Shown here in pieces: positions 1 to 64,000 of a stretch of DNA of 64,000 nt. A program made the translations under genes and the position numbers. The notes beneath the pieces were generated by a model that was not told the DNA's origin, ran no database searches, and saw only the letters and a list, made by a program, of their open reading frames with translations. Source of the DNA: Pelomyxa schiedti (lineage: Eukaryota; Protista; Evosea); contig JAHLWZ010000179.1 of assembly GCA_020536535.1 (NCBI GenBank), forward strand, positions 1-64,000, read 5' to 3'. Numbering within the stretch: position 1 is the first letter of the stretch; each line of letters opens with the position of its first letter.

Positions 1-514
1 ACCCCACACGGGACCTTCCTCTCTCCTCCTTCTCGAATTTGAGGTGTCGATCTTGTTTGTGTTTTCGGTGTCGACACCCCTTCAACTCTCGTTTTTTTCC
101 TTCGATACCTCGAAAATAGGTCGTCAGATGAAAGCTGGAAAAGCTGGTAACCTTGAGATCCAAGATCCAATCCAATTCCCTTGCCAGTCCACGATGAATC
201 TATTTCCTCTATACTGTGTTGGAGTCAGGTCCACTCCAAAACTAGCTCCACTGGATAGAAAAGCGCATGGGAATGCCATCAGAGTTCTTTCCTAAACGAC
301 TTTCAACTGCAGTCGCCATTTTTTTTCTCCTTCCATCCCCAAATGTTCCCTGCGGAGCTTTTCTCTTAACACCCAACAAAAAGAAAAAAAAAGAAAAAAA
401 AGAAACAAGGGGAGAAGCCAACGAAAATGATGATGAAACTGATAGCGACACCACCCAAGCGCTCTGCGTTCTTTATATTCATCATCATCACGGTTGGTTT
501 ACATCGTTTTCTTG
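1..514 (+). repeat. Near-identical copy of 9954-10460 (tetraspanin upstream region plus exon 1); probably an alternative haplotype placed by scaffolding
   Basis: Colinear with 9954-10460 apart from several substitutions/indels (e.g. GTCGTCAG vs GTTGTCAG, GAGATCC vs GATATCC); ends at an N gap. Confidence 0.9.
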
Positions 515-614
515 NNNNNNNNNNNNNNNNNNNNNNNNNNNNNNNNNNNNNNNNNNNNNNNNNNNNNNNNNNNNNNNNNNNNNNNNNNNNNNNNNNNNNN
601 NNNNNNNNNNNNNN
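515..614. other. 100-N scaffold gap
   Basis: Run of N. Confidence 1.
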
Positions 615-816
615 ACCTGTCACCGTTTGTGCGCAGCCTGCTCATAAGATGTAAGAAAGTAAGGCCTCAGCGAGCACTATTTGAGACACTTTAACAGTGG
701 GCCATGGGACACAGTTTATTCCTTAGTACAACTGCTTTACGTTGTTTATTATTTGGTGGAGTCCTCTTGGGCTTCCAACCTTTCATGATACAAGTGGTTG
801 TGAAAATTTTGTGTTG

Positions 817-3522
817 TCATGTGTTGGCTTGTTTGAGGCGCTTGTAATCGGCTAGAGTGAGACCCTGTGACGGGGGCCGGGATGCTGGGGGAGGGGTTCT
901 CTGAGGTAATGGTGGAGACTTGATGGGAATGAATGTTGGTGCACAGTCCACTTTGGATATGTCTATGTCTAACTCAAAGTCGTGTGCTTTCATCATTGAC
1001 TCTGCATAATCCTCCTGCTGTAGCACCTTGGAACCGGGGTTGATAGATTCTACTGTTACGGTTCCAACAGAGGTAGTTGTAGAAGAGGAAGTGGTGGAGG
1101 TTGCAGTTGTGGGGGTAGTTGTGGTAGTGTTTGTTGTTGATGTGTTCCCCACTAGTGTGGCTTCTTCCGGTGCAGAGGGTTTCTGCTTGTTGTTGAAAGA
1201 AGTTTATGTGTATTGGGGATTTACTTGGTGGGGTTTCAGTTTATTCTTTGGAGGTACAAAGACCTCTGGCATTGTCCTACGTCTTTGGCAAGGATTCAAG
1301 GCTAATGATGATGACGAGGAATCCACAAGCTTTTTTTATTATTACTATTTTTGTGTTGTTTACGCATGTATTGTGTAAGGGACACACCACAAGGCGGGCT
1401 GGTTTTTTTGGATACAATACAGCTTCCACTGGTTTTTCAGTTTCACGTAAATCTGCTAGCTGCTTTTTCAACTGTTGAACCCTGATTAATACTTTATTGT
1501 TTTCCTTCTTGATTCCTCCCTTTCATAGAGAGCCAACCTCTCAGCGTTCTCTGCCATAATAGCTTCATCCAATTGCGATTGAATGAGGGCTGCCTTTTTG
1601 ACTGGTTTTGCTTTCTCTTGGGCTTTCATTTCTTTGAGACGGTAGTCTGCCTGTGAATGTTCATATTCTCAAATAAAAGGGTATATTCATATTCCATGAA
1701 AGGGGTACTTCGGAGTATTGATACGTCCTAGCCCACTGGAGGTTGTCTCTCACTGTACAAAAAATTTGTTGGGACAAATATGTGGAGTGTATTCTCCTTT
1801 CCACGGCACATCTCGTAAAAACTTCATACTCACTCTGTGGGAGCTTGTTAGATGGGGGTGATCATTGTTAGAAGGTACCTCAGTCAAAGGTTGATCTGAA
1901 ATGGAGAAAATTGGGAAATTTTTTGTTGACTCATTTTGGCTTGTTTGTAGGACAAGATGGATGTCTGTCTCCTTTGTATCAGGGCGGTTCAGATCCAAGG
2001 GGTACGGGGAACCTTTCTGGACTCCTTCATGAAGAACAAATGTCTTAGAGCCAGTATCTCCAGAAAAGGAAATACCAACAACAACTGCCACTCGGTAAGT
2101 ATTTTTGTCCATATGTGTGCCAAGAGACACTCGGACAAAACCTTTGCTAATAGCCTGTTCAAAGAAAGGTTCGTTGACCCATTTAATGAGCACGGATCGC
2201 CTGTGGAGAGTTACATAATTTAACTTTTATAGGTTGACGCACAGAAGTTGAATTTCCAACATTTGGGCAAATGACATAATCTAGGGAGGGTGAGTATTAT
2301 ACTTGTGTTCAACTGGGACGGCGTTTTACCTCCGGGTTTGTTGAGGTTTCTTCAGTAGGAGGCGAGGAAGGGCTTGGAGGCAGGATTTCCTGTGCAGGTG
2401 ACCCGTGAGGGGAACTCTTGTGTTCCTTTCAGAATGTCAGAGGAGGCAAACACAAACCAATGTAACCTCTGCGACAGCGCCACGGGAATTTGATAAAGTG
2501 GGCGGTACATCAATTTTATCACCTTGCTTCTCAGCAGGTGTAGTTGTCGTAGAACTTTGTTTTTCGGCTGGGGTGGTTGTAACAGAGTCAAGTTTTGCCC
2601 TTTTTTCCTTTATGGCTTTGAGAGCGACATCGGCACTGGACTCTTTACGTGTGCGATCTCTCAGCTGCCTACCTGTGGTAAGTTGAGGTTTATTGAAGCT
2701 GTGCAGGATGTCATGTGATTTACTGGAGGGTTTTATTTCCGACTTGGATTTTGCAGGTGTTGTGCTACGGCGCTCAGTTCGAATGCGCAATCTCTCATTG
2801 TTCCTTTTCCTTTGCTCATAACGTTCAGCTAAAACTTGCTCTCGTTTTAAATCGGATAACGAATCCAGGCTGTCATTGTTTGAAGAAAAAGATGTTAAAC
2901 ATATATCAAGGAGTGTGTAAAGCAAACTATTGTCTATCTGCCTCATCTCCCTTCAATTCATCATCCCACTCATCATGGTAGTCCTCACTGCTATCACTTT
3001 CTTCGGAAGGTGTTGGCGAGTTATCATCTCCTGCGTCACCACCGGCACTACAGGAAAGGGGGAAAGGTTAACTGTTACAGAAGGAGAAACAAATAGCAGT
3101 ACAGTTTTCTTTTCTTTGGTCTCCTGTCATCCAAAATTTCCCCCTATAAATAGATTAAAGCAGATAACGATGAAGGCATGCAACACCTCTTCAAGTCCAG
3201 GGGCAGGTTTAGGCTGTATTATTTTAAGAAGTTCGTTTTTTCTCACTCGATTTGTACCTTAGGCAAGTCCGACACCTTACTAGAGTGACGATGACTGTGA
3301 TGACTGTGGGAACGGTGCCTGTCTGTCTCCAGAAGGAGTACACGGGGAGAAAAAACAAATATTGAGCGATAAAAAGACGAAGAAGTAGAAGTGCAGGCGA
3401 GCTACAAAGACACGCTCTATGCACTACGCTTGTACGTATTTTATGCGTTTTATTGTCTCGGTACCTTTCACTGCCTTATTGCTAGATCCTTTCCCATTGT
3501 CGTCTTCATCAGCACCAGACAT
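817..3522 (-). CDS. RTF1: Rtf1 (Paf1 complex subunit, Plus3 domain), multi-exon
   Basis: Spliced motifs: DELKGDEADRQYLDSLSDLKREQVLAER (histone-modification domain), LIKWVNEPFFEQAISKGFVRVSLG...YRVAVVVGI (Plus3), C-terminal LTLADYKRLK. Start at 3522 inferred from GT-AG splicing. Confidence 0.88.
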
Positions 3523-3834
3523 GTCGTGCTTGGCCCCCTCTTACTTTTTTTTTTCTTTCTTCGTGACTGTTATGCTCTGATGCATACTCGGAAAATAGAA
3601 CGATAGAAAACGTACGAAAAGAACGAAGTACAAAATTTTGTTCTTTTGTTTTGGCAAACACATTAACAGGATATACAATACAGGTATAATGACGGAGTGT
3701 TGAATGTGAGTGATGTGAAGAAGAGGGGCAGTGGGAATTATGAATGAAGAGGGGATGTGATGGGGCTTGTTGGACCATTATCAACACACTACAGGTGTGG
3801 ATATGGCCGGTCTGTGTGTTTCCATTCCATACAA

Positions 3835-6800
3835 TCAGGGGTCACCTGTTTGGCTTGCCATTGTGTTGGTTGGCTCAGTAACTGTTATAGCTTCTAGGGC
3901 CTCCAGTTGCGGGAGTACCGTTACCATCCCCGGTCTTGGGGCCTGTGTACTTATAAGGCACTGCTTGGCAATTTCATAGAATCCTTCAGTTATCTAATAG
4001 AGGTTAGTGAGTGGTTGGAGGAATGAAAACGAGAAAGAAAAGTCATTTATTTGAGAGAAGTACCTGTCTTGGCCAGACGGAATCCAAGAAAGGTGCCAAG
4101 GGGTTATCTTCACCTTTCTTTTGAAGCTCTGCTATACGGGCAGCCAGCCAGTCACCAAGAGAAACTTTGGATTTATCCTCCAGATGAATTCGAGCAGGCA
4201 ATCCCGTAAGAAGTTCTAGTAGGACAACTCCGAAGCTCCACACGTCAACCTGCCTGGCCTCAGGAAAAGTTGGAAGGAAAAAGTGTTTAACCTTAGTGGA
4301 TAGAGTTCCACTAGAAGCGTACTCAGGACATATCTAGGATTGATTATCAGAGATGAGAGATTGCGGAAGAAGCTTTACATAGCCAGGAGTCCCAGCAACA
4401 GATGAAGCTTGCTGTGACGTGTCTGGAAGAAGTCTGGCCAACCCAAAATCTCCAATCCTGGGCTCGTTGTGGCGATCCAATAGTACATTTGCACTTTTAA
4501 AATCTAGGTTTTGTTAGAGCAAATTAGCGATTCCACACCCTTATTTCAGAACCTCGGTGTATAACAGGAGGTCTAGCTGTAGCATGCAGAAAGAGTAACC
4601 CTCTGGCACAACCAATGGCAATGTTCAATCTACTACTCCAGGGAAGCAAATCACGAGACTCTGGATTTGTTGTTAAAAACCAAATATTATTGAGAGGCTA
4701 CTTTTACTGCTTCGGAAGGCTCTATGTGCTTTTTTTAAAAGCTCCTTTAAGGAGCCTCCTTCCATAAGGTCATACACAAGAGCAATTCTTTCCGTTTCTA
4801 TGCTGCAGCCTATCAAGGGAACGAGATTGCGGTGTCTAAGTGGTGTTAAGATAGAAAAAGTCCCGTTTCAATTACCTGAAAGTTGACAATAGTTGAATTT
4901 CATGCTCGAACCCTTTCTTCCCTCCTGGTTTATGGGATAGATTGATTACTTTTATGGCAACAGCAGTTCCATTGATTACAGCCTTTGTTTAATATTATTG
5001 TTTTATTATTTTTTAAAATAGATGTGTTACTCTGAAAACTGTCCCATAAGAGCCTGAACCAAGCTTCCCTTTTTCATTAAATGCTTCAGTAGCAGCTTCA
5101 ATTTCTTCATATGAGAAGAAGAGTTGTTGTAGTTGATTGATTTGGCTATTCTAGAAAAGAGTCAGATCTTGAGTTGCTTGGCGAGTCCCTTACAGCATCA
5201 GAGCGTTGTTGGGCAGTAATCACTTGTCCATCAATGTTGCAATTGGTTATAGTTGGGCCAGGGCTTTCTATCTCGAGACCTGAAATAACCGTGAGAAGTA
5301 ATCAATAGCAGTAAGGAACCTTGTGGATGTGTGATACTCCCATTTTCGTAAATCTTACAATCTATGAGAGTCCCTCCAGCGTTATCCAGATATTGTAAAC
5401 CAGCAAGGGTACAGCTGTGGACATTGCAACCGCGAATAATTGGAGAGCTATCTCTTGTGAGTTCCACACCTCCCATTGCATTACTGTGTATGTCGCAGGC
5501 GTCAATGAGTGTTGACCCTCCACAGGAGGTCAAAAGGATTCCACTCTGAATGCCATGATGAACACTGCATTTCCTTATAATTGGAGAAGCTCCATTTCGA
5601 ACTGCAATGCCGACAAGAGAATTTCTATAAATATCACACATCTCTATGAGACCACCAGCACCCCTGTCAAATCGCAGCCCAGTCTCTCTTCCATCATGAA
5701 TAAGGCAGCTCCTCACAGTTGGAGCACATTCTTTGGCGGCTTCCACATTGGCCATCCCACTGCAACAAATGTCACAACTTTCCAGTGTGGCCCCTCCACT
5801 TTGATTAAAGAAGACGCCAGCCCCACCACTGTCAATTATGCGGCAGTCTCGGATAATTGGATCACTATTTCCTGTTATATGGACATTAATGCTGGAGCTT
5901 CGGGATATAGTGCAAGATTCAATACGCCCGCGCCCATGCTCCCTATAGTGTATACCATATTTTCTGTTCCAATAGCGTTAAAGAAAAAGAAAAACAATAC
6001 AATTCTAACCTATTTCCATCGATTGTGCACAAATGTATTACAGGGTCAGCATCTGTGGCAATTTCTATGCCAGCCAGAGCATTACTGTAGATGAGACATT
6101 GTTCAACATCACCATGCCCATTGTTACAAAAATACATGCTTGGGGGTGTTAAAAAAAAAAATGAAAAAACTGTGGATACCCAGCTTGCTCGCCGTTAAAA
6201 ACAGTGCATTGTTGGACAACAGCAGTGCTGTCAGATTCTACAACCAATCCTGGTAGTTTATTGCGATGCAACCAACAGCGGGTAATTATGGGCATACTCC
6301 CGTGTTGAATGCGAATTCCAGACAGTTTGTTCTAGCACAAGTTAGTAACTAAAGCACCTGACCAACCAAGACTACCTCAAAGATGTTGCATTCAAGTATT
6401 TTGGCTTGTGATGCTCCACTCATAGTAATTCCCGCTCTTTCATTTCTATGGATAGAACACCCTTTGATGGTAGGAGAGCTGCAACCTTGAATCTGAACGT
6501 GCTTAGACTGTTTATTGATTGTACAGTCATACATCAATACCACCCCGTGCATTCATAAAAATGTTACAGTACTTGATTTTACCCTTTCCACCATTGTGTA
6601 TGGAAATCCCTAAGGCCTGTGATTCACAAATCGAACAGGCCTTTATTGTAGGTGTGCTCCCCCTTGCAATTTCAATCCCAATAAGAGCGATATTAGTTAT
6701 TGTGCAGTTCTCAATCCTCAATTTACATTCAGAGAAGTTGTTTCAGAAAAAAGTATACACACTTTCCCTTTCCATTGTCCCAGGTTGTGATTCCCACCTG

Positions 6801-9670
6801 ACCTTCTCTAATGGCAGATGAGGTTATAAGGGGATCACTTTCCCCACATATCTCGATCCCAGTACCAGATGTAGCACAAGCTTGTATATCTTGGTATTGT
6901 TATTTTTCGTATTTAAATAAGATTGGTCATACCACAAAGCTCTACCTTACCCGCCGCAGAATCAGCAAACCGTATGGCTGATATACTTGGAATGGAGCCT
7001 GGTTTGTGGTTATAAAATGTGGTGACAAATCCTTCTACCATATGTAGTCGGACTTATATTACAACGGCACAGAGACAGGGAACTTCCTTTGCCAGAAGCT
7101 TGTACTGAGGCAATGTGGCATTCATTTGCAGTCAAATCGCCTCTATTTGTCACCATTACTGTTCCTCGTAGTACCAATCCTTTAATAGAGATTTTTGCTC
7201 CCTAGTCAAGGTTAAGGAAGTAGGCATGATACCAAGATAAAAAATTACTTGCACTACAAACAGGGAATTCTCTGGCTGTTGTACAGTCCCAGAAGCCTCA
7301 AAAGCCGTCTTATTCAGGGCAAGCTGCTCCGTTTCCAAGATTTGTAAAATCCGAGAAAAAGATGGCCTAACGGACAAATCTCCACTCCAACATTTCGTGA
7401 TTAAATCGGAGACGGTCTTGGGGCAGTTCGCAGATGTCAACAGTAACCTCTTAAATTTTGTTGGCCTTGTTGCAGTTATGACCTAAGTCATACCTTGCCT
7501 TCTTCAACAAATTGTATAATTTCTAAGCAGAATGAGAAAGGTCATTAAGGATCAAGACACACGAGTTATCTTTCGGAAGTCAGGACCGGCAAATGGAATT
7601 CCGGCAAATAACCTGTACATAACCATGCCAAAACTACATGGATTAGTAAAACCCCGATTTGGAGTTCAAAACCTATAAACATCAGAAGCAGGGCAAAACT
7701 GCGTTCCGTCGTGGAAAGCTTCAGGGGCAGTGTATGCCTATCACCAACCACATCAAGGGTCATTTCCAAAAGAAAGAAGGTAAAATAGAGGAAGGGTACT
7801 AACTAGATGGTAGAATTTAGGAGGAAAACTCTTAAAAAAAAGAACACACCCGTTATTTCTGAGGGAATAGGGTTTCGTCTTACAATCTCAAAATCACTTA
7901 TGTCGATTAGAGAAAAGCTATATTGCAACGTGAAAAGGGGAAGTACCATATTTTGGCAACTATTTCAGCTGTTGGTTCCACTGCAAAAATCTGAGGTATA
8001 TCACAAAAAAAAAATGCAACAAAGTAAAAAGTTAAACCAAAATGTTTGTGGGCTTCAGATTGCGGTGAAGAATGCCATTTCTATGAAGAATGCTAACCCC
8101 TAAAAGTGGAGGTGGTTACGGAAGGTTTTTAGATGAAATGTGAAACCTTGGGCACAGTCCAATGCTATTCTGACTTTGAGAAGAGGTGGAAGCTCACTCT
8201 TAGAAAGGATTGCCTCTAAGTTACCATGTTTGGCAAATTCGAAAACCAATGATACGGATGGGGGGTGCAAGACTGAGCCAATAAATTCTAGTAATGGTAG
8301 GATGAACTAATAATACCAAATATTTATGCACATCGCATACTAAGTATATTTGGTACATGCAACTGCTCCAGCATTTCGAAATCTCGTTTAAATTCGTGTA
8401 AAGCCATTTCGTCAGTTGGTGGCGATTTTAGTACTTTTATAGCAGCCTAGATCAAAGGTTTGATAAAAGTAAAAAGGAGTTGGGAGGGGAGGCCCTACTG
8501 GTGCTTCTCGGTACGTTCCACGAAAAACAGTACCAATAGTACCCTCACCAAGGGGTGGCTCAAAGCGCTGGATTTCGTCTACCCTGTGTGAATAAAACAA
8601 GACAGGAGGAAGTCATACTTAAATCAAGCTTGGTTGTCATTCGTGATTTCATTTTGAGAGGAATAAACATGTGGTAATGTTCTCCGCGGGCTCCTTTGGT
8701 AGGTTAGTATACATAAATGTGTGGCAGGAACCTTCAACGACAACAGGAATAAGTTCATCGATTATAGTGGTACATTTCACAATAATTGTGGCAATTATTT
8801 GAGCTTTTTTTCCCTAAAAAAAATATTTATTGAGGAGAAATGGAGGTATCAATGTACCGGTTTTAGTTCTTTCGTTTTTGGCTGGAAATCTAAATCAAAT
8901 TTATGGCACGAATGCTGAAACAGTGAAAAAATCACTCGATCCTTGGCTCTAAGAGAGGAGCATCAATGGAATGGTACTCGGTAGAGCGCACATACTTGCT
9001 AGTAAATATTATTGATTCTTGTATTGGTTGGTCAATGGGGACCAAGTTCTCCTGCCCAAGTTTGAAGTGGAGGGATTCTTTGGGAATCTAAGAGAAAGTT
9101 AACTTCACTATCAAGAGTATGTAACTCACTACGAGTGGGAAATCTTCCACATTGGTAAGGCTGTGCGGAATCAATTTAAGCTAAAAAAGAATATATGTAT
9201 CTACACCCCAAGCACACACATTGAATCCTTAGGAATAACCCCAGTTGGGATCGCTGGCACAGGTAATGGTTTTGCAAGTGACGATGACATTAACGGAGAA
9301 GGGGCACCACTTGAAGGAGGCTCGTCTAATTGCCTGATTTATTTGTTTGGCTTACGATTAGGCAATGACACAGTGACAAGCTCATGACCCACCTTGGTGT
9401 TGGCATGATGATAACGCGTGATCCAACTCCTGGGTGATCCAGGGTGCACGCAGCACATATGGTCAATGATTTGGTAATCAAAATTGGGCATGCCTTCTCT
9501 ACATACTCTCCAGGTGCCACCTTACAAACAAACATCAAAACAAAAGAGGCGGAAAGAAAAAAAAAAAAAAAGAAATTTACAATGATTACAGCGCCAGGCA
9601 CGGCACGTTCCACGGCCTCACTGAGGGAAGTGCAGTCTCCGGTACTGCTGTTGGAGACGACAATCCTCAT
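3835..9670 (-). CDS. Multi-domain protein: beta-helix N-cap + TMK-type pre-kinase domain + TKL pseudokinase + PbH1 beta-helix repeats + RLK/Pelle-like kinase
   Basis: Exons join in frame through GT-AG introns. Kinase 1: [25 protein letters not shown]. PbH1 repeats such as [18 protein letters not shown]. Kinase 2: [73 protein letters not shown]. Confidence 0.85.
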
Positions 9671-9733
9671 TCAACAAACACCGACGCGACTAGATTGGGT
9701 GTGAACGGTCGGTTTTTCTCCACAAAAAAAAAA

Positions 9734-10073
9734 CCCCACACGGGACCTTCCTCTCTCCTCCTTCTCGAATTTGAGGTGTCGATCTTGTTTGTGTTTTCGG
9801 TGTCGACACCCCTTCAACTCTCGTTTTTTTCCTTCGATACCTCGAAAATAGGTNNNNNNNNNNNNNNNNNNNNNNNNNNNNNNNNNNNNNNNNNNNNNNN
9901 NNNNNNNNNNNNNNNNNNNNNNNNNNNNNNNNNNNNNNNNNNNNNNNNNNNNNACCCCACACGGGACCTTCCTCTCTCCTCCTTCTCGAATTTGAGGTGT
10001 CGATCTTGTTTGTGTTTTCGGTGTCGACACCCCTTCAACTCTCGTTTTTTTCCTTCGATACCTCGAAAATAGG
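9734..10073 (+). repeat. 120-bp direct duplication (9734-9853 = 9954-10073) flanking a 100-N gap (9854-9953); unmerged contig overlap
   Basis: Same sequence on both sides of the N run. Confidence 0.9.
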
Positions 10074-10371
10074 TTGTCAGATGAAAGCTGGGAAAGCTGG
10101 TAACCTTGATATCCAAGATCCAATCCAATTCCCTTGCCAGTCCACGATGAATCTATTTCCTCTATACTGTGTGGAGTCAGGTCCACTCCATCAACTAGCT
10201 CCACTGGATAGAAAAGCGCATGGAATTCCATCAGAGTTCTTTCCTAAACGACTTTCAACTGCAGTCGCCATTTTTTTTCTCCTTCCATCCCCAAATGTTC
10301 CCTGCGGAGCTTTTCTCTTAACACCCAACAAAAAGAAAAAAAAAAAGAAACAAGGGGAGAAGCCAACGAAA

Positions 10372-11280
10372 ATGATGATGAAACTGATAGCGACACCACC
10401 CAAGCGCTCTGCGTTCTTTATATTCATCATCATCACGGTTGGTTTACATCGTTTTCTTGTTTTTTTTTTCCCCGTTCAACGTGTCGTAGCTCCTGGGCTT
10501 TGCTGCGATGATCAATTGGATCTGTATGCGATATGCTCCTTCTTGGGATTATAGCGAGGTGACAATCTCTGCAAAAAAAAAAATAATACTATATTTAAAA
10601 CATCTTACGAGATCGAAACCTAAACTATGACTAGCTGGACGTGGGTATTGATGGAGTTGAACTTGCTATGGTGGGAGCTGGTGCAGGTGTTTGTATTGTT
10701 GGACTTCTGTTGTGGGCCGCTCTCTTCACTAACAATAAAGTCTTCGTGTATCTTGTAATCTCCCTGATGCAAGCAATCACGTTCATCATCTAAACACTAA
10801 CACTTTCCCTCCTTAGTACATTGGCTTGACATGCATCCTGGTGGTGTTCGAGGTTGGTATTGCCATCATGGCTCTCGTTCATGGCCCACAAGTCGCGGAT
10901 AAAATTGATGACGCCTGGATAAAAATGTACACTTCCGACCCTAATCAGCTTCACACATATCAAAAGAAGGTATTTCCCAGTATTACCTTCCTTTTATTAA
11001 GTCGTTGTCACTCCAGCACGATTGCTGTGGATTGTGGGGCTACTACAACTCTTCGGATTACTACTATCCCTGCACTGCCGATGAGCTCTACAACAACGTA
11101 ACAAAGGGGTGCTGTGGGATTGTAGAGGGTTGCGAAACTGTACTGTCATGCCTTGGGAAAGTCCAATGTCAAGCAATTGGCTCGTCTGCATTTTGTATGG
11201 TGTTGCTCCAGTTGGTTACGCTGATCTTCCCCATTTTCCTTATGAAGTACTCTCCTTTTACTTCCAACAACCGTGCTTAA
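10372..11280 (+). CDS. Tetraspanin family protein (5 exons)
   Basis: Four hydrophobic helices after splicing; large extracellular loop with QKKHDCCG...PC...GCCG...C. Confidence 0.85.
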
Positions 11281-11698
11281 TCTCTCTTCTAACAGGCATC
11301 TGGGTTCCGTAGAATGATCGCAATAACCTTTCCTCTATTCGTTGTACCAGCCAAAGTGAAGAAAAATAAAAAAGAAAAACAAAGCCCTAAACAAAGAATC
11401 AAGCACACACAAACCCAAGAAAGTAAAGAAAAAGCATTTCGACAAGAAAAAAACTTGTTTTTCCCCCCAAGACCTTTCAAGAGTCAAGGGCACCTATATT
11501 ATACCTAATCCAGACACGCCTGCACCGTACACCGTTGTAGGCTTGTTCAGGCAGCAAAGCATTCCCCCAAGGAAAGCCGTGCTGGCTCGACAAAGGAAGG
11601 CCGGCAGACCAGGCAACGAAATGACTCAGAGCAGCTCTGCTCGTTCATTGCGTTGCCGTTCTGCCGTGAGTGTAGAAGTATAAAGAGGGGCACCAGTG

Positions 11699-12780
11699 TC
11701 AGAAGCACATCATCAGCGGCTGGCTGGTGTGTGCTGGCTGAGAAGGAAATTCCACTGGCAGAGGATGCTGCTCCTGCCCAGGGAATTTGGTGTGCATGAA
11801 GTGATGGGCACCCGAGACTCGGGGGACTTTGGGGAGGGTCGATATGGCCACGACTGGGGTGGGGTATGGGCAGCGGTGGGTGCGCTTGTGTCGGTGGGAA
11901 TTATGGGATTGAGACTGAGACTGGGGAGTGGTGTACTGGATGGCCGAGTAACTGCACTCTTCCGGAAGGAATTGGTGGGGCTCCGAGGTGGGGAATGACT
12001 CGGGGGACTCGGTTATGGGAGGAGGGGGAGGTGAATTGGGGGAGGTGACGGGTGTGGGAATGTAGGTGACTGACGCAGGAGTATTTGATGGAGAGGGCGA
12101 TCCTGGCGGAGTGACGCACTCCAAGGCTGGGGTTTGTGTCTGTTCCGCGATTGTGGGAACTGCGATGACGGTTAGGAATTGTAGCTGGATAAGGGAGAAA
12201 CCAACCTGCAATGGTTGCTATGGCTTGGCTGTACTGAAGGAATTGCTCTGGTGTGATATAGAGGTCAAACTGGATCATTTTGAGCAGAGCAACTTCTAGT
12301 GTGTTCATCTCCAACATAGAGACACCGCCAACTCTGGCGTAAAATTTGTTGGAGTAGAAGTTGTCTTCATAGAACTTAAGGGCAGTCACTAGGCTGAGGA
12401 AAAAAAAAGTAAGTCCCTCTGTTTATCGGTGAATACAACATACCAGGAGAGAAGAAGCCTGTGAGCATTCCTCTCAGTGAGGAAGAACGTTGGATTCCGT
12501 TCAAGAATACGGTCAATAAAAACCATTGCAGCAAGTAAGGTTGATCTACTGCACCCACTGAAAACTTCAAGTCTAAACCCTTAGGTCAATGATGGGCATT
12601 CAGCAGACAAAAAACAAACCGTTTTACGTAAGCCTCGAGAGTGATGCCTGGAACCCTGATGGCATCAAAGGCCGTTGGTTCTTGGGTTCCTTCCTCAGGC
12701 ACGAAAGACCTCTGGGCCTCGATCAGTCTTCCCATGAGGGTGGACACTTGCATGTAGAGAGGTGACTCCATTGTTTCCAT
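11699..12780 (-). CDS. PHO80/Pcl/cyclin-U family cyclin with Pro/Ser-rich tail
   Basis: FDAIRVPGITLEAYVKRL...AMVFIDRI...NAHRLL...ALKFYEDNFYSNKFYARVGGVSMLEMNTLEVALLKMIQFDL; last intron shifts into the 11699 frame. Confidence 0.88.
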
Positions 12781-13278
12781 TGTTGGTTGTTTTGTTTGTT
12801 GGTTGTTGGGTTTTTGTGTGCTGTCGGGTTTCGGTTATTGTTTATTCTTTGAGAAATGAAACAAAGCCGACTGGTATTTAAGGAGCAAGTTTTCCTTCTT
12901 CTTGAAAACCGCACTCGTTTTCATTGGAATTCATGGTTGTCGTTGATGCGTCTGGCATCAAAGAAGGTGGAAAGTCGATTCCTTGATTTTCTGTAGAAAA
13001 TCCAAGCCGAAAAGAATGATGTGCATCAGCAACACAGAAGTTAAATTCCATATTTGTGCAGAAGATCCCAGGTCGCAGGCAAAGAAAGTACATCTCGCAT
13101 TTGTTCAAAAATGGTTGGAACCAAGTGTCTTTCGTCCGTTTCGCGCGGTTCGATGACCAGGCGACTTTTGGTGAAAGCGGGTGTAATTGATTGCACACAA
13201 AACAGGGCGTTTTCTGGCCAAAAAACGTGAATTACAATTACAAAAATTTCACGTCTGGCAATTCACAACAAAGGATTT

Positions 13279-16200
13279 TTACACGAGGTATGGCATATTG
13301 CACCTAAAAATGGTTGTGAGGAAAAAAGCCAAATAGAGGAGAAGACTCACGTCACGATTACGTCCCTGTGACCTCTCAGGACCCTCAGGGACACTCCAAC
13401 TGGAAAAGGTTGAAGTTCGTTGTTGAGTAGCATGACTGGTCGGACCTTCTCCTCTTCAGCCAAAAGGCTGGAGCTCTTGAAGTGATCAACCAGTTGCACA
13501 AGCCCTTGTATGCGTGCATATGTTATCTCACATATTTTTTCTGAGTTGAAGCGGGACCACCGCTTGTTGTTGAAGTCATAGTAGAATGAAGGAATTCTCT
13601 CAATGCTTATCATGTTGATAAATGCATAGCCAACATTGCATTTATTCTTTTTTTGTTGGGTTAGTCGTTTTCAAAGTGTTGAAGTAGATGCCTTGAAGTC
13701 AATGGGAAGGTAGAAGAAGTCGTACGCCCCACTATGTAGAGCATCGATTTCCTCTAGTAACATCTTCTGCGAATATTTATTAGGTATATTTCTGATCATA
13801 AGGGTTGTCCGAGAGTCGTTTGTATGTCCTTCATCATCTATGTGGATTGCAAAGCGCTGTCTAGCCATTAAGGTGTCAATTTCTGGACTCTTGAAGGAAG
13901 TAAATACAAGAGAAAGACACTTCTGCATACGGTATTGTGTGGATTCTGTCTATAGTCTAGTACATAGTTTGGAGGAGAACCGCACATGTACCCCAAGGGA
14001 TCCACCTTGCGCAGGTCAGTAAGAAACGATGAAGGAAAGAAGTACATTGCCATAACCAGAAATATCAGAATACGCAGACGGTGGAACATTTTGGGGGTAA
14101 CCTGGAGTGAACCGAGATTTCTCAATCTGAATGTTTAAATGAATTTGTGTAAAGAAGTTTGAACAAACCTTAGAAGCATCATTCAATCGCGATGGAACGG
14201 AAGTTGTCCTCTGCGTTAAGCGATGTGCTGTGTGTTGAAGTTGTGGTTGAGCCAAAAAAGCTGGTGGTATGGAGTTTGGGGGTGGGATTCCTTGCTGTAG
14301 AACTGCTTCGAGAGGGGAGTTCTTGGTAGATGGAAACTGGTACGGATGAAGAAATAAAGACTCGGAACATAACGATTGACTGCGAGTACGTTGAGTATTG
14401 GCATCTTGAAAGTCGGAAGCGCCATGTGAAAAAAACAGAGGAAGCTTTGGTGGGAGAAGAGGAGAACTAGATGCAGAAGGAGGGTCACTGGGAACTGGGA
14501 ATGGAGTAAAGTCACAGCCTGGTTGGATGGATTATTAAAGTTCAGTTCAATTAGTCCTCCTTACCAACTGCCAGTGTAAGATTTGATTCAAGAATGGAAG
14601 ATACCTCAGCTATTTTGTTATCAACCTTCGAAGGTTTGTTGTTGCTCTCTAAAATAAGAGAATGTGAACTCAGAATACCAGCAAAACAAAATACCAAGCA
14701 GAAACTGTTCCATTGGAGATCTATTATCCTAAGATATCATAAGAGGAAAAAAATGTGGGTATAGAAACATAGGAGTTCCTGCACAAACGAAAAAAAAAAA
14801 AAAGGGTGAGAAAATAAAGGGTGATGGTGGGAATATACACAGATGGATCTGAACTACTTGGAGTAAAATTAGAGTGGTTCAATAGTGAGGAAGGATCGTG
14901 AGTAATAAGTTTTAGCATTAGAGACTCAGGAGGATCTGTGGTGGGTAGGAAGCTTGGACTAGTCGGTGAAGAGGTATGTGGGAGCGGTGGTGGAAATGGG
15001 ATTGTTGGCGGAGCTATTTGTATTGACCCAGGTGGTAGCGGGGCTTTGGCTGGTAGAGTTGGGGGAAGTGGTTCGAGTGTAAATTCTGGTTTATTTACAA
15101 TTTGGCTCATAGTCGTTTCATGTTGTTGGGATGGTGCCATTGGTGGCGGATTTCTGTATTGTCCTAGCATACTATGAAGCGAGGATGGCACACTTGCGCC
15201 AAGTGGGTAAATGGAACTTGTCTTAGGCAGCCAGGACGTAGTAGATCTTTCTGGGTTTGGCGTTGGATTTACCAACAGGGAGGATTTTGTTGTCTCTGTC
15301 TGGGAGTCATTTTCAGACAGTGGCTGTTCTGCAGGTGATGAGGGTGGTGGAATATCGATTTCCTCTGATAGTATTAGATTGGGTATAGACGACGAGAGAC
15401 CGGAAGGGTGACGAGAATGAGATCCTGTGGCTGTAGAGGGTGAACCATTACCAGTTGTGAGTGAAAGAGGTGGCGAGCCAGGAGGCCTTAGTTGAAAAGA
15501 AGTAAAGGGAGGCGTCAAAGGTGTAATGGCAGTATGGTTTGGGGACCCTCCAGATGATGTGTGGTGAGATTTGGGTGATGTTTGTGCGTGTAATCCACTG
15601 GACAAAGTTGCTGTCTGCAGGAGCGGAGAGGCAATTTGATTTGAGGAAGTAGAAGATGTGTGTGTATAGGGTATTGCAGGAGAAGAGGACGATAGGGGAC
15701 TTGAGAATGCAGGAGAAAGTGATACCGACCTAGCACGTTGATATGGGGTGTTAGAACTCAGGCTTTGAATCTGCCATCTTTGTTGCTGTGAGATACCAGA
15801 GACATTTACATCGTACTCAGCCCCATCGTTGGTCTGGGGGCGTGGAGGGGACCAAAATTGAGCACGGTTGTTCTCAGTGCTCCTAGTGAAATGATACTCG
15901 CCAGAAGACATGATTGAAGTCGGTACAGCATTAAGAGAACTGTGTTTGTAATGGTCCCAAGACGCAGAATTCGGACTCCCAGTTTGCTTGTGCATCACCA
16001 GAGGAGGCGGTTGGTCGGGGAGATCGCTTTTCTCAGTTGTGGGTGGCTTCTCACAATTGAAAGCGGGGCTCAGAGGATTAAAAGCTGTGCGCTGCTCCAC
16101 GCATAGGGGAGGCGCAGGCTCAGAGTTGCGACGAGGTAGGGCGTCGGGTCTTATGAGTATTGGGCTGGGTGAAGATGACGGAGAGCTGGAAAGGTTGGCC

Positions 16201-16334
16201 GAGTCAGGGTGGGGCGTGAAGTAGCGGTGGCTGGGGAAAACGTGCGGGCTGGCTCTCCAGTTCCAGTGAGGTGGCCCAACGTTGTTGTTGTTGTTGTTGT
16301 TGCTGGAGTGGGAAGTCGTTGCGCTCGTCCACAT
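13279..16334 (-). CDS. mei2: Mei2-like RNA-binding protein (C-terminal RRM3) with long Ser/Pro-rich N-terminus
   Basis: RTTLMIRNIPNKYSQKMLLEEID...YDFFYLPIDFK|NKCNVGYAFINM...FNNKRWSRFNSEKICEITYARIQG; exact 3' end uncertain (13279 or 13347). Confidence 0.85.
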
Positions 16335-16508
16335 TTTTTATTTTTTCCCTCTTTTTGTAGAATCGGTTTTCTCTGTATCGGTGCTTTGAGTTAATGTCAC
16401 CAGAGGTTCCTCGCAGCAAGTGCTCTCTGCTTCTCCCGGGGGACTTTCTCGTTATTGTTCTTTCTGAGACACAACCAAAGCAGAGAATAAGAACAAAGTT
16501 CCGAGAAA

Positions 16509-17763
16509 ATGGGAATCACAGAGTCGAATCAGCACTTCATCGGCTCCCGCGTCGTCGAGTTTCTACCAAATAGGAGCGTATGTGATGTATCCTTACTTTG
16601 TCGTCAGTTCTTGGTCCTCTCTGCGCACGAATGTAGACGAAGGATCGCCGAGATCACATGGCCATCGAATTTTGCCTACAGCGGTGCTAACTTTTTACCT
16701 GAGATGAGGTGCACGTGTGTAAGTCAGCTCGCGCCTGGTTCGGGCTGCCTCAGGTGCTGTGCCTGGTGGTTGGGGTTATTCCGAGACTACTTCTGTTGCG
16801 GATTCTCTGACGCGGCAATGCAGATTGCTTTTCTTAGCATTGGAGAGCGTCTGGTATTCCTTGGTAGGTATATGTTCCAGGTTCCTCTGTATTTAACGCT
16901 TTGATGAAGAACCAACCCGCTCAGTGCGTATCGCAGCTACTTTGAATGAGCCTTTTCCGGTCGGAGATCATGTGACAATAGCGCGGCTACCTCCTTTGCT
17001 ACTTCCTGACTCGGCTCTGTGGTGGGATGCAGTTGATAAAATGACGCAGAGTAATGTTAACAAGGTCATCGGATCCACTGTAAGTGATGGCGGCTTTCTC
17101 AAGGGTGACGTAGCTGCTGTGCTGTCCTTGAACGCACTGGATTCAAAGGAGGAGATGGGTTGTTCAATCTATGAGCGTGCAATGTTCATGGTCCTCTTGC
17201 TGCGAGATAGAAGATTTGCTCTCGTCTGTGAAGGCTCATATGTTGATAGTGTGCACAGCCAAGCCTTTGTCAGAACCAGTGTCTGGGTTGCCCCCACACT
17301 GCGCGACCTTGTGTCCCTCGCACTTGGGGATAAAGAGAGGAGAATATTGGCTGTACGCGCTCTTCCATCTCAGTCAGCTCCAAATCCAGAGAATACCCGA
17401 TTCACCACTATGTACAAGAAAGTTAAGCCGCACAGGAGATTCGTGAAACACGAAGGCGGGTCGACAACAGAAATTGTGGAACCAGAAGGGTCAGTGCTGG
17501 ATTCCTGGCTCCAACATGCCATTTCATCGGCGCATATAGCTGAAGACAACGTGCTTTACTCTCAAACACCCAGCTCGTGCTCTGGAGATGAAGAGATATA
17601 CGAGAGATTCAAGAAGGTGTGGCCCTTCTCAACAGGATCCTATACAAGCTGTGAATACCTGCCGTCTGTGCCAGAATATGAGGAGTGGTGGCCAAACTAT
17701 GTTTGGGATGAGAGAACAGCAGCCCCTGGGGAGTGGCCTGATTCGGATTCAGATTCGGAATGA
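16509..17763 (+). CDS. Uncharacterised two-exon protein with F-box-like N-terminus
   Basis: ORFs 16509 and 16924 join through intron 16864-16924; VVEFLPNRSVCDVSLLCRQF resembles an F-box. Confidence 0.55.
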
Positions 17764-17905
17764 GAGGCGGTGCTTTTTGATCAAGTAGCAGTACCCCAGC
17801 CGTGCCCAATGTGGCAGGAAGGAGATTTTTTTCAAACCCATTCTGAGCATTGGTTTTTTTCCTGTTTACAAATTGGAAAATTTTAATAACAAAAGTTTGG
17901 GGTTG

Positions 17906-20188
17906 ATGATACGGGCGTCTCTCGTGTGGATTGCATTCCTCGCGGTTAACTGCTGTGTATGTCAAACTCCTTCACCAAGGCAACCCCCAACTACAAAAAA
18001 AAGGATGCTTTCAGCAGGGTAGTGCCGCCGGACAAGGTTCCTATCAAGCACTACGAAATTGTGGGAGACGCAACCCCGGCCGCATTGGCAGGCCCGCACC
18101 CCAGCTTTGTTCCCTTTAACGGCATCGTGGACACCTGCGTGGTCGACGAAGCCACTGGGCTATGCACCCTACACAACGTGGCGGCCGTGATCCCGGCCCG
18201 CCACTTTGACGACGAAGTGGGAGACGGCGGGAGGGCGGCCCGCGACTTGGTGGCCGAGTGCCCGACCGGGGAGTGCCCCGCGGGGTCCAGCTGTTGCTGC
18301 ACGCACTACGACGACGGCTGGGAGTGCGCCGCTGAGGACCAGCAGTGAGTGTACACCCCGCACACCCACACCACGTCTCGCGTTTGACTTTTGCGTTGTG
18401 GGGCTGGGCATTGTTTGGGGATTATGGGAGGGACTGGATTCTTATGACCACCACCAACAAATACTTTAAAGGTGGGAGTGCCTGAGCCCGCTATTGTGGG
18501 ATTGTTGTGGTTGCACTGACTACTGCTACGTCTGCAGGTAGGCTCGCCTATTGTTACTGTTACTTGAAGCTCAGTCTATCAGCAAATTGGCCAACTATAC
18601 TTGCACCTCTTTCAATGGTGATATGGGTTGTGCTGTCTCTGGCTGGGATTACTCTACTGGAAACTGCTCTCCAGAGGCAAGCTGTCGGATGATTGATCAG
18701 AACAACAACACCCACTGGCTCACCACCCCTCAAGATGACAATCAGTTCGTTACTATTTGTAATTACACATGTAATGTACCTCACAATTTCCCTCTGTAGG
18801 CCCCAGTGTTTTGACTCTGACCAGTACGATTGCTGTGGTGGATCCATAATAGAAGAGTATGCAATCCTGCTTGCCTTCTTACTGGGATTCAACGATAATA
18901 TAGCACTTCAGTGATGGCTGCCTGTGATATCTATAGCGGGCTTACTTGCTCTTTCGATATTTTCAGTGGCTACCCCACCTGTAGATTTGTGTCAGGTGGC
19001 GACTCCCCTTGTCCCTATGGCGGTTGTGGAGCTGGAGGGGAATGCTGTTGTGGGATGGATGGATGTGCTGCCAGGTTCTCTCTACTTGCATGTCCTGCTT
19101 TATCCACTTTTGACACAACCGTGACTTAAAACTGAACTAACTACGTCAAGTGATGGTCGGTACACTTGCCTGGATGAATCGAAGCAATGCTGTGGCTGTG
19201 GTTCGGCATATTGCTATATATGCAGCGATTACAAGCAATGCTTGATCGTGAACGAAACTCAATCTTGTTTTAGTTGGCATTGTGATCTTTCCTCCTACAA
19301 CTCAAAAGATGGGTGTGATTGTGGCTGTGGTATCCTGGATCCTGGTTCGCCTTTTATTATTGATAAACATTGAAGTTTAATTTCTTCAGATTGCCTGAGT
19401 TCAGACTATGTAAAGAATTGTGCTGCTGGTCAGATGTGTAATTCGTTTGGTTACTGCTACTATCCTACAGTTCCGGATACATGGACCTGTTCCCCTGATA
19501 AATATAATGCTAATGACGGATGCGATTGTGAGTGTGGTGCGTAGGAAATATCTGTAGAAATACTCTAACTCTCTCTCAGGAGAATACGATCCAGATTGTT
19601 CAATAGATCAGCAACCTGGCACTGTCACAAACTGTGACTCAAACAGCATTTGTTCTAAATCTGCTGAATGCATACCATGGCACTGCGACGGTAACGCGTA
19701 CGGTACTTTGGATGGCTGCCACTGTGACTGTGGATCGCCTGATCCAGATTGCGACACCCAAAAAGTAACCTTGAACTGTGATTCTCGCCACCACTGTGAA
19801 TCTGGCTCATGCCGCTATGACGACTCTTGTATGACTCCAAACTCAAACGCCGCACCTCTAACCAATAGCAGTTGTAATAGGCATCTCCATTGGGAGTGTG
19901 CTTATTTTCATTTTCGTTGTTGCTGTATCCGCTTGCATTGGGGTCTGTTTTGTTTCACATCGTCGCCGAAAGAACAGAGCCGAGGCAGAACGGCTCATTC
20001 CTCACGCGGATATTGCTGGGATGAACTACACCCCGGCTGCCCCCGCCATACCCGCAGTGGATGTGTACAGCCCTCCAAATTATCCACCTGTAGGTTACAC
20101 CAGTGGATACGAAACTGTGGCTTTGGTTGCCTCAGAACCACCCCCTTACACTGAGGTGGATCCAAACACCACAGGGCAATCAAGTTGA
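17906..20188 (+). CDS. Cys-rich type I membrane protein with three W-x-C...DGCxCxCG..DPDC repeats and a PPxY tail
   Basis: Signal peptide MIRASLVWIAFLAVNC; GT-AG joins link ORFs 17959, 18551, 18693, 18911 and 19898; TM VLIFIFVVAVSACIGVCFV followed by HRRRK; tail has PPNY and PPPY. Confidence 0.75.
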
Positions 20189-20218
20189 ATTTTGTGACAA
20201 AATATAATCTTTTCTTCC

Positions 20219-21012
20219 TCAATACATCCACAAACCAACACAAACTGCAACACATGCAACACAGACAGTAGCAAGTATACAATAGTTGATTCCTGAATTT
20301 GACTTTGGTGCTCCGTTCGGAAAAATTGGAGCCATCTTTCCCTGCAGTTGAAGCTATTTTTTTTGTTTTAAGTTAGGTCTTTGTGGGGTGCAATAAGAAG
20401 AGATCACCTGACAAAGTTGGCCACGTGAAGCGGTTGTGACACTTCCAGCGGGTGCCGCTGTGGTTTGTGTCTCCTGTGTTGTGTATTACGGCCAAGGTAA
20501 TGTTCAAACTAAAAAAAAAAAGGAATCTGGGGGTGATACCGAATCTATTTTACTCTGCCATGCAGGGGGAAGATTTTGATATTTACCGTCCTGGAATGTT
20601 ACATGTGCAGTGTGTTTCAGGCTGTATGGTTCCCCAATAGGGCCCTCTGTTGGCTGGTTGTTTGTTAATGTGAGTCGTGGAATTGAATGTTGGTTGGGTG
20701 TGTATTAATTACGAGGGTTACGAAACCTCGGCTTGAGAGATCAGTACTGGTTTGTCAGTCTAATGTGTGATAAATAAGACAATAACAGCAAACAGTTGGA
20801 GACGAACTGCTTTATTAATCTCGGCCTCCCAGTGAATAGGAAGATTTGTGTATTCTTTTCTGGTGCCGTCGTAGCCAACGTGGGCAACGTGCACAAAGTT
20901 GGCCGGTGCTGAAATGACGATGTTTTGTTCGTCCTGTTCCTGTGTTCGGAGATCAACAACACAACCAAGACCAAAATGCCCCGTGTGCAAACGAAAGTGG
21001 TACCGTTGCCAT
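20219..21012 (-). CDS. Small protein with two CRIB/PBD motifs and no kinase domain; C-terminal exons uncertain
   Basis: ISAPANFVHVAHVGYDGTRKEYTNLPIHWEAEI and IGEPYSLKHTAHVTFQDGKYQNLPPAWQSKI. Confidence 0.7.
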
Positions 21013-21117
21013 GACCTTGTTGCTAGGTTTCTTTTATTTCGTGAGTTTTGGTTTTGAAACGGTTTTCCGTTTTTCGGTTTTTTTTTGAAAAGCTGTTTTT
21101 TTTTGTGGGTTTCTATT

Positions 21118-21789
21118 CTAATCCGTGGAGAGCCAGTCGTCCCTCTGTTTGTTAAAATACATGTATACAGCGAAGGCTATAAACTGAACAAGGACTCCAC
21201 CACAGATCCACAAAACGGCTTCCCATTGCATCTGTTCTTATTAGTAGGGTACGAGGACAAAGGGAGCTCAACCTTGTCAAATTGAAGAAGAAATGCAATG
21301 GAGCCTTGGGAGGTGTTAGACCACTGAGGAAATACCTCGTCACAAACCAATCGCAATGGTTATAAAAGTACTGGAAATGAAAATGGCCCAGTCATCAACC
21401 TTCCTGATAGATTGTTTTTGTGTGTTGGCACATAGCACGGCCTGCAAACCTGGATACACCCTTGATTGCAACACAAGTGGGCGGTATTGCTAGAAGCAGT
21501 TCAGCCACTGTCGTTTGCCCAAATTAGTAAAGGAATGTAAGGTCGACAGTACAAGGAATTAAAGGCCATGCAGATTTGTCAGGAACAATGCAGGAAAGAA
21601 TGTAAAAGGTGACGCCCAACACAAGCAACGATGCACAACCAAGCAAACTAGGTTACGGTCAACGTTCCAATCGAAATGGTCAATAAAAGAAAGTGGAGCG
21701 TAAGTCTACTAACACTGCTCTAAGTCAGCAAAACAAAATGAAGTCAGTTATTAGCGCACACCTAGTAGCCACTTGACAGTACTGGCCAT
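21118..21789 (-). CDS. VPS55: Vps55/LEPROT (endospanin) family 4-TM protein, absent from the ORF track
   Basis: Spliced: LGVTFYILSCIVPDKSAWPLIPL...DDWAIFISSTFITIAIGSIAFLLQFDKMQWEAVLWICGGVLVQFIAFAVYMYFNKQRDDW; fits the Vps55 pattern (L.C....WPL; AIF.T; I.W.A). Confidence 0.75.
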
Positions 21790-21925
21790 GGCTGTTGCAG
21801 ATCGGTTTTATTTAAAAAAAATGGTGGCAAGGCACCTGAGGCAAGTCGTTAGTTCAACTCTCCGGCAGATGATGTCTTTTTTTTGCAAATTGGGGATTAT
21901 TTTTTCCCTTTCCTGCCAAGACACA

Positions 21926-23572
21926 ATGACAGAGGCCGGACGTAAAAGAGAGCCGTCGTCAACACCGACACGTGAAGATGACAGATCTCTCTCGACAAGT
22001 CCCAAGAGAAGACGCACTTGCTCAGATGTGTCGAATACGGTTTCCGCGGTACCAACGACTAGCACTACTTCTACAACGTCCAGTACGAGCAGGGCTATGT
22101 GTGCAACAAACTCATCGCGTTGGGACAGTAACACTCGTACAAGCAGCGCCGAACCGGGCGAAAAGTTGCCTGCGGTGTCTCACCAAATGCAATTGCGGCC
22201 GCGTCGTGTACTCCCAATGTCTTTGAGAATGCAGGCTAAATATGACGTGAGTGATTCCGACACAGACGAACAGAGAAAGAGTAGCGACATACAAAAGGAA
22301 GACGAGAAGGCAGTGGTGGACTCTGACAGTGGAGGTGAAGTTCTGGAGAAGAGTGATAAAATTAAGTTCACCTTTCGCAATGGGGGGAAAACGATGCGCC
22401 GCGGGATGAGCCCAACCAAAATTTCTGAGTTGCGTTCCGGGTATCTAACACCAGTAACTACACCCGTCAATTCCTCTCAGATAAAAGTACCTCTCGACTC
22501 TGATGTTGAAGAAGTCCCTCTTCCACGCACAGTGAGACCCACCATCATTGACTTGGATGGTGAATCTAGTGACACCAGCACAAATTTATCTGAGGAAAAA
22601 CCGGAAAAACCACCAGCCTCTGCTTCACGCTCAACTTGGGTTCGTAATACTGGCAGCCCTTCGACATTGAGTGAAAGGGAACTACAAGTACTAAGAGACG
22701 AAGAGTACGCCAAACAACTTGCACGCGAACAAGAAGAAGCAGCAGCATCTATTTTCATTCAAAGTATTGCCCACCACACACCGCCATTCGTGGAAGACCG
22801 TTCTCACACTTCTTCTTCCCACACTTCCCCTTCTCATACGTCCCATTCACACATGTATCCTTCCAACACACCTCCTTCGCGCACTTCGCCTTCGCACACG
22901 TCTCATTTCCACACTTCTCCCCACACCTCAACCAACACCTCAACCCACACCTCAACCCACACAACTTCCAGTCGTCCATACAGACCCCCCGTGGACACGA
23001 AATTTCACCACAGACCCACTGTTGAATTTCACCATAGTCCTAGCACAAGAAAGCCACTCGCACATTCTGTGCACGTACCAGCCGCACATTCTGTGCACGT
23101 ACCACCAGCTGAAGCGTCATCGAAAAAATCACCTCGACTCCCAAGAAATATTTCCGACTTGCAACACAGGTTCCCTCTTCTTCGACAGTCTTATTTGCTC
23201 TTAAAACCTCAAGAGAGCTATCAAGTGAGGACTATGAAACTCTCCTGAAGCTTGATGAAAAAATCCCTAACAGAAAAGGAGCCCGTAAAGATGAAATAGC
23301 CTCTCTGGAGCTCATCAAAGCACAGGTAGTTCCATCTGCATGTGGGTAACTAGCGTTGTGATTGTGCCTTCAGGCGGGTTCTGACACAGAATGTTCTATC
23401 TGCCTCGACAACATACAATCGGGACAAATGACCCGCGTTCTTCCATGTGAACATACCTTTCACCAGAAGGTACAACACTTATGTGCGAGTACTCGCAACT
23501 AACTCAATGCAGTGTATTGACAAATGGCTCATGCAAAACAGAACGTGTCCCGTTTGCAAGTCATCAATCTAA
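21926..23572 (+). CDS. RING-H2 E3 ubiquitin ligase with disordered N-terminus
   Basis: DYETLLKLDE...CSICLDNIQSGQMTRVLPCEHTFHQKCIDKWLMQNRTCPVCK after three GT-AG introns. Confidence 0.88.
22921..23105 (+). repeat. Coding tandem repeats: 12-nt (HTST-like) units and a 24-nt duplication (AHSVHVP x2)
   Basis: CACACCTCAACC repeats; CGCACATTCTGTGCACGTACCA twice. Confidence 0.8.
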
Positions 23573-23915
23573 AGATAAAGAAAAGTTTTTTTTGTGCCTT
23601 TCGTTGGAGATTTGGAATTGCAGTTGCAGATCGCCAACATGGACCGTCAGTACCGCCACACTTTTTTTTTTCTGTCCCCTGGTTTTTTCTCCTCGTGGTG
23701 ATTGACGGTTAATGGCGTAGGTGGCGGGACAGCGACCCCAAGCGGCAACCAACAAATTGTGGGACAACCGACCAATGTCAACCCTCCCCCTTTGAGTGAC
23801 AACAGAAACAAGCAGTTTGGTGCACCACACTCTCTTCTTTTTTTTTCTTTCCATTGTGTTTTGTTCTTCCCCTTTTTCTAAATCAAGCACAGAAGACAAA
23901 ACAGGCAATCCGATC

Positions 23916-26516
23916 ATGTATACTAGTACCACACAACAAACGCAATTACTACTACAATCTCAACAACAGCAGGCACAGCAACAACAACAATCACGGCGCC
24001 CCCCGATACCAAGCGCCGCTATGGTGCAAATGCAACAACTAACGGCGCATCAGGCACAACCCCAACAGCAACTACAGGCACAGCAGTTACAACCACAACA
24101 CCAACAGCTTCTGCAACAACAGCAGCAACTCATGCTGCAGCAACAGCAACAGCATCAGCAACTTATACAACTGCAGATGCAGCAACATCAACAGCAACCG
24201 CAGAAATTTATGCAACAACAGTTTCAGCAACCCCTTCAACAAGCACAACAGCATCCTGGCCAAATGCAAGCAAGTATGCAACAAAGAGTGCTTCAACGTG
24301 GACAGCCCCAACAATTTTTGAATCCTAATCAAGTTAACCAGATACCTAATTCACCATCGAGTATAACACCAAACATGAATGCAGTCCCCTCACACCAACA
24401 AAATTCAGCAGTTCCCCAGTCTCATTTTCCTGCTCAAGGACAGTTGCACGCAATGTCACTGCAGCAGCCTCCGCAGAATTCGCAACAACAAATTCCTCTG
24501 CAGCTTCAGGCACAACCACAACCCCAAGCGCACATGCCTCCAGTTCAATTACCAACCAGTGTCAATCTTCCCCTGCAGAATTCCTTTACACCCCCTCCAC
24601 AACACCAACAACAGGCACTGCCCCAGTCGAAACTAATGAACCCATACGCGGCCCCGGGATCCGTTGTTCCCGAGTCAGAATTGGCACTGCAACCACTGCG
24701 CTCTTTCACTAAGCCAAAATGGTACAAACCACTATCAGCAGATGAGTGCGAAAAAAGAGCATTTCCAGATCTCTTTTTGGCTCCACAAAATTCGTTAAGT
24801 CGATATGTGGTATACATTAGAAATGCATTACTTTTAAACTCATTCCCTCCCAGAAGATACGGGAACTCATTCTTACATGGTACAAGTACACCCAACAGAT
24901 CACTTACACAAACTGTCGCCGGTCCCTCGTCAGCAAGGGGATAACTGAAGACGCATGTTTGATTCTAAGAATTTACAACTTCTTGGTCCATCATCACTTC
25001 TTTGAAATGTATTTTTATTGTCATAGAACTTCCTTTCTCCTATTTACTTTATCCAGAGCCTCAGCCAGCCCAAGTTCGGCGAATAATGACAGTTCGTTAC
25101 GAGACGCTGTGACTACGGCCGCAAGAGTTCCTTCGTCAGATTCTTCCAACATGAATACCGGCTCGAACCTGGATCTTCACAACACCATGCCAATTAAGCC
25201 TAAATTGTCACAAGTATAGCCGCAACTAACTTTCTAGGACTGACAATTTTGTAGAGGCTATGTGAAAAGTGTGGTGCAGATTGCAGTAAACTCACTAAAA
25301 ATGGATCGATGTTGTGTGATGACTGTGTAGCGCTGGGTGCTGATGGCACGGATCTCAAAAACTCCCTTCCAGAGAATTTGATGGCAGATGCAACAACCAG
25401 CAACACTCCACATTCGGAGCCCCCATGGACAGAGGAAGAAACCTTCAGGTTACTTGAAGGGCTGGAGATTTACAACATGGATTGGGATAAAATTGCAAAA
25501 TACGTGCAGACTAGGACAAAACATCAGTGTGTGGAACACTTGATTCAAATGCCAATAGAAGATCCATATCTTGAAGATAACATCAGCGTTAATACAAACA
25601 AAGGTTTTCTATTTTCATTGAGATACTGTTTCTCAAATTGTCAAGGAACTGTTCCTGGAACTTTTGCTAGTTCTCCCAACCCAGTCATGACCTTAGTTTC
25701 CTTTCTTGCCGCCACAGTATCCCCCGCCGTTGCCGCAGCTGCCGCCACTGCAGCAAGAAATGCTATTCTGGCAGAAAATTCTCGTACTGATACCGAGCTG
25801 CCTTCCACACCAAGTGACAGTCTTGGTTTGCTTTTACTCATCAAGGTGAATTCTAACAGTTACAGACTCTATTTCGCATGAAGAGTGTCAAACTGCTTCA
25901 GCAGCTGCCCTTGCCTGTGCCGCCGAAAAAGCTTCTGTGAGTCTAATCAGTTTTGTTTCTCCCTCTTACTGGCTCAGGAACTTGTAAAAAGTGAGGACAG
26001 AAAAATTCAGAGTTGCGTAATGGAAGTGATTGAGGAACAGATGCACCGTCTCGAACTAAAACTGAACCATTTCCTGGAGCTGGAAAGCAACTTAGAATCT
26101 GAATGGATGAAGGTAGCTACATTTCCCATATATACAAGCTTGTTTACAAGGAATACTAGCTCCAGCAACTCCAAAAACAGCTTCAGCAGCAAATCATCTA
26201 TCAGCAACAAATCACCCATCAACGAATAGACATGAGCCGGCAAGCACCTCAACTACACCAAATGCAATCACCAGCCAATTACCAGTCATTCCCGCAAGGA
26301 ATTCCGTCACAACCAGTGAATCACCCCCACCAGCCCACACCTACCCTGCATCAACAAGTAATGCCTACACAGGCAACACAATTTCCTACCACTCTAGGGC
26401 AGCCTATGTTCCAGCAACTGGCGATACAACAAGCACAACAACAAATTTTGTCACCACAAGCACTCCCTACTCTACAGCCTGGCCAACAAATTCCGCAGCA
26501 GAGACTGGACATATGA
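23916..26516 (+). CDS. SMARCC: SWI3/SMARCC subunit of SWI/SNF (SWIRM, SANT, SWIRM-associated) with Gln-rich termini
   Basis: PKWY...EKRAFPDLF (SWIRM); WTEEETFRLLEGLEIYNMDWDKIAKYVQTRTKHQCVEHLIQMPIEDPYL (SANT); NPVMTLVSFLAATVSPAVAAAAA; EEQMHRLELKLNHFLELE. Confidence 0.92.
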
Positions 26517-26584
26517 CCTAGTCCAATTTTGAAAAAAAAAGATGTAGCAAAAATACATTTTTTTATAAGTTTGTGCTACACTGT

Positions 26585-28886
26585 TCAGGAAAGGAACGCC
26601 ACCAGACCCCCAGTAATGAGGGTATGTTGCCAATCCTTGATGGCTTTCTTGAATGAAGTGACACCAATGTTCAGTAATTCACGGAGAGATGCTCTTGCAT
26701 CGGCTTCTGTTTTCGTAAGATAGAAAGCGTCATGCAAACAGAGATTGATAGCGTTTTCATCTAACATCTGAGGCGATTGTTGGTGGGGCTGTGTGTCGTC
26801 TTGTGGGAGATAATACCTTGTCAAAAAGTAGGCAGCACAGGTACGTGATTAAACTACTACAACGTCGTAGAATTGTGAAGGCCTCTTCACATAAACCAAG
26901 AAACCTGGAGGTGTGAGATGTTTTTTTTTTTTTGCCTATGTTAGAAAATACCTCTCCCAAGCACCTGCGGTCTCAAGTTTTTCCCGCAACTCAACCGGGA
27001 ATGCAAACCTATTGGCATCTATCCACGGTTTTGTGTTGAAGATGTATCTGATGTAAGTCAAGAGGAAGGAAAGAAAGAAACTTATTACTTACCCAAAATC
27101 AATGTGGAAGAAGGTACTTGTGGTATTTACAAACATCATATTATCTTGGTGTCTATCTCTCACACCTAAAATATAGCTGTAATGTGTAAGAAAAACCAGA
27201 ATTTCTAATTCGAAGGGGAAGATACGCGGCAACATATCCTCCAGTTGCTGAAGAAAGAAGCTCATCGATTTGTGTCTGGCTGCGTGGATCAATGGAATGC
27301 CAGTTGAACTTGGTGAGTGGAACAGCATTTTCCACAAACTCGATGGCACCAATTGTCTCATTCATTGGTGTGACAATATAGGTAAAGGCACGAGGTTTAA
27401 GTTGCATGGAGCTTGATTCCCATATTACATTAAATATCCCGAACATTACTTGCACCTGCACGAATTAGTCACTATAAGTCTCAAGTCAGTACGTTTTACC
27501 ATCATATCCACTCGTAGGTCATCCCCCTTTTTAAGAATAAATCGTTTTGGGGGAGCACCATTGAATTTAATCTCCATTAAACTGGGCCGCGCATGTGAAT
27601 TGAACACTTTCACAACTGTTTGTCGGTTAGTGAAGATAGTGACCTAGGGTGAAACCTTCAATTTGAGTGACTTGAGTGCTTTGCCCAAAAAGAGGGTCGT
27701 ACTTCACACCGTGCCATAATTGTTGGTTTGGGGGAGGTTGTGCCTGAGGTTGTTGTGGCCGGGCTGGCTGTGGTGGAGTGGGATTGGACTTTGGTACATG
27801 GAGAACATGAGCTTGAAGCTGTTGCTGCAACTGCTGTTGCTGAAGTTGCAAAGGCTGAGCATTTGTTTGCCGAGGAACTAATATCTGTGGTGGCAGAGGC
27901 TGCGGTGGCAACGGCTGAGGTGGGACCTGTGTGGTAATGGCAGGAAGGGAAGGAGGAGGGGGACGAAGTTGTGGCGTGTGAGGTGGACTCCCTGGAGACG
28001 GGGGAACTTGGGGAAATGCGGAATTTTGAATCTGTTGTAAGTGTTGTGACCACATGTCCTGCCTGAAAGAGTTGATGAAGTGAACAGAAGGCGCGGTTGT
28101 GTTTGTGTTGGTGTTGGCGGGATCCAAGGGAGTCTGTGGAGGAGATGGTAGTACGGTGTTCGATACAAACGCGGAAGAGTCAAAGTGAGAGCAAGCAGCT
28201 TCCATGCTCGAGAAAAAGTCATCAGGAGCCGATTTCACACTCAGTGGTTGGTCCTGCCCGGTCTTTTTCCTGGAACCAGAGGACTTGGCACCACAACTGC
28301 ACGCGCAATTGCACCTGCAGCAGCTGCACCCACAATTGCAAGAACAACACCGCAGCGGCGACCTACACACAACGGGTGGGCGAGGAGGCTGCGGAGGCTG
28401 GGGCAGCAGCCCCGCCGCCTCTGGCGACAAAAACCCACACTTGAACATCCAGAAGGCAAAATGAGCCAGGCACGGCAACGGGGCTGTAAATGTCGTGGCA
28501 GAGGTGCCGCCGCCCCGCTCCCCAGTCTCGCACGGCGACGAGGAGGAAGAAGACAGGAAGGGCGAGGAGGCGAGCAGGGGGGAGCGCCACACGGCCCGGC
28601 AGATCTGGGAGTCCCACTCGGAGCGGACGCAGGGGAGCTGGGAGTGCTGGGCCAGGCGCGCGACGATGGGCAGCAGAAGCTTTACGTGCTCGACACAGCA
28701 GGGGGAGCCGAATGCCAGGTCGCAGGTCGCCGCGGCGTCGGCGGCGTCCAAGGACCCTGGGGAAAGCGCCACGATGCACTGCAGCACACGCAGCACCCCC
28801 TGCGCGTGGTGCCGCCGCCGCTGCTGGCGTTCCCTGAATAGGCTTATGGTACTCTCCGCGGGCGTCATTGTGGCACCGCAACTCAT
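26585..28886 (-). CDS. Divergent phosphoinositide 3/4-kinase family protein
   Basis: VFNSHARPSL...FILKKGDDLRVDMMVQ...YILGVRDRHQDNMM...FFHIDFGYIF...EEAFTILRR; N-terminal LAHFAFWMFKC resembles the end of the PIK helical domain. Confidence 0.82.
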
Positions 28887-29057
28887 CGATCCCGGTTACA
28901 ATTCTCGAAAGGTATGCCCGTCAATCAAACTTTAGTTCAAGAAGGGCATTTTAGAATCAAATTAAGAGTGCAAGATTGCCACAGATGTCAAAAAGCACAA
29001 AGACCAACAGAAGAAGAATGTCTCGGGTCAGGCCCAGATTACCAATTTGTTGGAGAA

Positions 29058-29236
29058 GTTCTGTCTGTGTTGCTTGGAGCATTGTTGTGGTCTTTCCCAA
29101 ATCTGTTTGTGCTGACTGGAGTGTGGCTTTGGTATTTCCCAAGACTCAGCCCTGGGAAATACCAAAGCCACTCTCCAGTCAACACAAAGAGATTTGGGAA
29201 AGACTCAAGCAACTCTCCAATCAACACAGACAGAAC
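29058..29236. repeat. Imperfect inverted repeat: 84-nt arms, 11-nt loop, 10 mismatches; each arm is two 42-nt units
   Basis: 29058-29141 is the reverse complement of 29153-29236 (manual alignment). Confidence 0.92.
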
Positions 29237-31367
29237 CAGGAGTGGGGATGGTCTAGCAATGCCAAAGACTGCAGTAATTCCAGCTTGTGCAACAATGCGA
29301 AGTTCCTTTCTACTGCTACATAAACTTCACTGTCGTCAGAGCTGACGGAGCCTCCTTCGTGTAGTTGGAGAGTCTGTCGCCACACAAAATCTTCAGGAAA
29401 GCTAAGCCAGTGAAAAATAAAACACAGAGACTGGATATCGCAGGCTGGGTCTCGGAGTAATCCAAGATGCTGGAATACTGAGGCCCATGTAGAGTTGCCT
29501 CGGAACGATGTAGGGTGTGTGAGGTTGCGGTTTGTGGGGTCCACTCCTTGGGTGGAACTACTTAGGTTTTCAGCAAGGTCGAAATCCACTATTTTACAGG
29601 CAATGAAGTATCGACTGGCACGAAGATGTGTTGTGGCTTTAAATCCAGAATGAGAATGCCTGAGCGATTGAGTGCCGATACGGCAGCAACTACACGTGAT
29701 GAGCAGCTAGGATCAGTCACATTTCACTGCTTAGACAGGTATCACCAACGCTCTGCACTAGGAGCATTTTGCGTGATGATGAGGAGTCGAGGAACTGACC
29801 AATAATGACGCATGAGGAAATATGCTGGGCAGCCTCCCGTGATGCCATAGCCACCTTGTACGCGTCTTGCTCCCTTGAACACCACTCCTTGACAAAAAAC
29901 TTTGATGAAGAACCGTCTATCGTGTTAGACGAACTCTGGGCATTAATACTCGAATCTGAGAATGGTAGCGTCGCGTCACATCTAGTCACTTTGGTAACGT
30001 TGTAAACCCCGCAAAACCTGTGGCCACTAGACGGGCCTTTAGAGTCGCGCAGCAGATGCAATGTGTCCCCCTTAAGAATCGGTGTCGGGTGCGCCCACGG
30101 GTTGAGGATCGTTTCCTGCACTGAGAAAGGCCTTGTCATGCTGTGACTTCGTCTTTTTTTTTTTTTTTTTTTGATTATTACTAATGCCAAATGTCAACCT
30201 CAATTACATGTAATGAGTATCAGGATCTGATGATTGAGTGAGGTTTTGAATCACCCACGAAAACACAAGGAGACATATCGGTAACCACTGTGCTCCAGGC
30301 AGGGGCCGCTGTTGGACCCCAGATGGCACTTGCGGGGTTGCAGTGTCTCTTTGGCCGTTGTCATCGAGCCTATTGGAGCGAGTGTACTTGGTTCTTGTGG
30401 CTGACAATGTTGGTGCGCTTCGTTTTGTCCACTCAATCATTTCAGCTTCGTTGACGGGACTGGATGTTCCGGGCTGTTTGTGAAAGTGCAGAAATAGAGC
30501 ACTGCAGGAGAGGGCCAGCAGCCCAGTCAGTCCCACAATAACATGGGCTATCAGGGGCAGATTGCCGCTTTGCCCAAACCGAACTTCCATCACCCTCGAG
30601 GTGAAAACAGTGCAACAGTAGGAGAAGATAGCGACGCTGGACGTCAAAATCGTGCCCGTGGAATGTGACAACACAGTAATAACCAGTGCCACAACAAACT
30701 CCGTAGCTGTGGCTACAGGCGCAGCGCACAGAGCAAGCGAGTAGAAAGCCGAGATAGTAGTTACTGCAGCAACCGCACCAAATCGGCTATAATACACGTG
30801 ATAGCAGTATCCTCTGAACACCACCTCCATCAGAAACACCCTCGCCCCAATACTAGCCGGAATTATTGCCGCGCTCAGCACGAAGAAGTACAAAACCCTC
30901 AGCGGCGACGCACCAGCCCCCCCATCCTCACTCTCCCCAGCCTCCTCCTCAGACAAGAAAATAGCCACCCCAGCACCCACGACTAGGCCCAGGGCCACAC
31001 CCAACACAACCGATGCAGCCATGTGCCCGGCGCCGGGCCACCGCAGCCTCAGCACTCGGTGGTAGTCCCCGCACCTGTCAGATAGGGCGAAGCAGACGCA
31101 CAGGGACCCCACGGAGAAGCACGCGGCCGTCTCGCCCACCACGGCGAGGCAGGACCAGCCCAGCCACGCTCCCGCCCACCACGACGCGACCGTGGCGGCG
31201 GGCAAGATCCCCACTAGCAGGTTGGCGCGGCCGACACCCCCGCACCTGCCAGCACCCCCCGCCTCGGCCGTGTCTCGCAACCAACCACTCCTCTCATTGT
31301 CACTGACGACGTCGTCTGTATCTCGCTCAGTTATTGAAGCGGCTGCCGCAAACGATCCGTCTTCCAT
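29221..31367 (-). CDS. CPBP/Abi-like multi-TM domain fused to a degenerate CK1-like kinase domain; two frameshifts, possibly a pseudogene
   Basis: FLMEVVFRGY (degenerate EExxFRG); a phase-2 GT-AG intron joins ORF 30204 to ORF 29717; ILDLKPQHIF, IVDFDLA, FRGNSTWASVFQHLG...DIQSLCFIF. Confidence 0.55.
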
Positions 31368-31707
31368 TTTTTTTTGATTCGGAGCTTTTGCTTGTTGAAC
31401 TGCAAGAACTTTTTTTATTTTACTTTTTCTGATATTCCCGGCGGGGGAAGAGGGATAGAGTGCTAGTGCTGTTTGCTGGGATTTTGTNNNNNNNNNNNNN
31501 NNNNNNNNNNNNNNNNNNNNNNNNNNNNNNNNNNNNNNNNNNNNNNNNNNNNNNNNNNNNNNNNNNNNNNNNNNNNNNNNNNNNNNNTTTTTTTTTGATT
31601 CGGAGCTTTTGCTTGTTGAACTGCAAGAACTTTTTTTATTTTACTTTTTCTGATATTCCCGGCGGGGGAAGAGGGATAGAGTGCTAGTGCTGTTTGCTGG
31701 GATTTTG
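31367..31707 (+). repeat. About 120-bp direct duplication flanking a 100-N gap (31488-31587)
   Basis: 31367-31487 repeated at 31588-31707. Confidence 0.9.
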
Positions 31708-33800
31708 TTGGTAGCGGCTGAATTCATGGCAAATTCCGTCGAGAATGACCTGTGGTGACACTGGGCGGCTGGAATCAACAGTTGCAGAGGCATATACAAG
31801 GCCTGAGTGTGAGGTAATGCCCACTCCAATTGGAGCTGTACCAACTGAGGGGACAAACCCCACTGTGTGCATCACTTTCTTGCCAGCAAAGTAGAACTGT
31901 GTAGGGGGATGAATTATTAGTTTTTATGACTGCGGAGTGAATTCTAACCTGGGAAGTGGGACCAGATATGGTTGTAAAACACAGGCTGAACTTGGAGAAG
32001 TACGCGGACATCAAAAGCTTGAACATTTGAAGAGGAGCTAGGCCAGAGATGTGATGAGCAAGTAAATTCCCCAATGCCTCTCCCTTCTTTTTCTTTTCCA
32101 CGACTCTGTTTGATTGTCACTCCTGGAACATGGGAAGTGGATGAAACACACTTGGCTAGAATCTTATTCTTTGAAGAGAGGTCCTCATTTGAGACTGGCA
32201 GATCAACAAACATGACTCCAATTTGGTTTCCCCAGGCAACTTCCCCAGGCTTTAACTCTGGGCGCAGGTTTCCAGCGAATCCAACACGAACGCTTTTCAC
32301 TGATGCAAGGCTGTTGGGTCTAACTGCTTCAATGGCATCACCAATTCCACGTGTAGTACAGGAAAGAACCTAAGAAATTGTAAGAGTTTTGACTAAGTAA
32401 TTTGAGCTCTACAATTGAGTTGAAAGTTCCACCCCATTGTTTTCCTATTGATTTGATTTCGTCAACAGTACCCAAGTATCTCCAGGCTACATTCTTTCTT
32501 CCTATTTGAAAACTAAGTTCGATTGGTTTTCTGCTGGAGTCATACCAGACAGAGGACCAACTCTCAGCACTGTGTTATCAGGGAGTGCAATAAGTTGCAG
32601 CAATAACTGGAAGAAGACGTATAAAAATGCAGCAATGCTCTTTGGACGTGGTTTAGAGGTTTTGTTGGCAAAGGTAACATCCTCAGCAGAAGCATCCAAT
32701 TTAATGGGGCTTCTAGAAGGAATGAGTATAGTATAGAGAAGCAGTAAAGATATACCCAGGAGGGCAAAACGGATCTTTATCAAAAATTTGTGCAACTTGA
32801 AAAAACCCTATACCATCCACAAGGCAGTGGTGAGCTTTGACTAGAAGTGCCCACCCTACTGGCTTCCCATCTTTCCAGACATAGTTATCAAAAAAGCGAA
32901 CCTTGACGTGGTGAGAGCAAGCTCTTATGAAAGGAGACTTCACTAACCTGCCATAGTGGCTTGGATTCATCCAAATGTGAAGAGAGAGCTTCGGCAACAC
33001 TGTCATTGAAGTGTTCTTCATTAGGACCGTCTAGGGAACAATTAATAAGCCAACGCAACTCTAAGTCCCTACCGAAACGTTCATAGGAAAGGTGATAATC
33101 CATGTCAATTTCATTTGGCTTCTGGAAAAAAGGCATGGCGGATCGTCTTGAATGTAGTACATGACTGAATCTAAGGATATTTTCGTTAGGAGTATTGGAG
33201 TCAGAACTACGAAACAAAACCTATCATGGGAAAGAATTCTGGCCCTAAGGACTAACTCCACATCTTCTTTGCTAACGCTTCCCTCGCCAAAGACAATACC
33301 CTAGAGTATAGTCAAAAACTTACTAGCACCTCCAACCCCGAAATAGGGACTACATACTGCCACCAGTGGAGGATTGGACTTGTATTTTCCCAAGTTGTAC
33401 CATACATTATCAGGCAGGCCGAGAAAGTCCGCTCCTCTTGGTACTCTAGATTTTGAACCATTAGTTCCATCTATTTAAACAGTAGAAGGAAGGAGCGAGG
33501 GACATACTTTTTCCACCACCAACAACAGAGTACCAGAGCAATAGGGAGAGCCCAGTAAGGCAACACAGCAGCCATCACAGCCCACCACAATGGACTGGGC
33601 CTCCCACACACCCCCCCACTCACTCGATACACCATCGCGCACCATACCACCCTCACCACTGCCTCTCTCGCCCACCCCCACCCCTCGTCTCCCATCATTG
33701 CAATTGCCGGCAACGATGAGTCATCATAGGGCGACGGCGAGGTGCTGTATAGTCCCATGGCTGGAAGGCCATCGGTTCCACTGTTGAAATGTAAGCTCAT
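31684..33800 (-). CDS. Wax ester synthase/diacylglycerol acyltransferase (WS/DGAT) with N-terminal membrane segment
   Basis: HLDESKPLWQV...LLVKAHHCLVDGIG (HHxxxDG), NLRP...WGNQIGVMFVDLPVS, GVGITSHSG; hydrophobic first exon splices in frame to FLGLPDNVWY. Confidence 0.85.
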
Positions 33801-34174
33801 ACTGCTAGGTGTAGTAATAAATATGTTATTATGTAAAATAAAGCAAATTGCACTGTTCTTGTGTGCCTGGGGTCTTCTGTTGATACTTTTCAACGAAACA
33901 CCAGAGGAGAAAGAACAGTTTTTCTCTCTTGCGTTATCCAGAGAAATCAACAAGAGGCCTGGGCCAAAAAAAGAACACTCAGAGATGAAAGCAGTCAGTC
34001 GAGGTGCTCCTCGTCCTTTGTTCGATCCAAAAATTCTCATCAGGACAAAATGCACGAGCGTGTATCTCAATGTCGACCTCGAGTGGTTGTAAAAAGAAAA
34101 CTATGGGATTGTTTGGAACCAAGGATTTTATTGTTTCTTCTTGACAGTGAGAGTGCCTGAGGTGTGGTAGGAGG

Positions 34175-36799
34175 TCAGAAGTGGGATACAATAAATACCC
34201 AGGAACCAGACAGAGGATTGTAGGACTTTAGGGTGGCTCCAAACTGTTGTGTGGATCTGGCTAGCTTCCTTGCATAGGAGTTGGAATGTGCTGGGTCACT
34301 TGGTAGGCATCCCTCAAGGGTGACTTCAGCCTCGCGGTTCAATCCAAAGCCAATGGGAGGTTTGCGAGAGCCGGGGTAGAGAGTAACTTTGTGAGGCTCA
34401 AACACAACTGTTGCACATAAATCGAGTCCTGTGATGTCAATGTCTGGTCCACTGAATACGACGCGGCCACTACCCTTCTTTCCTATCTCAAAAGTGGAAA
34501 GGTGCTCGAGCTCGTCGGGTGTCATCCTATTCAGCTCATCAACAGGGGGAATAGTGTAGTACTCTGGGGATAGTGTGAACTTGTGCTGGAGGGGTTCATT
34601 TTCTTCTTCGTGGCTAGGTGAAAATGGTGGAGGGGAGTTAGGAATTAGAGTGGGCTTGATTGCTACTGGTGTAGAAGTAGGCTGTGACATATTGCTGGGT
34701 GTTGTGGTCTCTATGGATTTCATGGGGGTAGCTCTGGGGAGGGGAGAAGCTATAATCTGTTCACGGGTGCTGCTTTTTGGTATGATTGGAGAAAGCGTTG
34801 ACAACATCTGCGGTGTCTGAGTGATTTGCTGATTTGTGGATGTACTCAGGTCGAATCGAACTGTCTTTTCGGGAGTTGACTTTTGGGAAAGTGGAGTTGC
34901 AGGTAATTTAGAGAATGTCTCCTTTCCAAGACTTGCTGTTGTGTTACTTTTCATTTGGGAAGGAGTCCGATATGGGTTCTGTGACGATGGTGGGATTACT
35001 TGGCGTCGACTTCTTGTAGGAAGACGATACGGGCTTGGTGAAACTGGGACATCACTGAGAACACTGAAACGAGGGTGCACTACAACTGTGAAAAGGGTAC
35101 AAGGGAGGAATCAATACCTTGAAGCGGGGAAGGTGCCAGGGTTGCATAAGAGTATTGTGTCTGTTGAAAGGGTTGATTTGTTTGTGACTTAGGAATATTT
35201 GCAGCCAAATCCTTAAATCCCGGAATGGACCCATAAGGAGTGTTTGATGCAGTTGAAACACTAGGAGGGGCGTTGTGAAGCTGGGTGGGTGGTGCAGGCA
35301 GAGTGAGAGCTACGTTCGCATTTTGTTCTGGTTACCGTGAAAATACAAACAAGTATGGAAGGAAGATTTACCTTGTTGTGAGGCAGTGTTTATTGGAGTA
35401 GCGGAAAATTGGAACTGTGTTTGAGTTGGTTGTTGGAGTTGAGGTTGTATCTGAGTTTGTGGTTGGACCTGAAACTGGAACTGTGGTTGTGGTTGTGGTT
35501 GTGGTTGTGGTTGTGACTGTGGTTGCGGCTGCGGTTGTGTCTGCTGTAATTGTGGTTGAAACTGCAGCTGTGTCTGTGGTTGCGGCTGAAACTGCAGTTG
35601 TGGTGGTGGTTGCGCTGCCGGCAGTTGTGGTTGGAACTGGAACTGCTGTGGTTGAGTTTGAGGTGATTGCTGCGGAACCTGTTGCTGTGGCTGTGGCAAA
35701 AATGATATCTGTTGAGATGGGGTGGGGGCTTGCTGTGAAGGGGTAGGTGTAAAAGAGAATAAGCCTGGCTGAGCTTGTGTTTGTGGTGGCTGAGAAAACT
35801 GCGTGGAGGGCACTTGTGAAGGTGTGCTTGTGGTATTAGTCGAAAAGGAAAATGCGGTAGAAGGTGGAGGAAAAGTTGAAGATGTGGATGGGGTTATTTG
35901 AGGTGCTGTAGGTGTCTGTGCTGAGGGAGGAAAGGAAAAAGGTGTAGCTGGTGGCTGGGTAACTGGAGTCGAGGTAGGCCTGCAGTTGATCGGACCGAAA
36001 TAAAGTGAACTCGAAAAAAGGCATGTAGGAGGAGAAAATACATTGCTGAGCTTTTACAGTGGTCCCAACGGTGTTCTTCAAAACATTGTGACTTGTATGG
36101 CTCCATGGCAGTAAAGGACATTAGAAGGGTGTCAGGGTCTGCCCTTGTTGGCTCAAAGGGCTTCTTGACAGTTCTGAATGATAACAACAATAAGTAAATT
36201 ACAAAAAACAAGAAGAAGAAAGAAAAGGAAAAAAGACATACGCTTGAGCAAGGGGACGACTGAAAGATTGCTGTTGGCTTTGTGATAGAGAGCTACCAGT
36301 AGGTTGCTGGACACCAAACCCCTGGAATTGTGACAGCGTCGGCTGTGTCTGTTGTGGCTGTGCCTGCACATTTGCAAACTGAAACGGCATCCCTTGCTGC
36401 TGCTGCTGCTGCTGCATAGAAGTGGTACCAGTGGTTCCCCCCCCAAAAGGCGACGCCACCCCTCCGCCTCCCGTGAACGAGAACGCCTGCGGCTGCGCTT
36501 GTGGTTGTGCCTGTGGCTGCGTCGACGGGGCTGGTGTGCCAAAGGAGAAGGGGTTCCCGGGGGGGGGCAGTGGCGCCAGGCGGGGCGGCGGTGGCTACGG
36601 AGGGAGAGGGCGAGGGCAGGCCGAAGCTGAAGGGGCTGGCGGGCGGGGGTGCCATGGTCTGCGGGGGGGCCAGCGCCTGCGCCGCAGTAGGGGGGACGGT
36701 GGCGGGTCCTGGGGCGCCGAACGAGAACATGGGCGGGGGTGCAGTGCTGCTTGTGCTGGTGCTGGTGCTGGCAGTGGGTGTTCCAAATACAAATGCCAT
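34175..36799 (-). CDS. NUP98: Nup98-like nucleoporin (FxFG/Q-rich repeats, GLEBS, autoprotease-fold domain ending at HF-stop); 1-nt frameshift in a G9 run
   Basis: PFSFG repeats; SFTAMEPYKSQCFEEHRWDH (GLEBS); YYTIPP...GRVVF...GLDL...KPPIGFGLNREAEVTL...SYNPLSGSWVFIVSHF. Confidence 0.88.
35481..35530 (-). repeat. (CAACCA)n microsatellite encoding PQ repeats in NUP98
   Basis: GGTTGT repeats on the + strand. Confidence 0.85.
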
Positions 36800-36873
36800 T
36801 CGCGGGTCGCTCCCTGACCTCTTTAATGGTCTTTTGTTTCTGTTGTGTCTTTTTTTTTCAAGACTCAGGTTTT

Positions 36874-38553
36874 TTACAGGGAGAGGGTGAGGGCTTGTCC
36901 TTTGCGAGTGACAGCTACGAAAGCTGAGGTGTCGGTGCTAGGGAGGGTGAGGAAAACTGTGTCTAGTGTGAATCGCTTGTGACAGAGTGCGGCGCCAGTG
37001 GAAAGCTGGAAAACATTGAGGTACCCAGCCCTGTGTGCTAGTTTAGAGATATTGTCGTGGGAGAATGGTTACTTGGTGATAACAAATGCCATTTCTTGCT
37101 TGCATACCTTAGCCATAGGTCAAGGTGGGAAAAAGGAACGCAAAAGGAGAGCGTACCTGTACGCCAACAGGGAAATCGTAGGTATCAGAAGTGTACTGGA
37201 ACTCCAGCATCTTTCTAGGAAAGGGATTTGAAGGATCCCCAGGAACCAGGTCTAGGATGTAAAGAAAGCCATCACTGAACTTCCTTTGTGTAAAAAGAAA
37301 CAGAACGCTTGGTACAGTCACTCCAGGAACTCTGTTAAAGAGACGAAAAATCAGATGTAGTAAAAGGGGAAAGACTTACTTGCACTCCGTAAAGCAGGCA
37401 GCATGAGCTTCGATAAATTGGCTAGCTCCTTTTGTGATAGAATGCAACTGTGAACAGCCAACGATTTGTGTTCCCTGTTGGGAGAAATTATGTGATTTTT
37501 GTTTCTGAAAAGGAGGCTGAGTACCGAACTTTTAATCCCCACAAGAATTAACCAATCCCCCGAGGGATCCCGTCGGTAGTTTATTATTTGGGCATCATCA
37601 AGGTTCGGTAACCTCTCAAACACCACTGTTGGGTGACTTCCTATCACCAGGTAAATGCTAGATTATAGCTCACCAAAGTTACTTTACACACTATCTATCT
37701 GCCAGTGATAAACAGTCGTTGACGTGACAAGTGCCAGGCATTTATTTGAAATCCACTTCCAGAAAACGATGTGTCTAGGCATCTTATACTCTTTGATGAG
37801 AGTTACGTCATCCATGTCATACACTTGAAGTGTTCTGCCAGCTGATCCCGGGTTAAAAAAAAGATAGTTGCACACAGTGCATCCAAGGTGGTAGAGGGTA
37901 ATAAGATTTGTTTTAGGTGTGCCTGTTTACGTGAGGAGTGCCTCTCAGGTGGTTCCGTGAGTAAAGGCTTATCATCTGGCATCATGCATCCTTTCTCACC
38001 ATTGGAGAATCGGCCTGTGTGTACATTTGTTTGTGGAAGTTTGATATTTATCAATTCAGTCATGTTTGTATAAATTGTACCTGAAATTACAAGTAAGCTC
38101 CGATCCGGGGATACAATGGCTGCATTAGCAGTGGTAGAAATTTTTAGAACACCATCTCGAGCTGAAGGGGAAGTGGCGGAAGCTGTTGTGGTGTTTGTAG
38201 GAGGGGGTGCCGCTGTCTCCACATCAACAATAGTTACGGTGTTAGTGCTGGGTGCTTTTTCACAAATGCAAATGTGTTTGTCAGACTCCATAGTCAGAGC
38301 CGTGACAGCAAAATATTCAGGATTTATCCCTAAAGGCCCTAACTAGTGTTCAAACGTGAGACAACCTGAAGGGGAAAAAGGTGTGGATCACATTAATAAG
38401 TTCTTTGCACGTAACAGACACCGTAGCCCCACAACCGCGACTATTTGTAGTGACAGTTGTAGATCTCTCAACCGCCCCTGGCGAACTCCTCCTCGACCGC
38501 TCCGCTGCCCCCGGCGAACTCTTCCTCATTCGGTTTTTCTGGAAATCTGCCAT
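36874..38553 (-). CDS. Stand-alone clathrin heavy-chain N-terminal beta-propeller (terminal domain only)
   Basis: LGINPEY...LTMESDKHICICEK...AGRTLQVYD...IVFWKWIS...LVTSTTVYHW...QIINYRRD...WLILVGI...IEAHAACF...DFPVGVQ...ITKAGYL...VTRKGQALTLSL-stop. Confidence 0.85.
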
Positions 38554-38746
38554 CTGCGTTTGATGGTTTTCGAACCACAACGATTGAATGTTGCACGTGG
38601 AGGCTATTACACGGAATGCCTCACCACTCATTTACCCTGCGTGGTTCCCTTGAAAAAAGAGGGGGAAAAAAAGATGAAATTATGAAGGAAGGAACTTCTC
38701 TTTGTACACCAAATTACCGTTACACTCCCACACAACCGGGGAGGCA

Positions 38747-39629
38747 CTACAATAGTCCTGAGTTTGCAGCCTGTACAAGGTGGTGCCCAAGTTCATCAAA
38801 GAGTTGTTTAATGTTTTGGCCTGTCTTTGCACTGCATTCCATGAAAATTGGTGACTGTGCCCCGCTTTGGGCCAGTTGCCGAACATATTCCTGGGCAGTT
38901 GCTGTTGGTACAACACGGTGATCCGCCAAATCAAGTTTGTTTCCAGCTATGGCCAGAATGATATTTGGTTGTGCCCGCACTTTAAGTTCATCAACCCATC
39001 GTTGCATAACTTCATAGGAATCCTAACACAAAGGTAAGTTCGATGGAACTAAACATTGAGAAATGCACACCGCACTGGTGATGTCGTACACTGGCCAAAA
39101 TAAGTTAATTCGGAAAAGGATTGAAAGCTAAACATACCGACAATTGCGGCAGACGCTCCTCTAAAGTACATAGGTGTCAAAGAGCGGTACCTTTCCTGCC
39201 CAGCAGTGTCCCATATCTTAGTGACTGTGAGATAAATAAAAGAGTAACAATTAAAAAAAAAAGACCGAAAGGCAGTACCTCGAGCTTTACATCCCTATCA
39301 TCAACTGGGACCCTGTGTACTTGAAACGACGCTCTTTGAAAAGTTAATTTGCAAGGAAAAAGAAAGGAAAAGCACTCTACCCAATAGTTGGTGTAGTTTT
39401 TTCGTAATCGTTTCGGCACAGTCTCTCCACAATACATGTCTTTCCAGTGTTGCTGTCGCCAACCAGAACAAGTTTAACTCCTTTTTCCAGAACCACGGGT
39501 CGTTTCTCCCCGACACGCACACCTGAAGTCGTTGTTGGTTCATCATTATGGGATGAGTGAAGTACCCTGCGCGTGTTTGTCCTTGAGTTGCTGCTGTTTC
39601 TTCGCCTTGTTGCCGTTACAGAACCCCAT
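38747..39629 (-). CDS. Rab5-like GTPase with N-terminal MGxC and no C-terminal cysteines
   Basis: MGFCNGNK...[14 protein letters not shown]...TIGASF...[31 protein letters not shown]...AIAGNKLDL...ECSAKTG...ANSGLL-stop. Confidence 0.85.
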
Positions 39630-39888
39630 CGCGATCTCTTGTTTATTTGGTTTTTTAATTAAGTTTTTCCTTTGTTAACGGTTGGGATATTTTGCTTGAA
39701 TCTGATTCAGGTTCAGTTTTCATTACGCCCCGGGTTGCCATTCTGGACAATCTGACACCCGAACTTTGAAGTTCAGAGTTTGAGGAACGTTGAGAAGAAG
39801 GAAAGTCAATTCTTTGCAATGTACAGTTACAGTCCGGTACTGTGAAGTAAATGGCTTCGAAGCCTCGGAATTGATTGTGAGGGACGCC

Positions 39889-42851
39889 CTAGTAGCCCAG
39901 CTTGATGATTTTTATCAACAGCGCGGCATTGTTGGCGTTGATTGCCTCACGGGACGCTGCTGTGATTCTCTTTTTGGGAGGACCAACTTGGAAATTCATG
40001 GTTGGTGTTGTGAGGTAAACAAATGTACAGAGCAAACCTCGGAGATTGGCAGCGTGTTGAACAAGCAAATTCAAATCTTTGAGTGCAGAGAGAAGAGCGT
40101 TGTAGTTTGACTCACGTTTGCGGTATTCCCTTATTAAGTCTTCATTGACTTCAAATAAACTGCTGTAAGCTTCTTTGGTCCGTTTCCTGTATTTCATTCG
40201 GTCAGTTAGAAAGGGACTGGATTGTGTGTGAGTTTCTCCACATTTCATTTAGAAGCCTGCTGTCCTCGGCCTGTATTAACAATGCTTTGATGAGAGTTGC
40301 ACTTTCCGCCATTTCAGCTGTTAGCTTCACCCTAACTTGGAAAAGTAAGCCGTAGAAGTATTTGGAACAAAAAGTCACTTCTGACCTGCTTGGTATTCTT
40401 CAACCTTCTGGAGTGCTCTACGGTATTGCTCTAAGGAACCAAAGGTTTAAAAACAAAAAACCGTTGATTGCTAGAAACCAGTAATTTCATCAGACATTGT
40501 TGCAGTTGATTCCAGAGAAGTGACATTTAGGAAGGAGCAAAGATCTTGAATAAGAGCACCTGCCAGGGCAATATCATCCGATTTCAGGGTCACCTGTCAG
40601 TCCTCAAAATTTGGAAATTCCCAATGCAAATTACCCTCCCGTCAACTACTATAAGTCGTAGTGGAGTATTATCCCTTAAGTGTACAAAGGACATATCAAT
40701 AGAACTTGGTGCACTGTGCGGTGATTCAATTAAGAAACTCTGCTGGAGCCACAGCCAGAACTGAGGATGATTAGTTGAGAATGGGAGGTTTGCATTTACC
40801 CTATTCACACGCTCCTGTATCTGGAACTCGACCACTGAGACAGGTTCTTTAACCTTTGCACTAGATGTAGGAGCAAACATTGAAAACTTTGGTATTCGTT
40901 GAACTAAATCTATAACAATGTACTGCTCTCTTTGAGAGTGTTAGACTCTTGTAGGGGGAAAAAAAAAATTACATACGCATTTCTATGACCCACAAGAAGT
41001 TTGATATTCAAATCTTCTGTTGAATCTTTTGGAGGCTGCAAGGGTACGACGGCGCTTATGCATGGCTCCTTGAAATGCCTGCACGGGAAAAGTTATATAT
41101 AAGTTTTCGTCGTTTCACTTACACAGTCAATCATTCTTAACACAACTAAACGCACACAAATTGGTTGCCTGAAGGGAAGACTGTTTCTGAGAAAAGTAAA
41201 AGCCCATGTATTAATAGGCGGTCATCAGAACTGTTAATTCCAACTTCAAGCTGGATGCATTGGACACCAAACGTCAATTTACACAAAGTGCGTATGGGTG
41301 GTATGGCGTTTTGGGTAGAACTAGTGCTAGAAGAACCCGCAGCAGCATCTTCGTAACTCTTCAACTGGGATAGTAGTTGCTGTATACAGTGATGTGCTTA
41401 ACAGATCTGGTTGGAAAAGAGTCTTACTCACTTGCCGTTTTTGATTAAGTTCGATCAAGGACTCTTCAATTTGCGTTCTTTCAATGGATCCGCCTTGGGC
41501 ATCTCGAGAAAGTGGAGTGTATCCTCTAACTTGTGGGGAAACGGTGAGTGTATATTAATCAAGAAGATGCATGCAGACCTTCACCACTTTGTGAGCAAAC
41601 AATTAGTTCCTCTGTTCCTGTCATCCTATAGTCTGCAGATAAGACAGCAGCAATGGGTGAATCCAAAGTATCTTTGAACACCAAGTCTCCAGTACGATCA
41701 GAGCGTACTTCAAAGCGACCATTTGTCCACCCTGATACCAGCTCTGCGACACCATCTTGATCAAAGTCCATTCTGATGTAGTGTTACAGCAAACAGATTT
41801 GACAGCTACTATTGACCCGCAAAGAGAAACTGGTTTATGTCTTGACTTGACCCTCCATATTCTCTTTGTTTTATCGTAGAGGCCAACAATTCCATTGGAA
41901 AGTGAAAACCTTTCATAGTGATCAAAAAAGGTGCCGAAAGAAGAAGAATTACCCAAAATGAGATCCGTAAAGGGGGCATAACCCTGTTACCACATTTGAT
42001 TCGTTAACTTCAGCTAGCAATTCAGATGTGGAGGAGAAAGCTCGAATGTCAAAATCTTCACTCCCCACAATGAGCTCATTTGTTCCATCCTTCCTTGAGT
42101 TAAAACATAAAAAGACTGAGATATAAGTCCAAAAAAGTACTCACAGAATTGAAATCCAAGACACCCATGCTTGTTACATTATCACCAGTTACAGTGAAAA
42201 ATTGTTCTTCACCAGTCCCATCGAATCCCTGAATGTTACAGTTCCCTCCAACAATAGCTTGTTGTACATTGCTTTCACCCAGAGTTCCCATACAAATCTT
42301 GGTAAAACGTGTTTGAACGAAGAGAAATTTGGTGTTGTTGACTATATTCATCATACCACATTTACACCGTCATCAACTTCCTTAAAGAATATGTCCTGGT
42401 TCCGTTCAACATCAAACCTAGAAGGAAATTTACAAAAAAATAGTAAGTAATAAGAGTAATGGAGCTATACAAGTCCCTAAACAAGAACATACGCAAGAAG
42501 ATTACTTGGTGTCCCAACCAACAAAACGTCGTGAGCAGGTTCTTTGCCCGAACCACCCAGTTTTGCAAAGCACCCAGAAGCAAGAGCAGTCACTTTCTCG
42601 TTTACATTGAGGAACCTGAATTGGTTCCCCATTGTGTTTATTGCCACAGTACCAGCTGGTGCAACAAACGGTGTATGAACAAATACCTTCCCTCCTGTAG
42701 TACTGCACGCCAACGAAGGGTGTACTCCATCAACTAGTTTGTTGGGGTGTAGTTGAGTTTAATCCGTATGTACGAAATCCATACATTTGCCAATGGTCGC
42801 TCTTCCTGGTTGAATGCTGGTGTTGAGGTGAAGGGTAAACGACGGCAACAT
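39889..42851 (-). CDS. BBS2: Bardet-Biedl syndrome 2 protein (BBSome)
   Basis: MLPSFTLHL...ATIGK...LACSTTGGKVFVHTP; AIVGGNCNIQGFD; DFDQDGVAELVSGWTNGRFEVRS; C-terminal VGPPKKRITAASREAINANN. Confidence 0.93.
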
Positions 42852-42930
42852 CCTACTGTGGTTGTTGCCGACAATAAAACGGAACAAAAAGCAAACCAAA
42901 ACCGGTTGCACAGAAAATCGTATCCGGGGC

Positions 42931-43074
42931 ATGGAGGACGCCTTCGTGGAGATGCTACTTGGTGTTGCTTCGGGGGTGATCCTTGTTTGTATGGGCGTGT
43001 ACATGTTGTATCGCACATTCAGGTTAATGCCCACTGCCCTCACTTTTCGAAAACCTCATCCACCTGTAGAATGA
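42931..43074 (+). CDS. Candidate 47-aa single-TM microprotein
   Basis: MEDAFVEMLLGVASGVILVCMGVYMLYRTFRLMP...; acidic N-terminus, one hydrophobic helix, basic residues after it; fills the gap between BBS2 and MEIOB. Confidence 0.45.
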   Translation: MEDAFVEMLLGVASGVILVCMGVYMLYRTFRLMPTALTFRKPHPPVE

Positions 43075-43158
43075 AGGAAGAGGAATTCCCTCACCCGAAG
43101 CACAACTAGGTTGTCAAATTAATTGCGTTTTTCCTTCAAAGCACTCAATAGAACACCA

Positions 43159-44949
43159 TTACTTTGGGTCTATGGCGAGATAGCTTTCGTATTCCGTGAT
43201 GGGTTGTATGGAGAGTATGTACAATCGCCTTTGAAAAGCATGGAACTGTACGTGCATGCGTTGCCACCTATACTTCCAAGCAAGTTCCGTGTTATCTGTG
43301 TACTGTGTAGATCAGAATTACAGTAAAGAATCAGAGAACAACTACATCGCCAAAGGGTGCAATAGCCTCTCCTGTTGGAATTGTTAGGAGTGAGTGGGAG
43401 TGCATGGGTCTTACCAAAAACTGCGATGTTTTCTAGTGATCCTGTATTGTCTGATTTTCATTAGTGATGGCAATGTTTAAATTAACCACCTATAAGTGTA
43501 AGAGAGAGAAATCTGGATGCCTCTGTTCCTACAACTCATGTGAGTTGCCTTTTTTGTTTTTTTTGTTTGTGTATGTGTCACCTTTCAGGGCAATCTGAGA
43601 CACAAGGCACAAAATGTTTCCATAGGAACTGAGGGAATTATCCACAAGGTGCTTGGCTCTAGATAGAGGTTTCAAGAAACTCGAAGGAGTTTGGGCATTA
43701 CGTCTTTATAAAGAACCACTCTGTGATGTTAGCTTTGTCATCTTGAGTTCCAGGTTTTTTCTTTTTAGAAAAATGAGGTATTTCTCTTGACTGTACATTT
43801 TTCTTTTGTATGAAGCTCTGGGTTCTCCTTTACCCATGATATCACACTGGAAATTTTTCTAATCACTGATTAAGGTCAACACCACTTGTTAGTCTTATAC
43901 GAACTCGTTATGTTCATCATGGCAGTGAAAAACTGGTAACTTAATAAGCAGAACAATAGGAAGGCAAAAGTAACCTTCACTCTTGAAATCGTATGTAACT
44001 CCTGCTTGCCCATTGAAATGCCGTACTTGTAGATTGGTGAAGGTTAAAACTGAAGGAATTTTAAGTTGTGTGGTCAGTATTCATTTTTGCCATACTAGAG
44101 TGCCCTTCCTCCCACTCTTCAAGGAGTTGCGTATCAGTTTCCCAGCTTTTTATTGATGATTTTTTTTTGGGGTTTTTGTTTGAAACATACAAAGTTACAA
44201 AGATAGAGCTTGTAGCATCTGCCAATATTATCGATCTTTTTGTTACCACTGTTCCATGGCGTGTGGACACTGCTTTTGAGGATAGTATCTATTTTCCAGA
44301 TTAGCTTCTTCTCGGTTTTAGGCTATACCTTTTTCACAGCTCCCACAACATCCACTCGTGCCTGAGATTAATTAATACTGTCAAACAAATGACCTACTTG
44401 ATCAGGCAAAGCTTGTATCTGAGAAATGAATATGTATGACGTCCTCGAAGAAGGCTGATCTGAGAGACATTAAGCAAGTTTTTTTCCCTGTTTTGAACAG
44501 ATACCATAGGCACAATCAAGAGGCGACTGATGTAAACTTATACAGGGCTCACTGCATACAATTTCATATCCCAGTGAGTCTTGCCTCACCTTTACAACAG
44601 GACACTGAACGCGAATGGCCTGCCCTATCTGTTTCTCATTAGTCTGAATAAAAACTACTAGTAAGAACATTAATGGAGTCTGCCAGAGCAGCACAATTCT
44701 TTACGCACACTACAGGTATTGTCCCGCTATCATCCCTTACTCTTTTATCTAGGGTGAGATCGAACTAGAAATGAAAATTCTGAAGTACAAAAGCATGGTG
44801 CTTCTCTGAGAACTGGGACCAACAACTACCAGAAGTAAGTCCGTAAAGAGTACTACCATAGGCGTACATCTCTTCTTGACAGCATAACCAAGGACAAATC
44901 TGCTCCGCCCTATGTCGGGATTGAGATCCCCTATGTTGCACCTCCTCAT
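43159..44949 (-). CDS. MEIOB: MEIOB-like meiotic OB-fold ssDNA-binding protein
   Basis: IGDLNP...VLGYAVKK; VDVVGAVK...KRSIILADATSSIFVTLW; DNTGSLENIAVFG; TELAWKYRWQRMHV resembles the MEIOB C-terminal T-L-W...R signature. Confidence 0.65.
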
Positions 44950-45073
44950 GTGTTTATTATTTCCTTTGATCTCCAGGATCTTGCCTCTCAATTTTTTGTA
45001 TTGTTGGTGTCACCTGCCAACATGCCAATCACAGCTAAAAAAAAACCAAGAACTGTTTTATGAAAAACTGACA

Positions 45074-45831
45074 TCACGAAAGTGAACGAAGCACAGCACG
45101 AACAGGAGACCCGCAAACCCCAGCTAGCTTCAAAGGTAGTGCAATGAGTTCATAGTCACCATCAGGCACACCCGAAAGAGCAAGGTTTTCTAGATTTGCC
45201 ATCCCGCGATCAAGCAGAGCATTGTGAGCAGGGAAATCCTTGCTCTCCGCTTGATCCACAGAGGGGAAGTCAACACCAATGAGAGTGTAGTGCAAATCCG
45301 CCAGCCTGTGGACAAGCTCTACGCTCAGGAACTGTTTGATTTGTCAGCTCCATCAGTATCCCATTGCAGTAAAAAGCATGTACCGGTGCCTCACTAGGCC
45401 ACTGTCCCTCTGGAATCCCACTGATCTCCGTCCTCAGTAAGAGTCGCTCTCCACCCTCGAGGGGCCTTGTTCCTAAATCGGCAAAGTGTATAGGCCCACG
45501 GTGCACTGGTACGTGAACTACACGGCACCTGTGTGTGGGCAACGGAAAATACAAGAGCCAGAAATTGGTGCGTCGTTTGGTTGAGGTCACAACTAACAAA
45601 CCTGCCGAGATAATGAGACAGAGGCATGTCGGCCATCGTTACCCCAGAGTCTCGCATGTGCCACGGCGCATCCGCGTGGGTGCCGAGATGGCAAGTTGCG
45701 GAGATGGCCGACAAGTTGCACGAGTCTCCACGGGAACGCAAGCCCGTATATGTAACCGTCAACGGCTGGTCTCCTGGCCACACCTTGATCGCTGGAGATA
45801 ACGTCTTGGTGACATCGTAGATACGGGCCAT
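45074..45831 (-). CDS. kynB: Kynurenine formamidase/cyclase family metal hydrolase
   Basis: VWPGD...HLGTHADAPWH, LIGVDFPSVD, LENLAL...YELIALPLKLAGVCGSPVRAVL; two introns. Confidence 0.9.
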
Positions 45832-45882
45832 CACTTTTCGAACAGACGAACCACACAAAATCACTTGATTGATTTTCGGCCA

Positions 45883-48344
45883 ATGAGGCGATCGACAACA
45901 ACCTCGACAACAACTTCAGCATCAACGAGAAGCACTACGACACAGACACGTGCTTCGCAAGTTAGGACGGTCCCCAGGGACTCCTCGATGGATGCCAACA
46001 GCGGAAGATCAAACAGAACACCTCGCACACAACGAGAGACGGCTGTCTCGAGCAGGGGATGCCAAAGTGCTGTGTCCGGACGTGGTCGTGGCCGTAGTGG
46101 GGGCGAGGTTTTTGTTGATATACGAGATATGAGGGGAAGAGGTAGCTGCCCGTCAAATTACCTGAGGAGTTAACGCCGACCCCTTAAGATATTCTTTCGG
46201 CTGTCAAGAGGTGTCGACAAACTGGCTCTTTTGTACTCAAGGGATTGGGCCTAAGTCAAATACCAAACGAAGTGTTGAACTATGCCAGCCTCCCTTCAGA
46301 TTCCAATGATAAATGTATACTATAGTATTGCAAGTAGAATTAATTGCCTTTGGAAGGGTGGGAGTTCGAGCCACTTCTAAAACTTGACATGAGTGAAAAC
46401 CAAATACATGAACTCCCCGCGGCGTTTAAAGGAGATTTCTTTCACCAATTAACTTTTCTATCTCTGTCCAACAATCTTTTATCTGATTTACCTGACTTGG
46501 TATGCTTGTTTTTCAGTTCCTGTCCATTTTGACTTGAATCATAGAGCTTTTTGTGTTCCATTACCTTTTTAGACATAAGGTACCTAGTGCAGCATTAGCG
46601 TGTGAATCTCAACCACAATCAGCTTTAATAACCTTTCTTCACTACCCCTGTTGGATGGTTGTCAATGTCTCACAGAAATCCGTGCAAACGACAATGACCT
46701 TGCTTTTCTTCCAGACTTTCTTCCTCCAACCGTTTGTACGTTCCACTGTCAGCGGAATGTACTTGAAGAATTGCGATTCGAATGTGCTGGATTACGTTTC
46801 TTCAATGCCTCCAATAACAAGTAGGATAAATTTGCTTTTTGTTTCATTGTAACTTGTTGCAGAATTTCTCACATATCCCGATCTTTTTTCACTGCCCAAC
46901 ATCTTGAAGAAGTTGATTTATCGCACAACGAGCTCTCTAGTTTTCCCAAGTCCGTTCCCGCTCCTTCTTTTCTTCATTAATCTTCCTCAGAGATGTTTCC
47001 ACCTTGAAGTTTTTGCAAACTTTGGATGTTTCCTTTAATAAGCTCAATGAACTTGACTGCTTTGGGCCTACAATTGTAGAACTCCATGCTGGGAATAATG
47101 TGCTGCAATCTATTGAGGGTGCATGTTTCTGTCACTCTTTGAAGGTGCGTGTCTGTGGTTCATCCATGTTTTCACATTTTATAGACATTGGACGTGCATG
47201 ACAATCTTCTTTCCACAATTCCTGACCAGTTTCAAAATTTGACTTCCCTTACAAGATTTGATGTCTCCAATAACGAACTTGTTGCCCTTCCCGCGTTCAT
47301 TGGTAGAATGCAAAATTTATCTAATATGTCATTAACTGGGAACCATCTCAAGTCTGTATGCATCACAAATAATCTCCGTCTTAGTAATTAAAGGACTCTT
47401 GCCCGACTACTGGATAAGGGAACGGTGGCCATCAAGGAATATCTATGCACTCGCATTGAAGGTCGCATGAATAATCTTTTTACTACCATCTTCCTTACAC
47501 TGTGGAAGAGCAGGAATGCGCGGAGGAAGCACCTCCGAACACGCCTATCACACCTGCCCGTCCTTCCCTTATACCTGAATCTGTACTTTATCACAACCAG
47601 CCTGTACTGTCACTTATAAGCAAAAATTTATACACTGTATGACCAAGTTTTATGAAGTGGAGTTAACGGGGAAAAACCAGGTTCCCCCAGAGGTTTTTAC
47701 TTGCACACACCTTACTAGCCTGGATTTATCCAGAAACGCGCTTACTGGGCTTCCTCAGGAACTTTGTTCTCTGAGACAACTCGATTTTCTGAACTTAGAA
47801 AGAAACAAGCTTGAAACTCTGCCATCATTTCTGTCCTGCTTCACCCGCCTAACAGTGTGAATATTTCGTTCCTTGAACATTACATGATTGATATTCATTA
47901 GGCAATAAATATCTCCCAAAATCCGCTTCACGCAATACCAGATGTGATGGGTCAGATAGGCTCTCTGAGAGAGTTATTTGCCAGCAGCGTTTCTGCCCCC
48001 AGTATCCCATTATGCCTACTCCGGTTATCACTGCTATCAGTCCTGGATGTGAGTGGAAACAAAATTTCCACAATCCCACCACAAATAACATTCCTGAGCA
48101 ACCTTAGCAGTACGCACATACTCCCCATTTCCATTCCGATCCACTCAATCATTAACGTGCAGGTCTTGACATAAGCAACAATGATATATGCAACCTCCCA
48201 CCACAACTGGGGCTTCTGTCCCTCAACACACTCAACTTTGAAGGCAACATCATCAAGTCCATACCCCGAGGTGTAATAGACAAGGGCACCCCCTCCGTTC
48301 TGGCCTACCTCAAGATGAAGCTTCCACCCACTGGTTCCTCGTAA
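45883..48344 (+). CDS. LRRC40: LRRC40-like leucine-rich repeat protein
   Basis: AVKRCRQTGSFVLKGLGLSQIPNEV; WEFEPLLKLDMSENQI; many LxxLxLxxNxL repeats; C-terminal GNIIKSIPRGVIDKGTPSVLAYLKMKLP. Confidence 0.72.
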
Positions 48345-48471
48345 ATGGATCAAAATCTTCACTTCATACAACGCTCCGCCGCAGCTAAAACCAACTTTTC
48401 CTGAGGAAAGACTGAGAAAAAGTTGGTTTTGATCACGGAGGAGGGTTGTACATCAGACAATCAATCATAAA

Positions 48472-50775
48472 ATGGACCACAATAACAGAGGTTTTGACAC
48501 CAATAACAGCCGAGACGTATCCAACAAGGACAGTAGTGGCAGAGTTGACGAGGCAGAGGAAGTGGCGATGCTGCTCAGGAACTCAGAGGGTGTGTTTGGG
48601 AGCGAGAATAACTGGAGGAGGGAGGACGTGGAGGAGTGCGCGTACAAGGGCGAAGGTGGCGGGGCCAGAGAAACCATGGACAATGTGAGGAGGGAATTGG
48701 AGTCGGAGAGGAGGGAGAGGAGGGCGTTGCAGGATGAGCTGGCAAAGACCACAAAGGAAAGTAATTGGTGATCGCCATAGTTTTGGTGACTTCATTTATT
48801 CAGGCTTCAAGGGAGTATGCTCAGGTTGTATCTGTTTTGGAATCGCGCATCAGTTGCTTGAAGGAGATGATAGACTTGCAGGAGAGCACTACGTCTACAT
48901 CACCAGGGGAACGTGGTGTTGTTCCACTTCTGACAGCTTGGCGTGAAAAAGTTTTTACTCTTCTGATGGAGAGACAAACAGAAAAATTGAACATTCAAGA
49001 ATTGAATCGCAAAACGGTTTCTGTTTTCCCTTTGCCCCTTTAGTTCTGGTTTATTTTGATTACGTAATATACAGGAAGATGAAAGACTAAATCATCAAAG
49101 GACCATATTCACTCTCGAAAAGCGAATTTCAGAACTAAAAGCTGAATCCGCCATGGTTCAACTGCAGGTATGTCTTTTACTCACAGCTTTGCGATGTCAT
49201 CTCATTTATTTCCTTTCCAAGAGAAAGCAATCTTCGGAACAGGTAGCTTCTCTGCAAGCGAAAAAAGATAATGAAATAGCATCCGTTCTTTCGTCACACC
49301 AAGTGAAAGAAGATAATCTCTACGCAATCGTCGCCAGGTTTCAATGTACATTCCTTCGAGAGCCACCTATACCGCACAGATTTTCTGAAGAAATGAACTG
49401 CAGCTGCGGGAAGTTTTCCCATGTACAAGAAAAACTCGATATTTTAGACAGCAGACTCAGAGTCTTGTCTTTGAGGACAAAGTTTCTTTCAGGTTCACCG
49501 GTTTTTTCGCGGTTGTTTTGCTTTATTTTCAACTAGACTTTATTCCCAATGTTCCAAAATCCGCGGCTGCCTCCATAGTCTTGTATCTCCCTTCTCCACT
49601 CAAGTATTGTAACAAAGTAATCTAGGGTGCCACCAGCCAAGCTGGACCCTTCGTGCAACTCTCCAGTTCTATGTACTGAGCTCGAGTCTCAGTTACAAGT
49701 CATGAGGACCCGTCTCCACAACACCGAAGCACAGCTCCAACAACAAACAACGGCAAACATGCAACTCCAATCGCAACTTGAGGCACGCCTTTCTGAGTGC
49801 AATCATCACATGGAGAACAGCAAACACTTCGAGGAACAAGCCAAAAACCTGGAGCACCAGCTCCACCAGCAACAGCAACTTCAAGAGCAACAACAACAAC
49901 TGGAAAAGAACTTGGTTTCCACAATTGAAACGCAAGTATATAAACTCTGCAATTCCCAAGAGCAAGCTCATAACACTCAATTACAAACAGTTGTTGACCA
50001 AGTGGTGCAACATATTGCCAAACACGAACACGACATGCACAGTCAACTTTTGGCTGCAATTAAGTCTCTGGAACGATCCTTTGGGGAATACAGGGCGGAT
50101 ATTAACTTACTCCGAGACACGGTTATGGATGGAAACATGGAACTAAAATCTATTGGAGGTTTTTCTCAGTCATTTATATCGTTAGGCCTTCCCAACAACA
50201 AACCACAGATCTGAAGATGTCAATAGAGAGTGTCAAACAAGATTCAGCGTCAAAATCTACACAAGATGCTCTTCAAAAAGAACTTTCGGCAGCTGGTACC
50301 AAGCACCCAGTCTCGATATACAAGTATTGTCTAACAAAACGCAGTGGCGTCCATGAGAGGAATACAAGCTCAGATCAACACATCAACAGAACAACATAAG
50401 AAAAAGGTGGAAGAAATGCTGAGGGAAATAGAGCAACAGGACGAAACCATCCAAGGGCTCAAAGCAGAAAAAACATCTCTTTTGGTTTTTCATCATCCCT
50501 GGTTAGTCATTGCATCTGACACCAAACAAACCAGGCAACGACGAGAAGATATGAACAAGCCAGATTGATTCCATCCACGAGAAAACCAACAAAGAAATCA
50601 TCACCCCCGATTGTAACAGCAACAAATCCCTGTGTCACAGCCACACCGGAATCATCTCCAGGTATGCATGCTGGAAAAACAAACACCTAACTTGCAAACA
50701 GATACAGATGTTCTGGACCAGCTGAAGGAAATGGAAGCCCTGACTGAGAACCTGTTGCACCAATATGGGGAATGA
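48472..50775 (+). CDS. CCHCR1: CCHCR1-like coiled-coil protein
   Basis: LESRISCLKEMIDLQE and LLTAWREKVFTLLM match the HCR family motif (LLxxWREKVFxLxV); long heptad regions. Confidence 0.6.
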
Positions 50776-50850
50776 ATGTAACAAATGTTGAAGGAAAGAA
50801 CTGCTGTTTGTAGAGTACTTTTGAGGGTTGGGGTGTTTGCCGGCTCTTTT

Positions 50851-53800
50851 TCAAGGATTGGACACAGGGTCCCCAGTGGTTTCTTTGAGGTTGTACTGCC
50901 AGTTGCTTTGTTTTCCATAGGCGTATATCTAGAAACAGTGTAAAGTAGAATTTGGGTTTGAGGAAAAACCTCCTCCAGTACGTGCTCTAGTTTCCCGGAT
51001 TCTGAAAGCTGCTGATAATGATTATACAGTGCCAAAGCCTTTTTTTGCGTTATTCATTGTTTTTGAGGTGATTTTATACAGTTTGTGCATCCTCAATACT
51101 GCAGTGATTCTCAGTCTGCACATCAACATGGAGTAGTATCGCAGCAAGAAATTTAAGTGAGAGGTTCCTTTAATTGCATTTGTATCTAGAGTTATGACTT
51201 TCCTTCAATTCGTACCTATGAAGCCGAAGATGAAAAAGTTCCACAGTGTCAATGATTTGCTTCTTGGGCACATGGATGTTTAGAATCCGGAAGTCTTTTG
51301 TTAAGCCATGGCCAATGAACCTGCACCCAATATCCACAAGATAACGCAGTTTTAAGTAGACAGCCTAAGCTTAATGGTTCATTTTTTGGAATGGTAGCAA
51401 TATGTTAACCTTCAGAGTAGTTAAGTTTTTCATGGAAATACTTGAATCCAAGTCACCAGGGTCTATCCCAGAGAACTTCGTGAGGTAATCAATAATTGTA
51501 TCCTTTGTTGAAACAAAATCGTCCAGGAATGGTTGTCCAGCAAAAGGTCCTTCTCCCATAACACAGCTAATCCGAGCTGGGGTGAGGTGTGTGGGAGAAA
51601 CAACAACGCGGGTGCCATCCACTTGCAGAGCCACTTTTTCCTACAATGAAAGTTAACGCATAGATGGAAAATAATCATGCAACTGTACTCAGTGCCACAA
51701 ATTCAGCATCTATAGCTACGAGCTGAGCAGGCTTTGGTATCACATTAACAAGAGGACGGGATATTGGACGAGGAGAACTATGTATGCTTAGAGATGACTC
51801 AGAGAAACTATCATACCTCAATACGGACTGTCTCATGGAATTGAAAGTTGCCTCCGATATAGGGCATACAATAGACTCTGGGGGCAGTTTGGTGTGCAGA
51901 AGCGAAGAAGAGTAGAATACTACACAGGGGTGCTAGAGATCATCAGCACTTCATATTACGTTAGATATTTTTTACCTTCCATATTGTATTGAATTCCACA
52001 ACCTGTTGTGGCCAGCAGTGTGCCACAGCCATATCATTGAACAGGAACCACTGTGAGGCCTCTACTTGTGAGTACCCATGAAGTTTTTGGTATTCCTGTG
52101 AAACTGTACTCTTCAATTTTTTTTTTTTAAGGTGCTGAGGTTTCAACCCAACCTGCCACATGAGCAACTAGATTTCCTAAGCGAGATGCAGATGGCACTT
52201 GGTCGGTAACATGACAAATTACGGCCTATGAAAGCATAAACCCAAGGTGGTGAAAAGAATGGCAATCCTACACTAAGATTGTAAATATCCTCCCCACTAT
52301 CACTTCCAGTGTACTCTGTAACTGAGATTTCAGAGCCAAGTACAATTTTAAGCCTGGAAAAATGTTAAAGCTGCTGTGTACAAAATGGAGCTTGCCGCCT
52401 CGGAAGCCATGAGCAATCTTGTGTGTGAAAGGTACCATGAGAATCTCCTCTGCCACCTGCTTAAATTTAGTGACACTAGAGGTGGGAGAGCACACTATTT
52501 GACAAAATAGTCCTCCACAATTCATCCTTTTTTTTTTGTAAGTGAAAGAAACGGAAAGAAACTGTACGTTAGCTTCCATATGTACTCCGACACACAGAAT
52601 ATTTGGTAAACCTTTCACTTCCTTCTTTTGTTCCAGAACCTGAAACTGAGAACATCTATCACACCACGCTTTGGTTTGAATCGTGCGGCAAAGACTCGAT
52701 GGGAGAAGGGAAGTAAATTTCAGCTTGGTTGGATCTGTTGTCTTCCAGAGAGTGAGGAATGGCTTTATTGATTTTTCAATGTACCCTGCCCATGTTAAGG
52801 TCAATAACGAAAAATCGAGTTGGACACGCTGAACTACTCCCACAGCTCAGACAACGGATATGTGTTACCAAACTAGTGCCAAATAGTTTGTCAATAATTG
52901 ATGGCTGAGCTTCTTCTCTTGGTAATAGGGTCAATAGTGCTTATGTGCAAAAATTAATCACACGTTGTTGTAAGCTCGTGGTTGAGTTGCTCAAGTGTAA
53001 AACGGCAAAAATTTTCCATGAGCGTTGGTAGGTCAATTTTCCTGCTGGTCGAGTTGGTTCCAGGCTGAGGTTTCAGGGGATCAAAAAGACCAAGTCGTGT
53101 TGCTAACAAAACTTTAAAGGTGCATGAAAAAAAATGGTCTATGTACCCTGCGGAAGTTGTCTCAAAGAACGGGAAAAGTTCCGGGAACTGTGACAAGTTC
53201 CTGGAGAAGGTGCATTATCAAGCATGTGAAAAAGAAAACCCAGTTCACAAGCAAGACAAAACTCCCGATGGCACAGATGATTAAGGAGGTTTGCGCGAAG
53301 TTGAGGTATAAAGTACAGTACCTGGTTCATGTCACGCAAGTTGTCACAGATGTATACTTACTTGTAAAAATGAATTGGTGTAGCTATTTGGAGTATTATT
53401 ATCCAAGCCAGCAAAGTTTGTCTGATTGCAGATTCTGTTGAGATGGTCAATATTACCCTTGAAACTGCAACAGATACGAGTAATCGAAATCATATTTATC
53501 TATAGCACTCATCCTTATTCGTGAGGATACAACAGGTCTGTACATTTTAGGTGGGCGTGTGCGTTTTGGCTGCTGAGATTTAAATGCAAGATAGAAATGT
53601 TTAAACAATACCTGCAGGGATGTCGTCTTAAACTTCCTTGCTAAACTCGGATTGGCGGCATTAAGAGCCTTGTGCTGAACCCCACATAAGCAAGAGTTAT
53701 TTCTTTTGAAGGTACCTGTAAGTGAGAGAGTTCTCCAATTTTGATGTAACCAAATCCATCCATCTTATTAATGGTAGAGGCCAATACGGGTTCCAGCTGA

Positions 53801-55428
53801 AAGACTGGTCCGTTGACTGGGAATGACATTGTAGAACCCCAGTCAGACAAAAGGGGTTGGTCTAATGGTGGATATGACTGTGATAGAGGTTCATCACTGT
53901 AAGATATGAGGGAGAGTACGGGTGGGTGAGATACCTTTCAGGAAAATAGAACTTTGCAGGTGAAATCGGTTTACAAAACTGAAGAGGTTCTGAGAAGGGA
54001 TTGACCTGAATACTTGTTACGTTTCTTCTTAAAGAAAAGTGGGAACCCGCATGGTGGGGCTACTAGACCACAAGTGGATAAATCCTGACGTATCACTGAA
54101 AGCAATAGCTTCTCCACTGCTGCTGATCGCCATGGATGTTAGCATTTCCCCATTGGTTTCCACCTGAGTAGAAGGGTCACAACTTGAAGATGTCTAGGCT
54201 GAACTGAACTTGGAAAAGAGTTTGATTGAGACCGCCACCGATTGCATCACATAACTTGAAGATTCCGTCTCGTCCAGTAATAATGATAGAAGAAGGAAAT
54301 AAAGGTTCAAATGCACATTTGATCGCTCCTTGGGACAATTAACCTTTTAACAACGAGGGAAGGGGAACCAGGGGTGAACACAAGAGGTTGTAAATGCTGT
54401 TTTGAGCGGACATCAAAAATTTTAATGTATCTATCTGTTTGGTGCCCTGTCCTGAAAAAGTCAACAAAACACCTCATAGGAGGAGCAAACGTTGTCAAAT
54501 AGCCACATGAAGATACAAGGTCAAGGCTGCTGTTAGTGTCCAAGCTGCACACTGCACCACTATGAAGTTCAATAACGTGATCGAACCTCATGATTCTGGT
54601 ATCAAGCTGGGTTAACCACTTACAACGTGAAGGGAAGTGTCAGTAATCATCACAGCAGAGAATAGGTATTCACCCCACAAGAATTCCCACAGAAAACAGA
54701 GTTTCTCCCTTTACACATTGCAGTGATGGGTGCTTCCAATGAAACCTAGGACCAATATTTTAGATCAACGGCAGCTGAAATAAGCTACTTTGGCCAAGAA
54801 CTGCCATGTTTGTATGTCCAACAATGATACTGTATTTCCAGCAGATAAGACCACTTTAGTGGAGTTGGGTAGCATCATTATGCAATAAGAAGGTGATTCA
54901 GATAACAAACTGTATTGAGTTTTTGGGGTGAAAAGAAAAAGAAAAGAACAAGAAAGGAAGTACCAAGAAGAAATAGGAAAACCCCCACGTGTGAACAGCC
55001 TCAATGAATTTTCACCAGCAGTTAAAATCCCGTTCTGAAAAAGGACAGGCTAAGGGACAGGCAAAGGGGTGAATGAACAGTACACTTGAGTCAGCCATGC
55101 AGGTAACAGGAGAACTGTGTGCCTGAAGAGAACAGTACCGATCCAGAGTAGGGCATACCAATGAAGCCACGTGCCCATTCTGGTAACCTCCCCACAGTAT
55201 CTCCTGTGTCCCATCGAAAATCAAGCTCGTGGGCTACGAAATAAGGTCACAAGTGCCAAAATGACATACAAACAAAGGAAATTAAAAGAAAAAGAACAAA
55301 AAAAAAAGGAAAAAAACACCCAGAACCAACCGTGCAATAAGACTCCACAGTTGCATTCGTGGGCTCCCACCTGTCAACAGTTGAGTCACTAATGCCCAAA
55401 CACGTACAACACATTGACAAACTCACAT
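50851..55428 (-). CDS. PAN2: PAN2 poly(A) nuclease (WD40 + pseudo-UCH + DEDD exonuclease)
   Basis: [11 protein letters not shown]; [21 protein letters not shown]; QWFLFND; [10 protein letters not shown]...[15 protein letters not shown]...FIGHGL...[11 protein letters not shown]. Confidence 0.95.
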
Positions 55429-55864
55429 GTTGACACTAGTTCCCGGTTGGTCCTCTCACCACCAGCCAACGTCCCTCGGCCCTGTGGGCCACCACTTTGG
55501 TTTGGATTTTTTTTTCTTTGGCAGTGAGGGTGTTTGGTGAACCACTCAATGGTCGGAATTAGCTAGCGAAAGAAAGTGATTAAGCAAACAAGAACAACGC
55601 CCTCCAGAGGGAGAACGCGATTTGGTGGGAGGATCGGTGCTTGATCTCCAGAGATCTCCGATTTGGTAAACGTCACTAACAGCCGGGAATCTCATTGATC
55701 AGCTCACCAGTTTCCTTTCCTGTGCCGAAAATTCTGGCATCAAACGGCAACAACGGAGCAAAAAACAGCAACGTCGGATATCGCGATTCTGTGTGAAACC
55801 CGCAACCCATAAAAAAAAACCTCGTCCAAAAACACAAGCAAAAAAAAAAAGGAGAGAAATAAAG

Positions 55865-58800
55865 ATGAGGCCTCACCGTGTTTGGCCGCTTGCCGTAGGC
55901 GCAGGGCTTTTACTCCTACATTGCTTCACGGCCTGTGCGTCTCCGTGGTGCATCAACGTTGTAGGGTACATTCCCACCAATTACACTTACCCGAGCCCCG
56001 ACCACGTCGTGGCCGTGCCCATCGTCTCGTGCGACGTCGTAAGCGCTGCGTTCGTGGACGAGGGATACCTATCGCCTAGCGCCAGCCCCCAGATGGACGC
56101 GGTGTATACTACAATGAAGTTGCAATGGTGGGTTTCGCTCAAGGCCGAGTCGAGCGTGCTAGCCCGGGGCCCCGACGGCGCTTTCTTGTACGAGGGATAC
56201 GAGCAAGGCTTCCACAGGGGGCACCTTAGTTCCGCGGAGACAGCTTACGACCACTTTGACGGGAATTATGGAAAGGAAAATGACTTGGACTACCTCAACC
56301 CCGACGACGATGAGAATTCCACGGGAGATGTACAGTGGGATGGCGGCAAGTCTTATTTGGATATCAGGCGAGGATTTGATGTATATAGTACTGATGATGG
56401 TGTTTATACTCGCGGTGCATCTTCGCCCTCGAATTCTGTTTCCGATTTCTCGTCATCGGTATCTGATTCGTTAAGTTCTTCAATATCGGAATCATCTTCC
56501 TCCGAAGTATGTTGTTATCTACCTCTCCCTGAATGCTTAGAAGTTGACTACTTAAAGGTACTGGAAGCGGCTTCGTTCAAGAAAGCCAATGGAGTACATT
56601 TCGCTGCCGTGTGGACTGCGTTCTCAGTCGCAAAATCGATTGGGTATGAGAAGACTTTCAAAGGTAACGTTTAATTTGTATCCAGCACCACTATGACAGT
56701 TTCTGGATTGGCTGGTTCGGGGCAAGCTCCAACAGAGCCAGCTGCATTCAATATAACTATGTCATGTAAGGAACCAGCAGTTGTGGCTGCCTCCGTTACT
56801 CTCGCCCTTAGTGATACGTCGGCTGTTGTAACCTTTGCACCACGGTGGATGTGTTATACCCAAGGATGTCCTTCATGGTGTTCCTTACACGGGGTATGCG
56901 ATACACCTCGCGGAACGTGTGTATGTAATCCTGGGTGGATTGGCGCGGATTGCGGAATAAAAGTAATTTCCACCTGGACTCTGTGCCCTCAAGACAGCAT
57001 CATACTTGATTTTGAGATACCGTGAGCCTTCCCACCGGCTCCATTCTCCTCCCACTAACATGTGAACCCAGGTACACGATAGCGGGAGTGATCGGTGCCG
57101 GAAACACCTTGTTTCAATCCATCATAAGTAGTACGGCCGCATATGACTACAGATACCTTATGACCTGGTCTACTAATGTTCCATCATTGCGCACCGTGGG
57201 CTATAACACCAATTACACAGGAACTCAAACTACACCCACCTTCCTACCCCCAGGCACCTATGGTATGAGATTTGGAAATGATGCAGCAGATACCATCTTA
57301 TTGACAAAACCATTGACCATAAAGAGTTGGGCGGCCTGTAACGTATCGTCTGCCTGTGGAAACGGCACAACAAATACTTGTGGGAGTGAAATTGGAAACG
57401 GCGTTTGCGTCAGCAGTGCCTGTAAATGCTCTCTAGGCCGTTTCTGGTATGATTGTTCAAGAGGATGCTCTGGCATGATCAAAATGGCTACCAAAACAGG
57501 TAGCATACAGTCAGACTACCCAGAAAGCGGCAACGTTGCTGATATGCGGGATGCGTGTGCTCTGTCAACTTGCAGTTGGCTCATCTCTCCACCCAACAGC
57601 TACGATGAGGTTATGCTAAACTTCACCTTTGTTGAGATGGATTTTATTGGAATTCTCAATGTGTACAAATCTGATGAAAATGCCACCAAAATCGATCTCG
57701 CAGCGTCAATTAATAACAATGCACCAGCGCCATTTGGAGTTCAATCACGGCATGTTCTTGTAGTGTACGAGAAGTTGGCTACAATGAGTGCACACGGCTT
57801 TGCTCTTTCATACTACACTCATAATAAACCACTTTCTTCAATTGCTATTGGGTTCACTGTCTTCTGCAGCATTTTGGGAGGATTGATTCTCACTACAGCT
57901 GGAGGTTTAGTCTTATATTTAATTATCACGAGACAAAAAAGAAAGAAATTACAAGCCCTAAACGAGCCAGCTATTGAAGAAGATATGAAATCACCCGAAG
58001 AGATTTCAAAAGAGAGAGAGCATTTCGAAGCTCAAAATGAAAGCTTCGTGGCTGCGGGATTTCAAGTTGACAAACAGAGACTGATGTTCAGCTTGACGGA
58101 TACAGACCCTTTCCCGATTCAGGAAACACGTGAGGATGTCTTGTGCATCTCAAACAACACCGGAAGGAATGCAAGCTACTGTATTTTTGTGCCGAAGAAA
58201 GATGTACTTATGAAGTTTGATGTAAAGCCTGGCAAAGGGAAACTTTCTGCCGGCACCACTTTGGCTGTTGGGGTTAAATTCGAACTGAGGTACACTACCC
58301 ATTACGATTACCCCATCAGGCTCGAAGTTACATCTTCCAATGGCACTGTTCAATCAATGTATATAACCGTGAAATTCGAGGGTGCTCACTCAATCTGGAT
58401 TGATCCAGAAGATGTACTTTTGGATCAAGAAGTTCTTGCCACAGGATCGTTTGGGTAACAACATTCACAGTGTAATTTCGTTTCACCGTGTTTAGTTCGG
58501 TTCACCGTGGAGCCTACAAGGCCCAAATGCTGGCAATAAAAGTACTTAAAGATCAGGAAGGACTGACTGATGGAGACGTAGCCGATTTTGAGACCGAATG
58601 CCGGCTCCTGAATCAAGTTCATCACCCCAAAATTGCTCAATTCATTGGAGCCTCCCACGTTCCAGGAAAGTATTACATCACCCCAAGTCTTTATTAAATT
58701 GATATACAGGCAAGCTCTGTATATGCACTGAACTGGTGCAAGGTGGCAACTTAGCGGCATACCTCAAATCTCGTGCCGAGATTCCCTTTGTATTAGTCCT

Positions 58801-60272
58801 AAAGTGGGCCCAGAATACTGCCGAAGCTTTATCTTTCTTGCATGAAAACAAAATTCTCTACGGTACGTTGGAAACTTGACACGTACTTATCTCAAGATTC
58901 CAAGGTGACCTCAAATGCTCCAATCTGCTCCTTGTTTCAACAGCTATTGATGCTTCAGTGAATTGTAAACTAACAGGTTTCAATCTTTGTATATTTATCG
59001 AGGGAAAGTGTAACCATTCTGTAGATTTTGGAACTGCTCGAATTGTGGACGAGATTGGTAAAGAGTGCTTTATTTCCCGAAAATTCCTCATTTCTTCTCC
59101 TAGACGACCCAAAGAACTATGTGCACCCACAAGGAACCCCAGCTTATTTGGTTTTTTTTCAAATATTGTAATTAGTGGTAACCTTCCCCAGGCTCCAGAA
59201 ATTCACAGGAACGCAAAAGAAACAGAAAAGACTCGACTTAACTATGCCGTAAGTTTTTATTTCTATTGTCAAAAATGACCTTCCTTAGATTGATGTATAC
59301 AGCTTTGGAATGTGCCTGTGGGAGATGTGGTCACGTGAGGAACCCTGGAGTTCCTTACTCTTCTGGGATATTGCCCCTACAGTCATATCAGGAAAACGCC
59401 CTCATATATCATCCAAGTGCCCCGAAATGTACGCTGAATTGATGAAGCGGTGCTGGGTCGACTCTCCAAAAGAACGGCCACACTTCGACGCCGTCAACAA
59501 AGAGCTCGATTTCTGGATCAAGCCCGCCATCGAGTACGTGCGCCAGAACCTACAGAAGCTGCGCCACAACAAAGTTGCCGGGCTGGCCGTGGGCACGGTA
59601 CTCCCTCACTGCAGCGGGACTCCTACCAAGATCAGCCAAGGCTCGTCCCCAGACAACACCGCCAGCAACAGCTCCGGGTTCGCCAGCAGCGTCTTCAACT
59701 TCGCCAACAGCCCGACAAGCTCAACCGGCGCCCCGACGACCTTCTCGGACGCCAGGAGCACCCACACTGTGAACTCGGCAGCAGCCCTCACCATCTCCCC
59801 GGCTTCCAGCAAAACGCACCGCGGGGTGACCTCCCGCGCCAAGACGGCGGCTCGCACCCGCCACGGCCGCGACAGTGACAGCGAAGGCGTGGAGCTCAGG
59901 CCTATGCCGGGGAGCAGCAGCAGCAGCCGGTCGACCAACTCTGTCGAAAACACATACCAGGCCCTCTCTTCCGACCAGCAGGATGAAATCCGCAAAATCG
60001 CGGGGACAGTCTTGGGCCACAGCAAAGCCAACCTCTTGCCGGGGGCGTCTAGCACCCCGTCCAGCGACCACACCTCCACCCCTCCTACCACTACTACCCC
60101 CACTGACACAAATAAGTTCAAGCAGCTCGGCGCTACCCACAACATCCGCGGCCGCACTGTGATTTCCACAACAGCCACGTCAACACCTACTTCACCAATG
60201 ATGACCCCTGCTGATTCTTCAGCTGTCTCTGTCTCTTCCAATCCAGGAGAGGCGGCAGAAAACAGAGTGTAG
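55865..60272 (+). CDS. Receptor TKL kinase: signal peptide, EGF-like x2, CUB, TM, TMK-type pre-kinase domain, non-RD kinase, Ser/Thr-rich tail
   Basis: CPSWCSLHGVC...CVCNPGWIGADC; GSIQS...CSWLI...LNFTF (CUB); TM IAIGFTVFCSILGGLIL...LYLII then RQKRKK; LYGDLKCSNLL, DFG, GTPAYLAPE, DVYSFG. Confidence 0.9.
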
Positions 60273-60430
60273 TGTAGAATAAGGAACCCTAGGCTAAAAA
60301 ATTTTTGTGGGAATACCCAATGGGCAAGTCTCACTGAGGCATCTTTTCTTCATTGCCTTCCTTTTGTATTTATCATAAAAAGTTGTGTGAGAAGAAAACA
60401 GGGATTTTTTTTAGAAAAACGAAATATTAA

Positions 60431-61695
60431 TTACAAGTTCAGTACGACTGTGGTTGTTGTTGTTGTACGGCCAGAAGTGGTCCTAGTGGTTGTGGTTGTT
60501 GTGTGCCCGTCCCTGGAGGTGTTATGGTGGGTTTCTGTCTGGTGAATTATTGTGTGGTGAACTGGAGAGTACTCGCTGTGGTGGTAGTGCTGGTGGCAGT
60601 TATTGTGAATGGAGTGGTGCAAAAAGGTGGGAGTTGTTGTATTGCTGTCTTCTGATTCCGCACTTTCACTTTCGCTATCACTGTCACTTTGACTTGACTC
60701 CTCACTGCCATCACTATATGTCGAGTGCATTGAGTTCCTCTCCCCGCCATTGTCCCTCTGGAAATGTTAGGTGGTTTCTATTCCACTGAAGAAAGGTGCC
60801 TTGCCTTGGCTGGAAGGCGGTGGGCAATTTCTTCTATATCCTCTTTAACATGTGAATATTCAGGCAGACTGCGCGCAAGATCGATAGCTTTCCAAGCTTC
60901 TTTGTATTGGTGTTGCACTTCATGACACACTGCTTTGCGCATACAAGTTTTCACTAAGATCACTAATGTGAAGTTAAAAAAGTGATGTCACTGCTGTTGA
61001 AATGTACTATGATGTGGGTGTAATTCTAAAACTCTATTGCAATCAACGAGGGCTCTAGCGTGCTGACCGAGCTTCATGTAACACAAGGCTCTATTCGCAA
61101 GAGGGAAAGGGTCCATGGGTGCACTTTCAGAAGCTAATGTGTAATACTCAATAGCCTGAGTGTAGTCAATCGAAAGCACAAAAATTAGAAAACAGCGCGG
61201 GAAATTTGGTTGCACACATGCCATTGCATATTCACTATTTTTGTAACAATCATTTCCTCTTTTTTTCAGTTCTTCGGTATCTAAGTGCTGTGACTCGTAA
61301 GATAGTTATCTACTGTGAGGAACGTGGGCTTACCTGTCCAGAGATAGGCCTCCCCGATGCCGAACTGGGTGGTGGTTTGACGTGTGCTCCTGGACTTGTT
61401 TGGCGTTGCTGGGCAAGGTGGTGCGACACAAGAGACCTCAGTGTCCACGATGGGTGCACGGGAGTTACGCAACCGCGGCACACCGGACACAACGTACTCT
61501 GCTCCATACATCTATTTATGCAGTACTCGCAAAACGAGTGACCGCACCTGTACGGCACAGGTTCGGTCAAACAGAGAAACAACCAACGTTAGCAACATAC
61601 GCAGTTTCGCAAGCATTCGTGAAGATCTCAGCACACACAGGACACAACAACAACGCTTCCGTTTGTCCCCCTCCGATCGTTGTAGATTGCTGCAT
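60431..61695 (-). CDS. RING-HC + TPR protein
   Basis: CPVCAEIFTNACETACGHSFCEYCI...CPVCR; LKKRGNDCYKNSEYAMAIEYYTLA...ANRALCYMKLG (TPR). Confidence 0.85.
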
Positions 61696-61842
61696 GACTC
61701 GCCGCTATTATCTGTGTTTGATTTGTTTGTGTGTTTTCCAGATCCTCTTTGCAACCACTCTGATCTTGAAAACATTTCTCCAAAACAAATAAAAGTAACA
61801 CAACCGATTACACAGAGCCCTGCAAACAACATCACCACCGCG

Positions 61843-62344
61843 ATGGCGTCGCGTAGCCCATCACCAGCACCCCCGCGTCCCCTGCGCCCGACCCCCACCC
61901 ACTTCTCGTCCTCCGTGGTCATCCCCCCGCCCCTTCCCAGCCCCTCCTCGTCCTCTCCCTCCACCACAGTGGTGACCAACTCCCCCACCCATTGGAAGCA
62001 GCAACAACAGCAGCTTGGATACGGCTACGGGTACGGTGGCGGGCCTGCGCCCCCGCCGATGCCCCAGGCGTCCATGTTTGTGACACCCAACCCATCGCCG
62101 TACCCGTCGCCGCCGGCCACCCCGCAGCACACGCCCCTCAACTCCCCGTATACGTCGCCGTTCGCGTCTCCCCCGTCGTCGCCGTGTACCTCCCCCGTGC
62201 CCTCGCCCACGCTCATGTGTGGCTCCCCCCTGATGTCGCCCATGTCGTCGCCGCCCCTTTCCCGCCACGACTCCCCGCGGACATCCTGGGGAGGGGAGGC
62301 CTCACTGTCCTCGTCATATTCGCCCCCTCCCTCGCCCTTCGCAG

Positions 62345-62387
<43 letters not shown>

Positions 62388-64000
62388 GACGTTCATGTCT
62401 GGGCCCGACATACAGCCCAGCAGCTCTCTATCGGCGTCGCTGTCGCCCCCGTCTACGCTGCCGTCGTTATCGACCGCTGCAGCAGCAGCTACGCAGTCAC
62501 TGTCCTTGGCAAGAGTCAGCCCCAAAGAAGGTATTCATTCCTGTTCGTCATTCGCATTTATGCTGTGCTCGTGAATTCTAACTAACTTTATAACTCCATG
62601 ACGCAGATTCGACGGCAAGGTGGGCAAGGGAGTTGATTTCTTCTCAACAGCAGCTTTATGAACTTGGCAACGAAATCGGAAGAGGGGCTTACGGAATCGT
62701 TTTGTAAGTATCTTTCTGACTTAGCTTAAACTTACAACACATTTGAAGCTCTGGTGTATGCCTTCAGACTCGGGAGCCAGTTGCTATAAAGTTGATTGAA
62801 GGCTGTTGCGAGAACGAAAACGAGTCTCGGAGATACATAAGAGAGATCAAAATAATGAAATACTTTGCGCATTCTACTCATGTTCGGATCCCTCATAACA
62901 TGCCAACAAGTGCGAGACAGCTTACTTTTTTTAGGTACTTGGACTCATTGACATTTTCCCATTGAGCGAGGGCAATCAAAAATTTGCACATATGTTTTTT
63001 CCCTCAAACTTTTCTTTCCATTACTTACTTGGAAGCAAAAACACAAGAGGTCTTGTTTCAGAACTTATGGACTGTGACCTTCGCACATTGATTTATGACA
63101 GGGGTCCGATTTCTTCTGAACAGTGCCGTATCATAATGTACGGAATTTTGTGTGGGGCACATGAAATCCACTCTGCTTGCATTGTGCATAGAGATTTGAG
63201 GTAATAATATATTATTACCCTGGCGATAGTCAACAATATAACTAGACCAAAGAACATTCTCATTAAAGGCAATCGTGTAAAAATATGTGATTTTGGCCTG
63301 GCCAGAGGTCAGTCACACCGCATGAGTCTACTGTCAAACCTTTCACACCAGTGGTATACTGCTCCTGAAGGTTCTTTTCACTGACCCTTTGTAACAATTT
63401 CTCACCTTCCAAAAAATAGGTCTTTTCAACAACAACTGGTTCGCGATCCTTTTGCGTTTCAACTCTCATTTTATATAGCTACACCACTGCAGTTGATGTA
63501 TGGAGTTTGGGTTGCATATTTGCAGAAATGCTTACAAACCAAATTTTATTCAAAGGCGAATCCAGACGTAAGCTGAATTCATTTCTTGTGGGGACTAACT
63601 GTACAATAGTTGTACGGCAAGTTGAAAAGATATTTCAAGTCCTTGGAACCCCTAATGAAGAGACAATAAACCGAATTTGTGGCAAACACGAACGCGTATG
63701 CAATGCGTGTGTTATGTAAACTGCCTTACTTTCTGTAGTGGCTTGCACAAATTCAAGAGCTTCCCTTGTACCCTGTCACCCCCTTAGAAACACATTTCCC
63801 GAGTGCCCCTCCTGATGGTAGGATATATCATGTTGCCTTTCTAATTTACCTACTGACATAAGGTATTCACCTTCTTCAAATGATGCTTGTGGTCAACCCG
63901 GCTGAGAGAATTACAACCACAGCAGCGTTGTCCCATCCTTATTTCACTGGGGTTGCAAACCTCGCTACTGATGAAAAACCCCTTGTGCGTGCCCTCCCTC
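61843..64000 (+). CDS. MAPK-like CMGC kinase with Pro/Ser-rich N-terminus; runs off the window end
   Basis: IGRGAYGIV...VAIK...YIREIKIM...ELMDCDL...[16 protein letters not shown]...KICDFGLAR...WYTAPE...[12 protein letters not shown]. Confidence 0.88.
62354..62386 (+). repeat. (CAG)n poly-Gln microsatellite
   Basis: Uninterrupted CAG run in kinase exon 1. Confidence 0.9.

What the first reader, a model, noticed from the sequence alone, without database searches (positions are those of the whole stretch)
3835..9670. Soluble pseudokinase / beta-helix / Pelle-kinase protein: candidate intracellular sensor-kinase system
Seen: manual GT-AG splicing gives one uninterrupted frame with no signal peptide or TM. 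Order: beta-helix cap, pre-kinase domain, degenerate TKL kinase, many PbH1 turns, intact RLK/Pelle-type kinase. Known: pseudokinase+kinase pairs act as switches in JAKs and in cereal tandem-kinase resistance proteins (Rpg1, WTK1/Yr15); parallel beta-helices often bind polysaccharides. Inference: a cytosolic glycan/effector sensor coupled to an IRAK-like output, possibly for bacterial or endosymbiont sensing. I do not know this architecture from any characterised protein.
Basis: partly seen in the sequence, partly recalled or inferred. Interest (0 to 1): 0.88.

Follow-up and report, generated by a model that had tools for sequence, protein, structure and literature searches.

The report
Amoeba split beta-helix tandem kinase
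One intron-rich gene of the anaerobic amoeba Pelomyxa schiedti encodes a soluble ~1,400-residue protein in which a bacterial-type beta-helix is interrupted by an Ig-like domain plus a dead kinase and ends in an intact IRAK/plant-RLK-type kinase; the layout is real and uncharacterised, but it is a new combination of known signalling parts, not a new principle.

Summary
On the minus strand, 9670-3835, 35 exons joined by 34 GT-AG introns (38-110 nt) give one open frame of 1,397 codons. There is an in-frame stop just before the ATG and no signal peptide or membrane segment. GenBank already holds nearly the same model (KAH3765956.1, 1,387 aa), misnamed 'AAA family ATPase'.

Domain order:
- beta-helix cap
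- Ser/Pro linker
- ASH/MSP-type Ig domain
- TKL pseudokinase (HRN, DFE)
- about 24-rung PbH1 beta-helix
- intact IRAK/RLK/Pelle-clade kinase

Three paralogs in the same genome keep the same exon order, a more degenerate first kinase and an intact second one.

The cap matches the segment that lies directly before the beta-helix in prokaryotic relatives. So the Ig domain and pseudokinase are an insertion after the first rung. The nearest beta-helix relatives are sensor domains of PknB-type kinases from bacteria and metagenomes.

RNA contigs confirm only the last three introns. No read spans the domain junctions.

The function is inferred: a cytosolic kinase controlled by a ligand or a partner protein. 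Glycan or endosymbiont sensing is possible but untested.

The scan had already noted paralogs of this gene on other DNA (s1-386771, s1-400222, s1-611545). I rate it a new variant of a known kind, of moderate interest.

The parts
9393..9670 (-). Exons 1-2 (9670-9581, 9520-9393; intron 9580-9521), aa 1-73: N-terminal cap and first rung of the right-handed beta-helix.
   Evidence: Residues 2-52 match the segment 45-100 aa before the first PbH1 repeat in 59 of the 150 best beta-helix homologues. Alignment A3 has invariant V5, A19, G34 and Y36. In the 1-1070 AF2 model, pLDDT is 79-90 over 1-50, 57-61 over 51-70 and about 22 in the adjoining linker. Both exons are conserved in the C579 and C279 paralogs. 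TGA lies directly upstream of the ATG.
9130..9333 (-). Exons 3-4 (9333-9220, 9160-9130), aa 73-121: Ser/Pro-rich linker. The 9219-9161 intron is the least certain; the alternative 9215-9181 also keeps the frame.
   Evidence: Low-complexity sequence with pLDDT about 22. It resembles the paralogs only weakly, except for the ...EDFPL(V) end.
8619..9087 (-).
   Evidence: AF2 on alignment A1 gives mean pLDDT 76 and seven strands. Foldseek against PDB finds the OCRL1 ASH domain at 4e-6, HYDIN PapD-like domains, MSP and VAP, with TM 0.5-0.64. Weaker leads are an Atlas score of 0.82 and, for P0009, Pfam HYDIN_VesB_CFA65-like_Ig at E 0.048. The exons are conserved in all three paralogs.
7249..8578 (-). 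Exons 9-18, aa 235-517: TKL-group pseudokinase. It has [18 protein letters not shown] (the catalytic Asp is Asn), DFE in place of DFG, and APE. The exon 7896-7848 may instead end at 7884, as in the public model.
   Evidence: Motifs are. Best PDB matches are MLK4, MLK1, CTR1, TAK1, Roco4, MLKL and KSR at 1e-28 to 1e-23. In the tree it groups with Entamoeba and Tritrichomonas TKLs. The paralogs read HHKLSP in the catalytic loop and have lost the Gly loop. P0009 keeps a long activation segment with an RR[DN] motif.
5194..7201 (-). Exons 19-27, aa 518-1073: the main body of the right-handed parallel beta-helix, about 24 PbH1 rungs of about 23 aa, each with a conserved Cys, Asn and Gly.
   Evidence: Pfam Beta_helix at 2e-75 in five stretches, and NosD at 6e-27. 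AF2 pLDDT is 72-98 per 10-residue block over 501-1050, mostly 88-98. VIA-align gives Z up to 36.6 to autotransporter passengers, phage tailspikes, AlgE4 epimerase, NosD and polysaccharide lyases. The 40-nt intron 6532-6493 restores the repeat register.
3835..5150 (-). Exons 28-35, aa 1074-1397 plus stop: a juxta-kinase segment and an intact IRAK/RLK/Pelle-clade Ser/Thr kinase (GSGSYG, VAIK, HRDFKSAN, DFG, CPEY).
   Evidence: Best PDB matches are BRI1 3e-53, FERONIA, SYMRK and BAK1, then IRAK4 1e-38 and CTR1 5e-32. The best database hits at 39% identity are sponge IRAK4-like proteins and plant PBL/PBS1 RLCKs. In the tree it lies inside the RLK/IRAK clade with 100/99 support and is sister to animal IRAK4-like kinases with 95/97. 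RNA confirms its last three introns.
3646..3834 (-). 3' untranslated region (approximate end).
   Evidence: The 650-nt RNA contig of run X1 continues 104 nt beyond window position 3750 (table 8).

Best explanation
Shown: this is a single, transcribed, protein-coding gene of Pelomyxa schiedti, one of four paralogs. It encodes a soluble multidomain kinase of about 1,400 aa. A bacterial-type right-handed beta-helix (cap plus about 24 rungs) is split after its first rung by an inserted cassette, made of a linker, an ASH/MSP-like Ig domain and a TKL pseudokinase. The beta-helix is followed by a catalytically intact IRAK/RLK/Pelle-clade kinase.

Inferred mechanism: the C-terminal kinase is the output. 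The non-catalytic N-terminal part (beta-helix surface, Ig domain, pseudokinase) binds a ligand or partner proteins in the cytosol. It then controls the output kinase allosterically or by bringing molecules together, as pseudokinase-kinase pairs do in JAKs and in plant tandem kinase proteins. The ligand is unknown.
For: One gene:
- A 35-exon open frame with canonical introns only.
- The deposited models KAH3765956.1, KAH3764471.1 and KAH3760892.1 each join the beta-helix to kinase 2.
- The cap lies upstream of the pseudokinase yet belongs to the beta-helix downstream of it.
- Only a 43-nt intron separates the last beta-helix exon from the first kinase-2 exon, and the same two exons lie close together in all three paralogs.
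- The first Met in the kinase-2 region lies after the Gly loop and the VAIK lysine.

Selection for the layout:
- Four paralogs at 42-57% identity keep the same order.
- All four keep HRD and DFG in kinase 2, while kinase 1 lacks the catalytic Asp in every copy.

Domains.

Cytosolic location:
- No hydrophobic segment.
- The beta-helix sits between two kinase domains with no TM between them.
- ASH/MSP domains are cytosolic modules.

Expression: a spliced RNA contig covers the 3' end, and a spliced RNA-derived fragment exists for a paralog.
Against: - No RNA read here crosses the cap/Ig, pseudokinase/beta-helix or beta-helix/kinase-2 junctions.
- The regulatory mechanism rests only on analogy. 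No binding, activity or localisation data exist.
- The window's pseudokinase keeps the Gly loop, the VAIK Lys and the catalytic-loop Lys and Asn, so it may still bind ATP or have weak activity.
- The AF2 model is poor for residues 73-498.
Confidence: 0.6

Rival explanations
1. One reading: a cytosolic pattern-recognition receptor. The beta-helix binds a microbial polysaccharide or an effector from prey or from Pelomyxa's bacterial and archaeal endosymbionts, and the protein signals through the IRAK-like kinase. That would be an innate-immunity-like pathway in an amoebozoan.
For: - The closest beta-helix relatives are the extracytoplasmic sensor domains of PknB-type receptor kinases from bacteria and metagenomes.
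- Structural neighbours are mostly enzymes or adhesins that act on polysaccharides.
- IRAK and RLK kinases drive innate immunity in animals and plants (established knowledge).
- Plant tandem kinases with integrated domains bind effectors directly (abstracts listed).
- P. schiedti lives with two bacteria and a methanogen (PMC10579272, abstract).
Against: - Every link is by analogy.
- The ligands of the bacterial beta-helix sensor kinases are themselves unknown.
- From general knowledge, not tested here: eukaryotic cytosolic PbH1/CASH proteins such as FBXO11 bind proteins, not glycans.
- No Death, TIR or other immune adaptor domain is present.
- No expression data link the gene to symbionts or to feeding.
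Confidence: 0.15
2. A scaffold kinase for protein-protein interactions. The beta-helix (as in FBXO11's CASH domains) and the ASH/MSP domain (as in VAP, OCRL and HYDIN) recruit protein substrates, or tether the kinase to membranes or the cytoskeleton. No small or glycan ligand is involved.
For: - The predicted ASH/MSP fold is a protein- or peptide-binding module in cytosolic trafficking and ciliary proteins.
- JGI's automatic naming of the homologues as 'F-box protein 11' reflects the shared PbH1/CASH repeat.
- Pelomyxa also has kinase-less beta-helix genes (C1079, C810).
Against: - The beta-helix with its cap aligns over 450-530 residues with proteins from bacteria and metagenomes (27-33% identity).
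- It aligns over only 230-260 residues with Pelomyxa's own kinase-less beta-helix ORFs.
- No partner is known.
Confidence: 0.2
3. Annotation artefact: two or three neighbouring genes (cap/Ig/pseudokinase, beta-helix, kinase 2) wrongly merged. Alternatively, a decaying pseudogene, or a secreted or membrane receptor whose first exon is lost in the assembly gap at 9854-9953.
For: - RNA coverage reaches only the last four exons.
- An N-run lies 184 nt upstream of the ATG.
- The genome comes from whole-genome-amplified single cells (PMC8887013).
Against: - There are no stops or frameshifts across 34 canonical introns.
- The collinear layout recurs in four paralogs with conserved exon boundaries.
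- The cap/beta-helix split forces at least the first 1,070 residues into one chain.
- Kinase 2 has no start codon of its own before its Gly loop.
- The paralogs start at the homologous Met, and a TGA directly precedes the window's ATG.
- The N-run is flanked by a perfect 121-nt repeat, which marks an unmerged overlap.
- A beta-helix between two kinases cannot be extracellular without two TM segments, and none exists.
Confidence: 0.05

Closest known systems
Plant tandem kinase proteins (Rpg1, WTK1/Yr15, Pm24/WTK3, RWT4, WTK4 with an integrated HMA-like domain)
   Same: They are soluble proteins that combine a pseudokinase with an active RLK/Pelle-clade kinase. Some carry an integrated non-kinase domain that binds the ligand (abstracts).
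   Different: In the cereal proteins the two kinase domains are adjacent and both derive from RLK/Pelle lineages. Here kinase 1 belongs to a different TKL branch, and a 555-residue beta-helix separates the two. The order is pseudokinase first. The assembly is independent, so this is analogy and not homology.
PknB-type Ser/Thr kinases of bacteria and metagenomes with a cap and PbH1 beta-helix sensor domain (e.g. P0002, P0004, P0007; Nostocales, Blastocatellia, Chthonomonadaceae members)
   Same: The cap and the long beta-helix are homologous: 27-33% identity over 450-530 residues, with a conserved cap motif. A kinase lies in the same polypeptide.
   Different: There the kinase is of PknB (Hanks) type and N-terminal, a TM segment is detected in some members (6 of 49 at the strict hydropathy cut-off used), and the cap is contiguous with the helix. 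Here the kinases are of eukaryotic TKL and IRAK type, no TM exists, the cap is separated from the helix by about 445 residues, and a second kinase follows.
IRAK4 / Pelle and plant RLCK-VII kinases (PBS1, PBL, BIK1)
   Same: Kinase 2 sits inside this clade and has all catalytic motifs.
   Different: It has no Death domain (unlike IRAK and Pelle), and no ectodomain, TM segment or acylation motif (unlike RLKs and RLCKs). It is fused behind a beta-helix.
JAK family (JH2 pseudokinase regulating the JH1 kinase); GCN2 (pseudokinase plus kinase)
   Same: The logic is the same: a dead kinase domain in cis controls a live one.
   Different: The kinase families are unrelated. In JAKs and GCN2 the two domains are adjacent and there is no solenoid domain.
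FBXO11 / SHCBP1 (eukaryotic cytosolic PbH1/CASH proteins)
   Same: They have cytosolic right-handed beta-helix repeats with the same PbH1 signature.
   Different: They have no kinase domains. Pelomyxa's own kinase-less beta-helix genes align with this beta-helix over only 230-260 residues.

Membership tests
RLK/Pelle/IRAK kinase family (kinase 2) | The kinase domain groups with RLK, Pelle and IRAK sequences and not with other TKL families. | tested here: met
   PDB sequence search gives BRI1 3e-53, then IRAK4 1e-38, then CTR1 5e-32. An ML tree of 33 rows places it in a 100/99 clade with plant RLKs and animal IRAK-like kinases, sister to sponge and insect IRAK4-like kinases with 95/97. The sample is small and hand-picked.
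RLK/Pelle/IRAK kinase family (kinase 2) | Intact catalytic motifs (Gly loop, VAIK Lys, HRD, DFG, APE-type). | tested here: met
   GSGSYG 1104, VAIK 1121, HRDFK 1226, DFG 1246 and CPEY 1271. They are conserved in all four paralogs.
IRAK/Pelle proper | An N-terminal Death domain. | tested here: not met
   Pfam finds no Death domain in P0001 at E up to 0.01.
Receptor-like kinase (plant RLK architecture) | Signal peptide, ectodomain and a single TM segment before the kinase. | tested here: not met
   No hydrophobic segment qualifies; the highest 19-residue Kyte-Doolittle mean is 1.76, in a charged beta-strand stretch. No dedicated predictor was run.
Pseudokinase (kinase 1) | Loss of at least one of the three catalytic residues: VAIK Lys, HRD Asp, DFG Asp. 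| tested here: met
   HRD reads HRN at 355 and the DFG Gly is Glu, while the Lys and the DFG Asp are kept. The paralogs read HHKLSP and have lost the Gly loop. Nucleotide binding and residual activity cannot be tested here.
Plant tandem kinase protein (TKP) family | Two adjacent kinase domains, both of RLK/Pelle origin. | tested here: not met
   Kinase 1 falls outside the RLK/IRAK clade, with Entamoeba and Tritrichomonas TKLs (PDB matches). The two domains are 555 residues apart.
Right-handed parallel beta-helix (PbH1 / Pfam Beta_helix, pectate-lyase-like clan) | PbH1 repeats and a three-stranded solenoid fold with an N-terminal cap. | tested here: met
   PF13229 at 2e-75 in five stretches. 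AF2 pLDDT is 72-98 per block over 501-1050, mostly 88-98. VIA-align Z is 36.6 to 30 against solved beta-helices. The cap motif is shared with 59 of 150 homologues.
ASH / MSP / PapD-like Ig domain | A seven-strand Ig-like sandwich of the PapD-like superfamily. | tested here: inconclusive
   It matches at fold level only. The AF2 model has pLDDT 76 from a 4-genome alignment. Foldseek gives 4e-6 to 1e-4 against the OCRL ASH domain, HYDIN, MSP and VAP. Pfam finds nothing for P0001 and only E 0.048 for P0009.
Bacterial PknB-type beta-helix sensor kinases | A Hanks/PknB-type kinase, a TM segment and a contiguous cap plus beta-helix. | tested here: not met
   The kinases score far better as TKL or RLK than as PknB-like. 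There is no TM. The cap is split from the helix. Only the beta-helix module is shared.
AAA family ATPase (the GenBank product name) | A P-loop AAA+ ATPase domain. | tested here: not met
   Neither Pfam nor NCBIfam finds an AAA or P-loop family.

The most novel reading that the evidence does not exclude
The four-gene family is an amoebozoan intracellular pattern-recognition system. A beta-helix sensor module captured from prokaryotes detects envelope polysaccharide of prey or of Pelomyxa's obligate bacterial and archaeal endosymbionts. The inserted pseudokinase transmits that binding to an IRAK-clade kinase. This would be an IRAK-type innate-immune or symbiont-surveillance pathway outside animals and plants, built by domain capture.
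Probability: 0.1. Interest if true: 0.85.

Novelty: new variant of a known kind. Interest (0 to 1): 0.5.

Why it matters
- It is a clean natural example of a domain inserted into a solenoid: an Ig domain plus a pseudokinase placed after the first rung of a beta-helix.
- It shows pseudokinase-kinase pairing arising independently of JAKs and of the cereal tandem kinases.
- It places an IRAK/RLK-clade kinase, sister to animal IRAK4-like sequences in my small tree, in an archamoeba. That bears on how old this signalling family is.
- If the beta-helix does read microbial glycans, the family would offer a way to study how an amoeba packed with endosymbionts monitors them.
- Practically, three GenBank entries carry a wrong product name and imperfect models.

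Tried and rejected
- A naive dynamic-programming exon finder with a codon model trained on a few exons gave a wrong model. I replaced it with coordinates checked against the paralogs and the public protein.
I used coordinates only from then on.
- My first model was wrong at four places. Three slips of mine were found when the frame check failed: an acceptor near 6717, an acceptor at 8949 and the start of the first kinase-1 exon (8583 moved to 8578 after comparison with the paralogs). The fourth was the donor at 6950; the public donor at 6932 is right, because the GKVELC stretch is conserved in P0009.
- The N-terminal exon 8935-9087 found no paralog in the quick own-genome search. A more sensitive local tblastn did find the paralogs.
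- The search for homologous proteins with the whole protein was swamped by kinases. With region 1-235 it found only the query itself.
- A PDB sequence search of residues 1-235 found nothing.
- MAFFT alignments that mixed fragments with the 1,070-residue target misplaced the fragments, so A2 and A5 were discarded.
- Complex prediction on cap versus beta-helix as two chains gave no verdict (score 0.16). It counts neither for nor against docking.
- VIA-align matches cover only residues 508-1070, so they cannot show where the cap sits.
The taxonomy of possible donors was therefore not mapped.
- Literature searches found no paper on kinases of this kind in Archamoebae and no beta-helix tandem kinase.
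- Exons were searched by reference, whole-protein searches used the public protein P0001, and joining was done only inside local scripts to check the frame.

Full report
ORGANISM AND LOCUS

That fits three things. The assembly has 52.37 Mb in 5,337 scaffolds, the same as the genome paper (PMC8887013). That paper reports 7.4 introns per gene. The best database hit is a GenBank protein of that species. The window is scaffold C179.

OBSERVATION: THE GENE MODEL

I translated the minus strand 9900-3600 in three frames and scanned the open pieces against Pfam by reference, exon by exon. Kinase fragments lie at 8446-7159. Beta_helix (PF13229) lies at 6742-5234, with E 1e-44 for the 248-aa exon. Kinase fragments lie again at 5150-4046.

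I then fixed exon borders by coordinate, using GT..AG, reading-frame continuity, the 23-residue PbH1 register and comparison with paralogs. The final model is as follows:
- 35 exons and 34 introns, every intron GT..AG
- intron length 38-110 nt, median 46
- 4,194 nt, one terminal stop and 1,397 aa
- ATG at 9670, preceded directly by an in-frame TGA
- stop codon at 3837-3835

A search of 1.84 billion cluster representatives with the largest exon returned P0001 as the best hit. P0001 is KAH3765956.1, 1,387 aa, named 'AAA family ATPase [Pelomyxa schiedti]'. It equals my model except at four frame-preserving splice choices. Comparison with the paralog P0009 shows the public model is right at two of them, 9130 and 6933. 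It is probably wrong at one, where it skips 12 residues of the pseudokinase activation segment at 7883-7848.

I never sent the joined model to a search tool as letters. Whole-protein searches used P0001 by reference, and joining was done only in local scripts.

RNA EVIDENCE

Four public runs of one study hold the stretch. All of them are available only as contigs. The single run recorded as RNA gives a 650-nt spliced contig on the minus strand. It confirms introns 4063-3994, 4291-4250 and 4378-4334 and a 3' UTR reaching about 3646. The contig ends in an adapter at 4429. Nothing here covers the domain junctions.

A 230-aa Logan fragment (P0273) clusters with the public protein of the C579 paralog. 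It is uninterrupted where the genome has introns, so a paralog's kinase 2 is also transcribed and spliced.

PARALOGS

The beta-helix exon finds three further loci in the same genome, on C858, C579 and C279, at 48-57% identity. It also finds two distant kinase-less beta-helix genes on C1079 and C810.

Exon-by-exon tblastn shows the three loci carry, in the same order, cap, Ig-like exons, kinase 1, beta-helix and kinase 2, with conserved exon borders. The public proteins are as follows:
- P0009 (KAH3764471.1, 1,440 aa, C279) has the full layout.
- P0396 (KAH3760892.1, 979 aa, C579) starts at an internal Met in the pseudokinase C-lobe, but it still joins the beta-helix to kinase 2.

Relatives of kinase 2 in this genome are confined to these four genes.

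Earlier notes of this scan describe the paralogs (s1-386771 with a follow-up, s1-400222, s1-611545). I read them after reaching the same conclusions, and they agree.

DOMAINS (my model's numbering)

aa 1-73, beta-helix cap and first rung. Residues 2-52 match a segment that lies 45-100 residues before the first PbH1 repeat in 59 of the 150 best homologues. The alignment shows the motif VV..G.GD..TI.EA...A.PG..I.V.PG.Y.E.

aa 73-121, a Ser/Pro-rich linker.

aa 122-235, an all-beta domain. AF2 on a four-genome alignment gives pLDDT 76. Foldseek matches the OCRL1 ASH domain (4e-6), HYDIN PapD-like domains, major sperm protein and VAP. Weak sequence leads point the same way.

aa 235-517, a TKL kinase fold. 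Its motifs are [21 protein letters not shown] and APE. The catalytic Asp is Asn and the DFG Gly is Glu. Best solved relatives are MLK4, MLK1, CTR1, TAK1, Roco4, MLKL and KSR. In the paralogs the catalytic loop reads HHKLSP and the Gly loop is gone. The domain is therefore a pseudokinase throughout the family, and the window's copy is the least degenerate.

aa 518-1073, about 24 PbH1 rungs. Pfam gives 2e-75. AF2 pLDDT is 72-98 per block, mostly 88-98. VIA-align gives Z up to 36.6 to solved right-handed beta-helices.

aa 1074-1397, a juxta-kinase segment and a kinase with all catalytic motifs. The evidence on its family is:
- Best solved relatives are plant RLKs (BRI1 3e-53, FERONIA, SYMRK, BAK1), then IRAK4 (1e-38). 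Other TKLs such as CTR1 (5e-32) fall well below.
- Best database hits at about 39% identity are sponge IRAK4-like proteins and plant PBL/PBS1 RLCKs.
- In an ML tree of 33 kinase domains, kinase 2 of P0001 and P0009 lies inside a 100/99 RLK/IRAK clade and is sister to animal IRAK4-like sequences (95/97).
- In the same tree, kinase 1 groups with Entamoeba and Tritrichomonas TKLs.
- I chose the rows, several branches are long, and no bona fide Pelle or human IRAK sequence was available by id.

No Death, TIR, AAA or other domain is found, and no hydrophobic segment qualifies as a TM.

THE SPLIT BETA-HELIX

In the homologues the cap is contiguous with the helix. Here about 445 residues separate them: the linker, the Ig domain and the pseudokinase. 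The sequence after the pseudokinase ([13 protein letters not shown]...) resumes where the homologues continue after their first rung. In the 1-1070 AF2 model the cap scores pLDDT 79-90 over residues 1-50 and the helix mostly 88-98, while the adjoining linker scores about 22 and the inserted cassette mostly 22-55. That is what one expects if the cap packs on the helix. I could not inspect the coordinates, and a two-chain docking test gave no verdict (listed under tried and rejected only).

RELATIVES OF THE BETA-HELIX

Of the 150 best cluster representatives, 49 carry a kinase domain, 47 of them outside Pelomyxa and all N-terminal to the helix. Among those with a clear kinase score, all but the two Pelomyxa proteins and one weak case (P0072) score as PknB-like rather than TKL or RLK.

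- P0002 matches PknB at 6e-52.
- It has a TM segment.
- It lies among sigma-70 and two-component genes on its contig.
- Named members come from Nostocales, Blastocatellia and Chthonomonadaceae.
- The language-model search also pointed to bacterial and archaeal Pkinase+NosD clusters (a lead only).

With the full helix as query, these homologues from bacteria and metagenomes align over 450-530 residues at 27-33% identity. Pelomyxa's own kinase-less beta-helix ORFs align over 230-260 residues at 25-28%. A prokaryotic origin of the cap-and-helix module is therefore plausible, but I did not test it by phylogeny.

ONE GENE OR SEVERAL

The arguments for one gene are these:
- The frame is open across 34 canonical introns.
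- The cap is upstream of the pseudokinase and the rest of its domain is downstream of it.
- Only a 43-nt intron lies between the last helix exon and the first kinase-2 exon, and kinase 2 has no Met before its Gly loop.
- The layout is conserved in four diverged paralogs, with kinase 2 kept intact and kinase 1 kept dead.
- Three deposited models independently join the helix to kinase 2.

What is missing is a read or a cDNA across the junctions.

HOW IT MOST LIKELY WORKS

The architecture, the catalytic state of each kinase and the soluble nature of the protein are shown. The rest is inferred. I take the C-terminal IRAK-clade kinase to be the output. The beta-helix, the Ig domain and the pseudokinase would form a non-catalytic sensing or scaffolding unit that controls it, by analogy with JAK JH2-JH1, GCN2 and plant tandem kinase proteins with integrated domains (abstracts).

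The glycan idea is favoured by the bacterial sensor-domain relatives and by the polysaccharide-active structural neighbours. A protein partner is favoured by the ASH/MSP fold and by what is generally known of FBXO11-type CASH domains, which I did not test here.

NOVELTY

I found no characterised protein and no non-Pelomyxa sequence with this layout among the 150 best helix relatives, in the length-matched word searches or in the paper searches. Each part and the pseudokinase-kinase logic are well known, and kinase plus beta-helix fusions are common in prokaryotes. I rate it a new variant of a known kind, of moderate interest.

Noticed in passing
window 9733-10074: The N-run at 9854-9953 is flanked by a perfect 121-nt direct repeat (9733-9853 equals 9954-10074). 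This is an unmerged scaffold overlap 184 nt upstream of the gene's ATG, not a biological repeat.
   Followed up: yes
P0001, P0009 and P0396 (GenBank KAH3765956.1, KAH3764471.1, KAH3760892.1): All three deposited family members are named 'AAA family ATPase'. P0001 has no AAA or P-loop domain in Pfam or NCBIfam, and Pfam finds none in P0009; P0396 was checked only by its alignment to P0001 residues 408-1386. The names are annotation errors.
   Followed up: yes
window 7848-7883; L016 (C579:84000-93999): The public model of this gene skips 12 residues of the pseudokinase activation segment. The public model of the C579 paralog (979 aa) starts at an internal Met in the pseudokinase C-lobe. Both look like gene-prediction errors.
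   Followed up: partly
L018 (C1079:~4300-5200, minus strand) and L019 (C810:~104400-105200): Two further Pelomyxa genes carry PbH1 beta-helix repeats and no exon similar to this gene's kinases (25-28% identity to this helix). They may be FBXO11-like. I did not examine them further.
   Followed up: no
window 5177-9049: DNA contigs of runs X3 and X4 differ from the window at 14 single bases and 2 short indels (for example 5177 C>T, 6816 A>G, 8830-8831 TT>GA). All runs come from one sample of whole-genome-amplified cells, so these may be alleles or amplification errors.
   Followed up: no
P0273 (Logan contig, 1,118 nt): This spliced 230-aa kinase-2 fragment clusters with the C579 paralog's protein. 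It is 100% identical to C579 in its last exon, yet 96% identical to C858 in another exon. It may be a chimeric transcript assembly of two close paralogs, or a fifth copy.
   Followed up: partly
(ESM Atlas leads): Plant clusters that combine an MSP domain with a protein kinase exist, and so do bacterial and archaeal (Methanobacteriota) clusters with Pkinase plus NosD/beta-helix. Both sub-combinations of this protein's parts therefore occur elsewhere. These are leads only.
   Followed up: no
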